A DNA stretch of 64,000 bases from NCBI GenBank assembly GCA_050633305.1, contig JBOEGF010000043.1:96001-160000 (forward strand), read 5' to 3'. Numbering within the stretch: the first letter of the stretch is position 1; each line of letters begins with the position of its first letter. The notes under the pieces were generated by a model. That model worked only from the letters and a program-made list of their open reading frames with translations, did no database searches and had not been told where the DNA came from. Both the position numbers and the translations under genes were made by a program. This DNA is from Nannocystales bacterium (lineage in GTDB: Bacteria; Myxococcota_A; Polyangia; Nannocystales; Nannocystaceae). Of the stretch, positions 1 through 64,000 are shown one piece after another.

Positions 1-2
1 CG

Positions 3-1634
<1,632 letters not shown>

Positions 1635-1665
1635 CGTCGCCGGGAACCTACGAGGAAGTCATCCA

Positions 1666-2424
1666 ATGAAGATCAAACTCAACGTTTGGCGACAGTCCGG
1701 TCCCAAGGACTCCGGCGGTCTCAAGTCGTACGACATCGAGGTCACCGAGCACATGTCGTTCCTTGAGATGTTCGACGTGCTCAACGAGCAGCTGCTCAAG
1801 AACCCCAGCAAGCACCCCGAGGGTCCGGTCGCGTTCGACCACGACTGTCGTGAGGGAATCTGCGGGATGTGTTCGATGGTGATCGACGGCGTGCCGCATG
1901 GTCCCAACAAGGCCACCACGACCTGTCAGCTGCATATGCGCAGCTACAAGGACGGCGATGAGATCACGGTCGAGCCGTTCCGGGCGAAAGCGTTCCCGGT
2001 CCTGCGCGACCTGATCGTCGACCGCAACTCCTTCGACCGGATCCAGCAAGCGGGCGGCTACATCAGCGTCCGTACCGGAGCTGCGCCCGATGCCAACGCG
2101 ATCGCAATCGGCAAGGCCGACGCGGACGATGCGTTCGACTACGCCGCGTGCATCGGCTGCGGAGCCTGCGTGGCTGCCTGCCCCAACGCTTCGGCGATGC
2201 TGTTCGTCGGTGCCAAGGTCTCGCACCTCGCCAAAGTCCCTCAGGGACAGGTCGAGCGGACCGGACGCGTGCTGCGGATGGTCGACACGATGGATACCGA
2301 AGGCTTCGGCGGCTGCACCAACCACGGCGAGTGTGAAGCTGCGTGCCCCAAGGCGATCAGCCTCGACGCCATCGCCATGCTCAACTCCGAGCTGGCACGG
2401 GCCGCGATTTCGTCCGCCAAGTAG
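1666..2424 (+). CDS. sdhB: Succinate dehydrogenase/fumarate reductase iron-sulfur subunit
   Basis: CREGICGMC...C (2Fe-2S), [11 protein letters not shown] (4Fe-4S) and [12 protein letters not shown] (3Fe-4S) motifs. GAGGA RBS upstream. Confidence 0.96.
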
Positions 2425-2448
2425 TCCCGCGTCCTACGACGACGCCTG

Positions 2449-4125
2449 ATGACGGGCGAGTCTGCTTGCAGGCTCGCCCGTAGTCGTGTGCATCATGCTG
2501 CCGTGGCGCGCGGAGACGACTCCTCCCGGTGGTGGGTGCCCCTCACCGGCTTCGCGGTCCTCGTGGCGTATGTCGTCGTGCGAGAGCTGGGCAACTCCCC
2601 GTACGACGATAGCTACTTCTTCAAGCGCTTCGCCCTGCATGCGGTGGAGAACGGCGTGTACGCGTGGAACCTCGAGGATGGCGCGGTTCATGGCAGCACG
2701 AGCCAGCTTTTTCAGGCGCTGACGACGGCGGTGGTGTTGTTCACCAAGACCCACTTCGTCGCCGCCGTTCGGGTGCTCGACGGTGCCTTGCTCGTGCTGA
2801 CTGCCGGGCTCTTGCTTCGGGTGGCACGCGGTCCACTGGTGTTGCTGACCCTGGGCAACGCGCTGGTCATGTCGGTGATTCGGTCCAACATGGAGACCGC
2901 TCTGGCGCTCGCCGTGCTGGCGACGGCGTTGGTGCTGGAACTCCGGGGGGCGCGAGAGGACAGTTCACGCGCGGACCGAATCTCGGCCGCGGTGACGGTG
3001 ATCGTCTACCTGGCGCGGCCTGATGCCGCGGCCATCGTCGCCGTCTTTGCGCTGCTCCAGCGATGGTGGAGTGGACGTGGCACCGTTCGCTACGCAGCGA
3101 TGCTCGGCGTTTCGATGGCGCTCGTGTGGGCTGGGCTGTGGGCGGTCTATGGCACCGCGCTCCCGCTGTCGTTTCACATGAAGACGATGGCGCTTCATAC
3201 CTATGGCCCTTACATCGCGAGCAGGCGCTGGGCCACGAAGGTGCCGCACCTGCTTGTGTTTGTGTTTACGGTGGCGCCCATGCTCTGGCTCCTCGTCCGA
3301 GCGCGGGTGTGGAAGCACCGGGATGCCACGCTGGCGTTGACGCTCAGTGCGCTGGTGTTCGTGGCGTATCACGTGGTGAGTACCCATGAGATCATGGGGT
3401 ATCGGGCTCGCTTCTACGTTCCCGCGCTTGTGCCGTTGTGCCTCGCTACCGCGCGAGTGTGGCCGACCGAGCGAGTTCCTCTGGCGCGATGGGGGGCGTT
3501 TGTCCTGGCGTGGTCCGGGTGCGGTGCGGTTGCCTACGGGCAGGGCTGGATGCCCAACGGGGACGGGTTCTTCCTCACCATGCTGCCGTGGCCGGCCTAT
3601 GTGATGGTCGTCGTTGGGTGGAGCGTGGCACTCGTTTGGCCGGGCCGGGGCGTTGTCGTCGCCGGCTGCCTGCTCTTGGGGATCACGGCGTGGATCCCCC
3701 TGGAAGACTCCGATCTCCGCTCGGATACCGATGTTGTCTTCCGCCACAACCGCGAGGTCACGACCACCCGGGGGGTGTTCGACGTTGCGCGGTGTCTCCC
3801 TGAGGGAAGTACCGTTTACCACTCCGAGATGGGCATCCCAGGGCTGGTCTTGTATCGCATGAGCGTCATCGATCAGGCAGGCCTTCTCTCCCGAGACGTT
3901 GCGATGGGTGGGCGTTCGTTCCAAACGCGATGCGCCGAGGAGCGGCCGGAGGCGATCTTCTTGCCACACCGGAACTATCGGGCGCTCAACGCTGAGATCG
4001 CGGACTCGGCGTGCATCAGAGACTACGTGCAGATTGTGAAGCGCTCGTCCTCGGCACTGCATGTGCGGGCCGATCTCGCGGCGGGGTTTCTGCAATGCGG
4101 GACCGACTATCGCCAGTGGCGGTAG
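2449..4125 (+). CDS. Polytopic membrane protein, probable GT-C fold glycosyltransferase (AftB/ArnT-like)
   Basis: DD motif after the first TM helix (PYDDSYFFKRFA...WN...HGSTS), NMET, LARPD and RFYVP motifs, many TM segments. Start uncertain. Confidence 0.6.
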   Translation: MTGESACRLARSRVHHAAVARGDDSSRWWVPLTGFAVLVAYVVVRELGNSPYDDSYFFKRFALHAVENGVYAWNLEDGAVHGSTSQLFQALTTAVVLFTKTHFVAAVRVLDGALLVLTAGLLLRVARGPLVLLTLGNALVMSVIRSNMETALALAVLATALVLELRGAREDSSRADRISAAVTVIVYLARPDAAAIVAVFALLQRWWSGRGTVRYAAMLGVSMALVWAGLWAVYGTALPLSFHMKTMALHTYGPYIASRRWATKVPHLLVFVFTVAPMLWLLVRARVWKHRDATLALTLSALVFVAYHVVSTHEIMGYRARFYVPALVPLCLATARVWPTERVPLARWGAFVLAWSGCGAVAYGQGWMPNGDGFFLTMLPWPAYVMVVVGWSVALVWPGRGVVVAGCLLLGITAWIPLEDSDLRSDTDVVFRHNREVTTTRGVFDVARCLPEGSTVYHSEMGIPGLVLYRMSVIDQAGLLSRDVAMGGRSFQTRCAEERPEAIFLPHRNYRALNAEIADSACIRDYVQIVKRSSSALHVRADLAAGFLQCGTDYRQWR

Positions 4126-4278
4126 CCGGACGCGTGCAGCGAACGGCTGTCGGCTCGGCAAGCCGGACGTGTGCTTCCCCAGGTTCTCTCGGCGCGTGGG
4201 TCCGTCAAGCGAGATGCTCCCCGGACTCCTGCGCCGAGACCTCGAAGTCCGGAGCGGACCGAGGCGTTTCAGGACGCG

Positions 4279-5538
4279 CTATGGAGACGCGGTGCTGGAG
4301 AGGACCGCGTCGATGTGGATGTCGGTGTCCCGAAGACTGCCGAGCGATCCTGGACTGTAGACGTGTTCCCACACGGCCATCCCGATGTCGGGGGAGTCGC
4401 CGGAGAGGGCCACGGCCGGAGCCAAGTTGTCCTTTCCTACGTCATGCACCACGGCACGGGGAGCTTTGAGCGTCATGGACGCTGATACGGGTCGTGACCA
4501 GATCTCCATGTCTTGGCCGGCGTTCGGGCCCTCGTTCTCCCAGACCACGTAGAACTCCCCAGTGGTGTCGATGAAGGCGACGTCGGGACGTTGTTCGTCC
4601 TGGCCCGTGTTGGCGATCATCAGAGTGGAGCCGCCGGCCGAGCTTCCGTTTGCGTTGAGCTGCTCGGCGAACACGTCGTTGTCACTGCTGTTGTATGCGT
4701 GTTCCCACGCGACCATGTACTTGCCCGCATCGTCGGCTTCGACCGAGGGGTTCGAGCTCGCGTTCGTGAACCCCGAGGTCAGGTTGGATGAGGAGCCCAC
4801 CGACCAGGTGGAGAGGTTCACCGCTCGGCTGGAAACGTTGTTGTTGGCGTTGGCGGTCTCTTCGCCGACGACCACGCATGTGGCCGCAGTCCACGAGCAT
4901 GCGACGTCGGGGTCTCGGTCGTCCGCGCTGCTGGCCTGGACAGCGAGCGGCGGTCCGGTCACCGCTGCCGTGTTCGGGTTGAGGCGAACCGCGTAGATGT
5001 CGGTGTCGGTGGCGGAGTATTCGAGTTCGTAGGTGACGATGAACGCGTTGGCGGTGCTGTTGTAGGCCAGTTGCGGTGCTTGCTCCCGGCGGCTGTCGGT
5101 GGCCACGGCGACGTTCAGGGGTTGGAGCACGATGATGCCTGCACGGGCCACCTCCACGACCCGAATGTCCGTGTCGGCGCCCTGGTCATCGACGTACGCG
5201 ACGAAGAATCCCTTCGTCACCGGGTTGTAGGCGACAGCGGGGTCCCGCTCATTCTCAACGAGCGAGGCGGCCACGGTGATGGCCGCCGAAGTCGGGCTCC
5301 CTGCGCCATCGAACCTCCGGGCGAGGAGGTCGGTGCCACCGAAGGCGTTGACGGTCTGCCAAACCACGAGGAACTCGTCGTCGTCACTGCTGTAGGCGAT
5401 GACGGGACGTGTCTCGTCGCTGGTCGTCTGGCTCACCACGCTTGGGGCCGCCTGGGCCGATTGGCTCGTGAAGAAGCCCGCGAACGCGATGGCGGTGATG
5501 GGGAGGGCATGAAGGGGGGAATAGATTTGTCTAGTCAT
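4279..5538 (-). CDS. Secreted repeat protein (probable beta-propeller)
   Basis: Signal peptide ending SAQA. About 6-7 repeats of PxxAY...(F/Y)xVxW...DxDI. Start chosen at MTRQIYS. Confidence 0.75.
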   Translation of the reverse strand: MTRQIYSPLHALPITAIAFAGFFTSQSAQAAPSVVSQTTSDETRPVIAYSSDDDEFLVVWQTVNAFGGTDLLARRFDGAGSPTSAAITVAASLVENERDPAVAYNPVTKGFFVAYVDDQGADTDIRVVEVARAGIIVLQPLNVAVATDSRREQAPQLAYNSTANAFIVTYELEYSATDTDIYAVRLNPNTAAVTGPPLAVQASSADDRDPDVACSWTAATCVVVGEETANANNNVSSRAVNLSTWSVGSSSNLTSGFTNASSNPSVEADDAGKYMVAWEHAYNSSDNDVFAEQLNANGSSAGGSTLMIANTGQDEQRPDVAFIDTTGEFYVVWENEGPNAGQDMEIWSRPVSASMTLKAPRAVVHDVGKDNLAPAVALSGDSPDIGMAVWEHVYSPGSLGSLRDTDIHIDAVLSSTASP

Positions 5539-6027
5539 GATGGGCGACGTCGCTCCGGGCAGGTAGTGCTTGGGGCGGCGAGACCGGATCACGACGAGAT
5601 GGTTGGTGATATCGGTGCGACATTCGCCAGAAGGGTTGCAGGCCCCGCGGCACGTCGACCTGAACAGGTGGGGCGGGAGTCGGTGAGGCGACCACGATGA
5701 AAGTCGTGTCGGGGCCGTTGTGCACTGGACCGTCCTCGCTGCAGGAAGCTGACCCTTTAGACAGGTTCGCTCGGCGCGGCGTTGGGGTAGGTGTATCTAC
5801 GGCTCCACATTGATCAGTGTGCCGGGTCCGTTGGTCGTGTTCTTTGCATAAAGCGGGGCCTTCGCGAGCGTGTTCGTTGCTCTCGGCCTGGCACGGCGAA
5901 GCGCAGCATTCGACATTTCTCCTCGGCGGCGTTCCGTGCCCGAGGGAGGTGATGCTCAAGAAGGTCGCGCTGTCCGTTTCCGCGTGACGCGACGTCGGTC
6001 GGACCGATCTGCTAGGCTGCGTTTTGG

Positions 6028-7842
6028 ATGACCGACGCTTGGAGGCAGCCAGGCGAACTGCTTGGAAGAATCCTCGAGGGCCGCTACCGAGTCGATCGAA
6101 TCATCGGCGAGGGGGGAATGGGGACCGTCTTCGAAGGGGTCCATTCCCACATTGAGAAGCGCGTTGCTCTGAAGGTCCTCTCTCCTGCCATGGCAAGAGA
6201 TGAGAACCACCGGGCGCGGTTCCTGAACGAAGCTCGGGCGGCCGCCCGCATCTCGAGCCCGCACGTTGTGGGCATTACCGACTATGGTCGGAGCCCGATT
6301 ACGTTCGTCGTGATGGAGTTCCTCGAGGGCGAGGACCTCTCACGCCGCCTGGCAAAAACCGGTCCGCTCGACGTTGCGGAGGTGCTCACATTGCTTCGGC
6401 AGATCTGTGCGGGGCTCGAGGCCGCACACAAGAAAGGCGTCGTACACCGGGATATCAAGCCGTCGAACATCTTTCTCGCGAAGGAGGAGGACGACGTTGA
6501 GGTCGCGAAGATCCTCGATTTCGGAATCGCGAAACTCTTCGACGCGGGGCGAGGGACGAAAGGGCTCACACGGCCCAACGAGACCATCGGTACCGCGGCA
6601 TATATGTCGCCCGAGCAGATTCTTGGCGCGGGGGTCGACCGACGGAGCGATATCTACTCTCTCGGGGTCGTGCTGTTTCGAATGCTCGTCGGAACCATCC
6701 CTTTTCGGGCAGAGAACGGGTTCGGGGTGATGGAAAAACACGTGCGGTCGCAGCCGCCCGCTCTCAACATTGACTCGCCCGAAGTCGAGTCCGTGGTGTT
6801 GCGTTGTCTGGAGAAGTCGCGGGAGAGGCGGTTCCCCGATGTGGGGGCCCTTCTTCGGGCGTTCGAGGCCGCGGTGCAGAGCGATGAAACGGACGCATCT
6901 GGAGCGTGTGGCCGAACGCTTGTTCCTTTCGCGCCGAAGAGTCCTGCGAACACGGAGGTCACCGGGTACACAGGCGCGCCTCCTGCCGCGAAACGAGCGT
7001 CAACCGAACCCATCCTCGTATCAGAGAAGCGAACCCCAACTCTACGGCAGGGCGCGACAGAGCCGAGCGCCGACATGCTGCGGACCCGCGTGGAGCGAGC
7101 GGGTGCGGAGCCGTCGGAACGTTCGTTCTCGCTTAGGCTGGGGCTCGTGTTGGCGTGCTCGATGGTTGTCGGCGGTGCTGCGTTCGCGTGGCAGGATTCG
7201 ACGAACCCGCGGATGGCCGGCCGGGGCCAAGGAGCGGAGGTCGAAGCCGCTGCCTTGGTGCTCCCCCATCGCGACACGCTCGCGGCGGCGGATCCCGTTG
7301 AACTCGGATTCACGCCGTCGATTGACCTTCCCGCCCTGCTTGCAGGGCAGGCAACCCCGAACCCCGAACCCCTCGGGGTCGAGCTCGAACCGGTCGAGAA
7401 CCTCGTTGAGGTTGAGCCGCGCACCGAAGCGACGCCGCTCGAAGAGCCGGTCCCGGCCGTGCGGGAGGAGACGCCGACGGACGTTCAGACGAAGCCGCCT
7501 GTCGGAAAACGAGGCCGGCGAGGCCGGCGAGGTCGGAACAAGCGACCGCAGAAGCTCGGCGCGGCCGAGGACGCAGCCGGAGAGTCCCTGGAGAGGGTGG
7601 TGGAAGCGATGCTCAAGAGGGCCCAGAAGGCAGCGTTGAGTGATCAAGCCCAGTGTTTTCAGCTCGCTGCGGAGGCGCACGAGATGCGTCCCTCCCAACG
7701 AGCAGCGGTCGTGATGACCAAGTGCGCGTGTCGGCTGGGCGACGCGGAGAAAGCGAACACCGCCGCAAGGCTACTCAGCGGCAAGCACCCAAACGTGAAG
7801 AAGCTCTGTGAACTCAAGGGCGTTGAGCTCGCGATAGACTGA
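6028..7842 (+). CDS. Transmembrane Ser/Thr protein kinase (Hanks type)
   Basis: IGEGGMGTV, VALK, HRDIKPSN, DFG, GTAAYMSPE. TM helix at about aa 370, Pro/Glu linker, Cys-containing C-terminal domain. Confidence 0.93.
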   Translation: MTDAWRQPGELLGRILEGRYRVDRIIGEGGMGTVFEGVHSHIEKRVALKVLSPAMARDENHRARFLNEARAAARISSPHVVGITDYGRSPITFVVMEFLEGEDLSRRLAKTGPLDVAEVLTLLRQICAGLEAAHKKGVVHRDIKPSNIFLAKEEDDVEVAKILDFGIAKLFDAGRGTKGLTRPNETIGTAAYMSPEQILGAGVDRRSDIYSLGVVLFRMLVGTIPFRAENGFGVMEKHVRSQPPALNIDSPEVESVVLRCLEKSRERRFPDVGALLRAFEAAVQSDETDASGACGRTLVPFAPKSPANTEVTGYTGAPPAAKRASTEPILVSEKRTPTLRQGATEPSADMLRTRVERAGAEPSERSFSLRLGLVLACSMVVGGAAFAWQDSTNPRMAGRGQGAEVEAAALVLPHRDTLAAADPVELGFTPSIDLPALLAGQATPNPEPLGVELEPVENLVEVEPRTEATPLEEPVPAVREETPTDVQTKPPVGKRGRRGRRGRNKRPQKLGAAEDAAGESLERVVEAMLKRAQKAALSDQAQCFQLAAEAHEMRPSQRAAVVMTKCACRLGDAEKANTAARLLSGKHPNVKKLCELKGVELAID

Positions 7843-7961
7843 GCTCGGTGGCGTCAGGGTAGAGCCTGCAACGCCCCTCGAGACTGCCACGAGACGAACG
7901 GGTCGGGCAGGTGGCGGGCCGGTCACCGAGAGGAGCGGACCCACGGCTGTGGGCCGCTCCG

Positions 7962-9425
7962 CTATCGCTGTGCCGCGACCCGTCGGTAGTGTAGCGACCC
8001 GCCCCCGCGCTCGAGCACCAACATGGTCGATGCGGCTGTCGTGGTGATGTATGCGGTGGACTGAGGTCGGTCCTTGAAGAAGAACTTCCGGGGGGCGGTG
8101 GGGTGCATGCGCCTGCTCTGTCTGCCTTGGATGTGGAGGCGCAACCCCTCACCCTGCACGAATTCCGTGTCGACCACGCGTAGGGTCGAAAGGGTCTCCG
8201 CGTCGGCGGTGAGCTCGACGTGACGAAGGTCGCTGGGTGTCATCACCCACTGCCCGGCAAACGCGGCGAAGGGCTCGGGATCAAGTGGCACTGGCCGCGC
8301 TTCATCGCGCACGGGAACAGGAAACTCGTACGCCATCTGGGCGACGGCCTCGGCGATCTGGGAGCCGGGAGCGACCTCGGAGTTCGCCAGGTGAATCACG
8401 ACCAAGCCGTCGGAGGGGATGAGCAACACGCCGTGTTCGTGGCCGTCGAAGAGTCCCACCCAGCCGTACGCATCGCGTCCCGCGATGGTGGTGGGGGCGA
8501 ATCCGTATGGTTTGTCGAGGTCGTTGTTGCCGAACATGCGGCGACTAAGCTCGGCGCCGTAGGTCTCGTTGAGCAGGGCTGCGTACAGCTTGCCCAGGTC
8601 GGTCGCGGTCGAGGTCCAGCCTCCGGCGGCGCCCAAGGACGCGGGGGTGGCTTCAACGACCGGCTCGAGGTGTTCGTCCGGATGAAAGGACAGCCCGACG
8701 GATGCCCCCGGCTGTCGTCCGAACTTGGTGTGCTCCATGCCCAGAGGACCCAAGACCCGGGTCTGCACAACATCGGCATAGGGCTGCTCGGTGACCTCTT
8801 CGAGCAGCAGCCCGAGCAACGCCGCGTTGGACAAGCTCGGCGCGAAGTCGGTGCCCGGGTCGAACTCCAGGGGGTCGCCTGCGAAGGAGGTGACCAACGC
8901 CTTGTGGGTGGCCGCGCGTCGCTTGTAGACCCGCTCGAACAACATCGTCTCGGTGAAGTTGGGCAGCCCGCTGGTCATGGTCAGCAGGTGTTCCACCGTG
9001 ATGGATGGCTGCAGTCCCAGGTCCGGAATGTGGGTGGCCACCGCGTCGTCCAACGCGAGGTCTCCGCTGCGCACGAGGTCGAGCACCGCGACGTGGGTGA
9101 GGTGGACGGAGAGCGTGCCGATCTCGAAGGCGTCGTCCTCTCCGTGCGCGGTTTCTTGGGCGAGATCCCGAAGCCCCCAAGACTGCTGATACAGGGTCTC
9201 CCCCTCCGCGAACACGGCGGTGGTGCCATGGACCCGGAACGTCGGCCACTGCTTGCCCCATCCGGCGACGTAGGTGCTCAGCGATTGGGCGAAGTCGTCC
9301 GGCAAGGTGAAGGCCGCGGGTTCTTCGACGGGGGCTGCGGCGGGGGAGGGAGGGCGGGACTCTCCGGCGCACGCAGAGGCCGCGACGGCGAGGATGAGGA
9401 CGAGGGGGCGGGCGGACATCGGCAT
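7962..9425 (-). CDS. Serine hydrolase / beta-lactamase class C-like lipoprotein, probably catalytically atypical
   Basis: Lipobox ASAC. Motifs FEIGTLS, ITVEHLLTMTSGLP, FDPGTDF, LGPLGMEHT, AGGWTSTATDL. Confidence 0.8.
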   Translation of the reverse strand: MPMSARPLVLILAVAASACAGESRPPSPAAAPVEEPAAFTLPDDFAQSLSTYVAGWGKQWPTFRVHGTTAVFAEGETLYQQSWGLRDLAQETAHGEDDAFEIGTLSVHLTHVAVLDLVRSGDLALDDAVATHIPDLGLQPSITVEHLLTMTSGLPNFTETMLFERVYKRRAATHKALVTSFAGDPLEFDPGTDFAPSLSNAALLGLLLEEVTEQPYADVVQTRVLGPLGMEHTKFGRQPGASVGLSFHPDEHLEPVVEATPASLGAAGGWTSTATDLGKLYAALLNETYGAELSRRMFGNNDLDKPYGFAPTTIAGRDAYGWVGLFDGHEHGVLLIPSDGLVVIHLANSEVAPGSQIAEAVAQMAYEFPVPVRDEARPVPLDPEPFAAFAGQWVMTPSDLRHVELTADAETLSTLRVVDTEFVQGEGLRLHIQGRQSRRMHPTAPRKFFFKDRPQSTAYITTTAASTMLVLERGGGSLHYRRVAAQR

Positions 9426-9752
9426 CGCTACGCACCGGGCGGAGGCGGAAACGTTCCCGGCTCCTACATCGACACACCGGGAGGTTCGAAGGTTCGATGC
9501 CGACAGCGGCGCGACGCACGAAGCGCCAAGGACGGGCTCGAACCTGCAGATCGGGCTCGCCGGAATGGGGGCAGACCACGGTTTGGCGGACGTTTTCAGG
9601 CTCGCCAACTCGTCGCTGGAGGAAGCTGTCCGGAAAACGAAACGCATCGAGCCTGCCGGCGTTGTTCGAGTACCCTCGTGCTCCGGTTCGTGAACGCCGC
9701 TTCGAAGTTGGCCGGGGTGTCGGTCCCCTATGACGTGGAACTCCCCGAAATC

Positions 9753-10457
9753 ATGAACAGTCCGCCCCTCTTCTCACTCTTCTGTGCCGCTGTCGCGGTG
9801 GCATCGGCATGCGCTCCTGCGCCGCAAATGCCCGCCGAGGCGCCTTCACCGTCGGCCACTGCGTCGGGGACACCATCCCAGCCGGCCGGTGATCCCGACG
9901 CCCCTCGCTACAAGCCCAGCTCGTCGAGCGCGAACGCGGTGGACATCACGACGAACGCTTATGGGGCGTATGGTGCCGCTCCCGATGCGCCCGAGATCGG
10001 CGATCGCGTCGAGGACTTCACACTCCCGCTCGCCGACGGCGGGACGTTCGACCTGGCACAGGCACGCTCAGCTGGCCCGGTGTTGGTGATGTTCTATCGG
10101 GGCTTTTGGTGACCCGCTTGCAACACGCAGCTCGGCGAGCTGCAAAGTTCCATGTCGGAGTTCGACGCCCGAGGCGTCACGGTCGTCGCGTTGAGCGTCG
10201 ATGCTCCCGAGGTTTCGCTTCCGTGGGTCGAGAAAAAAGGGTTCACATTTCCGGTCGCCTGCGACTCCAAGCTGGAGGTCATCCGCGCGTGGGGCCTGGA
10301 GAACACGGACGTTGGCGACCTGTCGCTGCACGCGGTGGTTCTGCTCGACCCTGACGGGACCGTCTTCTATCGAAAGATCGCGCGGCGGCGCGCCTACCCG
10401 CCCGAGTTCCTCGACGCGATCGACTATCGACAACAGAAACTCGCGGCGCCCGGGTAG
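9753..10457 (+). CDS. Peroxiredoxin-like (AhpC/TSA redoxin) lipoprotein with in-frame TGA at 10110-10112; probable selenoprotein (UxxC)
   Basis: ATG 9753 is in frame with the TGA and with the 10152-10457 ORF. Read-through gives IGDRVEDFTLP...VLVMFYRGFW-U-PACNTQLGEL...VVALSVD...FTFPVACDS...VVLLDPDGTV, a complete thioredoxin fold. Lipobox ASAC. Confidence 0.88.
10113..10147 (+). promoter_or_regulatory. Putative bacterial SECIS element
   Basis: Perfect 7-bp stem GCAGCTC (10127-10133) / GAGCTGC (10137-10143) with a G-starting loop GGC, beginning 21 nt after the UGA. Confidence 0.72.
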
Positions 10458-10510
10458 CGGTTCGCGAGTTGGGGTTGGCGGCGGGAGCTCTAGACCCCCG
10501 CTGCCGCCTG

Positions 10511-11557
10511 TCATGTCCGCAGGTCGCCGAACTCGCGGGGGGTCGCCTGCGCGCGCGCGGCCCCAGGCGAGAGGCCGAAGACCCGCTTGAATGCCCGACA
10601 GAACGCCGCCTCGGAGCCGTATCCGAACCGCGTCGCGACGCAGGCCAGGGGCTCCGTTGTTGTCTGCAGGTGCGTACGTGCGAGATTGAGCCGCCACGCG
10701 GTCAGGTAGCGCATGGGGGACTCGTCGAGCAGCTCGGTGAAGCGAGCCGAGAACGCCGAGCGTGACATGCCGGCCTGCGCGGCCAAGCCGGCGACGCTCC
10801 AGTCCTCCTGTGGGTCGCGGTGGATTGCAGCGAGTGCTCGCCCGATCTGCGGGTCACGCAATGCCGCCAACCACCCTCGATCGGCATCCGGAGAGGTCGC
10901 GAGCCACCTGCGGATCGCCTGGATGACGAGGACATCTGCGAGGCGGGTCACGACGGTTTCTCCGCCGGGGCGCATGGTTTTGGCCTCGCGGGTGATCAGC
11001 TGCAGGGTGCTGTGCAGCCAGGCTCCCGACTCGTCGTCCCAACCATCGACGGAGAGCACGGGCGGCAGGAGGTCGACGAGTCGATGCGCCGCGACGTGGT
11101 CGAAGCGGACCACGCCGTACGTCGCTTCGGTCACAGCACCGCCGCCACCCCAACGCAGCGTTTCATAGCGGTCGGTGATCGCTTGCACGGGCAGTTCGGA
11201 CAGCTCGACCGTGCGCGCGCGTCGGTCGCTGCGCAGGCGATGGGGGGTGCCGTGGGGGATGAGGGTGAGGCTCCCCGGACCCAGTTCCGCGGGCTCGACC
11301 CCGGCCATCTCGAGCCAGCATCCGCCCGCGGTGAGAATGACAAAGGTCATCATCCCCGGGAACGCCGGGATCGCGATGCCCCAGGGTGCGGAGAGTTCCG
11401 AGCGGCAGTACAAGGTGCCCGTCATCCGCAGCTGATGCAGGGTCTCGCCGAGCGGATCGGACCGATGGGGCGGTGGAGTGCGCGATCGAGACACGGAGAC
11501 GCCTGCAGCGTCGCAGAGGACAGGCTCGTCGTCCAACGGATTGGACGATGGGTACAT
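10511..11557 (-). CDS. AraC family transcriptional regulator (cupin + HTH, RclR-like)
   Basis: DPLGETL, APWGI, RLADVLVIQAIR, GWLAALRDPQIGRAL, WSVAGLA..AGMSRSAF, GYGSEAAFCRAFKR. Confidence 0.93.
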   Translation of the reverse strand: MYPSSNPLDDEPVLCDAAGVSVSRSRTPPPHRSDPLGETLHQLRMTGTLYCRSELSAPWGIAIPAFPGMMTFVILTAGGCWLEMAGVEPAELGPGSLTLIPHGTPHRLRSDRRARTVELSELPVQAITDRYETLRWGGGGAVTEATYGVVRFDHVAAHRLVDLLPPVLSVDGWDDESGAWLHSTLQLITREAKTMRPGGETVVTRLADVLVIQAIRRWLATSPDADRGWLAALRDPQIGRALAAIHRDPQEDWSVAGLAAQAGMSRSAFSARFTELLDESPMRYLTAWRLNLARTHLQTTTEPLACVATRFGYGSEAAFCRAFKRVFGLSPGAARAQATPREFGDLRT

Positions 11558-11614
11558 CGATGCGGATGTGTGGTCGTTGCCGGCCGCGCATGCGCAACGC
11601 ATCTTCCACCTACG

Positions 11615-12037
11615 ATGAACGGGTCCAAGATACTGACCATCATTCTCCTCGGCTCTGGGATTCTCGGTACGTGTGTTGGAGCCGGCTTGCTCCTGGTACC
11701 GGAGATGTTCCATGCGAGCAGTGGTATCGAGATCGGCGGGAACGTCAGTCTGCTCAGCGAGACCAGGGCGCCCGGCGGCGCCTTGTTGGCCATCGGGGCA
11801 CTCATCACCGCGGGGGCTTTCGTGCGTCATCTTCGTTTCACCGCCACGGTCTTGGCGACTGTGGTGTATCTGTCCTACGGCCTTGGCCGGGTGTTGAGCA
11901 TGTTGGTGGACGGACTGCCTTCGAGCATCCTCGTGCAGGCGGCCATCCTCGAGCTGGTCATCGGTGGGGTTTGCCTGGCTGCACTCCTGCGCTACCGACC
12001 CGGGCCCACGGGACATCACTCGACGGCCAAGGGATAG
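11615..12037 (+). CDS. Small 4-TM membrane protein (DUF4345-like)
   Basis: LLSETRAPGG and YGLGRVLSMLVDGLP motifs. Divergent from the AraC gene. Confidence 0.75.
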   Translation: MNGSKILTIILLGSGILGTCVGAGLLLVPEMFHASSGIEIGGNVSLLSETRAPGGALLAIGALITAGAFVRHLRFTATVLATVVYLSYGLGRVLSMLVDGLPSSILVQAAILELVIGGVCLAALLRYRPGPTGHHSTAKG

Positions 12038-12141
12038 AGAAACTGGCATTGCGCGGCGTCGGACTCGGCGGCTGTGGCGAAGCGCCGGCAGGGTGCAGGA
12101 CGCCGTGGACATCGCCGACTCGCCGATGGTAGGGCGGAAGC

Positions 12142-13938
12142 GTGTCCTCGAAGGGCCCCCCCGCCTGGCTGTATCTGCTGCTGGCCACCGCCGCAGTGAT
12201 CGGGGCGTGGATTCTCGCGTGGGAAGGCCCAACACGCCGTCGCCCGGGGGAGGAGACGCGGTCGCCGAGGGAGGACACCACGACATCTCAGGCGCCCAAG
12301 CGCTCAGGCGGCTGGGCGCCACGACCGCTGCCCGCCGAGCGCGCTCCGACGCCGCTGGGCTGCACCCCCCAAGAGGACACCATCTGCGTTCGCGGGGACG
12401 CGTGGTGGATCGACAGCTGTGGCAACCCACATGAGAAGGCGGAGGAGTGCGGCGTCACGCGTTGTGAAGACGGGGCCTGCGTAGGTCCGGACCTCGCCTG
12501 TGCACAGATCGGGGGCGGTCGATGTGAAGGCGGCGTGGCTGTAGGCTGCGCTGCTGGGCGTCTGTATCGAAGAGACTGCGCCGAGGTGGGGCGGCAGTGC
12601 GTGCTCACCGAAGAGGGGCCCGCCTGTGGTCCGGCGGAAGGGACGCCCTGTGTTCTCGGGGTACCCCCACGGTGCGACGGTGACACGCTTGTCTCCTGCG
12701 CGGACGGGCTGCAGCAGCGGCTCGACTGCGCATCGGTCGGTGCGCGTTGCCAGCCACTACGCGGTGGCTGGGCGGACGCTTGTGTTCGTCCGAGCGCGCC
12801 TCCCCAGCGCTTGGGATGCTCGGCCTGCGGGTGCGAGCCGGACAATGAGGCGGACGAGCTGTGCAACGGTCGCGATGACGACGGAGATGGGTTCGTTGAC
12901 GAGGGCGCGGACTGTGGCGTGGTCGATCTTGTTGCGGTGGTGGTCGCGGACTCGGCGGGCAACACCGACTACACCGATGCCGACCTCACAACAGAGCTGG
13001 ACCGCATCAACGGATACTTCGCTCGCGACGACGACCTCGGGCTGTCGTTTCGCTGGGCGGACACGGTGTACCTCGATGCCGAGGCGTGGCTCGAGATCGA
13101 TGACAGCGAGCTCCAGGAGGTGCTGACCGGGAGCGCGCACGTCCGCCAGCGCGACAGCTTCTACATTCCGATCGTGTTCACGCGGGAGCTTCTCGTGGAT
13201 GAGGTCCCGCGTCCGGGATTGGCCACGCCGCCCAACGGGATCTGTGGAGGTGTTCGCCGCGTTCAGGGCCGTCAACCACTCGTCGGCGGGGTGATCATCG
13301 CCAAGCAGCGGTGGGAGAGCACCGTGGCCCATGAGATCGGGCACTACCTCGGGCTGTGCCATACCCACGCGCCCACGACGGATGCCGTCTCAGAGCTCGA
13401 TGAGCAAGGAGAGCCGTGCACCGAGCCCTGTGCGCTGCTCGGTGATGGAGTCTGCGATACGCCGCCCGATCCGGGCCCGGTGTCCTGCGAGGTTGTGGAG
13501 GGTTGTGGCCTGTCTTGTGAAGGCGGGGAGGCGGCCGATGCGACGAACGTCATGGCGTACTACCCGTCGTGCCGCACCCAGTTCACCCCCGAGCAGGCGG
13601 CGACCGTACGCGAGGGGCTCTCGTGGCGGCGCGGTTGGTACGCGTGCGTGTTTGAGCCGTGTCCGTGCCGTCCCTCCGAAGGGGACTGCGCCGAAGGCAT
13701 GACGTGTTCGCCGTTCGACGCCGACGACGGGGGACAGCGTTGGCAGTGTCGGCTCGACGGACCTGCGCCTCCGGGAGCCCCGTGCGGGTCCGCTGATGCC
13801 TGCGATGGTGGGCTGTGCGTGCGCCAAGCAGACGGAGGCTCGACGTGCGCCCGGATGTGCAACGCCCGAACACCTGGCTGCGAGTGTGCGTCGCTTCCGG
13901 GCATCGCGCCTTCTTTGTGTGTCGACGACTTGGAGTGA
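12142..13938 (+). CDS. Membrane-anchored metzincin (M43/pappalysin-like) zinc metalloprotease with Cys-rich repeats
   Basis: HEIGHYLGLCHTH zinc motif, GDGVCDTPPD, NVM Met-turn, myxococcal ELCNGRDDDGDGFVDEG repeat, N-terminal TM helix. Confidence 0.85.
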   Translation: MSSKGPPAWLYLLLATAAVIGAWILAWEGPTRRRPGEETRSPREDTTTSQAPKRSGGWAPRPLPAERAPTPLGCTPQEDTICVRGDAWWIDSCGNPHEKAEECGVTRCEDGACVGPDLACAQIGGGRCEGGVAVGCAAGRLYRRDCAEVGRQCVLTEEGPACGPAEGTPCVLGVPPRCDGDTLVSCADGLQQRLDCASVGARCQPLRGGWADACVRPSAPPQRLGCSACGCEPDNEADELCNGRDDDGDGFVDEGADCGVVDLVAVVVADSAGNTDYTDADLTTELDRINGYFARDDDLGLSFRWADTVYLDAEAWLEIDDSELQEVLTGSAHVRQRDSFYIPIVFTRELLVDEVPRPGLATPPNGICGGVRRVQGRQPLVGGVIIAKQRWESTVAHEIGHYLGLCHTHAPTTDAVSELDEQGEPCTEPCALLGDGVCDTPPDPGPVSCEVVEGCGLSCEGGEAADATNVMAYYPSCRTQFTPEQAATVREGLSWRRGWYACVFEPCPCRPSEGDCAEGMTCSPFDADDGGQRWQCRLDGPAPPGAPCGSADACDGGLCVRQADGGSTCARMCNARTPGCECASLPGIAPSLCVDDLE

Positions 13939-13982
13939 GTGCCGACCTCCGACTCAGACGCGGCCGTCGGGGCGAAGGGCCC

Positions 13983-15344
13983 TCACTGCGACAGCAGGAC
14001 GTTGGCCGCGTAGGTGTCCTCGCCCTGGGCCGAGATGGTCACGATGTCGAGGGAACCGTTGCCATCGAGGTCGGTGATCTCGGTCTGCCAGGTGGGAATC
14101 GCTTGCCCCTCGATCCCGGTCGCCTCGGCGGTGATCTCGTACGAGACGCCTCCGCTGAAGCTCGGGCCGAGTCCGACGTTGACGATGGCGAGGTCGGTGC
14201 GACGCAGCCCGATGTCGGGGGTGCCGTCTCCGTCGAAGTCGGCGATCGCGTAGCCGGTGATCCGTTCGCCGGCTTCGATCACCGGTCCATCTTGCAGGCC
14301 GCCGCTGCCGTCCTGATTGAAGACGTGCAGGGTCGCGCCGTAGGTGTTGGACATCGGATCCCCGGTGCTCGTGAGCACCAGGTCTCCGCGACCGTCGGCG
14401 TCGACGTCCTCGATACGGGCCGAGGCGGGCGCGAGATCGCCTCCGAGTTCCAGGGTGGAACTCGATGCAAAGCTTCCTGCGTTGTTGGTGAACACGACGA
14501 CTTCGAGGCCGTTGTCTCCCTCTCGAACCACGAGCAGCTCGTCCATGCCATCGCCGGTGGTGTCGGTGGCCAGGACCGTCCAGGGTCCCGAGGGCGCCCC
14601 GGTTACGGCGGCGTCTTGGATTCCACCGCAATCCTGGGCGGTGCAGCTGTGGAGTTCGATGGTGTTCAGGGTCGAGGCGTCGGGTGCGAAGGCGAGGTCG
14701 GTGGAGCCGTCCCCGTCGAAGTCGCCGAACCACGGACCGGCCGGGGGCGACCCGGTGGGTTCGTAGAACCGACGAAGCTCCGAGCCCTGCATCCACCACA
14801 CATCGACCTGGACATCGCCGAGGGCACCGTAGGTTCCCTGCAGGAACACGTTGCGGACTTCGCTCGAGCGGGAGCCGGCCGGACGGGGGCGCGAGAGGGC
14901 AACTGGGCGACCGTTGGCCATGGGCTCACTTCCAAAGCTCAGCGCCACGCCGCCATCGAAGGTCCCGCTGTTGTTGGTGAACAGCACGGCTTCGTCAGCT
15001 TCGTCAGGGCCGGTCTCTTCGCTGCGGGCCAGCATGTCGACATCGCCGTCCCCGTCGAAGTCGCCGAAGGTGACCTCCGTTGAGGGGACCGGGACGAGGG
15101 CCTCGACCATGCACGCACCCTCGCCTTGCTGAACGACGCAGTTACCGGGGACGACTCCGGTGCTCGGGGTATCGGTGGACGATCCTGAGTCCGCGTCGGT
15201 GTCGGTGTCGCCTGCGGTTGTGCTCGTGGCGTCGTCGGTGGCCGAGGCCTCCCCAGTGCCACTGTCCTCGGCTGAGGCGTCGTCGCCACATCCCAGGGTG
15301 AGCCAAGGGCACAACAGCGCAGCGCATGCGAGCGGGCGGAGCAT
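13983..15344 (-). CDS. FG-GAP/VCBS repeat lipoprotein
   Basis: Lipobox TLGC, S/T/D linker, about 6 DxDGDGxxD repeats. Confidence 0.85.
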   Translation of the reverse strand: MLRPLACAALLCPWLTLGCGDDASAEDSGTGEASATDDATSTTAGDTDTDADSGSSTDTPSTGVVPGNCVVQQGEGACMVEALVPVPSTEVTFGDFDGDGDVDMLARSEETGPDEADEAVLFTNNSGTFDGGVALSFGSEPMANGRPVALSRPRPAGSRSSEVRNVFLQGTYGALGDVQVDVWWMQGSELRRFYEPTGSPPAGPWFGDFDGDGSTDLAFAPDASTLNTIELHSCTAQDCGGIQDAAVTGAPSGPWTVLATDTTGDGMDELLVVREGDNGLEVVVFTNNAGSFASSSTLELGGDLAPASARIEDVDADGRGDLVLTSTGDPMSNTYGATLHVFNQDGSGGLQDGPVIEAGERITGYAIADFDGDGTPDIGLRRTDLAIVNVGLGPSFSGGVSYEITAEATGIEGQAIPTWQTEITDLDGNGSLDIVTISAQGEDTYAANVLLSQ

Positions 15345-15398
15345 CGCGGGGACTGTAGCAGCCCGGCCCGTCGGTCGGGTTGCGATGCCGCGCTCTGC

Positions 15399-16136
15399 TC
15401 AGAACCAGACCGAGAAGCCGGCCTGTGCGGCGAGATTGATGAAATCGCCGTCTTTGGAGTAGTCCTCCTCGATGATGACGTCGCCGACCTCACTCCGGCC
15501 CTTGGTATGCGGCGCTGCGTAGTCGAAGGTCAGGGCCAGGTCGATGGAGAACGCGTCGATGAGGAAAATGTGCGCGCCTCCGCCGACGCCGACGATGGGG
15601 TGGATCTCACTGAAGCTGTAGAGTTGCTCGGGGTCCGTTTCGATGCGAGTCGAACCAGCGCTGCCCCCGAAGCCGAATCGGCCCTCGATGAAGGGCCGGG
15701 CTCGCTTGCCGGGCAGAAAGAGGTAGCGGAAGTACGGCACGAGCTGACCGCTGACGGCGGTCGTTCGGGACGGGACGGGCCCACCAGGACCACCGTCGTC
15801 TTCGTCTCCTTCCGTATCGAGGTTGAACGCAAAGCGGCCACCCACAATCGCATTCCCGCCCAGGAACACGTAGCCAAACCCAAGTGACCACACCGGGGGC
15901 ACGAGGAGTCGGTCCGCGCCCGTCGGCCGGCCAAAGCCAAACCCGAGCCGGTTGGTGTTCTCACCGTCACCGTCGGGGTTGAAGTGCGAGAACGAAAGCA
16001 CGTCGAGCTCGCCGTGGAAGCGGAACCGCTTGCCAGTGTTGGTGGGCTCGGCTGCGGATGCACCACTGCTCGCGAAGGCAACCGCCGCAGCGGCGAGCGC
16101 GGGAAGGGCCAGGGCACGAAGCGTTCCAGGGATCAT
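15399..16136 (-). CDS. Outer membrane beta-barrel protein
   Basis: Signal peptide, amphipathic beta strands, C-terminal GFSVWF BAM signal. Confidence 0.8.
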   Translation of the reverse strand: MIPGTLRALALPALAAAAVAFASSGASAAEPTNTGKRFRFHGELDVLSFSHFNPDGDGENTNRLGFGFGRPTGADRLLVPPVWSLGFGYVFLGGNAIVGGRFAFNLDTEGDEDDGGPGGPVPSRTTAVSGQLVPYFRYLFLPGKRARPFIEGRFGFGGSAGSTRIETDPEQLYSFSEIHPIVGVGGGAHIFLIDAFSIDLALTFDYAAPHTKGRSEVGDVIIEEDYSKDGDFINLAAQAGFSVWF

Positions 16137-16302
16137 GTCGCGACCCTACACCCACGTGCGCGTGGGTACGGCGCAGGGCTGTGCTCCGAGCCACAGTTCT
16201 CGGCCCGGACTGCGGGCCGTGTTGGATCCCTTGCTCGCTTTACAACCAGGTCGTGTGGGCGCGAGACTTGGTGCGCTCCGGTGGATGGAGCCAAGGAGCG
16301 CA

Positions 16303-17019
16303 ATGAGCGGGCTGCGGAACTTCGAAGAGATGTGGGATGCGTATCCCAACCCCGGTGGCACTGCGGCCGCAGCCAAGGCTGCGATCGGTGGAGGCGCGGA
16401 TCGGGACTGGATCCGCAACACGTGCGTGATTCGAATCAGCCGATCGTTCAACGCATCGGGCAACCCGATCCCCGACCGGCGCGACGATGGGCTGGCGACG
16501 GTGGTGGGCGCGGATGGACGGCACTACGCGCTGCGGGTGCACGAGTTCCGCCGATACTTGCAGCGAACCTACGGTGCCCCCGACTTGACGCATACCTACG
16601 CCGACGGTGAGGGCGGTCCGGTTCCCAACGCGTTCTTCGGAACGCGCGGCGTGGTGGTGTTTGACGTCGATATCTGGAGCGATGCGAGCGGCCACATCGA
16701 CCTGTGGAACCGCGATCGCTGCCGTCATGCGGCGTACTACGACGTCGCGGCCAAGGTGATGCTGTGGAAGGTCGACGAGGTTCGCACTGGTCCGCGCCTG
16801 GAAGGCTCGGTGGGGAGCCGCGGGGAGAACCGGCGCGATGACGTGTTGCTGGTGCAGACGTTGTTGGCGGAGCAAGGCGTGGACCCTGGCCCCATCGATG
16901 GGCTGATTGGGCGCAAGACGATTGCGGCGATCCGCGAGTTCCAGCGTGGGTTCATGCGCCGTGCGGACGGCCGGGTCGACCCCAACGGGCGTACGTTCCG
17001 CGAACTACTCGGACTCTGA
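16303..17019 (+). CDS. Tae4-like peptidoglycan amidase fused to a C-terminal peptidoglycan-binding domain
   Basis: NTCVIRISRSFN (catalytic Cys), RGVVVF, WSDASGHIDLWN (catalytic His). C-terminal DVLLVQTLL...DGLIGRKTIAAIREFQ...DGRVDPNGRT (PG_binding_1). AAGGAG RBS before ATG 16303. Confidence 0.82.
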   Translation: MSGLRNFEEMWDAYPNPGGTAAAAKAAIGGGADRDWIRNTCVIRISRSFNASGNPIPDRRDDGLATVVGADGRHYALRVHEFRRYLQRTYGAPDLTHTYADGEGGPVPNAFFGTRGVVVFDVDIWSDASGHIDLWNRDRCRHAAYYDVAAKVMLWKVDEVRTGPRLEGSVGSRGENRRDDVLLVQTLLAEQGVDPGPIDGLIGRKTIAAIREFQRGFMRRADGRVDPNGRTFRELLGL

Positions 17020-17901
17020 GGGTCGTTGCAGTTCGGGCTGGGCGTCCTGTGGTCTGTCGACTTCGGGAACCACGGTCATCGGCTGTCCGGAGCCGCCGTG
17101 CCGGTCGGCGATCAGCTCGGCGACGACGCTCACAGCGATCTCAGCGGGTGTGCGTCCCCCAAGTGCGAGTCCGATCGGTGCGCGGACCCGGGAGAGGTCG
17201 GGACGCGGGCGTCCGCGCTGTTCCTCCCGAGCCAAGACCCGTCGAAGTACGGCGTGGACCTTTCGCCGTGACCCGATCATACCCAGATAGCGGAACGGCC
17301 GTCGCAGCAGATGCGCGAGGGCTCGTTCGTCGCGGGCGTGGTCGTGCGTCATGATCAGCACGTAGTCGCGGTCGTCGAGATCCGGCACCGCGACTTCGAG
17401 TTCGTCCACGTCGTAGGCGCCCGTTTGCATGCCAACGAACGCCGGATGCTCGAGCAGCTCCTCGCGCTCGTCGAGCACAGTGAGACGGAAGTCGGCCGAG
17501 ACCGCAAGCGGTGCCAGGGACTGGGCTACGTGTCCGGCTCCGATCACCACCAGGCGGGGTTGCGGTTGCAAGTACTCCACAAAAACTTCCATCGCTCCGC
17601 CGCAGCACATCGCGAGGTCCCGCACCAGGTGGGCCTGGACTTGACTGGAGCGGCCCTCGCGTATCGAAGCCTCGCACGCGGCGACGACCTGCGCTTCGAT
17701 GGCGCCTCCGCCCACGGTTCCGACCAACGTGCCGTCCTCGTGCAGCAGCAGCTTTGCGCCGACGCGCTGCGGCGCGGATCCGCTGCGTCCGGTCACGGTG
17801 GCCAACGCGGCGCGCTGGCGACGACCCTCGAGCACGTCGACCACCTCGCGAGCCAGCAAGGCCGCCGAGATGTTGCCACGAAGGGGGCTGGGGGTGCTCA
17901 C
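17005..17901 (-). CDS. xdhC: XdhC/CoxI family molybdoenzyme maturation factor
   Basis: GSAPQRVGAK, GTVGGGAIE, MCCGG, GAGHVA, MTHDH, YLGMIGSRRK, PIGLALGGRTPAEIAVS. Confidence 0.9.
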   Translation of the reverse strand: MSTPSPLRGNISAALLAREVVDVLEGRRQRAALATVTGRSGSAPQRVGAKLLLHEDGTLVGTVGGGAIEAQVVAACEASIREGRSSQVQAHLVRDLAMCCGGAMEVFVEYLQPQPRLVVIGAGHVAQSLAPLAVSADFRLTVLDEREELLEHPAFVGMQTGAYDVDELEVAVPDLDDRDYVLIMTHDHARDERALAHLLRRPFRYLGMIGSRRKVHAVLRRVLAREEQRGRPRPDLSRVRAPIGLALGGRTPAEIAVSVVAELIADRHGGSGQPMTVVPEVDRPQDAQPELQRPSESE

Positions 17902-17944
17902 GCGCGGAGTCTACCCCGGTCTGTCGCCACTGGTACCCTTGGGC

Positions 17945-18439
17945 ATGCGCCTGCTCGCGCTCCTTCTTGCCGCGCTTGTTTCGGTGACTTGCACGTCCGA
18001 CGAAGACGCCGGCCTGTGCGAGGGCGTACCGAGCGAGATGGTCAGCCTGGCGGTGGCTTCACGGTTCGAGGATGCCCCGTTGGCGGACGGCGACTCGATG
18101 CCCGTCTTCGTGCCGCCGCAAGGAGGTATCGCGACCGAGTTCGATCTCAGCCTCGTCGGGGTCGGCCTGGACACGGTGGACGAGCTTCGCCTGCAGGTCG
18201 TCCGCGTCGTCGGCGGCGCGTCTGTTGCGGCGGTGAACTACTCAGGAGCGGGTCTGCCGCTGGAATGTGTTCAGGAGGGGGAGCTTCGGGTCCGCGCCGT
18301 GCCGGTCCCGTTCTCCGACGACCTCACGCTCGAAGGCCTCGGGGGGCTGGAGGTTCAGGTCGTGGGAACGCTGGTGCGGACGGACGGCGTTGAGGCCGAG
18401 TTCCGTGTGCAGGTGGTGCTGGACTCGGCGATGTACTGA
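17945..18439 (+). CDS. Hypothetical lipoprotein
   Basis: MRLLALLLAALVSVTC signal. PPQGG motif. Confidence 0.7.
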   Translation: MRLLALLLAALVSVTCTSDEDAGLCEGVPSEMVSLAVASRFEDAPLADGDSMPVFVPPQGGIATEFDLSLVGVGLDTVDELRLQVVRVVGGASVAAVNYSGAGLPLECVQEGELRVRAVPVPFSDDLTLEGLGGLEVQVVGTLVRTDGVEAEFRVQVVLDSAMY

Positions 18440-19494
18440 GCCAGACTTCGTGGCGCTCTCCAAGGCTGTGGCACGGGCGCAGCACCGTGCACCGCCTCGG
18501 TGAGCGCCTCGGCAAGGGCGCCTGGAGGCGACGCGTCGGCGCAAAGGATGCTCGCGGATGTGACGACCCCGGTGGAAGCCGTCGTGCCGACGATCGGGAC
18601 TCCGGCATCGAGGGCTCGGGTGACGGTGCTTGGGTGCGATTCGAGGGGGCTGAGACTGAGCACCACACCGACGCCATCGAGACCAGCGCCACGGTGGATC
18701 TGGATCCTGGGGTGGTGTTGGAGCGAGGAGGGCTCGCTGCACGGACCGGGGAGCACGCGGACCGTGACGTCCTCGAGAGCATCGAGGAGCTCGGGCAACG
18801 CGGTCGAGCCACAGCGCGCCAGAGGTGGGCCCGCGAAGAGGACGTCGCCACCGGGCGTCCCACGGCCGGTGAAGGGGGAGCGGGGAAGCTGAACCCGGGT
18901 CTTGCTCGGGCCCAGCCGCTGCCATGCGACCCGGCCACGCACGCACACGGCATCCGCTTGCCAGCGCTCGGCTCGTTGGCGTGCGTGGGCACGAAGCCGG
19001 GGCCGGTGGTTGCGGAGAAAGCTCGCCTGCGGATGTGCGGAGGCCAGCGCATCCAGTCCGTCCACCAGTGTGTCCAAGTCGGGCAGGTCTTCGACGAGCA
19101 GACACGTGGCTCCGGCTTGCCTGCCGTGCGCGAAGCTGCGGCGGGCCGCGAGACTGGGCGCGACGATGAGGCTCGGCGTGGGGCGGCGGGCGATGTGAAA
19201 CGCCGCGGTATGGTCGACGAGGGCACGCATGCGAACCCGGTTGCTCAAGGTCGCGGCGGTCTTGCCCCGAGCAACCCCCCGCACGAGGAGTTCGCTCGCG
19301 GTGAACCATCCGTGGGGGCGGGCGCCCGGAAGCCCGCGGCCGTCACGGCGCCGGACGAACCCGATGCGCCGCCCGAGCTTGGCGAGGGCCTGCGGGAGCA
19401 CCCATGGGGCGAACACCTCGACGGGCCTGGACGGTTGCAGAACCTCGAGAACGGGCCGCAGCCAGTCGTTGGGCTCGGGTGCGATGATGAACAC
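18355..19494 (-). CDS. Degenerate GT-B (family 4-like) glycosyltransferase-like protein
   Basis: VLFAG...RCG and SLSPLESHPSTVTRALDAGVPIVGT resemble the GT4 PS..E.F.....EA.A.G.P motif. Start uncertain; the frame is open to 19653. Confidence 0.55.
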   Translation of the reverse strand: MFIIAPEPNDWLRPVLEVLQPSRPVEVFAPWVLPQALAKLGRRIGFVRRRDGRGLPGARPHGWFTASELLVRGVARGKTAATLSNRVRMRALVDHTAAFHIARRPTPSLIVAPSLAARRSFAHGRQAGATCLLVEDLPDLDTLVDGLDALASAHPQASFLRNHRPRLRAHARQRAERWQADAVCVRGRVAWQRLGPSKTRVQLPRSPFTGRGTPGGDVLFAGPPLARCGSTALPELLDALEDVTVRVLPGPCSEPSSLQHHPRIQIHRGAGLDGVGVVLSLSPLESHPSTVTRALDAGVPIVGTTASTGVVTSASILCADASPPGALAEALTEAVHGAAPVPQPWRAPRSLAQYIAESSTTCTRNSASTPSVRTSVPTT

Positions 19495-19501
19495 CCGATG
19501 G

Positions 19502-20350
19502 TCAGCTCGCCGGGCGGCGTCGGCCACAGTCGTCCTCTTGGCAGGTGTCGCAGTTGCGCGTGGGACTGACGATGACCCGCTTTCGGTCGCGCCCGATCGT
19601 GACGAGTCCAGGGGCGTGCGCGGGGCCCCGGCGGGTGATCGTGGTGTGGGCAAAGCGCTGCCCGTCTTCGTGGGTGATCTGAGGTTCGGAGACTTCGACC
19701 GAGGCTTCCTCGACCCGCTCTGAGCCCTTGAGTGACAAGACGAGCCCTTCTGCGCTCATCCGGGTTTCGAGCCGCAGGACACCGCGCTGTGGAGCGAAGC
19801 GCAGATCGACGTAGGGCCACTTGACCGTCGCGTCGACGCGGCGGCGCGGAGGTGCGTTCGGGCCACGGTCGAGCACCAAGGTGTGGCCGTGTCGCTCGAC
19901 GATGGTGCAGTTCGATCGCAATGCGAGGTCGAACAAGGTGTCGCTCAAGGAGCAGATCCCACCACCGACGGCGGGGATGATGCAGCCGCCTTCGAAGTGC
20001 GCGCCCTCGACGTAGCCGCGGCTCTCTGTCAGGCGTCCGACCGTCCGCCAGAACGAGAATGGGCGCCCCGCTGAGATGCCGATGCCGTGGAGGGCGGTCG
20101 CGGCGAGGCCGAGGTTGTGCCACCTGCCTTCTTCAAGCTTCGGTCCGAACGACGATGCGCGTCGCGGGATGGTCCGGGCCGCGACGAGGTGGGGCGTTTG
20201 CCTGCTGGGGGCGCGATGCGGCTCCGGATACACGTTCGGACGGAGCGCCCAGCCGACGAGTCGGCGCGCGGCCAGTCCGGCGACGCGGACGGCGAAGTCC
20301 GCTCGCTCGAGCGTGGACCACGGACCGGACGACGACGGCGAGCGACGCAT
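19502..20350 (-). CDS. VanW family protein
   Basis: HNLGLAA, FSFWRTVG, RGYVEG, GGGICSLSDTLF, IVERHGH, DATV..PYVDLRF. C-terminal CDTCQEDDC. Confidence 0.85.
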   Translation of the reverse strand: MRRSPSSSGPWSTLERADFAVRVAGLAARRLVGWALRPNVYPEPHRAPSRQTPHLVAARTIPRRASSFGPKLEEGRWHNLGLAATALHGIGISAGRPFSFWRTVGRLTESRGYVEGAHFEGGCIIPAVGGGICSLSDTLFDLALRSNCTIVERHGHTLVLDRGPNAPPRRRVDATVKWPYVDLRFAPQRGVLRLETRMSAEGLVLSLKGSERVEEASVEVSEPQITHEDGQRFAHTTITRRGPAHAPGLVTIGRDRKRVIVSPTRNCDTCQEDDCGRRRPAS

Positions 20351-20492
20351 ACAGACCATTGACGCACGAGGAGCCCGATCGATTCCACCCACGAAAACGG
20401 GACGGTTGCATGCGTGCACCCGTCCCGTGATTCGGCCCCGGTTTCACCGAAACCCGGCCTTGGCTCTATGGCCAGCTCCTACTTTCTTGAAC

Positions 20493-21767
20493 CTATTTTT
20501 TGAACTGGGCCGACTCGGTGGAGTGCTCCATGGCCAGCGTGGAGCTCTTGCCCGCGGAGAGCGTGGTGGAGACGGTGTCGAAGTAGCCGGTGCCCACCTC
20601 ACGCTGGTGGCGGGTGGCTGTGTAGCCGTCGGCCTCGGAGGCAAACTCGGCGTCCTGCAGCTTGGCGTATGCGGACATGCCGCTCTGCGTGTACTCGCGG
20701 GCGAGCTCGAACATGCCGTAGTTGAGCTGGTGGAAGCCGGCCAGCGTCACAAACTGGAACTTGTAGCCCATGGCCCCGAGCTCGCGCTGGAACTTGGCGA
20801 TCGTGGCGTCGTCCAGGTTCTTTCGCCAGTTGAACGACGGCGAGCAGTTGTACGCAAGCATCTTGCCCGGGTGCTCGGACTGGATCGCTTCGGCGAACTT
20901 TTTTGCGTCCTCGAGGTCCGGGGTGGAGGTCTCACACCAGATCAGATCCGCGTACTTGGCGTAGACCTTGCCCCGGGAGATGGCCTGGTCGAGGCCGCCC
21001 TTGATGCGGTGGAAGCCCTCTGGGGTGCGCTCACCCGTGAGGAACTCGTGGTCCCGCTCGTCGACATCGGAGGTGAGCAGTCGGGCGCTGTCGGCATCGG
21101 TCCGAGCGATGACCAGGGATGGAACGCCCTCGACATCGGCGGCCAGGCGGGCAGCGGTCAGGGTCTTGACGAACTGCTGGATCGGGACGAGGACCTTGCC
21201 CCCGAGGTGACCGCACTTCTTCTCCGAGCTGAGCTGGTCCTCGAAGTGCACACCCGCAGCGCCCGCCTCGATCATCCACTTCATCAGCTCGAAGGCGTTG
21301 AGTGGACCGCCGAATCCGGCCTCGGCATCGGCGACGATCGGCGCGAACCAGTTGCGGCTGGTCTTGCCTTCGGCGGACTCGATCTGGTCGGCCCGAGTCA
21401 GCGCCTTGTTCACCCGACGCACGAGCTCGGGGACGGAGTGCGAAGGGTAGAGGCTCTGGTCGGGGTAGGTCTGGCCCGCCTGGTTGGCGTCGGCGGCGAC
21501 CTGCCAACCGCTCATGTAGATCGCCTTGAGTCCAGCGCGGACCTGCTGGACGGCCTGACCGCCGGAGAGCGCTCCGAGGCTGTTGACGTAGTCCTCGGTG
21601 TGCAGCAGGTCCCACAGTCGCTCGGCGCCCAGGCGCGCGAGGGTGTGCTCGACGGTGACGCTGCCACGCAACCGCTGCACGTCTTCGACCGAGTAGGGCC
21701 GCTCGATGCCGTTCCAGCGCTCGTCGTTGAAGTTGATGGCGGAGGTGGTCTTGGGAGTCATGGACAT
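20493..21767 (-). CDS. aceA: Isocitrate lyase
   Basis: KKCGH catalytic motif, [41 protein letters not shown]. Confidence 0.98.
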
Positions 21768-21823
21768 CGTTGTCGTTCCTTCTCGGTCTCGGTCGGGTCT
21801 GGAGCTCTGGGCGGTCGCGGGGG

Positions 21824-23419
21824 TCAGGCCTGCGTCGTGATGTGCTCGTAGGCGGGCAAGGTGAGGAAGTCTTCGAGTGTGTCGGCGGTGGAGATCGATT
21901 CGAACAGCTCGCGAGCGAGGGGAAACTTGCCGCCGGTGAAGCGGGCGTCACCGACCTCGGCCTCGATGATCTTCATCTCGTCGTCGATGACGCTGGCGAG
22001 ACGGGCAGCCGTGACGGGGGCGCCTCCAACATCGACGCCGTGTTTGATCCACTGCCAAACCTGCGCCCGGGAAATCTCGGCGGTCGCTGCGTCTTCCATC
22101 AAGTTGTACAGGGGGACGCAACCGTTCCCGCGGAGCCAAGCTTCGAGGTACTGGATGCCGACTCGGACATTGAGGCGCAGGCCCGCTTCGGTGCGGATGC
22201 CTTGGGGCGCTGCGACCAGAGCCGCGGCGTCGGCCTGGACATCGTCGCGCGCCTTGTCGATCTGATTGCCGCCTGGCATGTGCTTGTCGAACACGGCCCG
22301 TGCGACAGGGATGAGGGCAGGGTGGGCGACCCAGGTCCCATCGTGTCCGTTTTGGACCTCGCGGAGTTTGTCTGCCGTGACCTTGGCGAGTGCTGCGTCG
22401 TTGGCCTGCGCATCACCCTTGATTGGGATCTGTGCCGCCATCCCGCCCATCGCGTGAATGCCTCGCCGGTGGCATGTCTTGATGACCAGGTTGGAGTACG
22501 CGGCCATGAACGGTTGCGTCATGCCGACCTCACCACGATCGGGAAGCACGAACTCGGCGTGGTTTCTCAGCGTCTTGATGTACGAGAAGATGTAGTCCCA
22601 GCGGCCGCAGTTGAGCCCGGCGGAGTGGTCACGCAGCTCGTAGAGAATCTCGTCCATTTCGAAGGCTGCGGGGAGCGTCTCGATCAGGACCGTCGCGCGA
22701 ATGCTGCCTTGCGGGACACCCAACGCATCCTGAGCGTGGACGAACACGTCGTTCCACAGCCGAGCCTCGAGATGGCTCTGTAGCTTGGGCAAGTAGAAGT
22801 ACGGGCCCGAGCCCCGTGCCAGCAGTTCTTTGGCGTTGTGGAAGAAGAACAGGCCGAAGTCGACCAAGCCGCCCGTGGCGGGGAGCCCATCGACGAGGAG
22901 GTGCTGCTCGGGGAGGTGCCACCCGCGCGGTCGGACGAGCAGCGTCGCAAGGCCCTCGTCTCGAAGGGCGTAGGACTTTCCGCGAGATTTGTCCTCGAAG
23001 CTCAGTGTGCCGCGAACGGCCTCACCCAGCGCCCGTTGCCCGACCATCAGGTTTTCCCAGGTCGGTGCGTTCGAGTCCTCGAAGTCGGCCATGAACGTGT
23101 TCGCGCCCGAGTTGAGCGCATTGATGATCATCTTGGGGTCCACCGGCCCGGTGATCTCGACGCGGCGGTCTTCGAGGTCCTTGGGGATGGGAGCCACGGT
23201 CCAGTCACCCGTTCGGATGGACTCCGTCTCCGTCAGAAACTGTGGCAGCGTTCCCGCGTCGTACTGGGCCTGCGTCCGTTTTCTGCGTTCGAGCAGCTGC
23301 AGCGCTCGGGGTCGGAACGTCCGAACGAGCGTCTCGACGAACGCGAGCGCGTCCGGAGTGAGGATAGAAGCGTGGTCCGCGCTGGGGGCGGCGATCGTCA
23401 ATCCTTCGGGATGGCTCAT
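21824..23419 (-). CDS. aceB: Malate synthase A
   Basis: [65 protein letters not shown]. Confidence 0.98.
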
Positions 23420-23480
23420 GGGGCTCTTCCTGATTGGCGTCGTAGGCGCGAGGCCGGGGCCGAATCGTGTGCGTGTATCT

Positions 23481-23583
23481 TTTTACAAGAATGCTTTCGG
23501 GTCAAGGCGAATATTGTGCACAATTTGCGGTGATATCGCCGTGAAGCAGAGTCGGCGTGAAAGGTGTAAAACATGTAAAAGGA
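23481..23583. promoter_or_regulatory. Divergent aceB/regulator promoter region with candidate operator sites
   Basis: AT-rich island. TTTTACAA at 23481, perfect palindrome ATTGTGCACAAT at 23513-23524, and 9-nt-periodic GTGAAAGGT/GTAAAACAT/GTAAAAGGA at 23557-23583. Confidence 0.6.
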
Positions 23584-23601
23584 AATGGAGTGTCCGTTGA
23601 G

Positions 23602-25059
23602 GTGAGCAAATTGGGGGCGAGGGTCCGAGAAATGCGCAAAGCGCGGGGGCTCACGCAGGTCGAGCTCGCACGCCGACTGGGCATCTCGGGCAGCTATCTC
23701 AACCTGATCGAGCATCAGCAGCGCTCGCTCACCGCGTCCTTGCTGCTTCGCCTGGCCAAGGAGTTCGAGGTGGAGCTCGCCGCATTCGATGCGGACGACA
23801 CGTTGCTGCCCGATCTGTCCGAAGTGCTGGCCGACCCGGTGTTTGGGCAGGGGCCGGCGACCCAGAACGAACTGCAGGGGCTCGTCGACGCCTCGCCGGA
23901 GCTTGCCCGACGGTTGGTCAAGCTCTTCCGTGCGTACCAAGAGGCCAGTCGTTCTGCGGACTCGCTCGCGGCGCGGATCTACGACGACCACCAGGAGGTG
24001 GGCCCGGTCCGGACGGCACTGGCATCCGAAGAGGTCAGCGACTTCATCCAGCGCGAGGGCAACTACTTCGATGTCCTCGAGGGGCATGCCGATGCGCTTC
24101 GCAGGGCGCTCGAGCTCCCGGTCGATGACGACGACGCCGTGACGCGGTCCCGGCAGCTGCTCGAGCCGAGGTTGGTCGAGTTCCTTCGAGAACGCCACGG
24201 GGTCGAGGTCGAACTCCAAGGCTCGCGGAAGCGTCCGCTGACTCTACGGCGCTACGACGCGGGGAAGAAGCGGTTGGTCCTGGCAGAGGTACTTCCGGAC
24301 GCCAGTCGCATTTTTCAGCTCGCCGCCCAGTACGCGCTCATCGAGCATGATGAACTCCTCACCGATCTTGCACGGCACTCTCTGCTGTCGAGTGAGGGCA
24401 GCGTGCGTCTGGCCAGGGTCGTGCTTGCGAACTACTTCGCTTCGGCGGTCCAGATGCCCTACGTCGCGATGCGCAAAGCGGTCACCAAGGAGCGCTACGA
24501 CATCGAACTCCTCGGTCAGCGCTTTGGGGCCAGCTTCGAGCAGGTGTGCCATCGAATCACGTCGCTGCGACGGCCCTCGGATGAAGGGGTTCCGTTTCAC
24601 ATGATTCGGGTCGACCTCGCCGGTAACATCTCCAAGCGCTACTCCGCTTCCGGCATCCGATTCGCCCGATTCGCGGGCGCCTGTCCGCGGTGGAACGTCT
24701 TTCGATCGTTCCTGTCCCCAGGGGCCATACGAGTCCAGACATCGGTCATGCCCGATGGGCAGGTCTTTTTCTGCGTCGCTCGGACGGTGTTGCGCGTGCA
24801 CGGCGACCACCATGTGCCCCGGACGATCCAAGCGATCGGCCTCGGCTGCCGAGTCGAGCATGCGCGTGAGATGATCTACTCGGACGGCGTCGATGTGGAC
24901 ACGGTCGAGAGCGCGCTGCCGATCGGCGTCACGTGTCGGCTGTGCGAGCGCATGGATTGTGAGCAGCGCGCGTTTCCGTCCATCCGCAGCGGAGCGCCCA
25001 TCGACGAGCACTACCGGGGTCCTTCCCCATACGCGCTGCCCGACGATGACTCGCGGTAA
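23602..25059 (+). CDS. ramB: XRE-family short-chain fatty acyl-CoA regulator (RamB/PccR/PrpR/ScfR type)
   Basis: N-terminal HTH_XRE (GLTQVELARRLGISGSYLNLIE), NYFASAVQMPY, SFEQVCHRITSL, RVDLAGNISKR, CPRWNVF, C-terminal CRLCERMDC. Divergent from aceBA. Start could be 23590 or 23602. Confidence 0.88.
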   Translation: MSKLGARVREMRKARGLTQVELARRLGISGSYLNLIEHQQRSLTASLLLRLAKEFEVELAAFDADDTLLPDLSEVLADPVFGQGPATQNELQGLVDASPELARRLVKLFRAYQEASRSADSLAARIYDDHQEVGPVRTALASEEVSDFIQREGNYFDVLEGHADALRRALELPVDDDDAVTRSRQLLEPRLVEFLRERHGVEVELQGSRKRPLTLRRYDAGKKRLVLAEVLPDASRIFQLAAQYALIEHDELLTDLARHSLLSSEGSVRLARVVLANYFASAVQMPYVAMRKAVTKERYDIELLGQRFGASFEQVCHRITSLRRPSDEGVPFHMIRVDLAGNISKRYSASGIRFARFAGACPRWNVFRSFLSPGAIRVQTSVMPDGQVFFCVARTVLRVHGDHHVPRTIQAIGLGCRVEHAREMIYSDGVDVDTVESALPIGVTCRLCERMDCEQRAFPSIRSGAPIDEHYRGPSPYALPDDDSR

Positions 25060-25191
25060 GTGCGCGTTCCGCGTGCAAGCTTGAAAGAGCCGCTGCGAAG
25101 CGCTGCGAACGGGCTTTCGGCCGCTCCGACTCGACATCGGTCGGATGCGCAGTCACTATCTTGGCTCCGTTCTCCTACATCGGTCTACATC

Positions 25192-26157
25192 ATGTCAGCG
25201 CTCCGTATTTCCGCCGCGATTCTTCTTGGACTCAGCCTCATCGCTTGTGACGACGACTCCGAGGGCCGCGCGGCACCTGCCGAGGGTGGCGTGGGTGGGA
25301 AGGCTGATGACGTGGCGGGGGCCGAGCTCGATCCTGAGATTCAGCAGGAGCACCTGCGCGCGGTCGGGGTCTGCGAGACCACCGCGCGCCGCGGACGGGA
25401 GCGGACCAGCGTGCTTCGTTTCGCCGAGCGAACCGAGATCGAACAAGACCGGATCGAGTGTCTCTCCGATGCCAACGATGCTGTTCGGTCGGCGCTCGCA
25501 CTGACGCTTGATCTCACCGCGCCCGAGCTGTCCGACGACGTCGGCACGGCGTTCAACGTCTGGCGCTCCGAGCACAGCAAGTTGTGCTCGGCGTTTCTCG
25601 AGGCACACGACGAGGTGCTGGAGAAGTCGATCTCGGCGGTGGACGCTGGCTGTCTCGCTTTGGCCGAGCTCCACCTCGCCGAAGCCGTCGAGGCGTTCGC
25701 AGATCTGGGGGGCGGACGGGCCTCGGCCCCGGACGCCCAGGCGCAGTACCCGGAGTGTTACGAGTTCTATGAGCTCGCGCTCGAGGACGTCGGAGCGGAT
25801 GCGAGCTCCGAGATCCCCGAAGCGGCGTCCGAGGCGTTACTGCAGGCCCAGGTCGATGGGACCGAGTTGTTTGCGGACTGCATCGAGGAGGAGTTGCTCG
25901 AGGCGATCCCGGTGCTGTCGTCACGCGTACTGGTGTCGTACCCCGGGCGCGATGAGGACCAGGTCGACCAGACGCTGCGCAGCGCGTTCGAGGGCGGCTC
26001 GGACGGCATCGCACAGGTCTGCGACGTGCTGGGCTACTCCGCCGCGGAGGGAGGCGCTCTGGGGGTGCAGCAGTGCCGAACCGCGGCCGCCATGTGGCGC
26101 CACGAGCTTCTGGCCTACGTGGTTCCCGAAGCGGCCCCCGCTGGCGGCGGGGAGTAG
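25192..26157 (+). CDS. Hypothetical helical lipoprotein (GKAD motif)
   Basis: Lipobox LIAC, GGKADD motif, spaced Cys residues. Confidence 0.75.
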   Translation: MSALRISAAILLGLSLIACDDDSEGRAAPAEGGVGGKADDVAGAELDPEIQQEHLRAVGVCETTARRGRERTSVLRFAERTEIEQDRIECLSDANDAVRSALALTLDLTAPELSDDVGTAFNVWRSEHSKLCSAFLEAHDEVLEKSISAVDAGCLALAELHLAEAVEAFADLGGGRASAPDAQAQYPECYEFYELALEDVGADASSEIPEAASEALLQAQVDGTELFADCIEEELLEAIPVLSSRVLVSYPGRDEDQVDQTLRSAFEGGSDGIAQVCDVLGYSAAEGGALGVQQCRTAAAMWRHELLAYVVPEAAPAGGGE

Positions 26158-26182
26158 CCCAGCGGGCTCGAGGCCTCATGAC

Positions 26183-26218
26183 AAAGGCGCCCAGGCCGAT
26201 GGCCGGGGCGCCTTTTTT
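26183..26218 (+). terminator. Rho-independent terminator, possibly bidirectional
   Basis: AAAGGCGCCC-AGGCC-GAT-GGCC-GGGGCGCC-TTTTTT between convergent genes. Confidence 0.8.
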
Positions 26219-26256
26219 GTCGAGCGCAGCGTGAGGCTCGCTCGACGCGTCGCGAC

Positions 26257-26589
26257 TCAGGCTTGCGCCAGAGTCTCCTTGAGCTCGTCGAACGCCAGGT
26301 CCTTCTCCGAGACCTTGGTCTTGCGGATTGCGGAACGAATCACGGACTCCCACTTGTTCTCGGGGAGGTCCTCCTTCATCGACATCATGATCTCGAGGAT
26401 CTCGTCGTCGCCAGCGGCGTTGTAGATGGTGGTCTTGTCGTAGTGGAGCGTTTCGAGCAGGGCCTGGATGTAGCCACCCGGGGTGGCATCCATGTCCTCA
26501 CGGTTGCCGACGCGCCGAGACTCGACCGCCGTTTTCTTCTCCCGGCGTTTGAGCTCTCGTTCGATACGTTCTTGGTCAGTACGTTTCAT
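26257..26589 (-). CDS. Small hypothetical cytoplasmic protein (110 aa)
   Basis: GAGGAGG RBS upstream of MKRTDQERIE. Host-like codon usage. Confidence 0.75.
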   Translation of the reverse strand: MKRTDQERIERELKRREKKTAVESRRVGNREDMDATPGGYIQALLETLHYDKTTIYNAAGDDEILEIMMSMKEDLPENKWESVIRSAIRKTKVSEKDLAFDELKETLAQA

Positions 26590-26959
26590 GACATCCTCCT
26601 CGCCAAGACGGCGCCTCACGGCGGGGGCGGAGATTCGCCCAAACCGTAGAGGTCGGGGCGGCGTGGTAGCACACCCGCGCCCCGGATTCACCCCACGCCC
26701 GGTGAGGCCCGCCAATGGACCGCAGCGTGCAAGATTCCAACGATGGCGTGGGGTAGCGCCCGGAGCGCTAAGGGACGGATATGGCTCTAGAGCAGCGTTT
26801 AGGGGCGGTTTTGAAGCACCGGACGCGGGTGAGGTCACTCGCGCTCCGTGTCTGGTGTCCTCGTAATACGCAACCCGCCCTGGTGCCAGAGTCAGGCCAG
26901 GACGGGTCGGGTGGAATCGGGGAATGTCTGGGCTTGTTCCGCTCGATACCGCGCCGCTG

Positions 26960-28339
26960 CTACTCGTCGGCCGGCTTCTCGAAGATCTGAAAGTCGAGGT
27001 GCGTGTTGATGGCCGCATCGTCGACCACGACGTTCTGGGTCGTGAAGATCACCCGACTTCCTTCAACGTCCAGCTCCTCGAAGTTGAGCGTTTCGGCGAG
27101 TTGCTCGGTCAGTGCGGCGCGGAACGTCGCGACGAGATCTTGGTTGTCCTCCACCAGGGACTCCTCTTCCTCTGCGGCGACCCCGATGCCTTCGTTCTCT
27201 CCGGGGATCAAGATCGCGGAACCCGCCGTGACCTCGACGCGCTTCATGTTTTCCGAGAGCCGTACCTCGACGGGCATCGAGACGTTGGCGAAGCCGCAGT
27301 AGCCCTCGGCCGTCCGCCACACCCGGAAATCCGTGTTGAGGTTGCTGCCGGTGCCGCCGGCCTCGATCTCGTTGATCGAGACGGCATAGATCCCGTCGGC
27401 GTCCGCTTCGCCGTCTTCGTTGTAGCGGGTGGGGATCTCGCCCTCTTCCATCATCCGCCGCGCCATCGTGTCGAGGAGGATGGGGTCCATCGCGACTCCG
27501 ATCGCGACGCCCTCGGGAAGGGGTGTCTCCACGTCGAGGCCAGCCTCACCGGGCAGGGGAAGGTTGGTGGCGAGGCCGAGGACCAGCCGCTCTTGCTCGC
27601 CCTGGACGAACACCTTGCGGGCCGCCATTTTCACGTCGCCTTGGCCGATGGACCACGACCCGATGGAGAACAGCGCCAGCGGCTCGAAGCCTGCTTGGAT
27701 CTGCTCGGTCATCAGGAGCTTGAGGGCGCCCGCGAGGATCTCGTTCTTGTCGGAGTCGAACCCGTAGACGGAGAGATACCAGTCGTCGATGAACGCTTCG
27801 GAGTAGTCCGCGAGGATCGTTGTCGTTCCATCCCCGGCTTCGAGCTTGAGCGGCACCGCGATGTCGGCGAACCCGGAGCCCGAGGACAGCGGATCGCCTT
27901 CTTGGTCGAGGCGGACACCGAAACTCACGCGCAGCACCACGCACCGACGGCAACCCTCGACATCGCGCACGATGATCTCGGGTACGTCGTTGGCTTCGAA
28001 CTCCGCCTCGCCGGGACCCTCGGGCAGAACGCCAAACGGAACGGTGCCCGCAAAGGGAACGTCGTCGTCGATGATGCCCGCGACGAGCCGGTTGAGCGCG
28101 TCTTCGGTGAGCGTCATCGTGACCGGGAACGGCCCATTCTCCGGGATGTCGCGCAGCGCTCGGTCTTCGGCGTCGACCGTTCGAAGGAAGTTCATCGCCT
28201 GGTTTTCGCAGTCGAAGGTGACGTCTTCGCCGCGGCAGCCGACGAGCGTCGCCATCGCCGTGAGAGCGAGCCCGGCGAGCAGGCGGGGCGCCGAAGACGG
28301 CGGGCGCTTGGAAGTAGGTGCAACGATAGACATGCTCAT
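26960..28339 (-). CDS. Hypothetical lipoprotein
   Basis: Lipobox LVGC, acidic beta-rich body, strong GC3 bias. Confidence 0.75.
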   Translation of the reverse strand: MSMSIVAPTSKRPPSSAPRLLAGLALTAMATLVGCRGEDVTFDCENQAMNFLRTVDAEDRALRDIPENGPFPVTMTLTEDALNRLVAGIIDDDVPFAGTVPFGVLPEGPGEAEFEANDVPEIIVRDVEGCRRCVVLRVSFGVRLDQEGDPLSSGSGFADIAVPLKLEAGDGTTTILADYSEAFIDDWYLSVYGFDSDKNEILAGALKLLMTEQIQAGFEPLALFSIGSWSIGQGDVKMAARKVFVQGEQERLVLGLATNLPLPGEAGLDVETPLPEGVAIGVAMDPILLDTMARRMMEEGEIPTRYNEDGEADADGIYAVSINEIEAGGTGSNLNTDFRVWRTAEGYCGFANVSMPVEVRLSENMKRVEVTAGSAILIPGENEGIGVAAEEEESLVEDNQDLVATFRAALTEQLAETLNFEELDVEGSRVIFTTQNVVVDDAAINTHLDFQIFEKPADE

Positions 28340-28475
28340 GAGCCACCGCCGGGAACGGCGCTTCACTCATAGTGGTCTCGATTGGTGGGCCGGGGCAAGC
28401 CGCGACCGTCAGTTGCCCTATTCGGGGAAAATCGCCTCAGTCGTGTTCGGGCTCGATCCCTGCTAACGTCCGCGC

Positions 28476-29048
28476 GTGGTGGCCGCTTCCGCAGCACATC
28501 GTCTTGGCTCCTTCGTGGCCCTCGCGACGCTCGTTCTGAGCAGCGCGTGCTTCGACTCGGATCAGAAGTCCTCGCCGCGCTCCGTGGGCACGACCGGCGA
28601 GCCGGACCCCACGACGACCTCCGATGGGTCGTCCTCTTCGGGGAGCCTCGAGTCGACGACGATGGAGCCGGAGTTCACCTGCCGAGATGCGGTTGTGTGC
28701 ATCCAGCAGTGCGCGTTCGACCTGGCGATCAACCCCAGCGTTGAGCCTGACCTCGGGTGCCTGCTCGACTGCGTCGAGGAGAATCTGACCGTCCGTGAGA
28801 CCTACCACCTGCTGCAGCTGAGCAACTGCGCCGCGGACGAGTGCGAGCAGACCAACGAGTGCATGCCCGAGGGCGCAGGTACCGGCGGCGACACCGACAC
28901 CGACACCGACACGACCGGTGGGGGAGGTGGCGACGATGGCGGCGGAATCATCGACCCGTGCCTGCAGTGCATCTTCCTCGAGATGAGCAACCCCGAGCCG
29001 ACCGTCTGCGTCGAGTTCCACGAACTCTGCAACGAGATGCCGGACTAG
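28476..29048 (+). CDS. Cys-rich lipoprotein
   Basis: Lipobox SSAC, S/T linker, about 12 Cys, DTDTDT and poly-G linker. Confidence 0.75.
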   Translation: MVAASAAHRLGSFVALATLVLSSACFDSDQKSSPRSVGTTGEPDPTTTSDGSSSSGSLESTTMEPEFTCRDAVVCIQQCAFDLAINPSVEPDLGCLLDCVEENLTVRETYHLLQLSNCAADECEQTNECMPEGAGTGGDTDTDTDTTGGGGGDDGGGIIDPCLQCIFLEMSNPEPTVCVEFHELCNEMPD

Positions 29049-29162
29049 AGCGCCGATCGGTTCTAAATCGGCGAGCGACGCACTCTGCAGGCCGTTTCGA
29101 CGATCGCCGCTCTCGCTGTGCGGGGGTCCAGCCGACGCTGGGCCCCGGCGCACAGTCTCGAG

Positions 29163-30062
29163 CTACTCGCAGTCGATCGGGACCTGCGTGATGTAGCCGC
29201 CGCGCGCGAACCAGTGTAGGTGGCGAACGGTGCACGTGAGGGCCCCCGAGTGCTCCGCTGTGACTGTGATGTCGCCCGCTTCGGTGTCAGCGACGTTGAA
29301 CAAGACCGCAGCGGGGAGGGTGGCAAACCCGATCTCGGTCGAGTCGAGGACCGGCGCACCGTTCTCGCTTGGCGCGTAGAACGTGCCCGCGGGGGGCGGT
29401 GGATCGATGGTCAAGGTGACCGTCCCCGACTCGATCGCGGCCGGGTTGACGCGCAAGATGACGATGCCCTGGTCGAGATCGGCGGGCTCGGGGTCCTGAG
29501 ACTCGAGCGCATTGAGCTGCGCCTCGATGAAGGGTCCCTGGACCGACGTGGCGTCGACGTCGTCCCGGTCTTGAGTGCCCGTCCGCTCGGGGACGATACT
29601 GCCCGCGTACGGCGGCTTTCCGTCGGGTTGAGCCTCTATGATGATGTTGACCGGCGTATCTGGAACCAGGCTTTCGAACGTGAAGGCTCCGCTGGCGTCG
29701 GTGGTGGTGGTGGCCGCCGCGTCGATATCGAGGCTCACGGTCAGCCCTTCGATGCCCAGAATGCCCAGGAAGTCGGTGACTGCGCCGCCCAGGCTGACTT
29801 CCGAGGGGAGTGAGCCCGTCGAGGAGCTGTCGGCCTCGCCTGGCCCGCTGCTGCTGGAACTCGCGGGCGCGTCCGTCGTGCTGCTGCTCGAGGCCGAGGG
29901 GTCCAACATCGCTCCGGAGCTGCTGCTCCCCTCGGTCGTTGTGGTGCCCACGGCTCCGGTCGAACCGGCGACGTTTCCGGGGTCGGAGTCGTCCCCGCAT
30001 CCTGGGGCGATGAGCCCCATCGTTGACAGGCAAGTGCAAACCAAGCGCATCGAAGCTTTCAT
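29163..30062 (-). CDS. Lipoprotein with carboxypeptidase-regulatory-like beta-sandwich
   Basis: Lipobox APGC, S/T linker, TTTDASGAF motif. Confidence 0.72.
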   Translation of the reverse strand: MKASMRLVCTCLSTMGLIAPGCGDDSDPGNVAGSTGAVGTTTTEGSSSSGAMLDPSASSSSTTDAPASSSSSGPGEADSSSTGSLPSEVSLGGAVTDFLGILGIEGLTVSLDIDAAATTTTDASGAFTFESLVPDTPVNIIIEAQPDGKPPYAGSIVPERTGTQDRDDVDATSVQGPFIEAQLNALESQDPEPADLDQGIVILRVNPAAIESGTVTLTIDPPPPAGTFYAPSENGAPVLDSTEIGFATLPAAVLFNVADTEAGDITVTAEHSGALTCTVRHLHWFARGGYITQVPIDCE

Positions 30063-30144
30063 GTCGATCTTCCTCGCCTGGGAGCGTAGCAGGGCTCGCT
30101 CGGGGCTACCGCCTGGGGCGCCGGTGCGATAGAAACGGAGCGAG

Positions 30145-31641
30145 ATGATGCGTGCCTCCGTCACCGTCGGCATCTGTTTGGGCCTTTGCGTGCTCGCCTC
30201 CGACGCGAATGCGGCTGAAGAGCCCGCAGCGGAGGGAACCGCCTCGGCCAGCATCGGTGGCCCCAAGGGGAAGGCCGAGTTTGAGGCCTCTCAAAAGACG
30301 GAGCGCGAGGAACTCGAGGAGACTCAGTACAAGCGCACCGATCAGCCGTGGATCAAGCGCTGGAGGCCGGAGCGGCACATGGTCGAGCTCGGCATCTACG
30401 GCGGAGTGTTCCTCGCCAACCCCGACCACGACTTCTACGACCCGAAGACACAACCGCAGGAGCCGCTGTGGGCCGTGTCTCCCGACGTCGGGTTGCGCTT
30501 GGGCTACTTCCCGCTGCGTGTGCTCGGGGTCGAGGGCGAGTTCTCCGCCAACCCAACGCGCGTCCGAAGCATCACCAACGACTTCGCGTTTGTGTACGGC
30601 TTTCGCGGACACGCCGTCGCGCAGTTGCCGTTCCACTCCGTGACCCCGTTCTTCCTGGCCGGGTACGGCGCGATGGGTGTTCGATCGAACATCATCCTGC
30701 TGGGGAACGACATCGATCCTGCGTTCCACTACGGCGGTGGTGTGAAGGCGTACTTCAACCGGTGGATCGGCGCCCGCATCGAGATGCGGAACATCGTCAG
30801 CGCCGCGCAGAACCGGCAGGACTCCGGTATCTCGCACCTGCAGATCCTCGCGGGCCTCACGTTCACGTTCAATCGAAGCAAGCCGCAGCCGTTGCCACCT
30901 CCGGCCGCGTACGTGGATCCCGACCGCGATCGGGACGGCTTCCTCAACGAAAAAGACGACTGTCCAGACGCTGCAGGTGTCGAGCCCGACGGCTGCCCGG
31001 ACACCGACGGCGATGGCTTCAAGGACTCGATCGACGCGTGTCCTGAGGTCCCGGGCGTCGCGCCTGAAGGCTGCCCGGACAAGGACACCGATGGCGACCG
31101 CATCATGGACTCGGTCGACAAGTGCATCGACGAGCCCGAGGTCTACAACGGCCTCGACGACACCGACGGTTGCCCCGACGAGCTACCGCCGGAGATCAAG
31201 GAGTTCGAGGGGGCCATCGAAGGCATCACCTTCGACTTCGGCAAGGCGACCATCCGCTCCTCGTCCAAGCCCGACCTCGACAAGGCTGTGGCGGTCATGA
31301 CCGAGTACGAGGACGTCCGCGTGATGATCACCGGTCACACCGACAACGTGGGTGAGCCCGAGGCCAACCTGCAGCTCTCTGCGGACCGCGCGGAGGCGGT
31401 GAAGAAGTACCTCACCGACGCTGGCATTGACGGTGGTCGCATCGAGACCGAGGGCAAGGGCGACACCAGTCCTCGCGACACCAACGACACCGAAGCGGGC
31501 CGTGCGAAGAACCGTCGCATCGAGTTTGTTGTCCTGGTCCGCGGGCCGAACGAGGCTGATGCCGAAGGCGAAAAAAAGCCGGCCCGCGGGTCCAAGCCTG
31601 CAGACGGCCCCAAAGCTGCGGCCGACGCCAAGTCCCAGTAA
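30145..31641 (+). CDS. OmpA family outer membrane protein with thrombospondin type 3 repeats
   Basis: N-terminal beta-barrel, DxDxDG..D.CP repeats, ITGHTDNVG, NLQLSADRAEAV, GRAKNRRIE. Confidence 0.93.
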   Translation: MMRASVTVGICLGLCVLASDANAAEEPAAEGTASASIGGPKGKAEFEASQKTEREELEETQYKRTDQPWIKRWRPERHMVELGIYGGVFLANPDHDFYDPKTQPQEPLWAVSPDVGLRLGYFPLRVLGVEGEFSANPTRVRSITNDFAFVYGFRGHAVAQLPFHSVTPFFLAGYGAMGVRSNIILLGNDIDPAFHYGGGVKAYFNRWIGARIEMRNIVSAAQNRQDSGISHLQILAGLTFTFNRSKPQPLPPPAAYVDPDRDRDGFLNEKDDCPDAAGVEPDGCPDTDGDGFKDSIDACPEVPGVAPEGCPDKDTDGDRIMDSVDKCIDEPEVYNGLDDTDGCPDELPPEIKEFEGAIEGITFDFGKATIRSSSKPDLDKAVAVMTEYEDVRVMITGHTDNVGEPEANLQLSADRAEAVKKYLTDAGIDGGRIETEGKGDTSPRDTNDTEAGRAKNRRIEFVVLVRGPNEADAEGEKKPARGSKPADGPKAAADAKSQ

Positions 31642-31668
31642 CCACGGACTTTGCGCTTGAATCCAACC

Positions 31669-31696
31669 ATCCCAGGCACCCGCCCGTGCCTGGGAT
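31669..31696 (+). terminator. Intergenic hairpin after the OmpA gene (terminator or mRNA-stabilising stem)
   Basis: ATCCCAGGCAC / GTGCCTGGGAT 11-bp perfect stem with a 6-nt loop. Weak U tract. Confidence 0.5.
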
Positions 31697-31746
31697 TGAA
31701 GGGTATGGTTCGACCGCGCCATTCACGGCGAAAGGTCTGAATTCCT

Positions 31747-33633
31747 ATGCTCCGCACTCGTCCTGCCCGTTGGTTGTCTGGTCTGTTCCTCCTCTCCGCG
31801 TTCGCGACCGCTGGCGAAGCGCAAGCGGGGGGAGCGTTGTTTGAGGAGGTCGACGACGCGTTGACCAACGGATGTGGGGCGGGTGAGTGCTGGACCAACC
31901 ACCTGCGGGTGAGTGACCTCGACGGCGACGGTGACCTCGACATCGTGCTGGTGAACTACGGTGGGTTCTTCTCGAACGGCACCGCACAGGAACTCGTGAT
32001 CTACGAGAACGACGCGGGCGTGTTCACCGACGTATCCAACACCGCGATCGACAGTTTCGAGGGCCGCATCCGCCAAGTCGCGATCGGCGACGTCGACGGC
32101 GACGGTGACCTCGACATCTTCGCGCCCGACGGTCAGGGCGCAGGCAGTGCGTTCTTCATGAACATGGGGGACATGGTGTTTGCGGATGAGTACGCCGAGC
32201 GGATGCCGGAAGCTCAGCCGAACGTCGGAGCCACGCGGATGGGTGACTTCGACAATGATGGAGACCTCGATATCTTCAGTGCCGACGGCTACACGTCGAA
32301 CCCAGCCGTTTTCGGGCACATCTATCTCAACGACGGTCTCGGGAACTTCGACGAGGTCGACGGAGCCATCCCGGACGTCTTCACCGGGCAGGATCCAGAC
32401 GACGTCGATCTGTTGGACGCCGACGGCGACTTCGTCATCGACATCCTGCTCAACGCCCACAACGGAGACAACAGCCTCTGGTTGGGCAACGGCGATGGAA
32501 CGTTCAGCGATGCCAGCGATCAGTTTCCGCCGCAGAACAGCCAAGGTCCGAACTACCACTACAACCCCACCGCATGCGACGTCGATGGTGACGGTGACCT
32601 CGATGCTTGGGTGGACAACATGGGGCCGAACTACACCGAGCAGTTGCTGATCAACGATGGATCAGGCGTCTACACGGATGAGACTGCTGATCGTGTGACC
32701 GGGAACCAGGTGAACGGCGACGACAACGGTGTCGTTTGTGCCGACATCGACAACGACGGCGACTTCGATGCCGTCGTCATCGCGCTTGGGAGCCGAGAGC
32801 GCTACCTACAGAACGATGGCAGCGGGAACTTCACGTTCGTGGATGGTGCGTTCGGGGGAGTGCCGGATGCGTCGCTGTGGGGCGAGTTTGGGGACTTGAA
32901 CGGCGATGGTCGTTTTGACCTCGTGACCGGGCAGGGGGAGTTCGGTGACATCGAGGACCACGTCTACTTCGCGACCAATGGCCTCGCGGCTGATGACCGC
33001 GCTCCGTCGTTCCGTGCGATCGAGACGGGTTCGTTCGAGGAAGACAGCCCGATTGTGGTGCACGCTGCGATCGCGGATCGTTCCGTCACGGACAACGGCC
33101 CTCGTTTGTCGGCGATGGCCGCGACGCTTTCCGGTGACGGCGTCGACGAGGCGACGGTCGTGACGTACATGGGAGGGGATTTGTTCCGCGCAGAGTTTCC
33201 AACGCAGCCGGTCGGGTCCTACTCCGTTCAGATCTGCGCCACGGACATGGCGGGCAACGAGGGGTGCGAGATGACCCAGGTCGCAGTCGGAGGCGGTGGC
33301 GGAGAGTCCGATACGGACACCGACGGGGCGGATGACACCGGAGACGCTTCTGAGAGCGACACGGACGGGTCGTCCGACTCCGACTCCGACTCTGATTCCG
33401 ACTCCGACTCCGCGTCCGCGAGTGACTCGGACAGCGATAGCGGCCCAGGTTCGAGCGCGAGCGACTCGGCATCGGCGAGCGATACGAACGCCGCCACCGA
33501 CACCGACACCGACACGGACTCCGCGGGTGGCAACGGGGGTGGTGGAGGCGGCTGCACGACAGGTGGTCCCGCTCCGCTGAGCCTGCTGTTGCTCGGACCC
33601 GCGTTGCTCGGGCTGCGTCGTCGTCGCGAGTAA
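31747..33633 (+). CDS. FG-GAP/VCBS repeat surface protein with Ser-Asp stalk and MYXO-CTERM-like tail
   Basis: Signal peptide (AQA), 7 DxDGDGDLD-type repeats, Ig-like segment, SD/TD repeats, C-terminal GGGC...hydrophobic...RRRRE. Confidence 0.88.
   Translation: MLRTRPARWLSGLFLLSAFATAGEAQAGGALFEEVDDALTNGCGAGECWTNHLRVSDLDGDGDLDIVLVNYGGFFSNGTAQELVIYENDAGVFTDVSNTAIDSFEGRIRQVAIGDVDGDGDLDIFAPDGQGAGSAFFMNMGDMVFADEYAERMPEAQPNVGATRMGDFDNDGDLDIFSADGYTSNPAVFGHIYLNDGLGNFDEVDGAIPDVFTGQDPDDVDLLDADGDFVIDILLNAHNGDNSLWLGNGDGTFSDASDQFPPQNSQGPNYHYNPTACDVDGDGDLDAWVDNMGPNYTEQLLINDGSGVYTDETADRVTGNQVNGDDNGVVCADIDNDGDFDAVVIALGSRERYLQNDGSGNFTFVDGAFGGVPDASLWGEFGDLNGDGRFDLVTGQGEFGDIEDHVYFATNGLAADDRAPSFRAIETGSFEEDSPIVVHAAIADRSVTDNGPRLSAMAATLSGDGVDEATVVTYMGGDLFRAEFPTQPVGSYSVQICATDMAGNEGCEMTQVAVGGGGGESDTDTDGADDTGDASESDTDGSSDSDSDSDSDSDSASASDSDSDSGPGSSASDSASASDTNAATDTDTDTDSAGGNGGGGGGCTTGGPAPLSLLLLGPALLGLRRRRE
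33373..33408 (+). repeat. Hexanucleotide tandem repeat TCCGAC x6 (one variant) encoding Ser-Asp
   Basis: tccgac tccgac tccgac tctgat tccgac tccgac. Confidence 0.9.
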
Positions 33634-33653
33634 CCCCACGCTCTGTGTGAAAC

Positions 33654-33689
33654 AGGGGCTGCCGGCACTGCCGGCGGCCCCTTCTTCTT
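33654..33689 (+). terminator. Rho-independent terminator
   Basis: AGGGGCTGCCGGC...GCCGGCGGCCCCT followed by TCTTCTT. Confidence 0.7.
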
Positions 33690-33948
33690 GGCGTCGCGGC
33701 TAGGGCTCGTCGACGCCCGGGTAACCTGGCGCGTCCTGAGGCCGAGGGTCGCCTTCGATGTCGAACAGCTCGACTTCGTGGCGATGGACGGGCTGGTATG
33801 CGCCCTTCTCACGACTGGGGAAGTCGAATGCGAAGGGTACAAAGTCGACTACGCGGTCAAGGAAGGCCGACCCCGTCCCCCGTTCGAGGGCAAGGCTCCC
33901 TGGGTCGAGGCGCCGTTGTACCGCTTGGCACCACGACCCGCGCAGTGA
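33688..33948 (+). pseudogene. Possible 3' gene fragment (RCC1-like VCALxxxGxVxC segment)
   Basis: Coding-like GC3 bias and VCALLTTGEVEC, but the start lies inside the terminator and there is no RBS. Confidence 0.35.
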
Positions 33949-33954
33949 GGTTCG

Positions 33955-33980
33955 CAAATACGACAGCGCTGTCGTATTTG
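33955..33980. repeat. Perfect 26-bp palindrome
   Basis: CAAATACGACAGC|GCTGTCGTATTTG. Confidence 0.92.
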
Positions 33981-34027
33981 AGATTCGCCAATCCTGGCGC
34001 ATTGGGGACGCTGATGCGGGGCCTCGA

Positions 34028-34618
34028 TCAGCCGTCGGCTTGCGCCGCGTCCAACACCGGTTGCAGCAGCGCCCCGAGGCGCTGCGGGTCGTCTTCATAA
34101 ACTCCGATCAGGGTCACCATGAAGGCGACCTTTCCCTTGCGGGCGATGACAACGTGTCCCATGGGGGCACCATCGGCCACGATGACCTTGGAGGTGGAGT
34201 TCTCGCCCCAGTCGAAGAGGTCGTCTTGATCCCGGAGTTCGACGTCGGCCATCGTCTCCATCAGGGGCGCAGTGAGCAGAAGGCCGCTGTACACGCCCAA
34301 GGCGTCCGAGGCTCGACGTTCGACGGAGTAGAGCGAGGAGGTCACGACGACGTCGCCGACCTCGTAGTCGACGGCGATGTCGTAGGACCCGTCGAGGTAC
34401 CGAGTCCGGATGACTTCGAGCGTGCCGCCATCCAACCCGGGCTCTTCATAGTAGGCCGAGAGGTGCTCTCCGGTGATCCCCCGTTGGGCATCGCTGGCCT
34501 CGGTGTCGACGCTCCAGCCGATCAGCATTCCCCAACCGAGAGCGGCGGCCAGGCCGAACCCGAGCACGCTTGCCACGACGATCAGCAGGGTCTTCTTCGT
34601 ACTCGCCGGGCCACTCAT
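34028..34618 (-). CDS. Hypothetical protein with N-terminal membrane anchor
   Basis: Basic N-terminus followed by a TM helix. Coding-like codon usage. Confidence 0.7.
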   Translation of the reverse strand: MSGPASTKKTLLIVVASVLGFGLAAALGWGMLIGWSVDTEASDAQRGITGEHLSAYYEEPGLDGGTLEVIRTRYLDGSYDIAVDYEVGDVVVTSSLYSVERRASDALGVYSGLLLTAPLMETMADVELRDQDDLFDWGENSTSKVIVADGAPMGHVVIARKGKVAFMVTLIGVYEDDPQRLGALLQPVLDAAQADG

Positions 34619-34700
34619 GATGGCAGCGTATCAATCCTGCCAGGGGGCTCGCAGGCCGGTATCGGGCCCCCTGCAGTGAACGGCCCGATCGGCCGGCCCC

Positions 34701-34734
34701 CAAAAAAACCGGGGACGCGTGCCGCTGGTGCCCC
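34701..34734 (-). terminator. Probable Rho-independent terminator
   Basis: On the minus strand, GGGGCAC...GTCCCC-GG followed by T7, immediately after the stop of 34734-35471. Confidence 0.55.
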
Positions 34735-35471
34735 TACTTCTTCGCCGCGGCGTCGGGTTTCTTGCCGCTCTTGCCGGCGCCACACCCACCGCACTCGGTG
34801 TGGTCGTGCTTGTTCATGTTGCCGCAGTACTGGCACTTCCAGTCCGCGACGGCCTGCTTGGCGTCCTTTTCGGCCTTGGTCTTGTCGTCTTTGTCGGCCT
34901 TGGCCTTGCTGTCCTTCTTCGACTGCACGCCGCTGACCTTGTCGAGCGCGCTCTGGGCGGTCTCGAGATCTCCGAGGACCTTCTTCACGATCGCATCGGC
35001 GTCGTTGGGATTCTTGGCACCTTTCTTGAGGGCCTCTTCGGCCCGAGACAAGGCCTTCTCGGCATCCGCGGCCGCAACCTTCGCCCCCTCGCGAATCGAG
35101 GCGTCGGAGGCCTTGGCGGTGACCTCGACCCGGGCCTCGCGGAGCTTCTTGCTGACGGTCTCGACCTTGTCGAGTTCGCGCACGAAGCCCTTCATCAGGG
35201 CGCTGTTTGCCGCGGACAGCTTCTCGATGGCGGCATCGCCCTCGAGCGAGCCCGCGGCCTCATGAATCGGTTTCGCTTCATCGATCCGGGCCTGGAGCGC
35301 GGGTTTGAATCCGGGGTACTTCGCCTGCAAAGACTCGACCTTCTTCAGATTGCTCTTCCAGGCGGCGGTTTGGTTTTCCACCGTCTGTTTGCAGCCCCCG
35401 AAGAAGGCGAACAGGGTGAGCAACAAGAACGGGAGCAGGACAGTCCGGACTGCGGTCACGGCGGCAAGCAT
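34734..35471 (-). CDS. Coiled-coil lipoprotein with C-terminal RanBP2-type zinc ribbon
   Basis: Lipobox FGGC, Lys/Ala-rich helical body, W-K-C-x2-C-x3-N-x6-C-x2-C. Confidence 0.8.
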   Translation of the reverse strand: MLAAVTAVRTVLLPFLLLTLFAFFGGCKQTVENQTAAWKSNLKKVESLQAKYPGFKPALQARIDEAKPIHEAAGSLEGDAAIEKLSAANSALMKGFVRELDKVETVSKKLREARVEVTAKASDASIREGAKVAAADAEKALSRAEEALKKGAKNPNDADAIVKKVLGDLETAQSALDKVSGVQSKKDSKAKADKDDKTKAEKDAKQAVADWKCQYCGNMNKHDHTECGGCGAGKSGKKPDAAAKK

Positions 35472-35539
35472 ACTGCGCGCGGCGGCTGCTCGTCATCCGG
35501 CCCTTTCCCCGGACGCGTAGGTGTGCGACCAACACGTAG

Positions 35540-38467
35540 ATGGTGCACGCGGTCGCGAGACGCTTCGCCTGTGAGGAACTCGTCCGCTTGCGGCGGGCGG
35601 ACGAACAGCGTCGGTACCTGGCCTCGCAGCGAAGCGCACGGATCGATCCCAACCCGCATCAGATCGAGGCGGTCATCTTCGCGCTTCAGAGGATCCCCAA
35701 GGGCGGTTGCATCCTTGCCGACGAGGTGGGGTTGGGGAAGACGATCGAGGCTGGCCTCACGCTGTCCCAGCTGCTGGCCGAGGGAGCCTCACGCATCCTG
35801 TTGCTGACACCCAAACCACTGCTTGGGCAATGGAGAGACGAACTGCTCGCGTTGTTCGGCATCACCGCTCGAGAGGGAGCCTCGGAGGAGACCGGCTTTG
35901 AGGGTCCAGGGGTGTTCATCGCTGGTCGGGAGTACGCGGGCTCCGAGGTGGGAGCCGCCGCGATCGGGGGGAGCGGTAAGTTCGACCTGTGCGTCATCGA
36001 TGAGGCGCATGAGATCTTCGCGGGGATCTATCGGCGCTACGATCGACAAGGCGGTCTTCGAGATGGGTCGCGCTACGCCCGAACCGCGGCCCGGGTGAAG
36101 CACGCGTTGCTCGGCACGCCCATGTTGCTGCTCACCGCGACACCCATCCAAAACACGCTCACCGAGATGTGGGGCCTGGTTCAATACGTCGAACCGACCG
36201 GCACCCTGCTGGGGGACCTGGGCACGTTTCGCTCGGTGTTTTGCGATGGGGATGATCGCCGGATTCGGCCCGGGCAGGATGACGAGCTGAAACGACGGCT
36301 CGCAACGGTCTGCCAGCGAACGCTACGCCGCCAAGCGCAGACGTTCATGGCCAAAGCGTTCACCCAGCGGACGGCGCGGTTGTTCGAGTACTCGATGTCT
36401 CCGGACGAGGCGCAGCTGTATGAGGACGTGACGCAGTATCTGCTCGATCCCAAGACGCTCGCGTTTCGTGGAACCCACCGCCGACTATTGCTGATCGGCT
36501 TTCATCGCCGCATGGGGAGCTCGGTGGTGGCGCTCGCCGACTCGCTTCAGGCGGTGGCCGATCGTTTGCGGCGGAAGCTCGAGGGGAGCGGCGACACGCT
36601 TCGGCTCTTCGAAGCCGATCTCGACGATGAGGATGCACCAGCGGCCCCCCGCGGTGATGACGAGGAGGTTCCCGAGCATCCGGAGCCCGAGCTCGTCGCC
36701 GAGATGAAGCGGGTTCAGGGGCTCGCGGACCTCGCCAGGAGTCTGCCGGTCGACAGTAAGGCGGAGCAGCTGAGGGTCGCGGTGGAACGCGCGCTGACTC
36801 GGTCCGACGGCAGTGGAAAGGTGGTCATCTTCACCGAAGCCCTCTCCACGCAGACGTACATCAAGCGGGTGCTGGTGGAGGGACGCATCGTCGCACCCGA
36901 TGCCGTGACGATGTTCCGAGGGCAGAACACCGGGCCCGAGGTGGCCGTCGCCCTCCAGCGGTGGGAGGGCGAGGTCGGCTCGCGAATGCCCAAGGACGCC
37001 CAGCCATCGCGTTCGGTGGCGGTCCGGCTGGCCCTGGTCCACGAGTTTGCGACGAAGACCGCGGTGTTCATTGCGACCGAAGCTGGGGCGAAAGGGCTGA
37101 ACCTGCAGTTCTGTGACACGGTGATCAACTACGACCTTCCGTGGAACCCGCAGCGCATCGAGCAGCGAATCGGTCGGTGCCATCGCTATGGCCAAACGCG
37201 CGACGTCACCGTCATCAACTTCATCAACCGCGACAACGAAGCGCAGCGGCTCACCTTCGACATCCTCTCCCGCAAGCTCGAGCTGTTTGGCACCGTTTTG
37301 GATGCCTCGGACGCGGTCCTTCATCAGGCGGTGGCGCCGACATCGACCGCGTTGGTCGGTGCGCTTGCCAGCGACTTCGAGGCCCAACTGGCGGACGTCT
37401 ACGACAAGGCTCGCTCGGCCGAAGAAATCGCCGCAGGCATGGCGGAGCTCGGAGCGCGCGTCGGAGATGCCAAGGACGACTATGAGCAGACACACGCACG
37501 AACGGCGGGGCTGATCGAGACCCGGTTCGACGCGACGGTGCGGGCGGCGTTCAAGGACATCGAAGAGGAACTCCCCGAGGCATTGGCGGCCTTGGATGCA
37601 GAGCTGGAGGGCGTCCTCGTCCGGTTCCTGGACGCGGTTGGGATCCCGTACACGACCGATCGGGATGACGCTGGTCTGACGGTTGAGGTCTCCGCGCATC
37701 CGAAGCTTCCTCCTGCACTGCGGGAGGGCGTCCGGATCCGCGTGGGCGACGGGGTGCCCGAGCAGGGGGAGCCGTTGCACGTCGGCCATGCCCTCATCCG
37801 AGCAGCGCTCGAGGAATCACGGGCAGCCACTGTCGGGCGTCAACGGGTGTCGATCCGTGCTTCGAACCTCGAGGGGGATGTGGCGGCAAAACGAGGGACG
37901 ACGGGCCGGATCAGTGTGGTGCGGATGCAGGCGCTTGGCTTCGAACCGGTGACCGAGCTGCTGCCCGTGGTTGTGCTCGACGACGGGCCGCAGCCGTTCA
38001 TGGGTGCTCGGGCGCGTGGCTGGGTGCTCGCGGCGATCGCCGAGGCAGACCCCCACGTCGGCCTTTCGCTCGACACGCTCGAGGATGCGGCTCAGGAAGC
38101 GATCTTCGTTGCGGGGGGAGATCTCGAGGCTCGGGAGCACCTGCGCTTCGAAGAGACGATGGCGCAGATTGAGCGCTCGGTCGACGACCGTGTCTTGGCA
38201 CTGCGCCGGATCCGTCACGAGGTCCAGGGTCGTCACGCCGAGGCTCTGGGTCGTCGCGACGCGGCAGTGGGGCCAGGCCCACGGACCCGGGCCGAGCAGG
38301 AGCTGGCCGCGATCGAAACGGAACTCGAGGGGCTCGACGCACAGGCCCTGCGCCTGCTCACACGCGACGACGACGAGTACCGGTCGTGGCGATCACGCGC
38401 CTACGTCCGGCGTTACACTCCGCCCTCCTACGAACGCATCCTCGATGTGGAGTTCGTGCTCGTATGA
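35540..38467 (+). CDS. SNF2/RapA-like superfamily 2 helicase/translocase
   Basis: PHQ Q-motif, LADEVGLGKT, IDEAH, LTATP, VVIFTE, EAGAKGLNLQ, NYDLPWNPQRIEQRIGRCHRYGQ. Long C-terminal coiled coil. Confidence 0.94.
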   Translation: MVHAVARRFACEELVRLRRADEQRRYLASQRSARIDPNPHQIEAVIFALQRIPKGGCILADEVGLGKTIEAGLTLSQLLAEGASRILLLTPKPLLGQWRDELLALFGITAREGASEETGFEGPGVFIAGREYAGSEVGAAAIGGSGKFDLCVIDEAHEIFAGIYRRYDRQGGLRDGSRYARTAARVKHALLGTPMLLLTATPIQNTLTEMWGLVQYVEPTGTLLGDLGTFRSVFCDGDDRRIRPGQDDELKRRLATVCQRTLRRQAQTFMAKAFTQRTARLFEYSMSPDEAQLYEDVTQYLLDPKTLAFRGTHRRLLLIGFHRRMGSSVVALADSLQAVADRLRRKLEGSGDTLRLFEADLDDEDAPAAPRGDDEEVPEHPEPELVAEMKRVQGLADLARSLPVDSKAEQLRVAVERALTRSDGSGKVVIFTEALSTQTYIKRVLVEGRIVAPDAVTMFRGQNTGPEVAVALQRWEGEVGSRMPKDAQPSRSVAVRLALVHEFATKTAVFIATEAGAKGLNLQFCDTVINYDLPWNPQRIEQRIGRCHRYGQTRDVTVINFINRDNEAQRLTFDILSRKLELFGTVLDASDAVLHQAVAPTSTALVGALASDFEAQLADVYDKARSAEEIAAGMAELGARVGDAKDDYEQTHARTAGLIETRFDATVRAAFKDIEEELPEALAALDAELEGVLVRFLDAVGIPYTTDRDDAGLTVEVSAHPKLPPALREGVRIRVGDGVPEQGEPLHVGHALIRAALEESRAATVGRQRVSIRASNLEGDVAAKRGTTGRISVVRMQALGFEPVTELLPVVVLDDGPQPFMGARARGWVLAAIAEADPHVGLSLDTLEDAAQEAIFVAGGDLEAREHLRFEETMAQIERSVDDRVLALRRIRHEVQGRHAEALGRRDAAVGPGPRTRAEQELAAIETELEGLDAQALRLLTRDDDEYRSWRSRAYVRRYTPPSYERILDVEFVLV

Positions 38468-39624
38468 GCCAAGGTGATCCCGACGTGGCGCTCAAGCTCC
38501 TGCATACCGCCGACTGGCACCTGGGAATGCGCTTCCCCAGCTTCTCTGAGGAGCATCAACGAACTCTGATGCGGGCGCGGATGGACGTGCTCGATAGCGT
38601 GTTTGGGGCGGCCGAATCCGCGGGAGTCGACGCTGTCTTGTGCGCGGGCGACCTGTTCGATGATCCGCTTCCCGCGGACCCATGGTGGCAGGGCTTGCTC
38701 GAGCGACTCCACGCTCGGGACTGGTCCGGGCGCCCGGTGTTCTTGTTGCCCGGCAACCACGACCCGCTGACAAACAAGAGCGTGTGGTCCGAAGACCATC
38801 CGTTCCGGCGCGGTCTGCCCGATGGGGTCCACGTCGTCGACCGGGATGACTTCGAGGCTCCACTGTCCGACTGTGGGGTGCTGCTCGCGGCACCGTGTCG
38901 CACCCGGGCCGGCCAGAGCGGCCTGTGGAAGAACCTGCCGCGCCGCGCAGCGGATGACGAGCGCATCCGCGTGGGCATGATTCACGGGCAGACCACCGAT
39001 ATCGAGGGGTTCCAAAACACCTTCCCGATTCCGGCCGAGGCCGCTGAAGATCGCGGTCTCGACTACCTCGCGATTGGCGACACGCACGCGTTTCGCGAGG
39101 TGCCTCCGGGGGCTGCGGTGCCGACGGTCTACCCGAGCGCACCCGAGCCCACGAAGTTCGGGGAGCAGGATGCCGGCTATGTGGCGCTGGTGTTTTTCCC
39201 GCGGGATGGGAGGCGGGCGCTGCTTCGTAAGGAGCGAGTCGGACGTTGGCGTTGGGTCGAGCGGACGGTCAAGTCCGTGGCCGATCTTCGGGCCCTCGCA
39301 GCCGAGGGCGACCTGGCCACCAAGGTGATGCGGCTTCACGTGCAACTCGATGCGACACCGCCGGAGTACGAAGCCGTCGAGGCTTTGCTGCGGACGCTGG
39401 GGGGCACCGATGCGACACATGGCCGGGTTGGGGTGCTTCAGGTCGATCGCTCGCGGCTGCGGCTGCGGACCGACGACCTCGAGGCGGCCTTCGATGGACT
39501 GCCAGATGAACTCGGGCAGGTCGTCTCGCGGCTTCAGGCTCGGGCGGAGTCCGGCGGAGAGGACGCGGAAGCAGCGAAGCGGGCACTGTACCACCTGTAT
39601 CGCTCGGTCCGGGGGAACGACTGA
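38464..39624 (+). CDS. Mre11/SbcD (YhaO-like) metallophosphoesterase nuclease
   Basis: HTADWHLG, AGDLFD, PGNHD, IHG, GDTH, YPSAPEP. ATGA overlap with the helicase stop. Confidence 0.92.
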   Translation: MSQGDPDVALKLLHTADWHLGMRFPSFSEEHQRTLMRARMDVLDSVFGAAESAGVDAVLCAGDLFDDPLPADPWWQGLLERLHARDWSGRPVFLLPGNHDPLTNKSVWSEDHPFRRGLPDGVHVVDRDDFEAPLSDCGVLLAAPCRTRAGQSGLWKNLPRRAADDERIRVGMIHGQTTDIEGFQNTFPIPAEAAEDRGLDYLAIGDTHAFREVPPGAAVPTVYPSAPEPTKFGEQDAGYVALVFFPRDGRRALLRKERVGRWRWVERTVKSVADLRALAAEGDLATKVMRLHVQLDATPPEYEAVEALLRTLGGTDATHGRVGVLQVDRSRLRLRTDDLEAAFDGLPDELGQVVSRLQARAESGGEDAEAAKRALYHLYRSVRGND

Positions 39625-42600
39625 TGCGTTTGCGAACCCTCGAGGTCTCGGACTTCGGCGCGGTGGAGCAGGCCAAGGTGTCCTTTGAGGATGGGCTCAA
39701 CGTCCTGCACGGGCCCAACGACCTGGGTAAGTCGACACTCGCGGCTGCAATCCGGGCCGCGCTCCTGTTGCAACATGGGTCGAGTGCCGCGCGGCCGTAC
39801 ATCCCGTGGGGAACGACCCGTAAGCCCACCGTCACGCTCGTCTTGGAGATCAAGGGGAGGTGGTGGCGGGTGCACAAAGCCTTCGGCACCAGCTCGGGGG
39901 GGAAGTCCGTGTTGGAGTGGTCGAACGACGGCATGACCTACAGCCTCGAAGAGGAGGGCCGCGGTGTCGACGGCCGCCTGCGCGAGCTGTTGGAGTGGGG
40001 CCTCGCCGCGCCGGGTGGACGGGGTGGATCGCACGGGTTTCCCAAGTCCTTCCTTGCGACGGTGTTGTTGGGCGAGCAGGCGGTGCCGTATCGGTTGCTG
40101 GAGCAGAGCCTCGACAGCGATGCGGAGGACAGCGGCAAGGCGCGACTCGTCGAGGCGCTGCAGGCGATGGCGACTGACCCGCTGTACCAGCAGGTGCTCG
40201 AGCATGCCCAGACTCGGGTGGACGAGGCGTTCACCGCGAAGGGCAAGCGAAGCACCCGGAAAGGGAGTCCATTCGAACGCGTCGGCACCGAGATCAAGCA
40301 GCGGCGAGAGGCGAGCGAAGAGCTGATCTCCGCGGTCGCCGAGAGCGACGCCGTTGTATCGAGGTTGGCCGAGCTTTCGGTGCGTCGAGACACGGCGCTG
40401 GCCGAGCGCGCCCGGATCGCGCAGACGGTCGAGGGCATCGAGGTGGCGCTCGAGGAGGTCCGCATTCGTGTGGGCTTGCAGGCCGAGGTGGATGCTGCGC
40501 GTGGAGCCTTGGCCGAGATCGAGCGTAACGGACAGGAGATTGCGCGTCTGCATGGCGAGCTTCAGTCCGCGAAGGCAGCCGTGCCCAAGGCCGAGGCCGC
40601 GTTGGAAGCGGAGCGGGGCGCGGTGCGAGACGCGGAGGTGGAGTTCGAGCGGGCACGCGCAGCCGCGCAGGCGCTGAGTTCGGGTGAGGACCCGGAGCTT
40701 CGGGCCCAAGCCCAAGCTCGGGCGGAGACGCTGCGGGAGCTGGATGCCGAAGCGGCGACGTTGCAAGCCCGTGAGACGCAGCTGATGCAGTGGCGAGCGG
40801 CGTGTGAGGAGCGGGACCAGACGCTTGCGAAGCAGCAGAAGGCGCTCGATGTGCACACCGCGGCTGTGGAGGCCCAAGCCAAGGCAAGCGCTGCCGCGTC
40901 GGAAGCGGCGGCGGTGCACCGCCGCCGTGCGGACGCCTTGCTGTGGATGCGTGCCGAGGGCCTTCGGCGACGGGTGGAAGGGCTGGTGGGGCGCGAGGCC
41001 GCGGCGAACCAAGCTCGCGAAGAGGCGGACGCCAAACGTGCCGAGGCGGCCGCTCTCGCTGCCAAGCTGGGGACGGACTTTCCCGACAGCGAGACCCGCG
41101 AAACGATGGAAGCCTCGTGGCGAGCGCTGCAGATGCGAGAGGCGGCCCTGCGTGGTGGGGTCCGGGTGGCGTTGGCGTTGTCGCAAGACATCAAGGCGAC
41201 GACGGATGGTGCCGGCCCGAATGCGGTGGCCGCGGATGCCACCATCGATGCGGAACGCGAAGTCGTGCTCGAACTCGGCGCGCTGGGGGAGATGACGGTT
41301 CGCCCGGGTGATCCGAGCGCTCACGCAGCGCTGGAAGAGGCGAGGTCCGCGTGGAGTGTGCACGCGGCACGGCTCGACGCGTTGGGCATTGCATCGGTCG
41401 ATGCGCTCCGGGTGGCCGCCACCGCTCGCGCAGAGGTGCAGCGCGAGCGAGATGCCCGAGCCCAAGAGGCTCAGATGCTGGAGGCGCGCGCGACTCCGGT
41501 GGAGGCCTCCGAGTTGCAGTCGGCGAAGGCCGACCTCGAAGCGGCCGAGCGCGGCCTCGAGAACGTGGAGGATTCGGGATGCAAGGCCGAGGCTGAGGCG
41601 CACGGGGACGACCTCGATGCAGCCGTACGCGAGTCTGAGGCGGATGCCGAGCGTCTGGCTCGGCTCGCAGTGGTCGCTGCAGCCACCGCATCGGAGGCGC
41701 AGACGGAGCGACGCTTGGCCGAAGAGCGGGCCGACGCCGCATCGAAGCTCGAGGCCGCCGCGCGGCTCGATGGAGACGATCCCGTGCGCGCTGCCGAGGC
41801 ACTCCGCACTGCCCTCGATGGCATCGCGCAGCGGCGGTCTGAACTCGATGCGCAGGCGAAGGCGGAGGTCGACGGGATGGCGCAACGGACCGAGGCCGCC
41901 CAGCGGGCGGTGACCGAGGCGGAGTCCGCCCGCCTGGGCGCCACCGAACGCGAAGCGGCCCTCCGACAAACGCTCGACCAGGCTCGAGCGACGCAGACGG
42001 CCGCCGATGCGGCGTTGGCGGTGCGACGAGAGCAGGCGCAACACCACGACGCATTTGCGGCGGCCGAACGAGTCGCGCAAGCGCAGGATGCCCTGGCAGG
42101 GGCTCCGGAGCCGCAGGTGGACACCTCGCAGGAGACGGTCGACGCAGCGCGGACAGCGTTGGTGGTCGCCGAGGAGGCGCTCGAAGACGCGGAGCGGGCC
42201 GTACGCCAGCAGGAAGGTGCGCTACAGCAGGTTGGCGGTCAGGTCGTGCGCGAGAGGTCCCAGATGGCCCGGGAGGCCCTCGAGGATGCGCGGCGTCAGG
42301 AGGCCGAGATCGAGCTCGACTACGACGGGTGGCGGCTGCTGCTCAGCACCCTTCGCGAGGTCGAGAACGAAACGGGCGCCCATCTTGGGCGTTCCCTGGG
42401 CACCGAGGTCGCGACCCGCATGGAGTCCCTCTCCCAGGGCCGCTATCGGGGGGCATCTCTGGGCGCGGACCTGGAGACCGAAGGGGTGGTGACCGAGCAG
42501 GGCGTGCAAGCCCTCGACCGGTTCTCCGAGGGGGTCAAAGAGCAGGTCGCGACGTTGCTGCGGGTGAGCGTCGCCGAGCATCTCGGGACGACGCTGGTGC

Positions 42601-42788
42601 TCGATGACCACCTCGCGCAAACCGACCCCGAGCGCTCGGAGTGGTTTCGCAGACTGCTGCAGGAGAGCGCGGAGTCGATTCAGGTGGTGGTGTTGACGTG
42701 CCGGCCCGAGGACTACGCGGCGGCGGGCGCAGGGGAGGGTGCGGCGACCCATGTCGTGGACCTCTCAACCAGCGTCGTGCGGCGCTAG
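39624..42788 (+). CDS. Rad50/SbcC-like (YhaN/AAA_27) coiled-coil ABC ATPase
   Basis: Walker [10 protein letters not shown], about 700-aa coiled coil, signature-like FSEGVKEQ, Walker B LVLDD, QVVVLTC. TGATG overlap with the nuclease stop. Confidence 0.9.
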
Positions 42789-42996
42789 CAGTCCGTGGTG
42801 AAGCCCGGCGCGGCGGATCACGAAGACGAGTGAAGCGTCGTGTCGGGTTTCACCACGGGCTGCTAGGCGTACGCGGTCTCAGCGGCGCGGACACGTCTCA
42901 TGCGTCGTGCCTATCTCAAGGATTGGCAGACGCTATCGACGGATGATGGATCCGTGTCCACCGGCGTCGCGGCCTCCACTACACTTTGAGTCGGCC

Positions 42997-43218
42997 ATGG
43001 ACGAGACACCCAACTCCCCCGAGTCTGACCGACATCCAGCGTTCGGTTCTGTCGTCGCCGGTGGCGGCCTCATCGTGTTCTTGCTGTCAGGGACGGCGTA
43101 CGTAGCCGCGACCATGCTGGGCATTGATGCGCTGCTGATGCCGGCGATGATCGGCATGGGCACCGGCGTCGCATGGTTCGTGGTCTCGCGGCTGGCTCGT
43201 GTCGGCCACCAGTTGTAG
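42997..43218 (+). CDS. Small 2-TM membrane protein
   Basis: Two hydrophobic helices. Fills the gap before the convergent kinase gene. Confidence 0.55.
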   Translation: MDETPNSPESDRHPAFGSVVAGGGLIVFLLSGTAYVAATMLGIDALLMPAMIGMGTGVAWFVVSRLARVGHQL

Positions 43219-43223
43219 CGCCC

Positions 43224-45062
43224 TCACGAGCGCGAGCTGATCTCTGCGACGCACAGTGCCCGAGCGGCGCGGCGGTCCGCGCTGACACCCTTCTTCATCT
43301 CGCCACTTGGCAGCGCGAACGTGGTGACGTTGCCGCGCCAACGGGCACTGGTCCAGTAGGTCCCGCGGGGACCCCTGCCGCTTTGCGAGATCCGTTTGAC
43401 GACTCCGGGGAAGACCAGCTTCCACCCTGAGAATCCCAGGTGTCCCGTCCTCCCGAGGGCGTCGCAGAAACTTCGCGCGTTGCCGTGGTCGCTCCGCTTG
43501 CCGCGACGGACCGAGAAAACGTAGCCGTTGCCCAGGTCGACGACGCCAGGAGGGAGTGCTTCGGGTTCGGGGGGCGGCGATGGCTTGGGCACCGGGGGCG
43601 GCGCTTCGAAGGCGCCCTCTGCAGGCGGTGGAGGCACGTCGGTGGCCGGGGGTGCTGTTCTTGTCCCCACGTCCGGCGTCGGTACATCTTCCAGGATGAC
43701 CACGTCGGCCTCCGGGTTCCCGACGTCGAGTTTGGGGACGACGGCGGCTGCTTCGACGGTCGGCGAGGCTGCTGGGGGAGCGGCCCGGGGGGTTGCCTCG
43801 GGAGATTGTGGCGCGGCCGGAACGGGCTCAGCCGCAGGCGGGGTGTCGGACGGCCACAGCGCCACGGCGACCGCCAATGCGACCGCGGCCAGGCCCCCCA
43901 CGAGCCAGAGTCGACGGGACGGGGAAGTTGATGCGGCGAACGGTTCTGTGGGCCGCCTCTCGATCGCGCTCTGGGCCACAGGCGGCTCTTCGGCGGGGAC
44001 ATCGCTTGTCTCGTCGGTGGGCAGGGGAATCGCGGGGCTGACCCTGGGCAGGCTTGGAGCGGTCGGACCTTCGTCGTCGGGGTCGTCGGCGTCCGGGTCA
44101 AGTTCGAGGGCCTGGCTGAGCGCTTCCTGCAACTGCGCAACGCTCCCGTAGCGGTCGTCGATGTCCTTCGACAGACATCGGTTGACAACGTCCACCAACG
44201 CCTGCGGTACGCCGGGCTTGAGCGTTTGAATTGGGACCGGATCCTCGTGGCTGACGAGCAGCAACGTTGCGGCCACAGTTGCCCCCTTGAAGGCGTGTTT
44301 CCCGGTGAGCGCCCGGAAGATGATGGCACCCACCGCCCACAGGTCGGTGCGGATCTCGGCTTGGTCGGCGCCCTTGAACTGCTCGGGCGCCATGTACTCG
44401 GGCGTCCCGAGCAGCGCGCCGTGTTCGGTGGTGATCTCCGAGCTTCCGTCGGTGAACTTCGCCACCCCGAAGTCCATCAGTTTGACGATCGGCGGCCCAA
44501 CCTTGGGCTCGTGCAGGTAGACGTTCTCCGGCTTGAGATCGCGGTGCACGATGCCTTCGGCGTGGGCGGCCTGCAGCCCGAGCAGTGCCTGTTGCACGAG
44601 GTCGACGGTTTCCTCGGGCGATAACGAACCGCGTTCGCGGATCAGCTGCGCGAGGTTTTTCCCCTTCAGCCGCTCCATCACGATGTAGGGCCCGATGGGA
44701 CCTACACCGAAGTCCAGGATCTCGCAGACGTGGGGGTGCGCGATGCGGCCGGCGGCCTTCGCTTCGCTACGAAAGCGCGCGACGAGGTCCTCGTTCTTGA
44801 GGACCTCCGGACGAATGACCTTGATGGCGACCTCTCGATCGACGGCGGTGTTGATGGCCAGCCACACCGAAGCCATCCCGCCCTTGCCCAGCTTGCGAAC
44901 GAACCGAAACTTCCCTGACAGCACCCGCCCCAGCAGCGGGAGAGCCATGTCGGTCTCCGGGCACTTGAGACGATCAGGCGGATGCGACCCAGCGCAGTAC
45001 GGGCAAGCCGGCAGGTCGTCGGATCCCGCCGCAGGTGGGGCGTGCTCGTCCAACGTACGCAC
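43224..45062 (-). CDS. Transmembrane Ser/Thr kinase with N-terminal Cys knuckle and C-terminal DUF1566/C-lectin-like domain
   Basis: LGKGGMASV, VAIK, HRDLKPEN, DFG, GTPEYMAPE, TM helix, Pro-rich linker, A..FC..L....GWKL...YWTS...ALCV. Start uncertain. Confidence 0.9.
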   Translation of the reverse strand: MRTLDEHAPPAAGSDDLPACPYCAGSHPPDRLKCPETDMALPLLGRVLSGKFRFVRKLGKGGMASVWLAINTAVDREVAIKVIRPEVLKNEDLVARFRSEAKAAGRIAHPHVCEILDFGVGPIGPYIVMERLKGKNLAQLIRERGSLSPEETVDLVQQALLGLQAAHAEGIVHRDLKPENVYLHEPKVGPPIVKLMDFGVAKFTDGSSEITTEHGALLGTPEYMAPEQFKGADQAEIRTDLWAVGAIIFRALTGKHAFKGATVAATLLLVSHEDPVPIQTLKPGVPQALVDVVNRCLSKDIDDRYGSVAQLQEALSQALELDPDADDPDDEGPTAPSLPRVSPAIPLPTDETSDVPAEEPPVAQSAIERRPTEPFAASTSPSRRLWLVGGLAAVALAVAVALWPSDTPPAAEPVPAAPQSPEATPRAAPPAASPTVEAAAVVPKLDVGNPEADVVILEDVPTPDVGTRTAPPATDVPPPPAEGAFEAPPPVPKPSPPPEPEALPPGVVDLGNGYVFSVRRGKRSDHGNARSFCDALGRTGHLGFSGWKLVFPGVVKRISQSGRGPRGTYWTSARWRGNVTTFALPSGEMKKGVSADRRAARALCVAEISSRS

Positions 45063-45139
45063 AGTAACACCGCGGCCCGAACGCAGGTCCTGCCTCAAAG
45101 CCGGCTGAAGCTCGAAGGCTGGCGGCCGATGACGGGACT

Positions 45140-45991
45140 ATGGCGAAGGCGATTCGACCCTGTTCGGTCCTCGCGGTGGGCGCGATGCTCACGCTGGGCT
45201 GCGCTCCCCAGGTGGAGACCGTGACCGCGGATGCGGCGCAGGTCCGGGCCGCGGCTGTGCAATCCGAACTCGACGAAGCCGTGTTCGCCTATCACGAGGG
45301 CGGAGATCTCGATGCGCTGAAGTCGTGGGTGGACGCACACCCTGATCACCCGGAGTTGGACACCTGGCGTGAGGTGGTCGCGCTCCGGACGTACGAGTCG
45401 GTCGTGATCGGGGATCCCTGGACCACGGAGGCGGCCAAGGATGGGGAGGACGTCGCCGTGGCGCCGTTGCCCGAGCCCTCGACCGCCGCGCTACTCGCCC
45501 TGGTCGAGCACTACCCCGGCACGCTCGGGGCTGAGACGGCACAGGCGCTGCTCGAGACGCATGGACTTCAGCGGCTGAGCGTTCCGACGTTCAACGACTC
45601 GGTCGTCGCCTTCCTCGAGGGGCGCGACGACTGGGTTCGAGACGACCTTGGTCGAAACCTGATGCCCAACGTCGATCTCGACGCGTTTCGGGAGCGCCAC
45701 GAAACCAAGCTTCGGACCCGATTCGGGGAGCGCCTCGCCGAAGACGCATGCGTCGACTCGATGGGGTACTGCACCTGGTACGTGAAGGCCTACCCCGAGG
45801 ACCCCCGGGTCTCGGAGCTCCAGGTGGCGATGAAAGACGAGTGGTACCGCCGCGGACATCCGCGCTGGCGCGGGTCCAAGTTCGCGAACTGTGCGTACCG
45901 GTGTGCGAAGACCTGCCGGACCGACGCGGAGCCGCTGGACGACGCCTGTTATGCGCCGTGCTTCGCTGGCTGTGAAGCGGCTGCAGGCTGA
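45140..45991 (+). CDS. Hypothetical lipoprotein with Cys-rich C-terminus
   Basis: Lipobox TLGC, YP-containing helical repeats, CxxxCxxxC motifs. Confidence 0.72.
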   Translation: MAKAIRPCSVLAVGAMLTLGCAPQVETVTADAAQVRAAAVQSELDEAVFAYHEGGDLDALKSWVDAHPDHPELDTWREVVALRTYESVVIGDPWTTEAAKDGEDVAVAPLPEPSTAALLALVEHYPGTLGAETAQALLETHGLQRLSVPTFNDSVVAFLEGRDDWVRDDLGRNLMPNVDLDAFRERHETKLRTRFGERLAEDACVDSMGYCTWYVKAYPEDPRVSELQVAMKDEWYRRGHPRWRGSKFANCAYRCAKTCRTDAEPLDDACYAPCFAGCEAAAG

Positions 45992-47424
45992 GGCTTCGCT
46001 GCGTCTTTGTTGGCTCTGCGTCCGGCGAGAAGCTCTTGGAATCGAAGATCGACCCCGATCGTGAGCAGGTCGTAGCCGGTCTTGAACGCGCCGGCGTTGC
46101 CGGGCACGCCGGAGAGTCCGTCGCAGCCTGAGGGGCACGGGCGAAGCGGGCGCTGGCCGAAGACCTTGCCGAACTCTTCACTGACCGTGCGGTCTTCTTG
46201 GAAGACGTGCATGTAGCCGACGGTGAGGTACGCGCCCTTGGCCCCCGCCGTGAAGCCGCCGCCGACCCCGAACCGCCGGAAGCTGGGAAAGTCGATGCTG
46301 GAGAAGTTTTCCGGGGCAGCGGCAGTCTCGAAGAACGCGCCGGTTCGCAAGGTGAGGTAGGGCGGCAGGGGGTGCACATCTCCGCCCAGGCGAACAGACA
46401 CGGTGTCCTTCCAGTTCTTTGCGAGGGTGAGCTCCTGAAGCTCCTGGCCATTGAGCTGACCTTGCACGTCGAGGTCGAAGCTCTTGAGCATCGACCAGGA
46501 CTCGTAGACCGCGTCGAGCTCGATGTCGAACCACTCTCTCGTGCCCGTGTCGTGGATGTAGCGCAGGCCGCCGCGAACGATCACCGGCAAGGTCAGATCC
46601 ATGCTGACCTTGATCTCCTCGGTCACCAGGGTTTCTTTGTCGACCGATACGCCGCCCTTGGGCTTGAAGTAGACGGGGACGAAGCGGCTGGAGACCCCGA
46701 GTTCGAGCCGCTGGTGAGGCCGATACCAGGCTCCGATCTGCGCGGTGGCAGCCGTACGATCTTTGAGTTCGATGCTGGTGACGAGCTGTGTGCTCTCGGG
46801 GTCGGCGACTGGGCTGAGGCCCGTGGTCACGACCGAGTCCGACAGGACGGCGTAGTCCAGCTTCATGAGGTCGGCGTATTGCACCACCGCGCCGATGCCG
46901 AAGACGTCGCGCCACTTCCACGCGGCGCCCACGGTGTAGTACGCGAGCAGCACGTCCAGCTCGGTCATCATGAAGGCCTGGGGCCCGTAGCTGGGGTAGC
47001 TCTGCTTGCCGAATCCGTTGGGCCCATAGACGCCTGCGGCGAACGTCCAGTTGTCGAGCCCAAAGTCGCTGGTCACCACCAACGTCCCGAGGATCGGGAA
47101 CAAGTTGTTCTTTGCGGTGACGGGGTCGAAGGTCGTGCCCGCGTCATCGCCCCAGGCCTCGCTGAGCGTGGCCCGCGAGAACTGGGTGTGCTGCCACATC
47201 AACCCGTGGTTGTACATGACGGTGGTCCCCCGCATCTTGGCGAGCGAGCCGGGGTTGTAGTGGATGGCAGTGCCATCCTCCACGCCCACCACGTTGGCCG
47301 CACCGCGGCCGAGCGCACGGGCACCCATGTCGGGGACCTCGAACCCTCCGGCGCGTGCCTCCTGGGCGAGCCCGAGGGTAGCAACAGACGCAAGGACCCA
47401 CGGGGCCAGCCATCGGCGCAACAT
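45949..47424 (-). CDS. OmpP1/FadL family outer membrane long-chain fatty acid transporter
   Basis: Signal ARA|GGF, GARALGRGAA...DGTAIHYNPG hatch motif, WKDTVSVRLG. Confidence 0.87.
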   Translation of the reverse strand: MLRRWLAPWVLASVATLGLAQEARAGGFEVPDMGARALGRGAANVVGVEDGTAIHYNPGSLAKMRGTTVMYNHGLMWQHTQFSRATLSEAWGDDAGTTFDPVTAKNNLFPILGTLVVTSDFGLDNWTFAAGVYGPNGFGKQSYPSYGPQAFMMTELDVLLAYYTVGAAWKWRDVFGIGAVVQYADLMKLDYAVLSDSVVTTGLSPVADPESTQLVTSIELKDRTAATAQIGAWYRPHQRLELGVSSRFVPVYFKPKGGVSVDKETLVTEEIKVSMDLTLPVIVRGGLRYIHDTGTREWFDIELDAVYESWSMLKSFDLDVQGQLNGQELQELTLAKNWKDTVSVRLGGDVHPLPPYLTLRTGAFFETAAAPENFSSIDFPSFRRFGVGGGFTAGAKGAYLTVGYMHVFQEDRTVSEEFGKVFGQRPLRPCPSGCDGLSGVPGNAGAFKTGYDLLTIGVDLRFQELLAGRRANKDAAKPQPAAASQPAKHGA

Positions 47425-47472
47425 CGTCGAGCAACCTACCACGCCCGCGCTGCGTGGTAGATTCACACAACG

Positions 47473-48465
47473 ATGATCGACAGAGCCTTCTTGGCAGGCG
47501 TGTCCGTAGCCTGGACCCTCAGCGCTGTCGCGTGCACCAACGGCGAGGGCAACGAGCCCAACGTTTTGCCCGACCCAACGGGGGGGAGCTCGAGCACGGG
47601 CACGAGCACCGTCGACCCCCCTACGACCACGCAGAACCCAACCTTGCCGGTGACCGGCTCCGGATCGGGCTCGTCGGGTTCCGCCGGCGGTGACCCCACT
47701 CCGGTGACCTATCGGTTCGACTGCATCGACATCCAGACGATCGGCGATGCCGACAGCACGGTCATTCAGGCGCAGCTGCTGGAGAACACGTGGGGATCGG
47801 ACATCGACCAACTCAAGCTCAACATCATGCTGGAGGCGGCTTCGCGGGACGCCGAGGCCGGGGAAGCGCTGTTGGGCATTCGGTCCGGTGTTGGTGCTGA
47901 GGCTTCGGGATTGTGCTCACAGGCCGAGACGATCAGCGACCTGATCCCAGTCGCGTTCGCTGCCGACGACACCCGCTGGGGTCCGGCATCGGCGGTCGGA
48001 GAGTGCAGCGTGCCCGCGACCGGCACGGACGGAAGCTCCTACACGATGGAGCTGCCCCCGGAACGCGTGGTCTACATTTACTCCGAGGACGACGACGTGA
48101 CGCCGTTCAACTGCACGCCGGACGCCGCTGTGCCGGACGCGGTACCGATCCGAGCGGTGCAAGCCGAGGTCTCGACCGACGCGAGTGAGGGCACCGTCTG
48201 GGGGACGCTCAACGGGTGTCTGTTGGAATCCGAAGCTCAGAGTCTGTGCTCGTGTTTGGGGTCGTGTACGGGCGAGGGGCCCGACGACCTGCAGACCGAG
48301 GGCGAATGCGCGGGCTGCCCAACGGGGGGGACGCCGCTGGCGGTTCTCCTGGGCGGTGTCAACACGTCCGAGAACTGTACGTCGATCATGGGGGCGCCCG
48401 CGTTCGACTTGCGTCTGGGCTTCAGTGGCGTGGCTCTCCCCCACGTGCCGACCGCGTGCGGCTGA
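47473..48465 (+). CDS. Cys-rich lipoprotein
   Basis: Lipobox AVAC, S/T/G linker, multiple Cys. Confidence 0.72.
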   Translation: MIDRAFLAGVSVAWTLSAVACTNGEGNEPNVLPDPTGGSSSTGTSTVDPPTTTQNPTLPVTGSGSGSSGSAGGDPTPVTYRFDCIDIQTIGDADSTVIQAQLLENTWGSDIDQLKLNIMLEAASRDAEAGEALLGIRSGVGAEASGLCSQAETISDLIPVAFAADDTRWGPASAVGECSVPATGTDGSSYTMELPPERVVYIYSEDDDVTPFNCTPDAAVPDAVPIRAVQAEVSTDASEGTVWGTLNGCLLESEAQSLCSCLGSCTGEGPDDLQTEGECAGCPTGGTPLAVLLGGVNTSENCTSIMGAPAFDLRLGFSGVALPHVPTACG

Positions 48466-48481
48466 CTTTCCCACGGGAACG

Positions 48482-50131
48482 ATGACGCGCAGGTCTCGTA
48501 CGCGGCGGATCCTGGCGCTTGTCCTGCTCGGGCCGGCTCTGTTGTTCCTCTTGGCGGGTGCCTACATCATGGCGATGGGGCAGCTCGAGGGGGAGACGCG
48601 CTCCATGTCCGACGCCGTTCAATGGGCCGCCGAGACGATCACGACGACCGGGTACGGCCGCGACAACCACTGGACGCACCCGCTGATGATCGCGTTCGTT
48701 GTGGTCACGCAGTTCGTCGGGTTGGCGCTCACCTTCGTCGTGTTCTCGTTGGTCGTCGTGCCCTTCTTCGAAGAGCGGTTCGAGGCGCGACTCCCCCGAA
48801 CCGTGCCCAAGACGCGTGACTACGTCCTCGTGTTTCGCTACGGCCCCGCCGTGCTCCCACTGCTGGAGGAACTCGGCCGTGCCTCGGTGCCGACCGTGGT
48901 GCTCGAACGGGATGAGGCCGTCGCGAGGCGCCTGTTCGACCGTGGACAAGCGATCGTTTACGCGCCCGACGAGGAAGACGAACTCGATGTCACGCTGTTC
49001 GAGCGAGCCCGCGCGGTGGTGCTGGCCGGGTCGGACCAGCAGAACGCCGAAATGCTCCTCAACGCCCGGCACCTGGGTTACGAAGGTGAGTTGCTCGCCC
49101 TCGCCGACCATCCGCTTCACCGACGACCCATGATGTTGGCAGGGGCGGACGCGGTCTACACCCCGCTGCACATCCTCGCGGCTGCGATGGCGTCCCTGGC
49201 ACGCGACCGGGTGCGACCTCGTATGGAGGGCTTGGGCGGGGTCGGAGCCCTACTGCGGACCATCGAGGTGCGGGTCGCCGAGGGCAGCTCGCTCGCAGGA
49301 TCGACCCTGGCCAAATCACAGGTGCGGACCCAGACCGGTGCGACGATCGTTGGACGGTGGGTCGACGGTGCGTTTCGGCCGTTTGCCCGACCGACCGAAC
49401 CGATCGACCCCGGCACGATTCTGATGGCGGTGGGCAGCGCCGAGGCAGTCGAAGCCCTGGGAAAACTCGCGACGCCGCTGGGCCGCCGCGGACCGTTTCT
49501 CATCGCTGGCGCAGGAGAGGTGGGGCGCAAGGTCGGCGAGCTGCTGCGAGACGCCGGAGAGTCGGTGGTCGTGTTCGACAAGAACGCTCGGGATGGCTGC
49601 GACCAGGTTGGGGACGTGCTGGACCGGGATGTCCTGGTGAAGCTTAACGTCCTCGACGCGGCATGCGTCATCTTGGCGCTCAGTGACGACAGCACGACGC
49701 TTTTCGCCGCGTCGGTCGTACGAGATTGCGCTCCAGACGTTCCGATCGTGGCTCGGGTGCAACGCAGCAACAGCGTCGCTCGCATCCACCGAGCAGGGGC
49801 CGACTTTGCACTCTCGCTGGGGCAGGTCGCCGCCGAACTCCTCGCTCAGAAGATGCTCGGTGACGCGTGGATCAGCCTCGATGCACGCGTCAAGCTCCAC
49901 GAGGTGGGCAGCACCGGCTTGGAAGGACGAAGCCCGCTGCAGGCCCAAGTGGGAGCGTCGACGGGGTGTTCGATCGTCGCGGTCCGGCGCGACGAAGAGG
50001 TGACCGTGTCTTTCCCCGACGGGTTTCGGATCGAGGCCGGCGACCGGTTGTTCCTCGCCGCACCCCAAGAGGGCCTCACGCGTTTTCGCGAGCAGTTCCC
50101 GCTGGCGGAGCGCGAGGCCAAGCGGGCCTGA
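48482..50131 (+). CDS. Potassium channel with tandem RCK (TrkA-N/TrkA-C) domains
   Basis: 2 TM helices with TTTGYG selectivity filter, GAGEVG Rossmann motif, two TrkA-C domains. Confidence 0.9.
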   Translation: MTRRSRTRRILALVLLGPALLFLLAGAYIMAMGQLEGETRSMSDAVQWAAETITTTGYGRDNHWTHPLMIAFVVVTQFVGLALTFVVFSLVVVPFFEERFEARLPRTVPKTRDYVLVFRYGPAVLPLLEELGRASVPTVVLERDEAVARRLFDRGQAIVYAPDEEDELDVTLFERARAVVLAGSDQQNAEMLLNARHLGYEGELLALADHPLHRRPMMLAGADAVYTPLHILAAAMASLARDRVRPRMEGLGGVGALLRTIEVRVAEGSSLAGSTLAKSQVRTQTGATIVGRWVDGAFRPFARPTEPIDPGTILMAVGSAEAVEALGKLATPLGRRGPFLIAGAGEVGRKVGELLRDAGESVVVFDKNARDGCDQVGDVLDRDVLVKLNVLDAACVILALSDDSTTLFAASVVRDCAPDVPIVARVQRSNSVARIHRAGADFALSLGQVAAELLAQKMLGDAWISLDARVKLHEVGSTGLEGRSPLQAQVGASTGCSIVAVRRDEEVTVSFPDGFRIEAGDRLFLAAPQEGLTRFREQFPLAEREAKRA

Positions 50132-50161
50132 GGCGAACGCGGCCCCCAAGGACGTTCCGGG

Positions 50162-50878
50162 CTACCGCTCCAGCAGTGACTTCAGCAGCTCCGCCGACAG
50201 TCCACCGCTCGCGCCGAGGTCCATGAGTCGGCGCAGAGCGTCTTCTCGACGCGAGGTCTGGCTGGGCAGGGTCGCCAGCATCTTGATCACCCACTGGCGG
50301 CGGCGTTTGGGGATGCCGCGGAGCCGACGCCCGACCTCCTCGGCCCGCTTCGGAATCGCGGTTGCCCCTACGAGTTCTTCGCGATGGGCGTCGGTGGTCA
50401 GCACGGTCTGCGTGAACTCCCGGATGACCTTGCGAGCGTCGGAATCCAGCGGCGCATCGCCGGCCAAGACCACACACGCGGCATCGGTGAGCAGCTCTGC
50501 GAGGTTCGTCTGTCCTTCGGTCCAGGCTTCCCGCCAGAACTCGAGTTGGACACCTTCAACGCCCAGCTGGGCCGCGATGCGCTCCAGAGCGTCGCGCTCT
50601 GCGTCGGTCCGCTCGCCATCTGCGACGGCCACGGTCCATGCGTTCTCGAGGATCTCTCGGTGCGCGGACTCGGCGGGCGGTGGCAGCTGGAGGAGCATCT
50701 CCTCGAGGCGAGCGCGGTCCGAGATCGTGCTCAGCCACGCGCTGTACTCCTCCGCGTTGGCCTCGCCCTCCACCATGGCGAGCAGGAGGTCGCACTCCTG
50801 CCCGTCAAGGACTCCGTCGGCATGTGCCATCACGCCGCACGCGACGACCGTCCACTGACTCTCGAGGCTCAGTGCCAT
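50162..50878 (-). CDS. TerB family (tellurite resistance-like) protein
   Basis: MAHADGVLDGQE and VAVADGERTDAE...IAAQLG motifs. Confidence 0.8.
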   Translation of the reverse strand: MALSLESQWTVVACGVMAHADGVLDGQECDLLLAMVEGEANAEEYSAWLSTISDRARLEEMLLQLPPPAESAHREILENAWTVAVADGERTDAERDALERIAAQLGVEGVQLEFWREAWTEGQTNLAELLTDAACVVLAGDAPLDSDARKVIREFTQTVLTTDAHREELVGATAIPKRAEEVGRRLRGIPKRRRQWVIKMLATLPSQTSRREDALRRLMDLGASGGLSAELLKSLLER

Positions 50879-50921
50879 GGGGCATGGTATCGCGGACGCC
50901 GGTCGTGGGAAGCTCTGCTCG

Positions 50922-51794
50922 ATGCAGGCGCCGCGCATGTGGCTGGGTTGCCCGATCTGGGGCCGCAAGGACTGGGTCGGCGAGCTGCTGGCACCGGGCA
51001 CCAAGTCGTCCGAGTTCCTCCGTGGGTACGCGGAGGTGTTCGACGCGGTCGAGGGGAACACGACCTTCTACGCGACCCCGCCTGAGGACATCGTCCGACG
51101 CTGGGTCGATGCCACCGCAGAGTCGTTTCGCTTCTGCTTCAAACTACCCAAGACGGTGACGCATGAGCGAGGGCTGATCGCCGCCGCGGGGCTGACCGAA
51201 CGATTTCTCGAGCGGATGCGCCCCCTGGGTCCCCGGTTGGGCCCGTTCATGATCCAGCTTCCCCCCAGCTTCGGGCCTCCGCGCCTCTCGGTCCTACACG
51301 CGTTCCTGCGCGGCCTCCCACGTGATCTTCGCTTCACCTTGGAGGTTCGCCACCGTGGGTTCTTCTCCGAAACTCCCGCGGAGAAGCGTCTGACTGCGAT
51401 GCTGATCGAACACGACATCGAGCGGGTGGTCCTGGACACCAAGGCGATCTACGCCGACATCCCGGTCGATGAGGAGCTTCGTGTCGCGCGAGAGAAGAAG
51501 CCCCGCATCCCGATCCCGACGGTCGTCGAGGGGAAGAACCCGGTGTTGCGTCTCATCGTGCCGCCGAGCCCCCAGGTGGCCGTACCGCGTATCGACGCCT
51601 GGATCTCCCGCGTCGCGGCGTGGCTCGCCCAGGGACGCTCTCCGTACGTGTTCCTGCATTGCCCCGACGACTTTCACGCGCCTCGACTGGCACGTACGTT
51701 TCACGACCGCCTCGCGGAGCGCTTGGGGACGGAGTCGATGGCACCGTGGCCCGCCGAGCGCGCCCCCGCGAAGGCCCAGACGAGTCTGTTCTAG
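50922..51794 (+). CDS. DUF72 (YecE-like) protein
   Basis: GCPIW, VEGNTTFYATP, FRFCFKLP, QLPPSF, EVRH, YVFLHCPDD. Confidence 0.92.
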   Translation: MQAPRMWLGCPIWGRKDWVGELLAPGTKSSEFLRGYAEVFDAVEGNTTFYATPPEDIVRRWVDATAESFRFCFKLPKTVTHERGLIAAAGLTERFLERMRPLGPRLGPFMIQLPPSFGPPRLSVLHAFLRGLPRDLRFTLEVRHRGFFSETPAEKRLTAMLIEHDIERVVLDTKAIYADIPVDEELRVAREKKPRIPIPTVVEGKNPVLRLIVPPSPQVAVPRIDAWISRVAAWLAQGRSPYVFLHCPDDFHAPRLARTFHDRLAERLGTESMAPWPAERAPAKAQTSLF

Positions 51795-51852
51795 AGCCCC
51801 GAACCGGCAGCCCTCTTGCGGAGTTCGGCAGTGAGAATCCGGGACGGGTATT

Positions 51853-52458
51853 GTGGCGGTCGTGTCTGATCCGTCGGATGAACCAGAGGCTGGCCCGCAC
51901 CCCGCTGTAGCGATCCTCGCGCTGGGGTGGTTCGTCGGAGTGGTCGTTTGGTCATTCTGGGATGGTGGCCTGTGGGACATGGTCAGCCATGCTCAGGCAT
52001 CGCTTCTGTCGGGGCGGTACTACATCGTGGTCTCGCTGCTCGTCTGCGCCCTCGTTGCGGTCGCGCCGGGATTCGTCCTCGTAGGCCTCTCACCGAACGC
52101 ACCGCAGAAACCTCAGCCGAACCCCCCGGGGGTCATTCTCGCGACCGGGCCGCAGAGGCATCATCCGCTCAACTGGCCGGAGCCGCGGATTCTCGTCTTC
52201 GAGGAGGGCTCCGTTCAGCTGAGACGGGGTCAGCACGAGCTGCGAGTGCCGGTCGCGGCGTTCCGAGCGACTGGAAGCCCCGTGATCAGCGACACCGGCC
52301 GGGTCGTATGGAGGAGCGACGAAGAAACGTGCGCGCAGGTTCGCGGGCTTGATCCGGACTCGCACTTCTTCAAGCACCTCGAGGACCACAGACTTCGTGT
52401 CGAACTCGGTGCTGGTGCGTCGCAGACCTGGCAAGCGATCCAAAGCTGCGATGCCTGA
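51853..52458 (+). CDS. Hypothetical 2-TM membrane protein
   Basis: Two hydrophobic helices followed by a beta-rich domain. Confidence 0.55.
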   Translation: MAVVSDPSDEPEAGPHPAVAILALGWFVGVVVWSFWDGGLWDMVSHAQASLLSGRYYIVVSLLVCALVAVAPGFVLVGLSPNAPQKPQPNPPGVILATGPQRHHPLNWPEPRILVFEEGSVQLRRGQHELRVPVAAFRATGSPVISDTGRVVWRSDEETCAQVRGLDPDSHFFKHLEDHRLRVELGAGASQTWQAIQSCDA

Positions 52459-52957
52459 GCTGTCGATTCACGATGTCGGTCCCTCGGGGCGGTGCTGTTC
52501 CTGTGACTCCCCGACCGACAGAACGGGGCAACAGTCGGTGTCGGTTGTCGGGGTGCCCGGGATCGTGGACAAGTACCTCACGCTTGAGTTTTCCGAGTGC
52601 CCGAGCTGTGACGCCAGGCGCCGCCGTGCGACGACGACAGGCTTCAAGTACGCGGGACTCGGTTTTGCCGCTGGGATCGGGTTGGCAGTTGCGAGCGTCG
52701 TCGCCATCGATGCTCTCGCACCTGGCTGGCCTACCTCGAAGACAGCAACTCGCGGCTGCACGATGAGCCTTGCGCTGCTCCCATTCTTGCTTGCAGTCGT
52801 CGCCCCTCTCGCCCGCCGCCGTCGATCCCGCGAGCGACACCCGCGGGTCAGAATCGTGCGTTACACCGAGGAAACGGGGGTTGTCGAGTTCGAGAGCCCG
52901 CACCCCGAGAACCTGCGTGCGAGCAGCTCGCCACAACCGGCCCCAGACGCACCCTGA
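52451..52957 (+). CDS. Hypothetical membrane protein with N-terminal Zn-ribbon
   Basis: CCSC...CPSC followed by two TM helices. ATG overlaps the upstream stop by 8 nt. Confidence 0.6.
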   Translation: MPELSIHDVGPSGRCCSCDSPTDRTGQQSVSVVGVPGIVDKYLTLEFSECPSCDARRRRATTTGFKYAGLGFAAGIGLAVASVVAIDALAPGWPTSKTATRGCTMSLALLPFLLAVVAPLARRRRSRERHPRVRIVRYTEETGVVEFESPHPENLRASSSPQPAPDAP

Positions 52958-53010
52958 GATGCGTGCTCTGGCGGTTCGCCTCTCTTGCTGTCTTTGAGGT
53001 GGCGAAGGAC

Positions 53011-53730
53011 TCAGTGTTCTTGGACGAGGTCCAGCTCCGCCTCGACAATCTGCTCCCACTGCTCGAGGTTCGGGCTCCCCTGGTAGTGATGACCGTTCAC
53101 GAGAAATGCTGGCGTGCCAGTGATGCCAAGCGCACTTGCAGTTCGCATGTCATCCTCCACCGCCACGATCGCTGCCTCGCTGTTTCGGTCGCTGTTGAAG
53201 CGAGCGACGTCGAGGTCGTGACGCGCCGCGAGCTTGTTGAGATCACCGGCGTCGAGGAAGAGGGACGCGTGTACTTCCCAGAAGGCCCCCTGCTGCGCTG
53301 CTGCCCACGCTGCAGTTGCGCCGTTCGTCCCGGAAAGAGGCTTGTGCTTGTGTATCAGCCGGACTTGCCCCTCGTAACGCTGTAGCGCTTGGAGCAATGG
53401 CTGTGCCCCTGTCTTGCAATAACGACAGCCGTAGTCCGTGAACTCGACGATCGTCACCAGCGCTTCATCGGGGCCCAGTTGCGGTTCATCCCCTCGTAGC
53501 GGGACGCTTACGCGAGGTCCGGCTTGGATGGCCGCGAACGGATTGTCTTGTGAAATCGTTTGCGCCGCGTAGAAACTGCCGAACAATGCGAGAAGAAAGA
53601 CGGTGAAACTGAGCAGTGCTCCGGGTCGCGCAAATGTCCTGTTCGCGATGTCGGGACTCGTGCCGTCGTGGGTGTCATCGACGGGGGCCGTGCGGCGCGT
53701 GGTATTGTTTTTGTTGGTAGGTTTCCTCAT
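53011..53730 (-). CDS. DsbA/thioredoxin-domain protein
   Basis: GPDEALVTIVEFTDYGCRYC, GAFWEVH, GITGTPAFLVNG. N-terminal TM helix. Confidence 0.9.
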   Translation of the reverse strand: MRKPTNKNNTTRRTAPVDDTHDGTSPDIANRTFARPGALLSFTVFLLALFGSFYAAQTISQDNPFAAIQAGPRVSVPLRGDEPQLGPDEALVTIVEFTDYGCRYCKTGAQPLLQALQRYEGQVRLIHKHKPLSGTNGATAAWAAAQQGAFWEVHASLFLDAGDLNKLAARHDLDVARFNSDRNSEAAIVAVEDDMRTASALGITGTPAFLVNGHHYQGSPNLEQWEQIVEAELDLVQEH

Positions 53731-53822
53731 CGGTTCGCCCTTGTTGTCAATGGTCACTCGTCTGCAAGTGCGAGGCATGGGCCACCAGCCTGTCCATGTG
53801 ACCCCGCCTCTCCCTCACTGCG

Positions 53823-54533
53823 CTACAGCCCGACGAGTTGGAAGAGCTCGTCGACGGCAGCAGGACCTTCGCAGCCCTGCTGGAGCCCCATCTCACACGC
53901 TTGCATGAACAGTATCCCGGCCGCTTCATCGTCCTGCGACACTCCCATCCCAGTGTGGTATGCGGCTCCCAGGAAGAAACAGCCCTCGGAGTTCCCGAGT
54001 TCGCACCCCCGTTGGGCGGCTTGTGCCGCTTCGGAGAGCTGATCTACGCCGGTGTTGGCGTGCAACACCGCGAGGCCTACACAGGCTTCGGATACGTCCT
54101 GGTCGCACCACTCAGTGAACAAGTCGATCGATTCCGGCGACCCGTCCAGGGGGAAGTCGGCGCTGCCCACAGCATTTAGATAGCCTTCGAGCCCACCGCC
54201 CGGGCCGCCACCGTTACCGTCCCCAGGCTCGGTGATCTCCATGGAGGAGTCGCAGTAGCAGTTGTCTCTAAGAATCGCGCCCGTCATCATGCACGTACCA
54301 TCCTGGCCAGTTGGCGTGCGGCACTTCTTGCCGCCTTGGCACTGGTTGTCGACACAGCACCCTCCGTCCGCGAAGTCCGGCGTGCAGCTGAACAATCCCT
54401 CAAGATCTCCGCCCGGTTGGCACCCGGCGCTCAGCAACAGCCCAAAGATGCTACCGCCCGCCATGTAGGCCGCAAGGCGCCCCAGACGGCGTGCAAGTGA
54501 TGTGGGAGCCGTTGTGTATTTTGACGCACTCAT
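53823..54533 (-). CDS. Cys-rich lipoprotein with Sel1-like (Hcp-type) repeats
   Basis: Lipobox SAGC, Cys-rich domain, GCELGNSEGCFFLGAAYHTGMGVSQD..A...F..AC..G...GC. Confidence 0.78.
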   Translation of the reverse strand: MSASKYTTAPTSLARRLGRLAAYMAGGSIFGLLLSAGCQPGGDLEGLFSCTPDFADGGCCVDNQCQGGKKCRTPTGQDGTCMMTGAILRDNCYCDSSMEITEPGDGNGGGPGGGLEGYLNAVGSADFPLDGSPESIDLFTEWCDQDVSEACVGLAVLHANTGVDQLSEAAQAAQRGCELGNSEGCFFLGAAYHTGMGVSQDDEAAGILFMQACEMGLQQGCEGPAAVDELFQLVGL

Positions 54534-54700
54534 TGCCCCCGGTAGAGCCGGGACGCGCGTTTTGGATCACGGAAAAATGGAATGAGTGACCGCCGAGGTC
54601 CGGGGGGCCAGTGGATGGCGAGGAGGCCTCCACGTGGCAAGTGTCTGCAGGTACGAGCCACAACCCCCGGGGCATCCCGGTGCCGACCGCGCCTCGCGGG

Positions 54701-55366
54701 TCACCACAGCCCGAGGGCTCGCGCATCCCGAGGGTCGATGCCGTGTCGCTCCAGAATGCCTCGCATGTCCGCGGAGAGGTCGTCGAGACCATCCTTCATG
54801 CGGTCACACTCCCGTCGAGCTGCACCCGCATTCGCGTCTCGGACGTTGCGTCGGACGTCGGCGTCCGAGCACTGGAGTCGGACGAGGTCGCGCTGGCGCT
54901 TCCACGCCTCGACAGTGGCCTGGTACTCCGGGTCTGCTTTGACTTGGGGGACTCGGTCTTGGACCTCTGATTGCCGGCTCTCCGCTTCGGCGTCGTAGGC
55001 GGACTTGCGAGCCTCCAGCTGCGATAGACAGGTGTCGAGCTCCGCGATCGCGGCTTGGCCGGCGGGGTCTGAGCAGGAGACGGCCAGAGACGCACGCTGC
55101 TGAGGAAGCACTTGTGTCAGACCCTCGAGTGCGGCGTCACTTGCCGATTCGCACTGCTGTCGCAGATTCGCGATCGTCTGCACGCACGCGGGGCTCATCT
55201 GGGCCGAGGCATCCGCGGTCGCGGCGTCCAGCCTCTTCGTCACACAAGCCAAGGGGAGTGTGCCGACGAGGATGGCCAGCGCCACTCTCAGAGGGGTCGC
55301 TGTGGGAAGGCGTGGCTCGGGCTTGGCCGCGGCGGTGAGGTGCCGGACCTGTTGTTTCGTGTTCAT
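54701..55366 (-). CDS. Hypothetical helical lipoprotein
   Basis: Lipobox PLAC, coiled coil, GGGAG RBS. Confidence 0.68.
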   Translation of the reverse strand: MNTKQQVRHLTAAAKPEPRLPTATPLRVALAILVGTLPLACVTKRLDAATADASAQMSPACVQTIANLRQQCESASDAALEGLTQVLPQQRASLAVSCSDPAGQAAIAELDTCLSQLEARKSAYDAEAESRQSEVQDRVPQVKADPEYQATVEAWKRQRDLVRLQCSDADVRRNVRDANAGAARRECDRMKDGLDDLSADMRGILERHGIDPRDARALGLW

Positions 55367-55382
55367 GGTTGGGCTCCCGCGT

Positions 55383-55398
55383 AGCAAGCTCCGTTCCA
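55383..55398 (-). promoter_or_regulatory. Putative sigma-54 (-24/-12) promoter
   Basis: Minus strand TGGAAC-GGAGC-TTGCT matches TGGCAC-N5-TTGCW with one mismatch, 16 nt upstream of ATG 55366. Confidence 0.6.
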
Positions 55399-55523
55399 AC
55401 CCGGTCCAAGCGAGTCAACGCGGTCTTCTCGAACTCGACCGGCGCTGATCGGGTCGCGGTTCGCAGACACGGTTCCCAGATTGGGAAGGCGCGCTTGTCT
55501 GCCGCTGAGAGGCGTTATTGCGT

Positions 55524-55919
55524 CTACGACTTGCAGTAATGGTTGATCTCATCCACGAGCGCCGTGTTGCTCTCAGAGAGCTGCGTCAACCTCGTTTGGG
55601 CGTAGTGTTCACGACCTTCAACGAGCGCCGCGGCGGCGTCCCTGTGTTGTTCGAGAAGTGCGATGTAGCGGCGCCGGTAGGATTGGAGTTGTTCGTCACG
55701 AACATCCATGGTCTCTAGGACAGCGCGCCGGTCGGGGTAGCTCGAGACCACGGCTGCCCCCCCTTGATTGCTCGCGTAGGCGGTGTCGAGCGCGACCTTC
55801 TCGGTCGCTTTCGCGAACGCATCGCATTGCCCCCCGCGCCCTCGAAGAAGGAAGAACGTGGCCCCACCCACGAGCGCGACTGCGACCAGGGAAGCTTGTG
55901 CGATGGACTTGAACCCCAC
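55524..55919 (-). CDS. Hypothetical membrane-anchored protein
   Basis: N-terminal hydrophobic helix and a Cys pair bracketing a helical domain. Confidence 0.6.
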   Translation of the reverse strand: MGFKSIAQASLVAVALVGGATFFLLRGRGGQCDAFAKATEKVALDTAYASNQGGAAVVSSYPDRRAVLETMDVRDEQLQSYRRRYIALLEQHRDAAAALVEGREHYAQTRLTQLSESNTALVDEINHYCKS

Positions 55920-56089
55920 GGCTCTTCGACGCGGTCCACTGGTCCTCGTTGCACGTTCGGCCGAGGAAAAACCGCAAGGTCAGCTCCCAGCCGTCTTCGA
56001 GACGTCTGCATGCCGCTGCCGACACACCGGCGGAACCATCGTCATTGAGGCCGACAGGAGTACGCTCGGAGACCCCGGTCGTAGATGTC

Positions 56090-56875
56090 CTACCGTTGGG
56101 CTTTGCCTGTCATCTCCGATGTACCCCATCCCCAGAACTTCTTGATCCGCGGACTGGCACGGCGCAGTTCTTCGACTCGGCGAAACCCGTCGCCGTAGCC
56201 CGGGAAGATATCGATCAACGCCACGTTTGCGGTCAGCTTGGGAATGACCTCGTACGCATCGCCGATGATGACGTCGACCTTCTTGCGAAGATGCGGACGA
56301 ATCACTGGCATGATCCAGTCGACGAGTTCACGGTCGAGCTCGACGACGGTGACCCGCTTCACCGGTAGCCGCTTCGAGACCTCGATGAGCTGGTGCCCCA
56401 GACCGAGCCCTGCGATCACGGTGTGCCCCTTGGCCAGACGGGTCCCAGGCCTGAGGGTCATGAGCTCGGAAGGGGTGAGCGACATCCACGGCGCTTCGTT
56501 CCAGGGTCGCTCGTCGTGGGGGTCTTCGGGGGTCTGGTACAGCGCTGGGATCGGCACGTCGCCGTCGAAGACAACCGTCCCCACCTGGTCCCCCCACCAG
56601 GTGAGCAGGGGTTTGCCGCGCTGTTGCAAGCGCACGCAGTACCGAAAGCGGCCGCCGGGCGAGTCGACGAACTGACCCGGCTGGAGTTGGTCGACCGGTG
56701 CGTCTGAAGCCGCAAGGCCCGGCCACAGCTCACGGACCTTGTAGGTGCTGGCCTGTAGGCTCAGCTCGGGCGTCCATGGCATGGCGGAACTCCATGGGAC
56801 GCAGTTGCGGAGGCGGTGGGCGTAGCTCGCACTCAGAGCACGCGCCTGCTCCTCGGACATGGGGACACCGGCCAT
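56090..56875 (-). CDS. Class I SAM-dependent methyltransferase / spermidine-synthase-like protein
   Basis: WMSLTPSE, VIAGLGLG (motif I), VTVVELD, IIGDA, LIDIF. Confidence 0.75.
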   Translation of the reverse strand: MAGVPMSEEQARALSASYAHRLRNCVPWSSAMPWTPELSLQASTYKVRELWPGLAASDAPVDQLQPGQFVDSPGGRFRYCVRLQQRGKPLLTWWGDQVGTVVFDGDVPIPALYQTPEDPHDERPWNEAPWMSLTPSELMTLRPGTRLAKGHTVIAGLGLGHQLIEVSKRLPVKRVTVVELDRELVDWIMPVIRPHLRKKVDVIIGDAYEVIPKLTANVALIDIFPGYGDGFRRVEELRRASPRIKKFWGWGTSEMTGKAQR

Positions 56876-56947
56876 GACTGCGATGGTACACGCGGCTGCG
56901 GCATTCCTGCCGCTTGCCGCGGCCGGACCGCGTCGTACGCTTTGAGT

Positions 56948-57697
56948 GTGGAGCGCAAGCTCGCGTTCGACGAAGACTATTGCGAGGACGTCACGCTGTC
57001 GTCCGGGATGCGAATTCGGCTCAAGCTGATTCAGCCCGAAGACAAGCGCCGACTCCAAGAGGGATTGGCGAACATGTCGTCCGAGTCCCGCTACCTGCGC
57101 TTCTTCACGGACAAGCCCAAGCTGTCGAAGGGGGAGCTCGCGTATCTCACCGAGCTCGACCAGTACTCGCATTTTGCCATCGGGGCGGTCGAGCTTGATG
57201 CGTCCGGTCAAGAAGGCGAAGGCTTGGGCGTCGCCCGGTTCATCCGGCTTCCCGAGGACGATCGCTTGGCCGAGCCCGCGATCGCCGTGGTCGACCGCGC
57301 GCAAGGGCAGGGACTGGGAGGCCTGATGATGGACAGGTTGTCCGACGCAGCTCGCGAACGGGACGTGCAGGCGTTTCGGAGCGAGTTCCTGGCTTGGAAC
57401 GACGGGGCTCGGGAGATGTTCCGCTCGATGAGTGATGTCGTCAGCTTCTCCGCCGATGGGACCGTCGCGGTCGCGGAGCTCCCACTCACCCGCCAGCTTC
57501 CCGCGCTGCAGGACAACGGCGAGCCTCGAGCGCCGCACCGAGACCGAATGGACGACCTCTTCCGTCTGGCCGCGTCGCGGATGCTCCGCGTCCGTCGTCG
57601 ATTCGCCACGCTCCTGCAAGGCGAAGATGTCTGGGGCACGCTCAAAAAGCTCGCCGAGGACTTCGCGGACGAGTTCTCCGGTCGCTCTCACCCCTGA
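56948..57697 (+). CDS. GNAT family acetyltransferase (like the GNAT domain of acyl-CoA synthetase/Pat)
   Basis: SSESRYLRFF, GVARFIR, AEPAIAVVDRAQGQGLG acetyl-CoA binding motif. Confidence 0.88.
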   Translation: MERKLAFDEDYCEDVTLSSGMRIRLKLIQPEDKRRLQEGLANMSSESRYLRFFTDKPKLSKGELAYLTELDQYSHFAIGAVELDASGQEGEGLGVARFIRLPEDDRLAEPAIAVVDRAQGQGLGGLMMDRLSDAARERDVQAFRSEFLAWNDGAREMFRSMSDVVSFSADGTVAVAELPLTRQLPALQDNGEPRAPHRDRMDDLFRLAASRMLRVRRRFATLLQGEDVWGTLKKLAEDFADEFSGRSHP

Positions 57698-57837
57698 GCG
57701 CCGGACCCCGAGGCGGTCAGCCAGCTCTCACGGGCCCCGGACCCCGCGCGTTGCGGGGGCAAGACTGTCGACGTGGAGTGACGAGGCGTCGTCGGCTCGT
57801 TCTCCCTGACCACATGAAGCCCGAGCTCCCTCTGACA

Positions 57838-57978
57838 GCCGAGTACATCGAAGTCTTCTACAACAATCAGCGCCTGAACTCGTCGCTCGGCTACGAAGGC
57901 CGGCGGGTCCGAGGCCTCAAACTCTCAAGCGGCGAGAGCCGCGGCCAGAGAAGCGTCCTCTTCTTCGGGGCAATTCCA
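57838..57978 (+). mobile_element. IS3-family remnant: transposase C-terminus and right inverted repeat
   Basis: AEYIEVFYNNQRLNSSLGY matches the IS3 integrase tail. GTCC...TCGGGGCAATTCCA resembles IS3 termini (reverse complement TGGAATTGCCCC). Confidence 0.72.
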
Positions 57979-58125
57979 GTGCTCGAAAGGGTTTGTCTCG
58001 AGAACCGCTGTCCCGACTCACCCTATCGTCTTGTACGCCGCGTGCTCCGGCCACTGGGTCGATCGGCGAGACAACCTGTCCCTTTGGCGCTCTGAGTTTT
58101 GACGGTTGTACCGGGCAATCGCTCA

Positions 58126-59880
58126 ATGGCGCAGACGATGCGTCAAGCGTTCGCGAGACACCTGATTTTCGTGTTGGCCATGGTGATGTCGGCCTGCCTG
58201 ATGCTCGATCATCTCGAGGAGAAATCACCGACCGAGGACGAGTGGGCGCACCTCGTCCGCGGATTGCAGTACTGGCACGGCGATGACCATCGGCTGCAAT
58301 ACGCACACCCTCCGCTGGCCAATGCATGGGCTGCGGCCCCGCTTGCGTTGGACGAAGCTGTTCCGGACTTCTCGACTCTCGACGGCTGGGAATCGGCCAC
58401 CGTCGGCCGGGTCGCCTACGCATACCTGCAGCTCGACTACGACGCGGCTCGTGCCTCTCTCATGCGGGCACGACGAGCCTGCATTGCGTTCTCGCTCGTC
58501 GGAGTCATCTACGCTTACTTCTGGGGGATGAGTGTACTCGGCCGCCGAGAGGGGCTCCTGCTCGCGGTCATCCTCGCGCTGCATCCGGCTTTGCTCGGCC
58601 AGGCGCGCTACGTCTCGTCCGACGTCGCGTGTGGTGTTGCGTGTTTCGTCGCGGTGGGGGAACTCTGCCGACACCTCCGCGGCAACGCCCCCGGGGCCAC
58701 TTGGGTTGGCGTTCCTCTCGGCCTCTCAATGGCAGTCCTGTCCAAGCACTCGGCGCTGCTGCTGGTGCCTGTGTTCCTCGGCGTAACATCGCTCCATGCG
58801 TTCCTCGGCCGAGGTTCCTACGCCGGGTGCAGCGTCCGGCTGCGCGTCGGCTGCTGGGGTACGCATGCCCTGTTCAGCGCGTTCGTTGTCGTCCTCTCGC
58901 TGAACCTCGCATACGGGTTTCAGGCCTCGGGGCTGACGGTCTTGGAGGTCCTGCAGCGCCCCGAACCTCAATACTGGATCAGCTCTCCGTACGAGGGAAC
59001 CATGCTCGAGCGCTGCTCCCCGCTCACTTTGCTTCCCGCCAACTTCCGGCTCCCACTCCCCTATTCCTGGTTGTTCGGTGTCTCTTCGGTTCGGGTGCAG
59101 AGCGCTCAGGGCTACCCGTGGGCGTCATTCTTTGGAGCGGCGACGCCGCGTGGGACCCCGGCGTTCTTTCCTACGCTGTGCCTGCTGAAGATGCCGCTCG
59201 TTTGCCTCGTCGGCGGTCTCGGAGCTGTACTCGAAGGATGGCGGCAGCGGTCGGTACCGCGCAGCGTTGTCATCATGGCAGGCGCTGCCGCGGTCTTTCT
59301 CGGTGTTGCGATGACGTCCCGCCTCAATATGGGGATTCGACACGTGTTGCCCGTCCTCTACCTTGGGGCTGTTCCCGTGGCGTTTGGTCTCGGTGCGCTG
59401 CTCGAACGGGCACGAACCCGCGGTCGCTGGGCGCTCCCCGTGATTGCGGTGGTCGCCCTCAGCATGCCGGCGGTCGTCCACCGCGACGACTATCTGGGCT
59501 ATTTCAACGTCGGCCGTGAGCTCGGCCACCAGGTGTCCGTCGTCGGGGAAGATGTGGGCCAAGACCGCCTCCGATTCGCCAAGTGGGTGGAGGCGCAGGA
59601 ACTCGGCTTGCTCTACTACGACACGCAAACGCAGACGCGGTCCCTCGAAGCGCGATGGACCGGTCTACGGTTTCACGAGTTGAACTGTGGCACGTTCATC
59701 CGACCTGGCGCGCACGTGGCGCTCCACGCCAGTCGTCGAATCGCGGTGAGCCCGAAGTGTTTTCCACAGCTCGTTGGGCTGGAGCCGGAGGTCACGTTCA
59801 ACGACCACATCGATGTCTACCGCGTCCCACACCAGGGGCGAGGCCGGCCGACCCACGCGGCGGTTCTCAGCCGGCCTTGA
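58126..59880 (+). CDS. GT-C (ArnT/PMT, family 39/83-like) membrane glycosyltransferase
   Basis: SPTEDEWAHL..G, HPPL, SKHS, FFP...LKMP, NMGIRHVLP, YLGYFN, DVGQD. Many TM helices. Confidence 0.8.
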   Translation: MAQTMRQAFARHLIFVLAMVMSACLMLDHLEEKSPTEDEWAHLVRGLQYWHGDDHRLQYAHPPLANAWAAAPLALDEAVPDFSTLDGWESATVGRVAYAYLQLDYDAARASLMRARRACIAFSLVGVIYAYFWGMSVLGRREGLLLAVILALHPALLGQARYVSSDVACGVACFVAVGELCRHLRGNAPGATWVGVPLGLSMAVLSKHSALLLVPVFLGVTSLHAFLGRGSYAGCSVRLRVGCWGTHALFSAFVVVLSLNLAYGFQASGLTVLEVLQRPEPQYWISSPYEGTMLERCSPLTLLPANFRLPLPYSWLFGVSSVRVQSAQGYPWASFFGAATPRGTPAFFPTLCLLKMPLVCLVGGLGAVLEGWRQRSVPRSVVIMAGAAAVFLGVAMTSRLNMGIRHVLPVLYLGAVPVAFGLGALLERARTRGRWALPVIAVVALSMPAVVHRDDYLGYFNVGRELGHQVSVVGEDVGQDRLRFAKWVEAQELGLLYYDTQTQTRSLEARWTGLRFHELNCGTFIRPGAHVALHASRRIAVSPKCFPQLVGLEPEVTFNDHIDVYRVPHQGRGRPTHAAVLSRP

Positions 59881-59959
59881 TCGGCTTGGGGGCGTCGGCT
59901 GCGGCGTCGAGGCCCTCGGCCCCTTCGACTGCCGCCGCTACAGCTGTACGTCTTGCCGC

Positions 59960-60200
59960 CGTTCCTGTGGCGGACTTCGAGTGGACCGCCTCGGCTCCTC
60001 CGGGACTTCAAAGGGGAAACACTCGAGGACATGGCCGGGGACTCCAGACGAAGAGGCGGCCGGGCCTGACGACCCTCGTCGAGCGGAAGTTCGAAGCGAC
60101 GCCACCCAACGCTTTGTGGGTCGCCGTCCACTCGTGGTTGAGCGGCCCAGTCCGTCGATGCGCATCGACGTGGTGCTTCACCCGCTCGAGCGCGCCCGGA
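59960..60200 (+). mobile_element. Degraded IS3-family transposase (OrfB) fragments
   Basis: LVERKFEATPPNALWVA (60075-60125; compare DLVxRxFxAxxPNxLWVAD) and SMRIDVVLHPLERA (60155-60196) in a shifted frame. VPVA...GLQ..TRG upstream. Confidence 0.68.
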
Positions 60201-60318
60201 CGCTCCCTCCCGACCGATACGCTCGATGAAGGCAGCGCGACCCATTGTCCGTGCTGCAGCGTCGGCCGATCTGTCCATGACTGCAAGGGGACCCCGGCGC
60301 AGCGGTACACTCTGCGCG

Positions 60319-61368
60319 ATGACGGAAACTCGGGTCGCACTCGACGTGATGGGAGGGGACCACGGAGCCGCGGTCACGATGGAGGCCGCCGCTGCTGTCT
60401 CCAAAGACACTTCCATCGATCTGCTTCTCGTCGGTGACCCCGATGCGATCGCGCGCGGGCTCGACAGCCATGAGCACAACCCCAAGCGCATCGAGGTGCT
60501 CCCCGCGATGGAAGTCATCGGCCAGACCGAGAAGCCTCGTCAGGGGCTCGACACCAAGCCCGACGCATCGTTGTCCCGGGCGGTTCAAGCGGCGGCGAGC
60601 GGGGATGCGTCGGCGTTTGTCTCGGCGGGGTCGACCGGGGCGATTGTGTTGGCGGCGGCGCGCTGGGTCCCGAAGATCGAAGGCGTGAAACGAGCGGCGC
60701 TCGCGGCCGTGTATCCGACCAGGGAACGTCGCGGCAATCCGGACCGGTTCGCGCTCATGCTGGACGTCGGCGCGACCGTCCGGTGTAGCGCGACCGACTT
60801 GCTCTTCTTCGCCTATATGGGCAACGCCTACGCGGGCCGGATCAGCAAGGTGAGCTCGCCTTCGATCGGCTTGCTCAACATGGGCCGGGAAGAGACGAAG
60901 GGCGGGGAGGTGCTGGCCACCGCCCATCGCTTGATCCGCGAAGACGACTCCTTGAACTTCATCGGCAACATCGAGGGCAACGACATACCGATGGGCGTCT
61001 GCGACGTCGTGGTCTGCGAGGGATTGGTGGGGAACGTCGCGCTCAAGATGGGGGAGGGCGTCGGCGAGGTGCTCAAGAGCGTCAGCAAGTGGGCGTTCAA
61101 GCAGAACCTCGTTTGGAAGGCCGGCCTCACCTTGCTCGCCCGGGGTCTGCGGCAGCTCAAGGACATCACCGACTACTCCGAGTACGGTGGTGCGCCGCTG
61201 CTGGGCTTCAGCCGCCCGGTCCTCAAGGCACACGGACGCAGTGAGGCGAGGGCGATCGCCAACGCGATCAAGGTGGCCGCGAAAGCCCATCGCGACGATG
61301 TGTGTGGTGAGATCGAGCGCGCCGTCGCGGACTTCCGCTCCCGCTCTGGAGACGATGGTGCCGCGTGA
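60319..61368 (+). CDS. plsX: Phosphate acyltransferase PlsX
   Basis: ALDVMGGDH, VSAGSTGA, GVKRAAL, LDVGA, GLLNMGREETKG, NFIGNIEG, GNVALK, YGGAPLLG, KAHGRS. Confidence 0.95.
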   Translation: MTETRVALDVMGGDHGAAVTMEAAAAVSKDTSIDLLLVGDPDAIARGLDSHEHNPKRIEVLPAMEVIGQTEKPRQGLDTKPDASLSRAVQAAASGDASAFVSAGSTGAIVLAAARWVPKIEGVKRAALAAVYPTRERRGNPDRFALMLDVGATVRCSATDLLFFAYMGNAYAGRISKVSSPSIGLLNMGREETKGGEVLATAHRLIREDDSLNFIGNIEGNDIPMGVCDVVVCEGLVGNVALKMGEGVGEVLKSVSKWAFKQNLVWKAGLTLLARGLRQLKDITDYSEYGGAPLLGFSRPVLKAHGRSEARAIANAIKVAAKAHRDDVCGEIERAVADFRSRSGDDGAA

Positions 61369-62161
61369 GCCCGAGCTGCTCTCGGACCTGACCGACCCCC
61401 GGCTGTCCCCGTTCTCCGGGGTCGTCGGACGTGCGAGGGACGGGTTGGCGGTCGTGGAGGGAGCAATCCCGGCGATGCGTGCGTGCAGCTCGGGTCTTCG
61501 GGTCGACACGCTCGTTTGCACGCCCAGTCACGTCGACCGCCTTCGCCCCCAGGTCCCTGAGTCCACCCGGTGGTGGTGTGCCAGCAAGGACGTGCTCTCG
61601 TCGCTGCTGGGGTTCTCGTTCCACCGTGGTGTTCTGGCGTCGGTGCAGGTTCCCGGGCCCGCTCCCATTGATTCGGCCCGGCTACGGACGTGCGAAGCGC
61701 CGCTGGTCGCGGTCGCGGTCGGCTTCAGCGATCCCGCAAACGTGGGCGCGCTTTTGCGGGCTGCGCGGGCGCTTGGTGTGGACCACGTGCTGCTCGACGC
61801 TGGCGCCGCGGACCCGTTTGCACGCAAGGCGATCCGGGCGTCCGCGGGACACGTCTTCGGCGTGCCCCTGACGCTGTGTGACCGCGTGTTCGAGCAAACG
61901 ATGGCGCTGCGGGATGAACTCGACGCGGATCTGCTGGCGTTGACCCCAGGAGGGGGCACGTCTTTGCGCACGGTTCAGGGGCGGCGTGCTCGCATCGTGG
62001 CGTTTGGCTCGGAGGGTCCCGGTCTGCCCGAGCGTTGGCTGCAAGCCTCGACCGCGCGGGTTCGAATCCCGCTGGCGGAGGATGTCGACTCGCTCAACGT
62101 CGCCTCCGCGGCCGCGGTCACGTTTTATGCGTTGGACGGCGCGCGGGCTGTGGACTGCTGA
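61355..62161 (+). CDS. TrmH/SpoU family RNA 2'-O-methyltransferase
   Basis: FHRG, DPANVGALLR, IRASAG, GSEGPGL, VRIP...DSLNVASAAA. Confidence 0.92.
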   Translation: MVPREPELLSDLTDPRLSPFSGVVGRARDGLAVVEGAIPAMRACSSGLRVDTLVCTPSHVDRLRPQVPESTRWWCASKDVLSSLLGFSFHRGVLASVQVPGPAPIDSARLRTCEAPLVAVAVGFSDPANVGALLRAARALGVDHVLLDAGAADPFARKAIRASAGHVFGVPLTLCDRVFEQTMALRDELDADLLALTPGGGTSLRTVQGRRARIVAFGSEGPGLPERWLQASTARVRIPLAEDVDSLNVASAAAVTFYALDGARAVDC

Positions 62162-62312
62162 GCATCCGCCCCCACGTCCGTTCCCAGTCGGCCTCGGAGG
62201 CGGACTCCAGCAGGGTCGGAAGCTCGTTGCCGCGCCACGTGTTCCACATGTCGACGAGTCGACCGATGACGACGAAAGGCGCCAGGAACGGCAAGAGAAG
62301 AACGAGCTCCAC
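62118..62312 (-). CDS. Possible small membrane protein
   Basis: Hydrophobic N-terminus. Overlaps the TrmH-like gene end by 44 nt. Confidence 0.3.
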   Translation of the reverse strand: MELVLLLPFLAPFVVIGRLVDMWNTWRGNELPTLLESASEADWERTWGRMLSSPQPARRPTHKT

Positions 62313-62351
62313 GCTCGTTGAGTCTATCGCCAGTCCGCGTGGGTGCCAGCG

Positions 62352-63164
62352 CTACGGCCACGCTTGCAGCTCGATGAACTCGTAGACGAACGAACCGGAC
62401 CCCGTCGCGTCGCTGACCTCGGTGAGGAAGACCCCTGAGGATCCGGCGAACGGGTGGCCTACACCGGGGTCGGCGTCGCCCTCGCCGGCGGTTGTCCAAG
62501 ACCCTGCGGCCGATGCGTCGGTCCGGGCCACCGTCTGGCCGCTTGCCATGGCTGGGGTTGGGCCGTCGACCACGGTGTCCGACGCGTCACGAATCGAGAA
62601 CGTCTCATCGCCGTTGATCGCGGGAAAGCTGTCCTCGCTGTCGAGGTACACGACGTCGGCCTCGAGCGCGCCCCAATGCTGTTCGAACGCACCACGCGTT
62701 GCATCGCGGCCCACCACGAGGATGGCGCCCGCGGGGATGATCGTGCCTGCGGGGAGGGTGAACACTCGGTCGGAGCCGGTCTGCACCAGCGTCCAGCCGG
62801 AGAGGTCGACGGAGTCTTCGGACGGGTCGACATCGGTGGTGCTTGATCCGGTTTCGTCGCCGGTCTCGTCGCCGGTCTCAGCTCCGGTGCCTGAACTCTC
62901 CGCCTCGCCCCCGGTTGTGTCTTCGGCCTGATCGGAGTCGGTCCCCACCTCGGAACTCGGCGGAGCCGTTGTGCTGGGCTCGGTCGCAGGACTCCCTCCG
63001 TCGCTGAGACTGGTCAGGCCCGTGGTCACCGGATTCGACCCGCCCGTGGTGGTGCCCGTGACGTCTTCGGCCAGCGAGCTCCCCTCGCCATCAGCACGCA
63101 TCAGATCTCCGCCCGCGCAGCCGGCGGCAAGGAGGACGAGGAGTGTGGCGAGCCGATGAGACAT
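62352..63164 (-). CDS. Lamin-tail-domain-like lipoprotein
   Basis: Lipobox AAGC, S/T linker, VDLSGWTL...FTLPAGT, FLTEVSD...EFIEL. Confidence 0.78.
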   Translation of the reverse strand: MSHRLATLLVLLAAGCAGGDLMRADGEGSSLAEDVTGTTTGGSNPVTTGLTSLSDGGSPATEPSTTAPPSSEVGTDSDQAEDTTGGEAESSGTGAETGDETGDETGSSTTDVDPSEDSVDLSGWTLVQTGSDRVFTLPAGTIIPAGAILVVGRDATRGAFEQHWGALEADVVYLDSEDSFPAINGDETFSIRDASDTVVDGPTPAMASGQTVARTDASAAGSWTTAGEGDADPGVGHPFAGSSGVFLTEVSDATGSGSFVYEFIELQAWP

Positions 63165-63237
63165 GGGTTCATGCACCGTGACGGCGCACATCGACGCCAG
63201 TTGCACACCCCGGTGACATTTGTGCGATACGAACACC

Positions 63238-63978
63238 ATGCGGGTCGCCGCAATCTCGGATCTGCACATCGGTCTCGACGAGCGGACCGACGCGTTTGGG
63301 CATGAGCCCAAGACGTTTGCGGCTTTTCTGGACGAGCTGCTCGCGACCCACGACCGCGTGGTGCTGCTCGGTGACGTGTTTACCGCCGACCACGCCGCCG
63401 TCTGGGGTGGAGCGCATGCCCGCGTCCACCTACGACGGATCCTCACCCGAGTTCCTTGGTTGGCCGACCGCATCGCCGACCCTCGGGTGCACTACGTGCG
63501 GGGCAACCACGACGTGGTCGCAGGCGATGTCCTCGGTGCCGCCGACCGGGTGGTGTTGACCCGAGGTTCGGTGCGGGTGCTGTTCGTTCACGGCCACCAG
63601 TTCGACCCTGTTGCCCGTCGCGCCTTGCGTCTCGCGCAAGCGGGGACCTGGGCGACTGGTCGAATCCGCGCCGCCGGGATTCCCGCGCTGGCGCAATGGT
63701 TCGAAGACCGCGACGTCGCCATCAAGGATGCGCGATTTCGCGGCGTCGAAGGTCCGTACGCGCAAGCGGCCAATGCGTTGTGTAGAGACGTCGGTGTGTC
63801 CGCGGTGGTCATGGGCCACACCCACGCCGCCCGTGTCGATCATGTAGAGCACGGCGTGTCGCTCAACACCGGGACCTGCTCGGGTGGCCGGTTCGAGATG
63901 CTCAGCCTCGATCTCGCGGCCGGGTCCGGCATCCTGACCCGCGGGTTTGAGCGGGTCCCCATCTCATTCTTGAAATAG
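63238..63978 (+). CDS. Calcineurin-like metallophosphoesterase (LpxH-like)
   Basis: ISDLHIG, LLGDVF, RGNHD, VHGHQFD, MGHTH, NTG. Confidence 0.88.
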   Translation: MRVAAISDLHIGLDERTDAFGHEPKTFAAFLDELLATHDRVVLLGDVFTADHAAVWGGAHARVHLRRILTRVPWLADRIADPRVHYVRGNHDVVAGDVLGAADRVVLTRGSVRVLFVHGHQFDPVARRALRLAQAGTWATGRIRAAGIPALAQWFEDRDVAIKDARFRGVEGPYAQAANALCRDVGVSAVVMGHTHAARVDHVEHGVSLNTGTCSGGRFEMLSLDLAAGSGILTRGFERVPISFLK

Positions 63979-64000
63979 TGGTCGTGTGACCCTATATTGG

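Follow-up and report, generated by a model that had tools for sequence, protein, structure and literature searches.

The frame at 9753–10457 (+) of the window (the whole 64,000-nucleotide stretch of Nannocystales DNA analysed here) is a genuine, if hidden, gene for a selenoprotein of an already known class; judged from its sequence, the product is a member of the 'Prx-like' UxxC class (PF00578, GOS 'Prx-like 1'). The internal stop codon at 10110–10112 is taken to encode selenocysteine (Sec), with a probability of about 0.97. The product falls in a clade in which a His residue occupies the column of the thioredoxin-fold cis-proline, and this apparently undescribed His-variant clade is the part of the finding worth following. 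The features of the gene are as follows.

9753..10457, +: full coding sequence, 234 aa, Sec at 120, TAG stop (frame reading; PF00578 match)
9753..9812, +: lipoprotein-type signal peptide with candidate lipid-acceptor Cys20 (codon 9810–9812; invariant in 17/17)
9813..9902, +: Pro/Ala/Ser-rich variable tether, residues 21–50 (poorly conserved; pLDDT 60–79)
9909..9965, +: clade N-terminal arm YKPSS...DITTNAYG, predicted ordered (Y70/G71 invariant; pLDDT 92–93 for residues 51–70; also in the long form L078)
9987..10445, +: Prx/BCP-like thioredoxin-fold domain (match to BcpB 5epf; Foldseek E 9e-14)
10110..10112, +: in-frame TGA read as Sec120, first position of UPAC (TGA in 18/18 and 9/9 clade loci)
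10119..10121, +: Cys123, second UxxC position, facing the peroxidatic Cys of Prx (TGC in 18/18; 2cx3 alignment)
10127..10143, +: bacterial SECIS upper stem-loop, 7 bp, GGC loop at 10134–10136 (folding, covariation, fit to the bSECIS model)
10329..10331, +: His193, at the column of the cis-Pro (Trx/CcmG) or the catalytic Arg (Prx) (alignments)
10368..10391, +: basic clade motif YRKIARRR (Y206, K208, A210, R211, R212 and R213 invariant in 17/17)

Reading frame, UGA codon and SECIS hairpin

The gene forms a single frame of 234 codons whose sole internal TGA lies within FYRGFW*PACNTQL, which reads U120-P-A-C123 when the codon is decoded as Sec. A plain ORF caller ends the upstream frame at 10112 and finds a new start at ATG 10152, and the public protein collection stores the two halves separately (P0002 and P0219). 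A preliminary description of this DNA had placed both halves in one frame and proposed a 234-aa selenoprotein; the frame does read through the TGA, and the selenoprotein is borne out by the machinery genes, the conserved TGA and the covarying hairpin. The atcATG start at 9753 is common to this gene and two same-genus orthologues. An upstream GTG start, used in database entry P0002, was rejected because the orthologues share the 9753 start, with the signal directly after it. The restart ATG at 10152 was found in only 3 of 18 orthologues, indicating that the second half is no gene of its own. No sigma-70 promoter or terminator match was detected within 9350–10600.

A homologue at E 1e-10 was present in 41 of 60 related genomes. 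The best 17 loci (17 genomes, the source genome G000 included) form a close group together with locus L067, and TGA occupies the column in all 18 of these, which are kin rather than independent sequences. Among the at least 80 loci of a metagenome scan, which was no census and in which one scan pattern required Cys, the best nine belong to the clade and carry TGA (9/9), and the 71 loci with a Cys codon at the column all lie outside it. Sec120 aligns with the Cys of the Cys homologues, and one Cys orthologue was found (P0051, with CPPC). The Cys/UGA pairing that the preliminary description had proposed to look for at this column is therefore seen, with TGA in the clade and Cys in P0051 and the non-clade loci, and its concern that the TGA might be unique to one strain, beside homologues that always have Cys, is contradicted by TGA in 27 clade loci. 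In a phylum-wide sample (251 genomes, 11 candidates scored in each), the clade was found only in G000 and G015; four other loci read in that sample are of the Pro type.

The hairpin GCAGCTC-GGC-GAGCTGC places its loop 21 nt after the TGA, and with its 3-nt GGC loop, this spacing and 7 bp it fits the bacterial SECIS model as given in PMC13188914. RNA folding, one of the checks suggested earlier, returned the stem in the MFE and centroid structures of all four stretches folded, but folding energy alone was not significant: the 51-nt stretch gave z −1.52, with 16 of 200 shuffles equally good, and the 101-nt stretch z +0.45, so the hairpin is not singled out by energy. Its position is rare, a comparable stem-loop (stem of at least 7 Watson-Crick pairs, G-first 3-nt loop, same distance range) following 292 of the 229,020 TGA triplets in the genome (0.13%); under looser loop rules, 1,826 (0.8%) qualify. 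Across the 27 TGA loci, 92.1% of hairpin cells pair, compared with 16–53% in slid controls, and three pairs are changed on both sides. Of 500 shuffles, none reached the observed pairing and covariation, 18 matched the number of covarying pairs and 118 the pair types. A coupled Leu-to-Ile and Glu-to-Asp swap preserves the stem in L029 and L067, and RNAalifold recovers the same stem unaided, with 6 pairs. Among the matches listed, at least 6 of the 7 pairs are kept in 35 of 36 distinct TGA loci versus 4 of 68 Cys loci, a gap of which part is relatedness because the TGA loci are the query's closer kin. In codons +1 to +11 synonymous identity reaches 0.77, compared with 0.50 upstream, 0.71 in the last six codons ahead of the TGA and 0.59 downstream, GC-biased two-fold codons inflating these values somewhat. 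By these comparisons the hairpin is under selection, and the earlier claim of a 7-bp hairpin just 3' of the TGA is strengthened by its conservation with covariation.

The source genome (11.0 Mb, 66% GC, 92% complete) encodes the complete Sec machinery that the preliminary description had suggested looking for, all four genes scoring above curated cut-offs: selA (397 bits vs 268), selB (265–296 bits vs 242), tRNA-Sec, selC (67 vs 47) and selD (366 bits vs 125). Among the 60 relatives, selA is present in 16 of the 17 clade-carrying genomes; the exception, G001, is 77% complete and has tRNA-Sec. The selD gene carries an in-frame TGA of its own (G000 C4:134092), followed by a hairpin weaker than those of most other candidates (4 Watson-Crick pairs by our own rule); since it fails our strict stem rule, hairpin strength is no uniform marker. 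Screening by coding score and hairpin, with the output read by eye, yielded at least 13 selenoprotein candidates in the genome: FdhA, SelD, GPx, DsbA-like, AhpD-like, ArsC-like, SelL-like, three Prx-like and three TlpA-like domains, the last on long proteins. In an NCBIfam scan of nine candidates, eight matched a redox family at E 1e-12 and four passed a cut-off. The inventory is a lower bound because the first filter missed the query gene itself. Plesiocystis pacifica was already known as a Sec user, with six selenoproteins according to a 2016 survey (PMC5029168), compared with the at least 13 candidates here, several of which have export signals. The three TlpA-like candidates (L158, L159 and L160; G000 C18:115685, C5:196987 and C5:195152) each carry their TlpA-like UxxC domain at the C-terminus, preceded by an Ig-like (ASH/HYDIN) domain, and each has a GTT-loop hairpin; two of the three loci are 1.8 kb apart.

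Could the TGA instead be a true stop, a sequencing error or a pseudogene lesion, with the halves separate or dead? This is very improbable and close to refuted. Database entries do give the clade as halves only, since the 120 short matches listed of 144 comprise 56 that stop at RGxW and 64 C-halves, with no match running across the UGA site, and the codon is covered by no read set from the source strain. However, the identical codon recurs in 27 loci with identities as low as about 40%, both halves are conserved, the hairpin covaries, the restart Met is unconserved and the Sec machinery is complete. As to sequencing reads, run X1 holds a near-identical contig that begins at 10115 and so ends short of the codon, and relatives' contigs in X2 (DNA) and X3 (an RNA library, about 85% alike) cross it, showing no unassigned A>C or A>T change able to fall on 10112, which is weak evidence; the RNA-library contig is no demonstration of expression.

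Fold, active site and the His-variant clade

The PF00578 match covers residues 82–206 (102 bits vs a cut-off of 26, E 2e-29). The predicted model (pLDDT 88.3) superposes on BcpB (5epf) with Z 22.3 and rmsd 1.7 Å over 150 residues (narrower VIA search). Alignment with PrxQ (2cx3) places Sec120 opposite the Ser/Thr of the Prx motif, Cys123 opposite the peroxidatic Cys and His193 opposite the catalytic Arg, and the BCP paralogue L054 agrees, having Arg at the His193 column. Thioredoxins and CcmG proteins have their cis-proline at this one column, and peroxiredoxins their Arg (PMC2757866). The Prx motif PxxxT/SxxC(U) is absent, with Sec at the Thr/Ser column and the motif Pro missing. In the NCBIfam scan no family reached its cut-off, the best being ResA (54 vs 170 bits), and no PF02630 (Sco1/SenC) match was obtained for the protein at E 0.001. 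Because U120 stands at the Thr/Ser, C123 at the peroxidatic Cys and His193 at the Arg, the protein is best described as a redoxin of the UxxC kind built on a Prx-like scaffold; by motif it is no peroxiredoxin. The preliminary description of a peroxiredoxin-like protein with UGA at the catalytic position thus holds for the PF00578 fold and for the first CxxC position, but the codon is not at the peroxidatic position, and an assignment as a true peroxiredoxin fails on the missing Thr and Arg.

The His substitution, which the earlier reading overlooked, marks a clade. In 106 distinct homologous rows the cis-Pro column holds His in 27, Pro in 74 (L041 among them), Ala in four and a gap in one; among non-clade rows it is Pro in 74 of 79. 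In a quick tree, which took 71 of the 106 rows by omitting every other Cys row, all 27 His rows group on a single branch (SH-aLRT 97), and 26 of them have TGA. The Cys form is nested within the His branch at the end of a long branch, which makes a loss of Sec likely, though not certain. Wherever a stored protein carries the motif [YF]xK[VI][AG]xRR (136 proteins, counting kin and duplicates), His lies 13 residues before the motif. UPACN and the ordered N-terminal arm are also shared by the clade. As read from these sequences, the clade consists of Nannocystaceae lipoproteins and longer forms labelled Gammaproteobacteria; its members would nearly always contain Sec, would be exported in both the short and the long form, and appear in databases split at the UGA. 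No description of the clade was found in the literature searched, which was mainly open, and RefSeq-based selenoprotein lists may hold members.

The long form L078 has TGA and 374 aa, with a signal lacking a lipobox (by eye) and a C-terminal domain of 170 aa; its database relatives are labelled Gammaproteobacteria or Pseudomonadota. The C-terminal domain (L078:611-1126) is predicted to be all-helical (pLDDT 89.3) and is common to about 45 database proteins. It gave no Pfam family, no Atlas match and no Foldseek match at E 0.001, only generic helical hairpins with Z 8.1 or less, and therefore offers no functional hint. An Atlas search with P0051 returned generic AhpC/TSA clusters only. Two kinds of relatives were seen besides the clade proper. 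A membrane-anchored Prx-like paralogue of the Pro type (L045:1660-1672, in G043) has two in-frame TGAs giving U-P-F-U (UxxU), with a hairpin in the same register as that of the query. L048:1453-2100 (in G019) and P0149 are clade-like lipoproteins that lack UxxC and the His and keep YRKxGGR and a four-Cys tail; these are possibly catalytically dead paralogues.

Envelope location and possible function

The protein is very likely exported, and is probably a lipoprotein, as judged from its N-terminus and those of its relatives. The ASAC lipobox and Pro-rich linker noted in the preliminary description are both present, and Cys20 is invariant in 17 of 17 loci while the surrounding signal diverges, which makes lipoprotein export likely. 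A lipobox-like Cys (by our own rule) occurs in 53 of the 56 N-halves among the 120 database matches listed of 144, and the three that lack it have truncated starts. The query signal itself has Ala and not Leu at −3 and no Lys or Arg before the hydrophobic stretch, unlike the 51 of 53 relatives with K/R in the signal peptide among the N-halves listed. The +2 residue in the N-halves listed is Ala in 32, Gly in 12, Ser in four, Thr in three, Glu in one and Arg in one, and never Asp or Lys, residues that at +2 are reported as inner-membrane signals in E. coli and Myxococcus xanthus (PMC3222651). This makes the outer membrane more likely than the inner one, as a default guess and not a result. The genome contains four lgt, three lspA and one DsbD_TM (DsbD/CcdA domain) matches. 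The C-terminal tail of one subgroup of the clade has four Cys, a feature in keeping with an oxidising compartment. Such a location, called unusual in the preliminary description, is not: NCBIfam NF041057 is a '(seleno)lipoprotein' family, exported selenoproteins are already known, and selenoprotein forms of lipoprotein families have been described for the SAO system (10.1101/2022.07.06.499078). Two further lipoprotein-type candidates lie in the same genome, one DsbA-like with UPFC (L161:427-1266, G000 C32:274059; NF041057 102 bits vs a cut-off of 190) and one Prx-like of the Pro type with UPHC (L050:1390-1953, G000 C5:271923).

The protein is more likely than not an envelope selenol/thiol-disulfide oxidoreductase. 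Selenocysteine would be inserted at codon 120 by SelB sitting on the hairpin that follows the UGA, and the protein would be exported by Sec, lipidated at Cys20 and flexibly tethered on the periplasmic side of the envelope. The Sec120 selenolate would then attack an oxidised sulfur (disulfide or sulfenic acid) of an envelope substrate, Cys123 would resolve the mixed bond to give an Se-S ring, and a DsbD/CcdA-type membrane protein would re-reduce the ring. His193, Arg116 and the YRKIARRR patch may tune the selenolate and select an anionic substrate. In favour of such an oxidoreductase are the UxxC at the CxxC position, the missing Prx Thr and Arg, and Arg116, which lies four residues before the CxxC as in PRXL2B (PMC12938796); against it, the fold is closest to BCP/AhpE peroxiredoxins and the ResA/TlpA score is far below its cut-off. 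In thioredoxins and CcmG-type reductases the cis-proline is more conserved than the CxxC and is part of the substrate-binding site (PMC2757866), and its loss here weakens a classical protein-disulfide reductase reading. Of the selenium-based envelope redox chemistry proposed earlier, the lipoprotein signal and the UxxC redoxin stand, without the unusual location.

Two other functions were weighed. The protein is unlikely to be a selenium-dependent envelope peroxidase of PRXL2/SelL type, in which Sec120 would reduce H2O2, lipid hydroperoxides or endoperoxides directly, Cys123 would resolve and His193 would replace the Prx arginine. The top structural matches are all peroxiredoxins (Z 22; narrower VIA search), a basic residue occupies the Prx Arg column, the Arg at −4 is shared with PRXL2B (PMC12938796), and there is a weak match to the SelL-related NF040769 (51 bits). 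However, the cut-off of that family (120) is not reached, the TxxU motif of Sec peroxiredoxins puts Sec at the peroxidatic position (PMC13188914) whereas the query has Sec at the Thr position and lacks the motif Pro, and the genome already has a separate Sec-GPx and a SelL-like candidate. It is quite doubtful, and argued by analogy, that the protein handles metals through a putative Sec120-Cys123-His193 site (Cu, Ni, Zn or Hg), in a Sco-like role as chaperone, sensor or metal-coupled reductase. A 2007 study reportedly proposed that the cis-proline of the thioredoxin fold keeps metals off the CxxC site. His stands at this column in 136 of 136 clade proteins versus Pro in 74 of 79 non-clade rows, and the genome's Sco paralogues have a His on the same strand entry. 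A divergent HupE/UreJ-family gene lies beside the clade gene in 5 of 25 loci, but it is confined to one subgroup and may be plain synteny. Sco proteins, moreover, have CxxxC, and their His precedes the position of His193 by two residues (judged from the sequences; pairwise alignments were poor), which makes the metal reading an analogy and not a membership; the query has no PF02630 match, and the genome has four Sco matches of its own. For the clade as a whole, a set of exported selenoproteins in which the protective cis-proline was replaced by His to create a Sec-Cys-His metal site is a speculative and improbable reading by the same analogy. If true, marine myxobacteria and gammaproteobacteria would have in their envelope a selenium-based equivalent of Sco-type metal chaperones or sensors, a family hidden by databases that cut nearly every member at the UGA.

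Gene context is consistent with kinship: no conserved operon was found among 25 clade loci, neighbours following relatedness, and no redox partner gene lies nearby in any clade locus examined. A divergent PF00144 serine hydrolase (7962–about 9420, −) adjoins the gene in 10 of the 25 loci, within the genus; it has a lipoprotein-like start and scores far under class C beta-lactamase cut-offs. On the other side, 10511–12037 holds an AraC/Cupin_6 regulator (RclR-like, 118 bits vs a cut-off of 400) and a divergent DUF4345 gene, at a place taken in five related loci by an ECF sigma factor pair, indicative of a recent local change.

Relation to known redoxins and selenoproteins

What distinguishes the protein from its nearest known systems? 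BCP/PrxQ and AhpE (5epf, 1xxu, 2cx3) have the same fold (Z about 22, rmsd 1.5–1.7 Å over 150 residues) at 22–24% identity, but in the query the motif Pro and Thr/Ser are replaced, Arg has become His, and the protein is predicted to be exported. ResA, TlpA and CcmG resemble it as membrane-tethered CxxC redoxins, whereas the query falls far under the 170-bit cut-off, lacks the cis-Pro, contains Sec and has no cytochrome maturation genes nearby. The PRXL2/SelL-related proteins (NF040769) share the Prx-like fold, the C/UxxC and, in PRXL2B, the Arg at −4; the query stays below their cut-off (51 vs 120 bits), and PRXL2B keeps the column proline (PMC12938796). The conserved His of Sco proteins is a copper ligand. 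Sco1/SenC proteins (PF02630), for which 'copper ion binding' is given in PMC2757866, are likewise membrane-anchored, exported thioredoxin folds with two chalcogen residues and a conserved His, but have CxxxC instead of UxxC, a His offset by two residues and no Pfam match to the query.

The closest relation is to the 'Prx-like thiol:disulfide oxidoreductase' family (PF00578, UxxC/UxxU), listed as a high-confidence predicted selenoprotein family (PMC13188914), and to the 225 'Prx-like 1' sequences of the GOS study (PMC2398784). The query gene adds a further member to a predicted selenoprotein class of experimentally uncharacterised function. Of greater weight is the clade, which offers a natural experiment on the thioredoxin-fold cis-proline and a way to probe what role selenium plays in the envelope. 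UPACN and QLGELQ had no occurrence in the four GOS supplementary files searched (PMC2398784). With GOS Prx-like 1 the query shares PF00578, UxxC and an in-frame SECIS, and the sequence file of that study holds YRGHWU 24 times and YRGFWU 22 times (PMC2398784); it differs in having His for Pro, the YRKxARRR motif, the ordered N-terminal arm and a probable lipoprotein anchor.

Follow-up and report, generated by a model that had tools for sequence, protein, structure and literature searches.

The window, a stretch of 64,000 nucleotides, contains three co-oriented genes encoding a SNF2 ATPase, a Mre11-like nuclease and a Rad50-like ATPase (hereafter the trio), with the following features (window positions).

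35540..38467, + strand: SNF2 ATPase gene, RapA/DrmD group, 975 aa (Pfam and NCBIfam profiles, AF2 model)
37532..38464, + strand: predicted SNF2 C-terminal domain, residues ~665-975, RapA_C-like alpha+beta with a long helical hairpin (pLDDT ~90)
38464..38467, + strand: SNF2-Mre11 stop/start overlap ATGA (read in the sequence)
38464..39624, + strand: Mre11/SbcD-like metallophosphoesterase gene, 386 aa (Pfam, TIGR00619, motifs)
39622..39626, + strand: Mre11-Rad50 stop/start overlap TGATG (read in the sequence)
39624..42788, + strand: Rad50/SbcC-like coiled-coil ABC ATPase gene, 1054 aa (motifs, AF2 model, structural match)
41073..41423, + strand: predicted beta-rich apex domain, Rad50 residues ~484-600, strands 513-559 (model secondary structure)
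42785..42866, no strand: imperfect hairpin of 82 nt, 37-nt arms, 81% complementary, beginning at the Rad50 stop

Gene order and both overlaps were as an earlier note on this DNA had described them, with all three ORFs on the + strand. The three genes are intact, overlapping and under purifying selection, with dN/dS values against five close relatives of 0.04-0.12 (SNF2), 0.02-0.11 (Mre11) and 0.11-0.30 (Rad50), and their GC content is about that of the remainder of the genome. An overlap at the SNF2-Mre11 junction was found in 20 of 29 measured loci, a recurrence that is more than chance. The hairpin, the sole copy of at least 60 nt within the genome, is possibly a terminator or an RNA stabiliser.

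The SNF2 protein is intact, as had been claimed, with the Pfam domains SNF2-rel_dom and Helicase_C and the helicase motifs in place; DPNPHQ, ILADEVGLGKTIEAG, DEAH and QRIGRCHRYGQ are invariant or almost so in 74 homologues. Its top profile matches were NF038318 (DrmD_b, 390.5 bits, cut-off 950) and PDLC02619, and a second curated DrmD score reached 206.8 (cut-off 610). The AF2 model (pLDDT 80.3) starts with three helices followed by the ATPase, has no N-terminal Tudor domains, and finds its best fold matches among RapA structures (8T0L, TM 0.55). The Atlas features of the C-terminal domain resemble RapA_C clusters at 0.96, which is a lead only. The note had further stated that this SNF2 subtype usually adjoins restriction-modification (RM) genes and that none lies here, and both points were borne out: in 57 of 64 loci the sister clade lies ahead of type III RM (Mod/Res) genes, and no methylase or restriction family was matched among the 48 other window genes, many of which have no Pfam match. 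In the SNF2 tree, a branch with SH-aLRT 100 separates 33 trio rows from 24 RM rows, and the trio SNF2 appears to have originated from the RM-linked clade.

The nuclease had been presented as a five-motif Mre11. The Metallophos domain (Pfam) and the motifs DWH, GD, GNHD and HG were confirmed, whereas motif V is GDTH, carrying Asp206, and not the canonical GHxH. Residues D17, H19, D63, N98, H99, H174 and H208 are invariant or almost so in 38 rows. The protein scored 55.4 bits with TIGR00619 (SbcD, cut-off 77.65), and no PADLOC profile matched it. The Mre11 fold has its metal and catalytic motifs in place, and nuclease activity is presumed.

The third protein is the long coiled-coil ABC ATPase that the note had read, with an N-terminal AAA_23/AAA_27/SMC_N match (Pfam) and a Rad50-like AF2 model (pLDDT 84.0) with a split head and a long coiled coil. 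The top structural match was T. maritima Rad50 (3qf7, Z 27.1, rmsd 4.3, 336 aligned), vs. Z 19.7 for Lamassu LmuB, whose PADLOC profile covered the Walker A region only (31.8 bits). The motifs are GPNDLGKS (Walker A), SEG (signature), LDDHL (Walker B) and TCRP (switch). Since Walker B is LDD in all 110 rows and the switch His is replaced by Arg in 100 of them, ATP hydrolysis by this Rad50 is in doubt. No CxxC zinc hook was found in any of the 110 rows, the canonical SbcC of relatives carries CPLC, and no curated SbcC model (NCBIfam) matched the trio ATPase. At the usual hook position the model places the beta-rich apex domain, which is common to the Rad50s of SNF2-free, pair-type loci (hhalign 97.6%, E 4e-12), was not detected in seven YhaN/AAA_27-type proteins (0.5%, with a shallow 7-row profile) and matched only unnamed Atlas clusters.

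The gene order proved conserved among relatives, the unlinking that would have spoken against the note not being what was found. In an evenly sampled phylum set of 251 genomes, trio-type Mre11 had SNF2 upstream and Rad50 downstream in 7 of 7 matches (6 genomes), whereas the DNA retrieved around the 24 matches to the sister, pair-type Mre11 held no SNF2 in any case. Among full-length metagenome matches to Mre11, 5 of 18 lacked an upstream SNF2 (at least two of them apparently one locus), and 3 of 20 family genomes (L105, L106 and L211) have other genes inserted between members of the trio, all three of which are retained. Each trio gene forms a trio-specific clade spanning several phyla, with a patchy spread over Acidobacteriota, Spirochaetota and Melainabacteria; the trees come from fast searches and carry no bootstrap values. 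Inside the family group of the Mre11 tree lie two metagenome rows (L130, L131). Viral contigs and PLSDB plasmids yielded no close member, full-length matches being at most ~31% identical.

Complex modelling, which the note had proposed, placed the SNF2 C-terminal domain on Mre11 with a score of 0.74, vs. 0.00 for the best of three controls. The runs gave 0.74, 0.70 and 0.75, with at least 66% of contacts in agreement and a partner pLDDT of at least 76; of 157 solved complexes 116 attain the docking mark, vs. 2 of 215 mismatched pairs, counts that are a rough guide only for a four-chain job. The predicted interface joins Mre11 residues 44-54 and 242-261 to SNF2 residues 845-893 and 940-962, with F244 of Mre11 and F856 of SNF2 as the predicted core contact. 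Position 244 is Phe or Leu in 24 of 28 trio Mre11s and Glu in 12 of 19 pair-type proteins; position 856 is Phe in 25 of 27 trio SNF2s, a residue outside the three commonest in 26 RM-linked SNF2s. R250, D849, R958 and P962 follow a similar clade pattern. Core residues of the predicted interface were gained on both partners, in the trio clade only. The predicted interface is less conserved than the whole protein on Mre11 (mean 0.51 vs. 0.64) and slightly more conserved than its domain on SNF2 (0.57 vs. 0.51). The SNF2-Mre11 contact is a predicted one.

Within the host family, a second kind of SbcD-like match was found in none of the 20 trio genomes, vs. 34 of 40 other genomes (13 canonical, 19 of a third type, 2 of pair type); this exclusivity amounts to one evolutionary event, so that its Fisher value is an overstatement, and the genomes are mostly incomplete MAGs. 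It does not extend beyond the family, canonical SbcD being present in 6 of 15 trio genomes there. Canonical SbcD is likewise excluded by the pair type, being found in 1 of 24 pair-type genomes vs. 126 of the 251 genomes sampled across the phylum. A genome may also lose its SbcCD-type genes and gain no substitute, 6 of 60 genomes of the family and 73 of 251 phylum genomes having no SbcD-type match. In an RpoB tree of 27 rows, the 10 trio genomes formed one group (SH-aLRT 86), whose nesting is repeated in the Mre11 tree. In the host genus 6 of 7 genomes retain the trio, in another genus 7 of 7 do, and the gene upstream of the window copy is common to 3 of 4 congeners with upstream DNA. The evidence leans towards the window copy being a resident SbcCD substitute, and the trio probably repairs DNA in the host group because it is the only Mre11-Rad50 (MR) type found there.

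The defence-island proximity raised by the note held mainly for copies outside the resident lineage, 10 of 16 of which have defence neighbours, and not for the window copy. Among the 48 other window genes (Pfam; many without a match) there was no methylase, restriction, integrase or transposase family; the window has no tRNA, and the three nearest neighbours had no PADLOC match. Defence genes lie near 1 of 14 family-resident loci. Elsewhere, the neighbours include BREX directly upstream and coupled to the trio (L173), Hhe/PDC-S37-like genes (L175, L028, L131; L028 also has a relaxase and a coupling protein), a GajA/OLD-like gene (L022), type I RM directly downstream (L035), AbiEii and type III CRISPR (L025), GmrSD (L029) and PIN (L032). 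The genome of the window itself carries a second, broken copy, from outside the resident lineage, beside Avs2 (L117). Defence context accompanied a second MR in the genome in 7 of 7 cases and the trio as the only MR in 1-2 of 7, a post hoc comparison of small numbers.

Wadjet loci hold JetA, JetB and JetD, Zorya loci ZorA, ZorB and ZorC, and class I DISARM drmA, drmB, drmC and a methyltransferase. None of these describes the trio: the DrmD scores lie under cut-off, with drmA/B/C and methyltransferase absent among the 48 window genes; ZorD scored 49.3 vs. 1500; and no Jet model was among the 25 listed of the 26 families matching the ATPase, the nearest neighbours being without a match to Zorya or Wadjet. 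DrmD and the type III RM-linked clade are the motor's best profile match and tree sister, respectively, but the trio SNF2 is far below the DrmD cut-off and differs in its C-terminal surface; Mod/Res are absent from the window, and the SH-aLRT 100 branch separates the two clades. RapA shares the SNF2 core and C-terminal domains, but the trio SNF2 has no tandem Tudor in its model, reaches 117.4 against an equivalog cut-off of 576, and is linked to a nuclease, a polymerase link not being in evidence.

SbcCD/Mre11-Rad50 (E. coli, T. maritima, P. furiosus) provides the best structural and sequence matches of the trio pair, with a Mre11-fold nuclease gene directly before a coiled-coil ABC ATPase, and the trio appears to substitute for it in the host lineage. 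The trio differs in its missing CxxC, beta-rich apex, Walker B DD, switch Arg, GDTH and sub-cut-off SbcD score, and in a coupled SNF2 predicted to bind Mre11. The pair-type hookless MR, presumably the family of M. tuberculosis Rv1277-Rv1278, shares a sister nuclease clade, GDxH motif V, apex domain and canonical SbcD exclusion, but has SNF2 in 0 of 24 loci and no insert at Mre11 316-319 or hydrophobic F244 patch. In archaea, the herA-nurA-mre11-rad50 operon sets a motor of unrelated type, HerA, alongside Mre11-Rad50 at DNA ends, and eukaryotic Fun30/SMARCAD1 works with MRX at DNA ends outside any operon and, to our knowledge, without direct Mre11 docking; both are analogies only. B. subtilis SbcE-SbcF (YhaN-YhaO), a hookless double-strand-break repair factor, likewise has no CxxC, its own central domain and an SbcD-like nuclease partner, with no SNF2 partner reported in the accessible part of that paper (PMC2811018). 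The trio ATPase matched AAA_27 with 28.8 bits over 46 residues (Walker A region, above the gathering score), vs. 139-151 bits in YhaN-type proteins from related genomes, with which the apex is not alignable (shallow 7-row profile); the Mre11 clade is also separate. Lamassu (LmuABC), which arose from SbcCD, resembles the trio in its Rad50-derived end sensor and its use of MR parts in immunity, according to the available text (PMC12663957), but the trio keeps a whole Mre11 instead of LmuC and a swapped effector; Mre11 and the three nearest neighbours had no PADLOC match to it, and the ATPase has no CxxC. The trio reached no curated NCBIfam cut-off and matched no PADLOC system (PADLOC-DB dated 2023), and full-text literature searches, in a library short of most subscription journals, yielded no paper describing it in title or abstract. 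The note's placement of this translocase/end-sensor/nuclease unit outside named systems holds for a conserved trio, which we regard as undescribed. New are the predicted SNF2-Mre11 docking, the family-level SbcD exclusivity with vertical descent, and the copy-dependent defence context.

With modest confidence, we propose that the trio is a motor-nuclease of three subunits for DNA-end processing, which has replaced SbcCD in the host lineage; its gene anatomy, linkage, clades and distribution are observed, and its nuclease and translocase activities, substrate and role are those we infer. The three proteins would form a single machine, in which a hookless Mre11-Rad50 has its own SNF2 dsDNA translocase, held on Mre11 through the RapA-type C-terminal domain. 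If it works as SbcCD does, its Rad50 heads and coiled coils would load onto a DNA end, a hairpin or an end blocked by protein, and Mre11 would cut. The tethered SNF2 would spend ATP moving along the duplex or pushing off bound proteins, so that the nuclease could reach, or keep working on, blocked ends. Fixed once and vertically inherited, the trio would do the missing SbcCD's job, clearing hairpins and blocked ends for repair alongside RecBCD; unprotected linear foreign DNA would be damaged too.

A dedicated anti-phage or anti-plasmid system, in the host genome as well, is less likely. Rad50 would sense invader ends or hairpins like LmuB, SNF2 would track and Mre11 would destroy. Defence systems usually turn over faster than a trio that follows the species tree and is kept almost throughout two genera; the window copy has ordinary, partly shared neighbours, viral and plasmid sequences hold no close member, PADLOC has no model for the Mre11, and the defence context tracks a second MR. 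On its side are the RM-linked sister SNF2s, the SNF2s of DISARM and ietHAS operons, the 10 of 16 outside copies, the patchy spread, and two precedents, each as far as the accessible text goes: Lamassu, derived from SbcCD (PMC12663957), and ietHAS, whose defence requires a DrmD-like SNF2 (PMC13069673).

It is improbable that the SNF2 acts like RapA, clearing transcription-replication conflicts of RNA polymerase or R-loops and bringing MR to the breaks that result. The nearest folds are RapA structures, and tblastn found no close RapA-like gene in the genome beyond the two trio copies. However, the trio SNF2 lacks the N-terminal domain through which RapA touches the beta' zinc-binding domain of the polymerase, a contact required for clamp opening (bioRxiv 10.1101/2024.09.28.614012, available part), falls far short of the equivalog cut-off, and shares its C-terminal architecture with defence helicases such as BrxHII, going by the accessible text of that report (PMC12839542). 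More improbable still, SNF2 and the MR pair might act separately and merely travel or be transcribed together: SNF2-free pair-type MR is widespread, and split loci and SNF2-free copies occur, but the trio-only clades match for SNF2 and Mre11, the junction overlap recurs, the predicted interface has clade-specific residues on both partners, and genomes with a split trio retain all three genes. That the trio is already described under a name missed by libraries and searches is hardly credible, given the profile and literature results above.

For the origin of the proposed repair machine, we tentatively suggest that an RM-derived SNF2 captured a hookless MR through a new Mre11 docking surface. 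The resulting defence-island module would have passed from phylum to phylum and later been domesticated as the sole MR of a single myxobacterial lineage, where it displaced SbcCD. In the trio trees, sporadic copies, several of them with defence genes alongside, branch deeply and enclose the resident lineage, a pattern that fits a defence-first order, short of proof.

If true, bacteria would possess an MR complex that has a chromatin-remodeller-type subunit built in, and the path taken would have led from defence to repair, opposite in direction to that of Lamassu. It would bear on how MR gains access to protein-covered DNA ends, where eukaryotic SNF2 remodellers aid Mre11-Rad50 indirectly, and on the need for a zinc hook. 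With SNF2 docked on Mre11 and a beta-domain in place of the hook, the trio would be a small, purifiable three-gene model, whose predicted interface gives named residues for mutation. Since the cassette apparently serves repair as a resident of one lineage and travels with defence islands in others, it would test the traffic between immunity and repair directly.

Re-reading of the sequence gave the same three open reading frames, lengths and overlaps (ATGA and TGATG) for the SNF2-Mre11-Rad50 trio as the earlier note.

Features of the window
16303-17016, plus strand: Tae4-like amidase domain and peptidoglycan-binding domain fused in one gene, whose product probably acts against bacteria or on the cell wall
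34734-35471, minus strand: divergent gene of 245 aa with a signal-peptide-like start, an extended helical central part and CxxC...CxxC near the C-terminus
35540-38467, plus strand: SNF2 motor gene (975 aa)
38464-39624, plus strand: Mre11 nuclease gene (386 aa)
39624-42788, plus strand: Rad50 ATPase gene (1,054 aa)
42785-42866: imperfect, single-copy hairpin of 82 nt that has a CTAG at each end and overlaps the stop codon of Rad50

Elsewhere in the window, 48 genes were called; they matched kinase, metabolic, FG-GAP or outer-membrane families or had no family match, and none matched a defence or mobility family. Genes on fetched DNA were called with a simple ORF caller, which is crude in GC-rich DNA. 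The divergent 245-aa gene had neither a Pfam nor a PADLOC match and was retained 5' of the trio in three congeners.

Pfam assigned SNF2 and Helicase_C to the motor, Metallophos to the nuclease and an ABC-ATPase N-terminus to the third gene. No NCBIfam model reached its cut-off with the trio (DrmD_b, 390.5 vs. 950; RapA, 117.4 vs. 576; SbcD, 55.4 vs. 77.65). The PADLOC search proposed in the earlier note returned DrmD as the best match of the motor, ATPase matches confined to the Walker-A region and no match for the nuclease. Relative to five close relatives, dN/dS was 0.02-0.30 across the three genes, showing that all of them are under purifying selection. The GC and GC3 of the trio were like those of the rest of the genome. 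A sequence scan detected no sigma-70-like promoter, and terminator-like sites were near chance level (7 vs. 4.2 ± 1.9 expected). A look-up of RNA data listed no holder of the trio, an outcome that is neutral as to expression.

The AF2 model of the SNF2 protein (pLDDT 80.3) had RapA (8T0L, TM 0.55) as its top fold match. This search, like that with Rad50, compared whole proteins and does not speak to the SNF2 C-terminal domain or the Rad50 apex individually. The SNF2 C-terminal region was modelled confidently and was RapA_C-like by language-model features (0.96), which we take as a lead only. It has the same C-terminal architecture as BrxHII, as described in PMC12839542. The protein differs from RapA in lacking the Tudor N-terminal domain, which is described as pulling the polymerase clamp open (bioRxiv 10.1101/2024.09.28.614012).

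Among the best 80 of 593 genome matches to SNF2, 16 loci were trio-type: 12 had Mre11 and Rad50 downstream, two ended at a contig edge and two were broken remnants with neither gene. All the remaining 64 loci were without Mre11, and in 57 of them we found a downstream gene cluster, whose six tested members were type III Mod or Res. In a quick SNF2 tree, a branch with SH-aLRT of 100 parted 33 trio rows from 24 rows of this restriction-modification (RM)-linked clade. Thus, the statement in the earlier note that this SNF2 subtype usually sits beside RM genes is right for the sister clade. Some RM-linked loci (L077, L082, L097 at 12750-15890, L038, L052 and L057) show another SNF2 and ABC-ATPase pairing, with an SMC-like or AAA ATPase of ~1,030 or 770-820 aa between SNF2 and methylase and often an AIPR gene.

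The Rad50 model (pLDDT 84.0) had T. maritima Rad50 as its nearest structure (Z 27.1, rmsd 4.3, 336 aligned in the whole-protein search), with the LmuB subunit of Lamassu behind it at Z 19.7. CxxC was absent from 110/110 rows of trio Rad50, all of which had DD at Walker B, and the switch His was replaced by Arg in 100 of them. This degeneracy was rejected as a trio-specific trait because DD is common to the pair type (the sister Mre11-Rad50 without SNF2) and the YhaN type, and the His is likewise missing from some pair-type proteins. The trio Rad50 apex is predicted to hold a small beta-rich domain. In hhalign, this apex could be aligned to that of the SNF2-free pair-type Rad50s (97.6%) but not to seven YhaN-type proteins (0.5%), two of which were tested on AAA_27 and reached 139-151 bits. 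The trio Rad50 is therefore probably distinct from SbcE proper, the described hookless case, which is active in break repair (PMC2811018). Four apparent Mre11-Rad50 or SNF2-Mre11 fusions (P0101, P0217, P0242 and P0303) had junctions that look out of frame and gave no evidence of fusion.

The pair type (L176-L199, L208 and L209) is a widespread, uncharacterised hookless Mre11-Rad50 with GDxH as motif V and a beta-rich apex. The genes nearest to it include RecD-like, RecJ, Fpg and GyrA; the RecD-like helicase adjoins in two loci (L176 and L208), and once the pair lies 3' of a type III Res gene (L194). At L138:8897-13797, it follows a WYL-domain regulator, with a prophage terminase and a DNA methylase adjoining. 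Literature searching for Rv1277/Rv1278 found them mentioned only in lists (PMC10609372 and PMC2587704).

The earlier note had proposed checking whether the three-gene order is conserved, and it was: in an evenly drawn sample of 251 phylum genomes, the Mre11 profile gave seven trio-type matches in six genomes, with the order kept in 7/7. A Rad50-like neighbour was present for 20 of the 24 pair-type matches in the same sample, and SNF2 for none of the 24 in the 3.5-19 kb of DNA fetched. Counting against strict linkage, the upstream SNF2 was missing for 5 of 18 full-length metagenome Mre11 matches, and the trio was split by other genes in 3 of 20 family genomes. One family genome has an endonuclease V gene directly 3' of the trio and co-oriented with it (L115:13157-13684).

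Complex prediction was run with the SNF2 C-terminal domain (682-975) against Mre11 and the Rad50 head. The SNF2 job scored 0.74, vs. 0.00 for the best of three controls; among solved complexes, 116 of 157 come up to the mark, as do 2 of 215 mismatched pairs. These counts are only rough for the SNF2-Mre11-Rad50 job, and the score is a prediction rather than a measurement. The prediction runs agreed in at least 66% of contacts, with partner pLDDT of at least 76. The confident predicted contacts were all with Mre11 (residues 9-54, 242-261, 285-286 and 316-319) and would involve SNF2 residues 818-893 and 940-962. The prediction is unlikely to be merely recalling a solved complex, since no PDB entry joining these families was among the matches listed for the three profiles (for SNF2, the best 60 of 138).

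In the alignment rows, the tightest predicted contacts were clade-specific on both partners. Mre11 position 244 was F or L in 24/28 trio rows and E in 12/19 pair rows, and SNF2 position 856 was F in 25/27 trio rows; F was not one of the top three residues there in 26 RM-linked rows. Trio rows also conserve an acidic stretch at SNF2 849-853 and basic residues at Mre11 247 and 250, and pair rows are without Mre11 316-319. The interface-wide mean conservation signal was weak (Mre11, 0.51 vs. a whole-protein mean of 0.64; SNF2, 0.57 vs. 0.51 for its domain). With Mre11 modelled as a monomer, the predicted SNF2 contacts avoided the helices that we take to be its dimer surface.

We lean slightly towards the trio being a three-subunit machine whose window copy is a resident SbcCD substitute. 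It is proposed to work in the manner of Mre11-Rad50: Rad50 would load onto DNA ends or hairpins, Mre11 would do the cutting and SNF2, tethered to Mre11, would translocate or clear proteins. SbcCD is described as cutting blocked ends and hairpins (PMC6265447) and as threatening hairpin-ended phage DNA (PMC12624138); hence, repair and defence are not mutually exclusive.

Replacement of RecBCD/AddAB was rejected, RecC being found in 19/20 family trio genomes and 6/6 congeners. The own genome had no RecC or PF12705 nuclease match, which probably reflects incompleteness (assembly 92%); Ku and RecJ were present. In genera g2, g4, g14 and g17 of the host family, RecC was also absent and AddA-like nucleases were present. 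Across the 60 family genomes, canonical SbcCD, YhaN-like, pair-type and trio genes were almost perfectly mutually exclusive.

That the trio is a dedicated defence system seems less likely to us, even though its motor has RM ancestry, island copies exist, Lamassu reportedly originated from SbcCD (PMC12663957) and ietHAS is described as needing a DrmD-like helicase (PMC13069673). Defence genes were near 1 of 14 family-resident trio loci vs. 10 of 16 copies outside the lineage, with L023, beside a second DrmD-like SNF2, scored as having no defence context. The pair type is no like-for-like control here, since its loci were scanned for nearest genes only. Post hoc, the trio was in defence or mobile context in 7/7 assessable genomes with a second SbcD-like gene and in 1 or 2 of 7 where it was alone. 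The search of viral contigs and plasmids found no close trio member. At L173:3-14268, a trio with a longer Rad50 (~1,280 aa) starts 2 bases after a type 2 BREX cluster (PglZ, BrxD and BrxHI).

The own genome holds a second copy on contig C36 (78414-85764, L117:6414-13764), with ~51-63% identity in the best segments, a frameshifted SNF2 and intact Mre11 and Rad50. It adjoins an Avs2-like STAND gene (L117:2056-6222, 862 bits) and branches apart from the window copy in the Mre11 tree. This copy was acquired separately, and the genome shows both the resident and the defence-context states of the trio.

Under the membership criteria of each, the trio fell outside canonical SbcCD, DISARM, RapA, Lamassu, Wadjet and Zorya. 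A full-text literature search, covering few subscription journals and main texts rather than supplements, found no published description of the SNF2-Mre11-Rad50 combination. The main texts of PMC12839542 and PMC10853773 make no mention of Mre11, SbcD or SbcC. Trio loci may be listed in family tables, for example in the LmuB-homologue set of PMC12663957 or in the PMC12839542 supplements.

The resident SbcCD substitute is the reading to which the gene distribution speaks. Trio-type Mre11 occurred in 20/60 family genomes, none of which had a second kind of SbcD-like gene. Such a gene was present in 34 of the 40 others (13 canonical and above the cut-off, 19 belonging to a third type, which looks YhaN-like in seven inspected loci, and 2 pair type). 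The own genome yielded no noteworthy SbcC match. Among the 27 rows of an RpoB tree, the ten trio genomes formed one group (SH-aLRT 86), and the Mre11 tree mirrored the RpoB nesting, two metagenome rows excepted. This supported a single replacement with vertical inheritance thereafter, rather than 20 separate events. Outside the family, canonical SbcD was found in 6/15 trio genomes. It was present in 1 of 24 pair-type genomes (18 families) vs. 126 of 251 phylum genomes. As the pair type also excludes canonical SbcD, this suggests that the Mre11-Rad50 family of the trio and the pair type can do the job of SbcCD.
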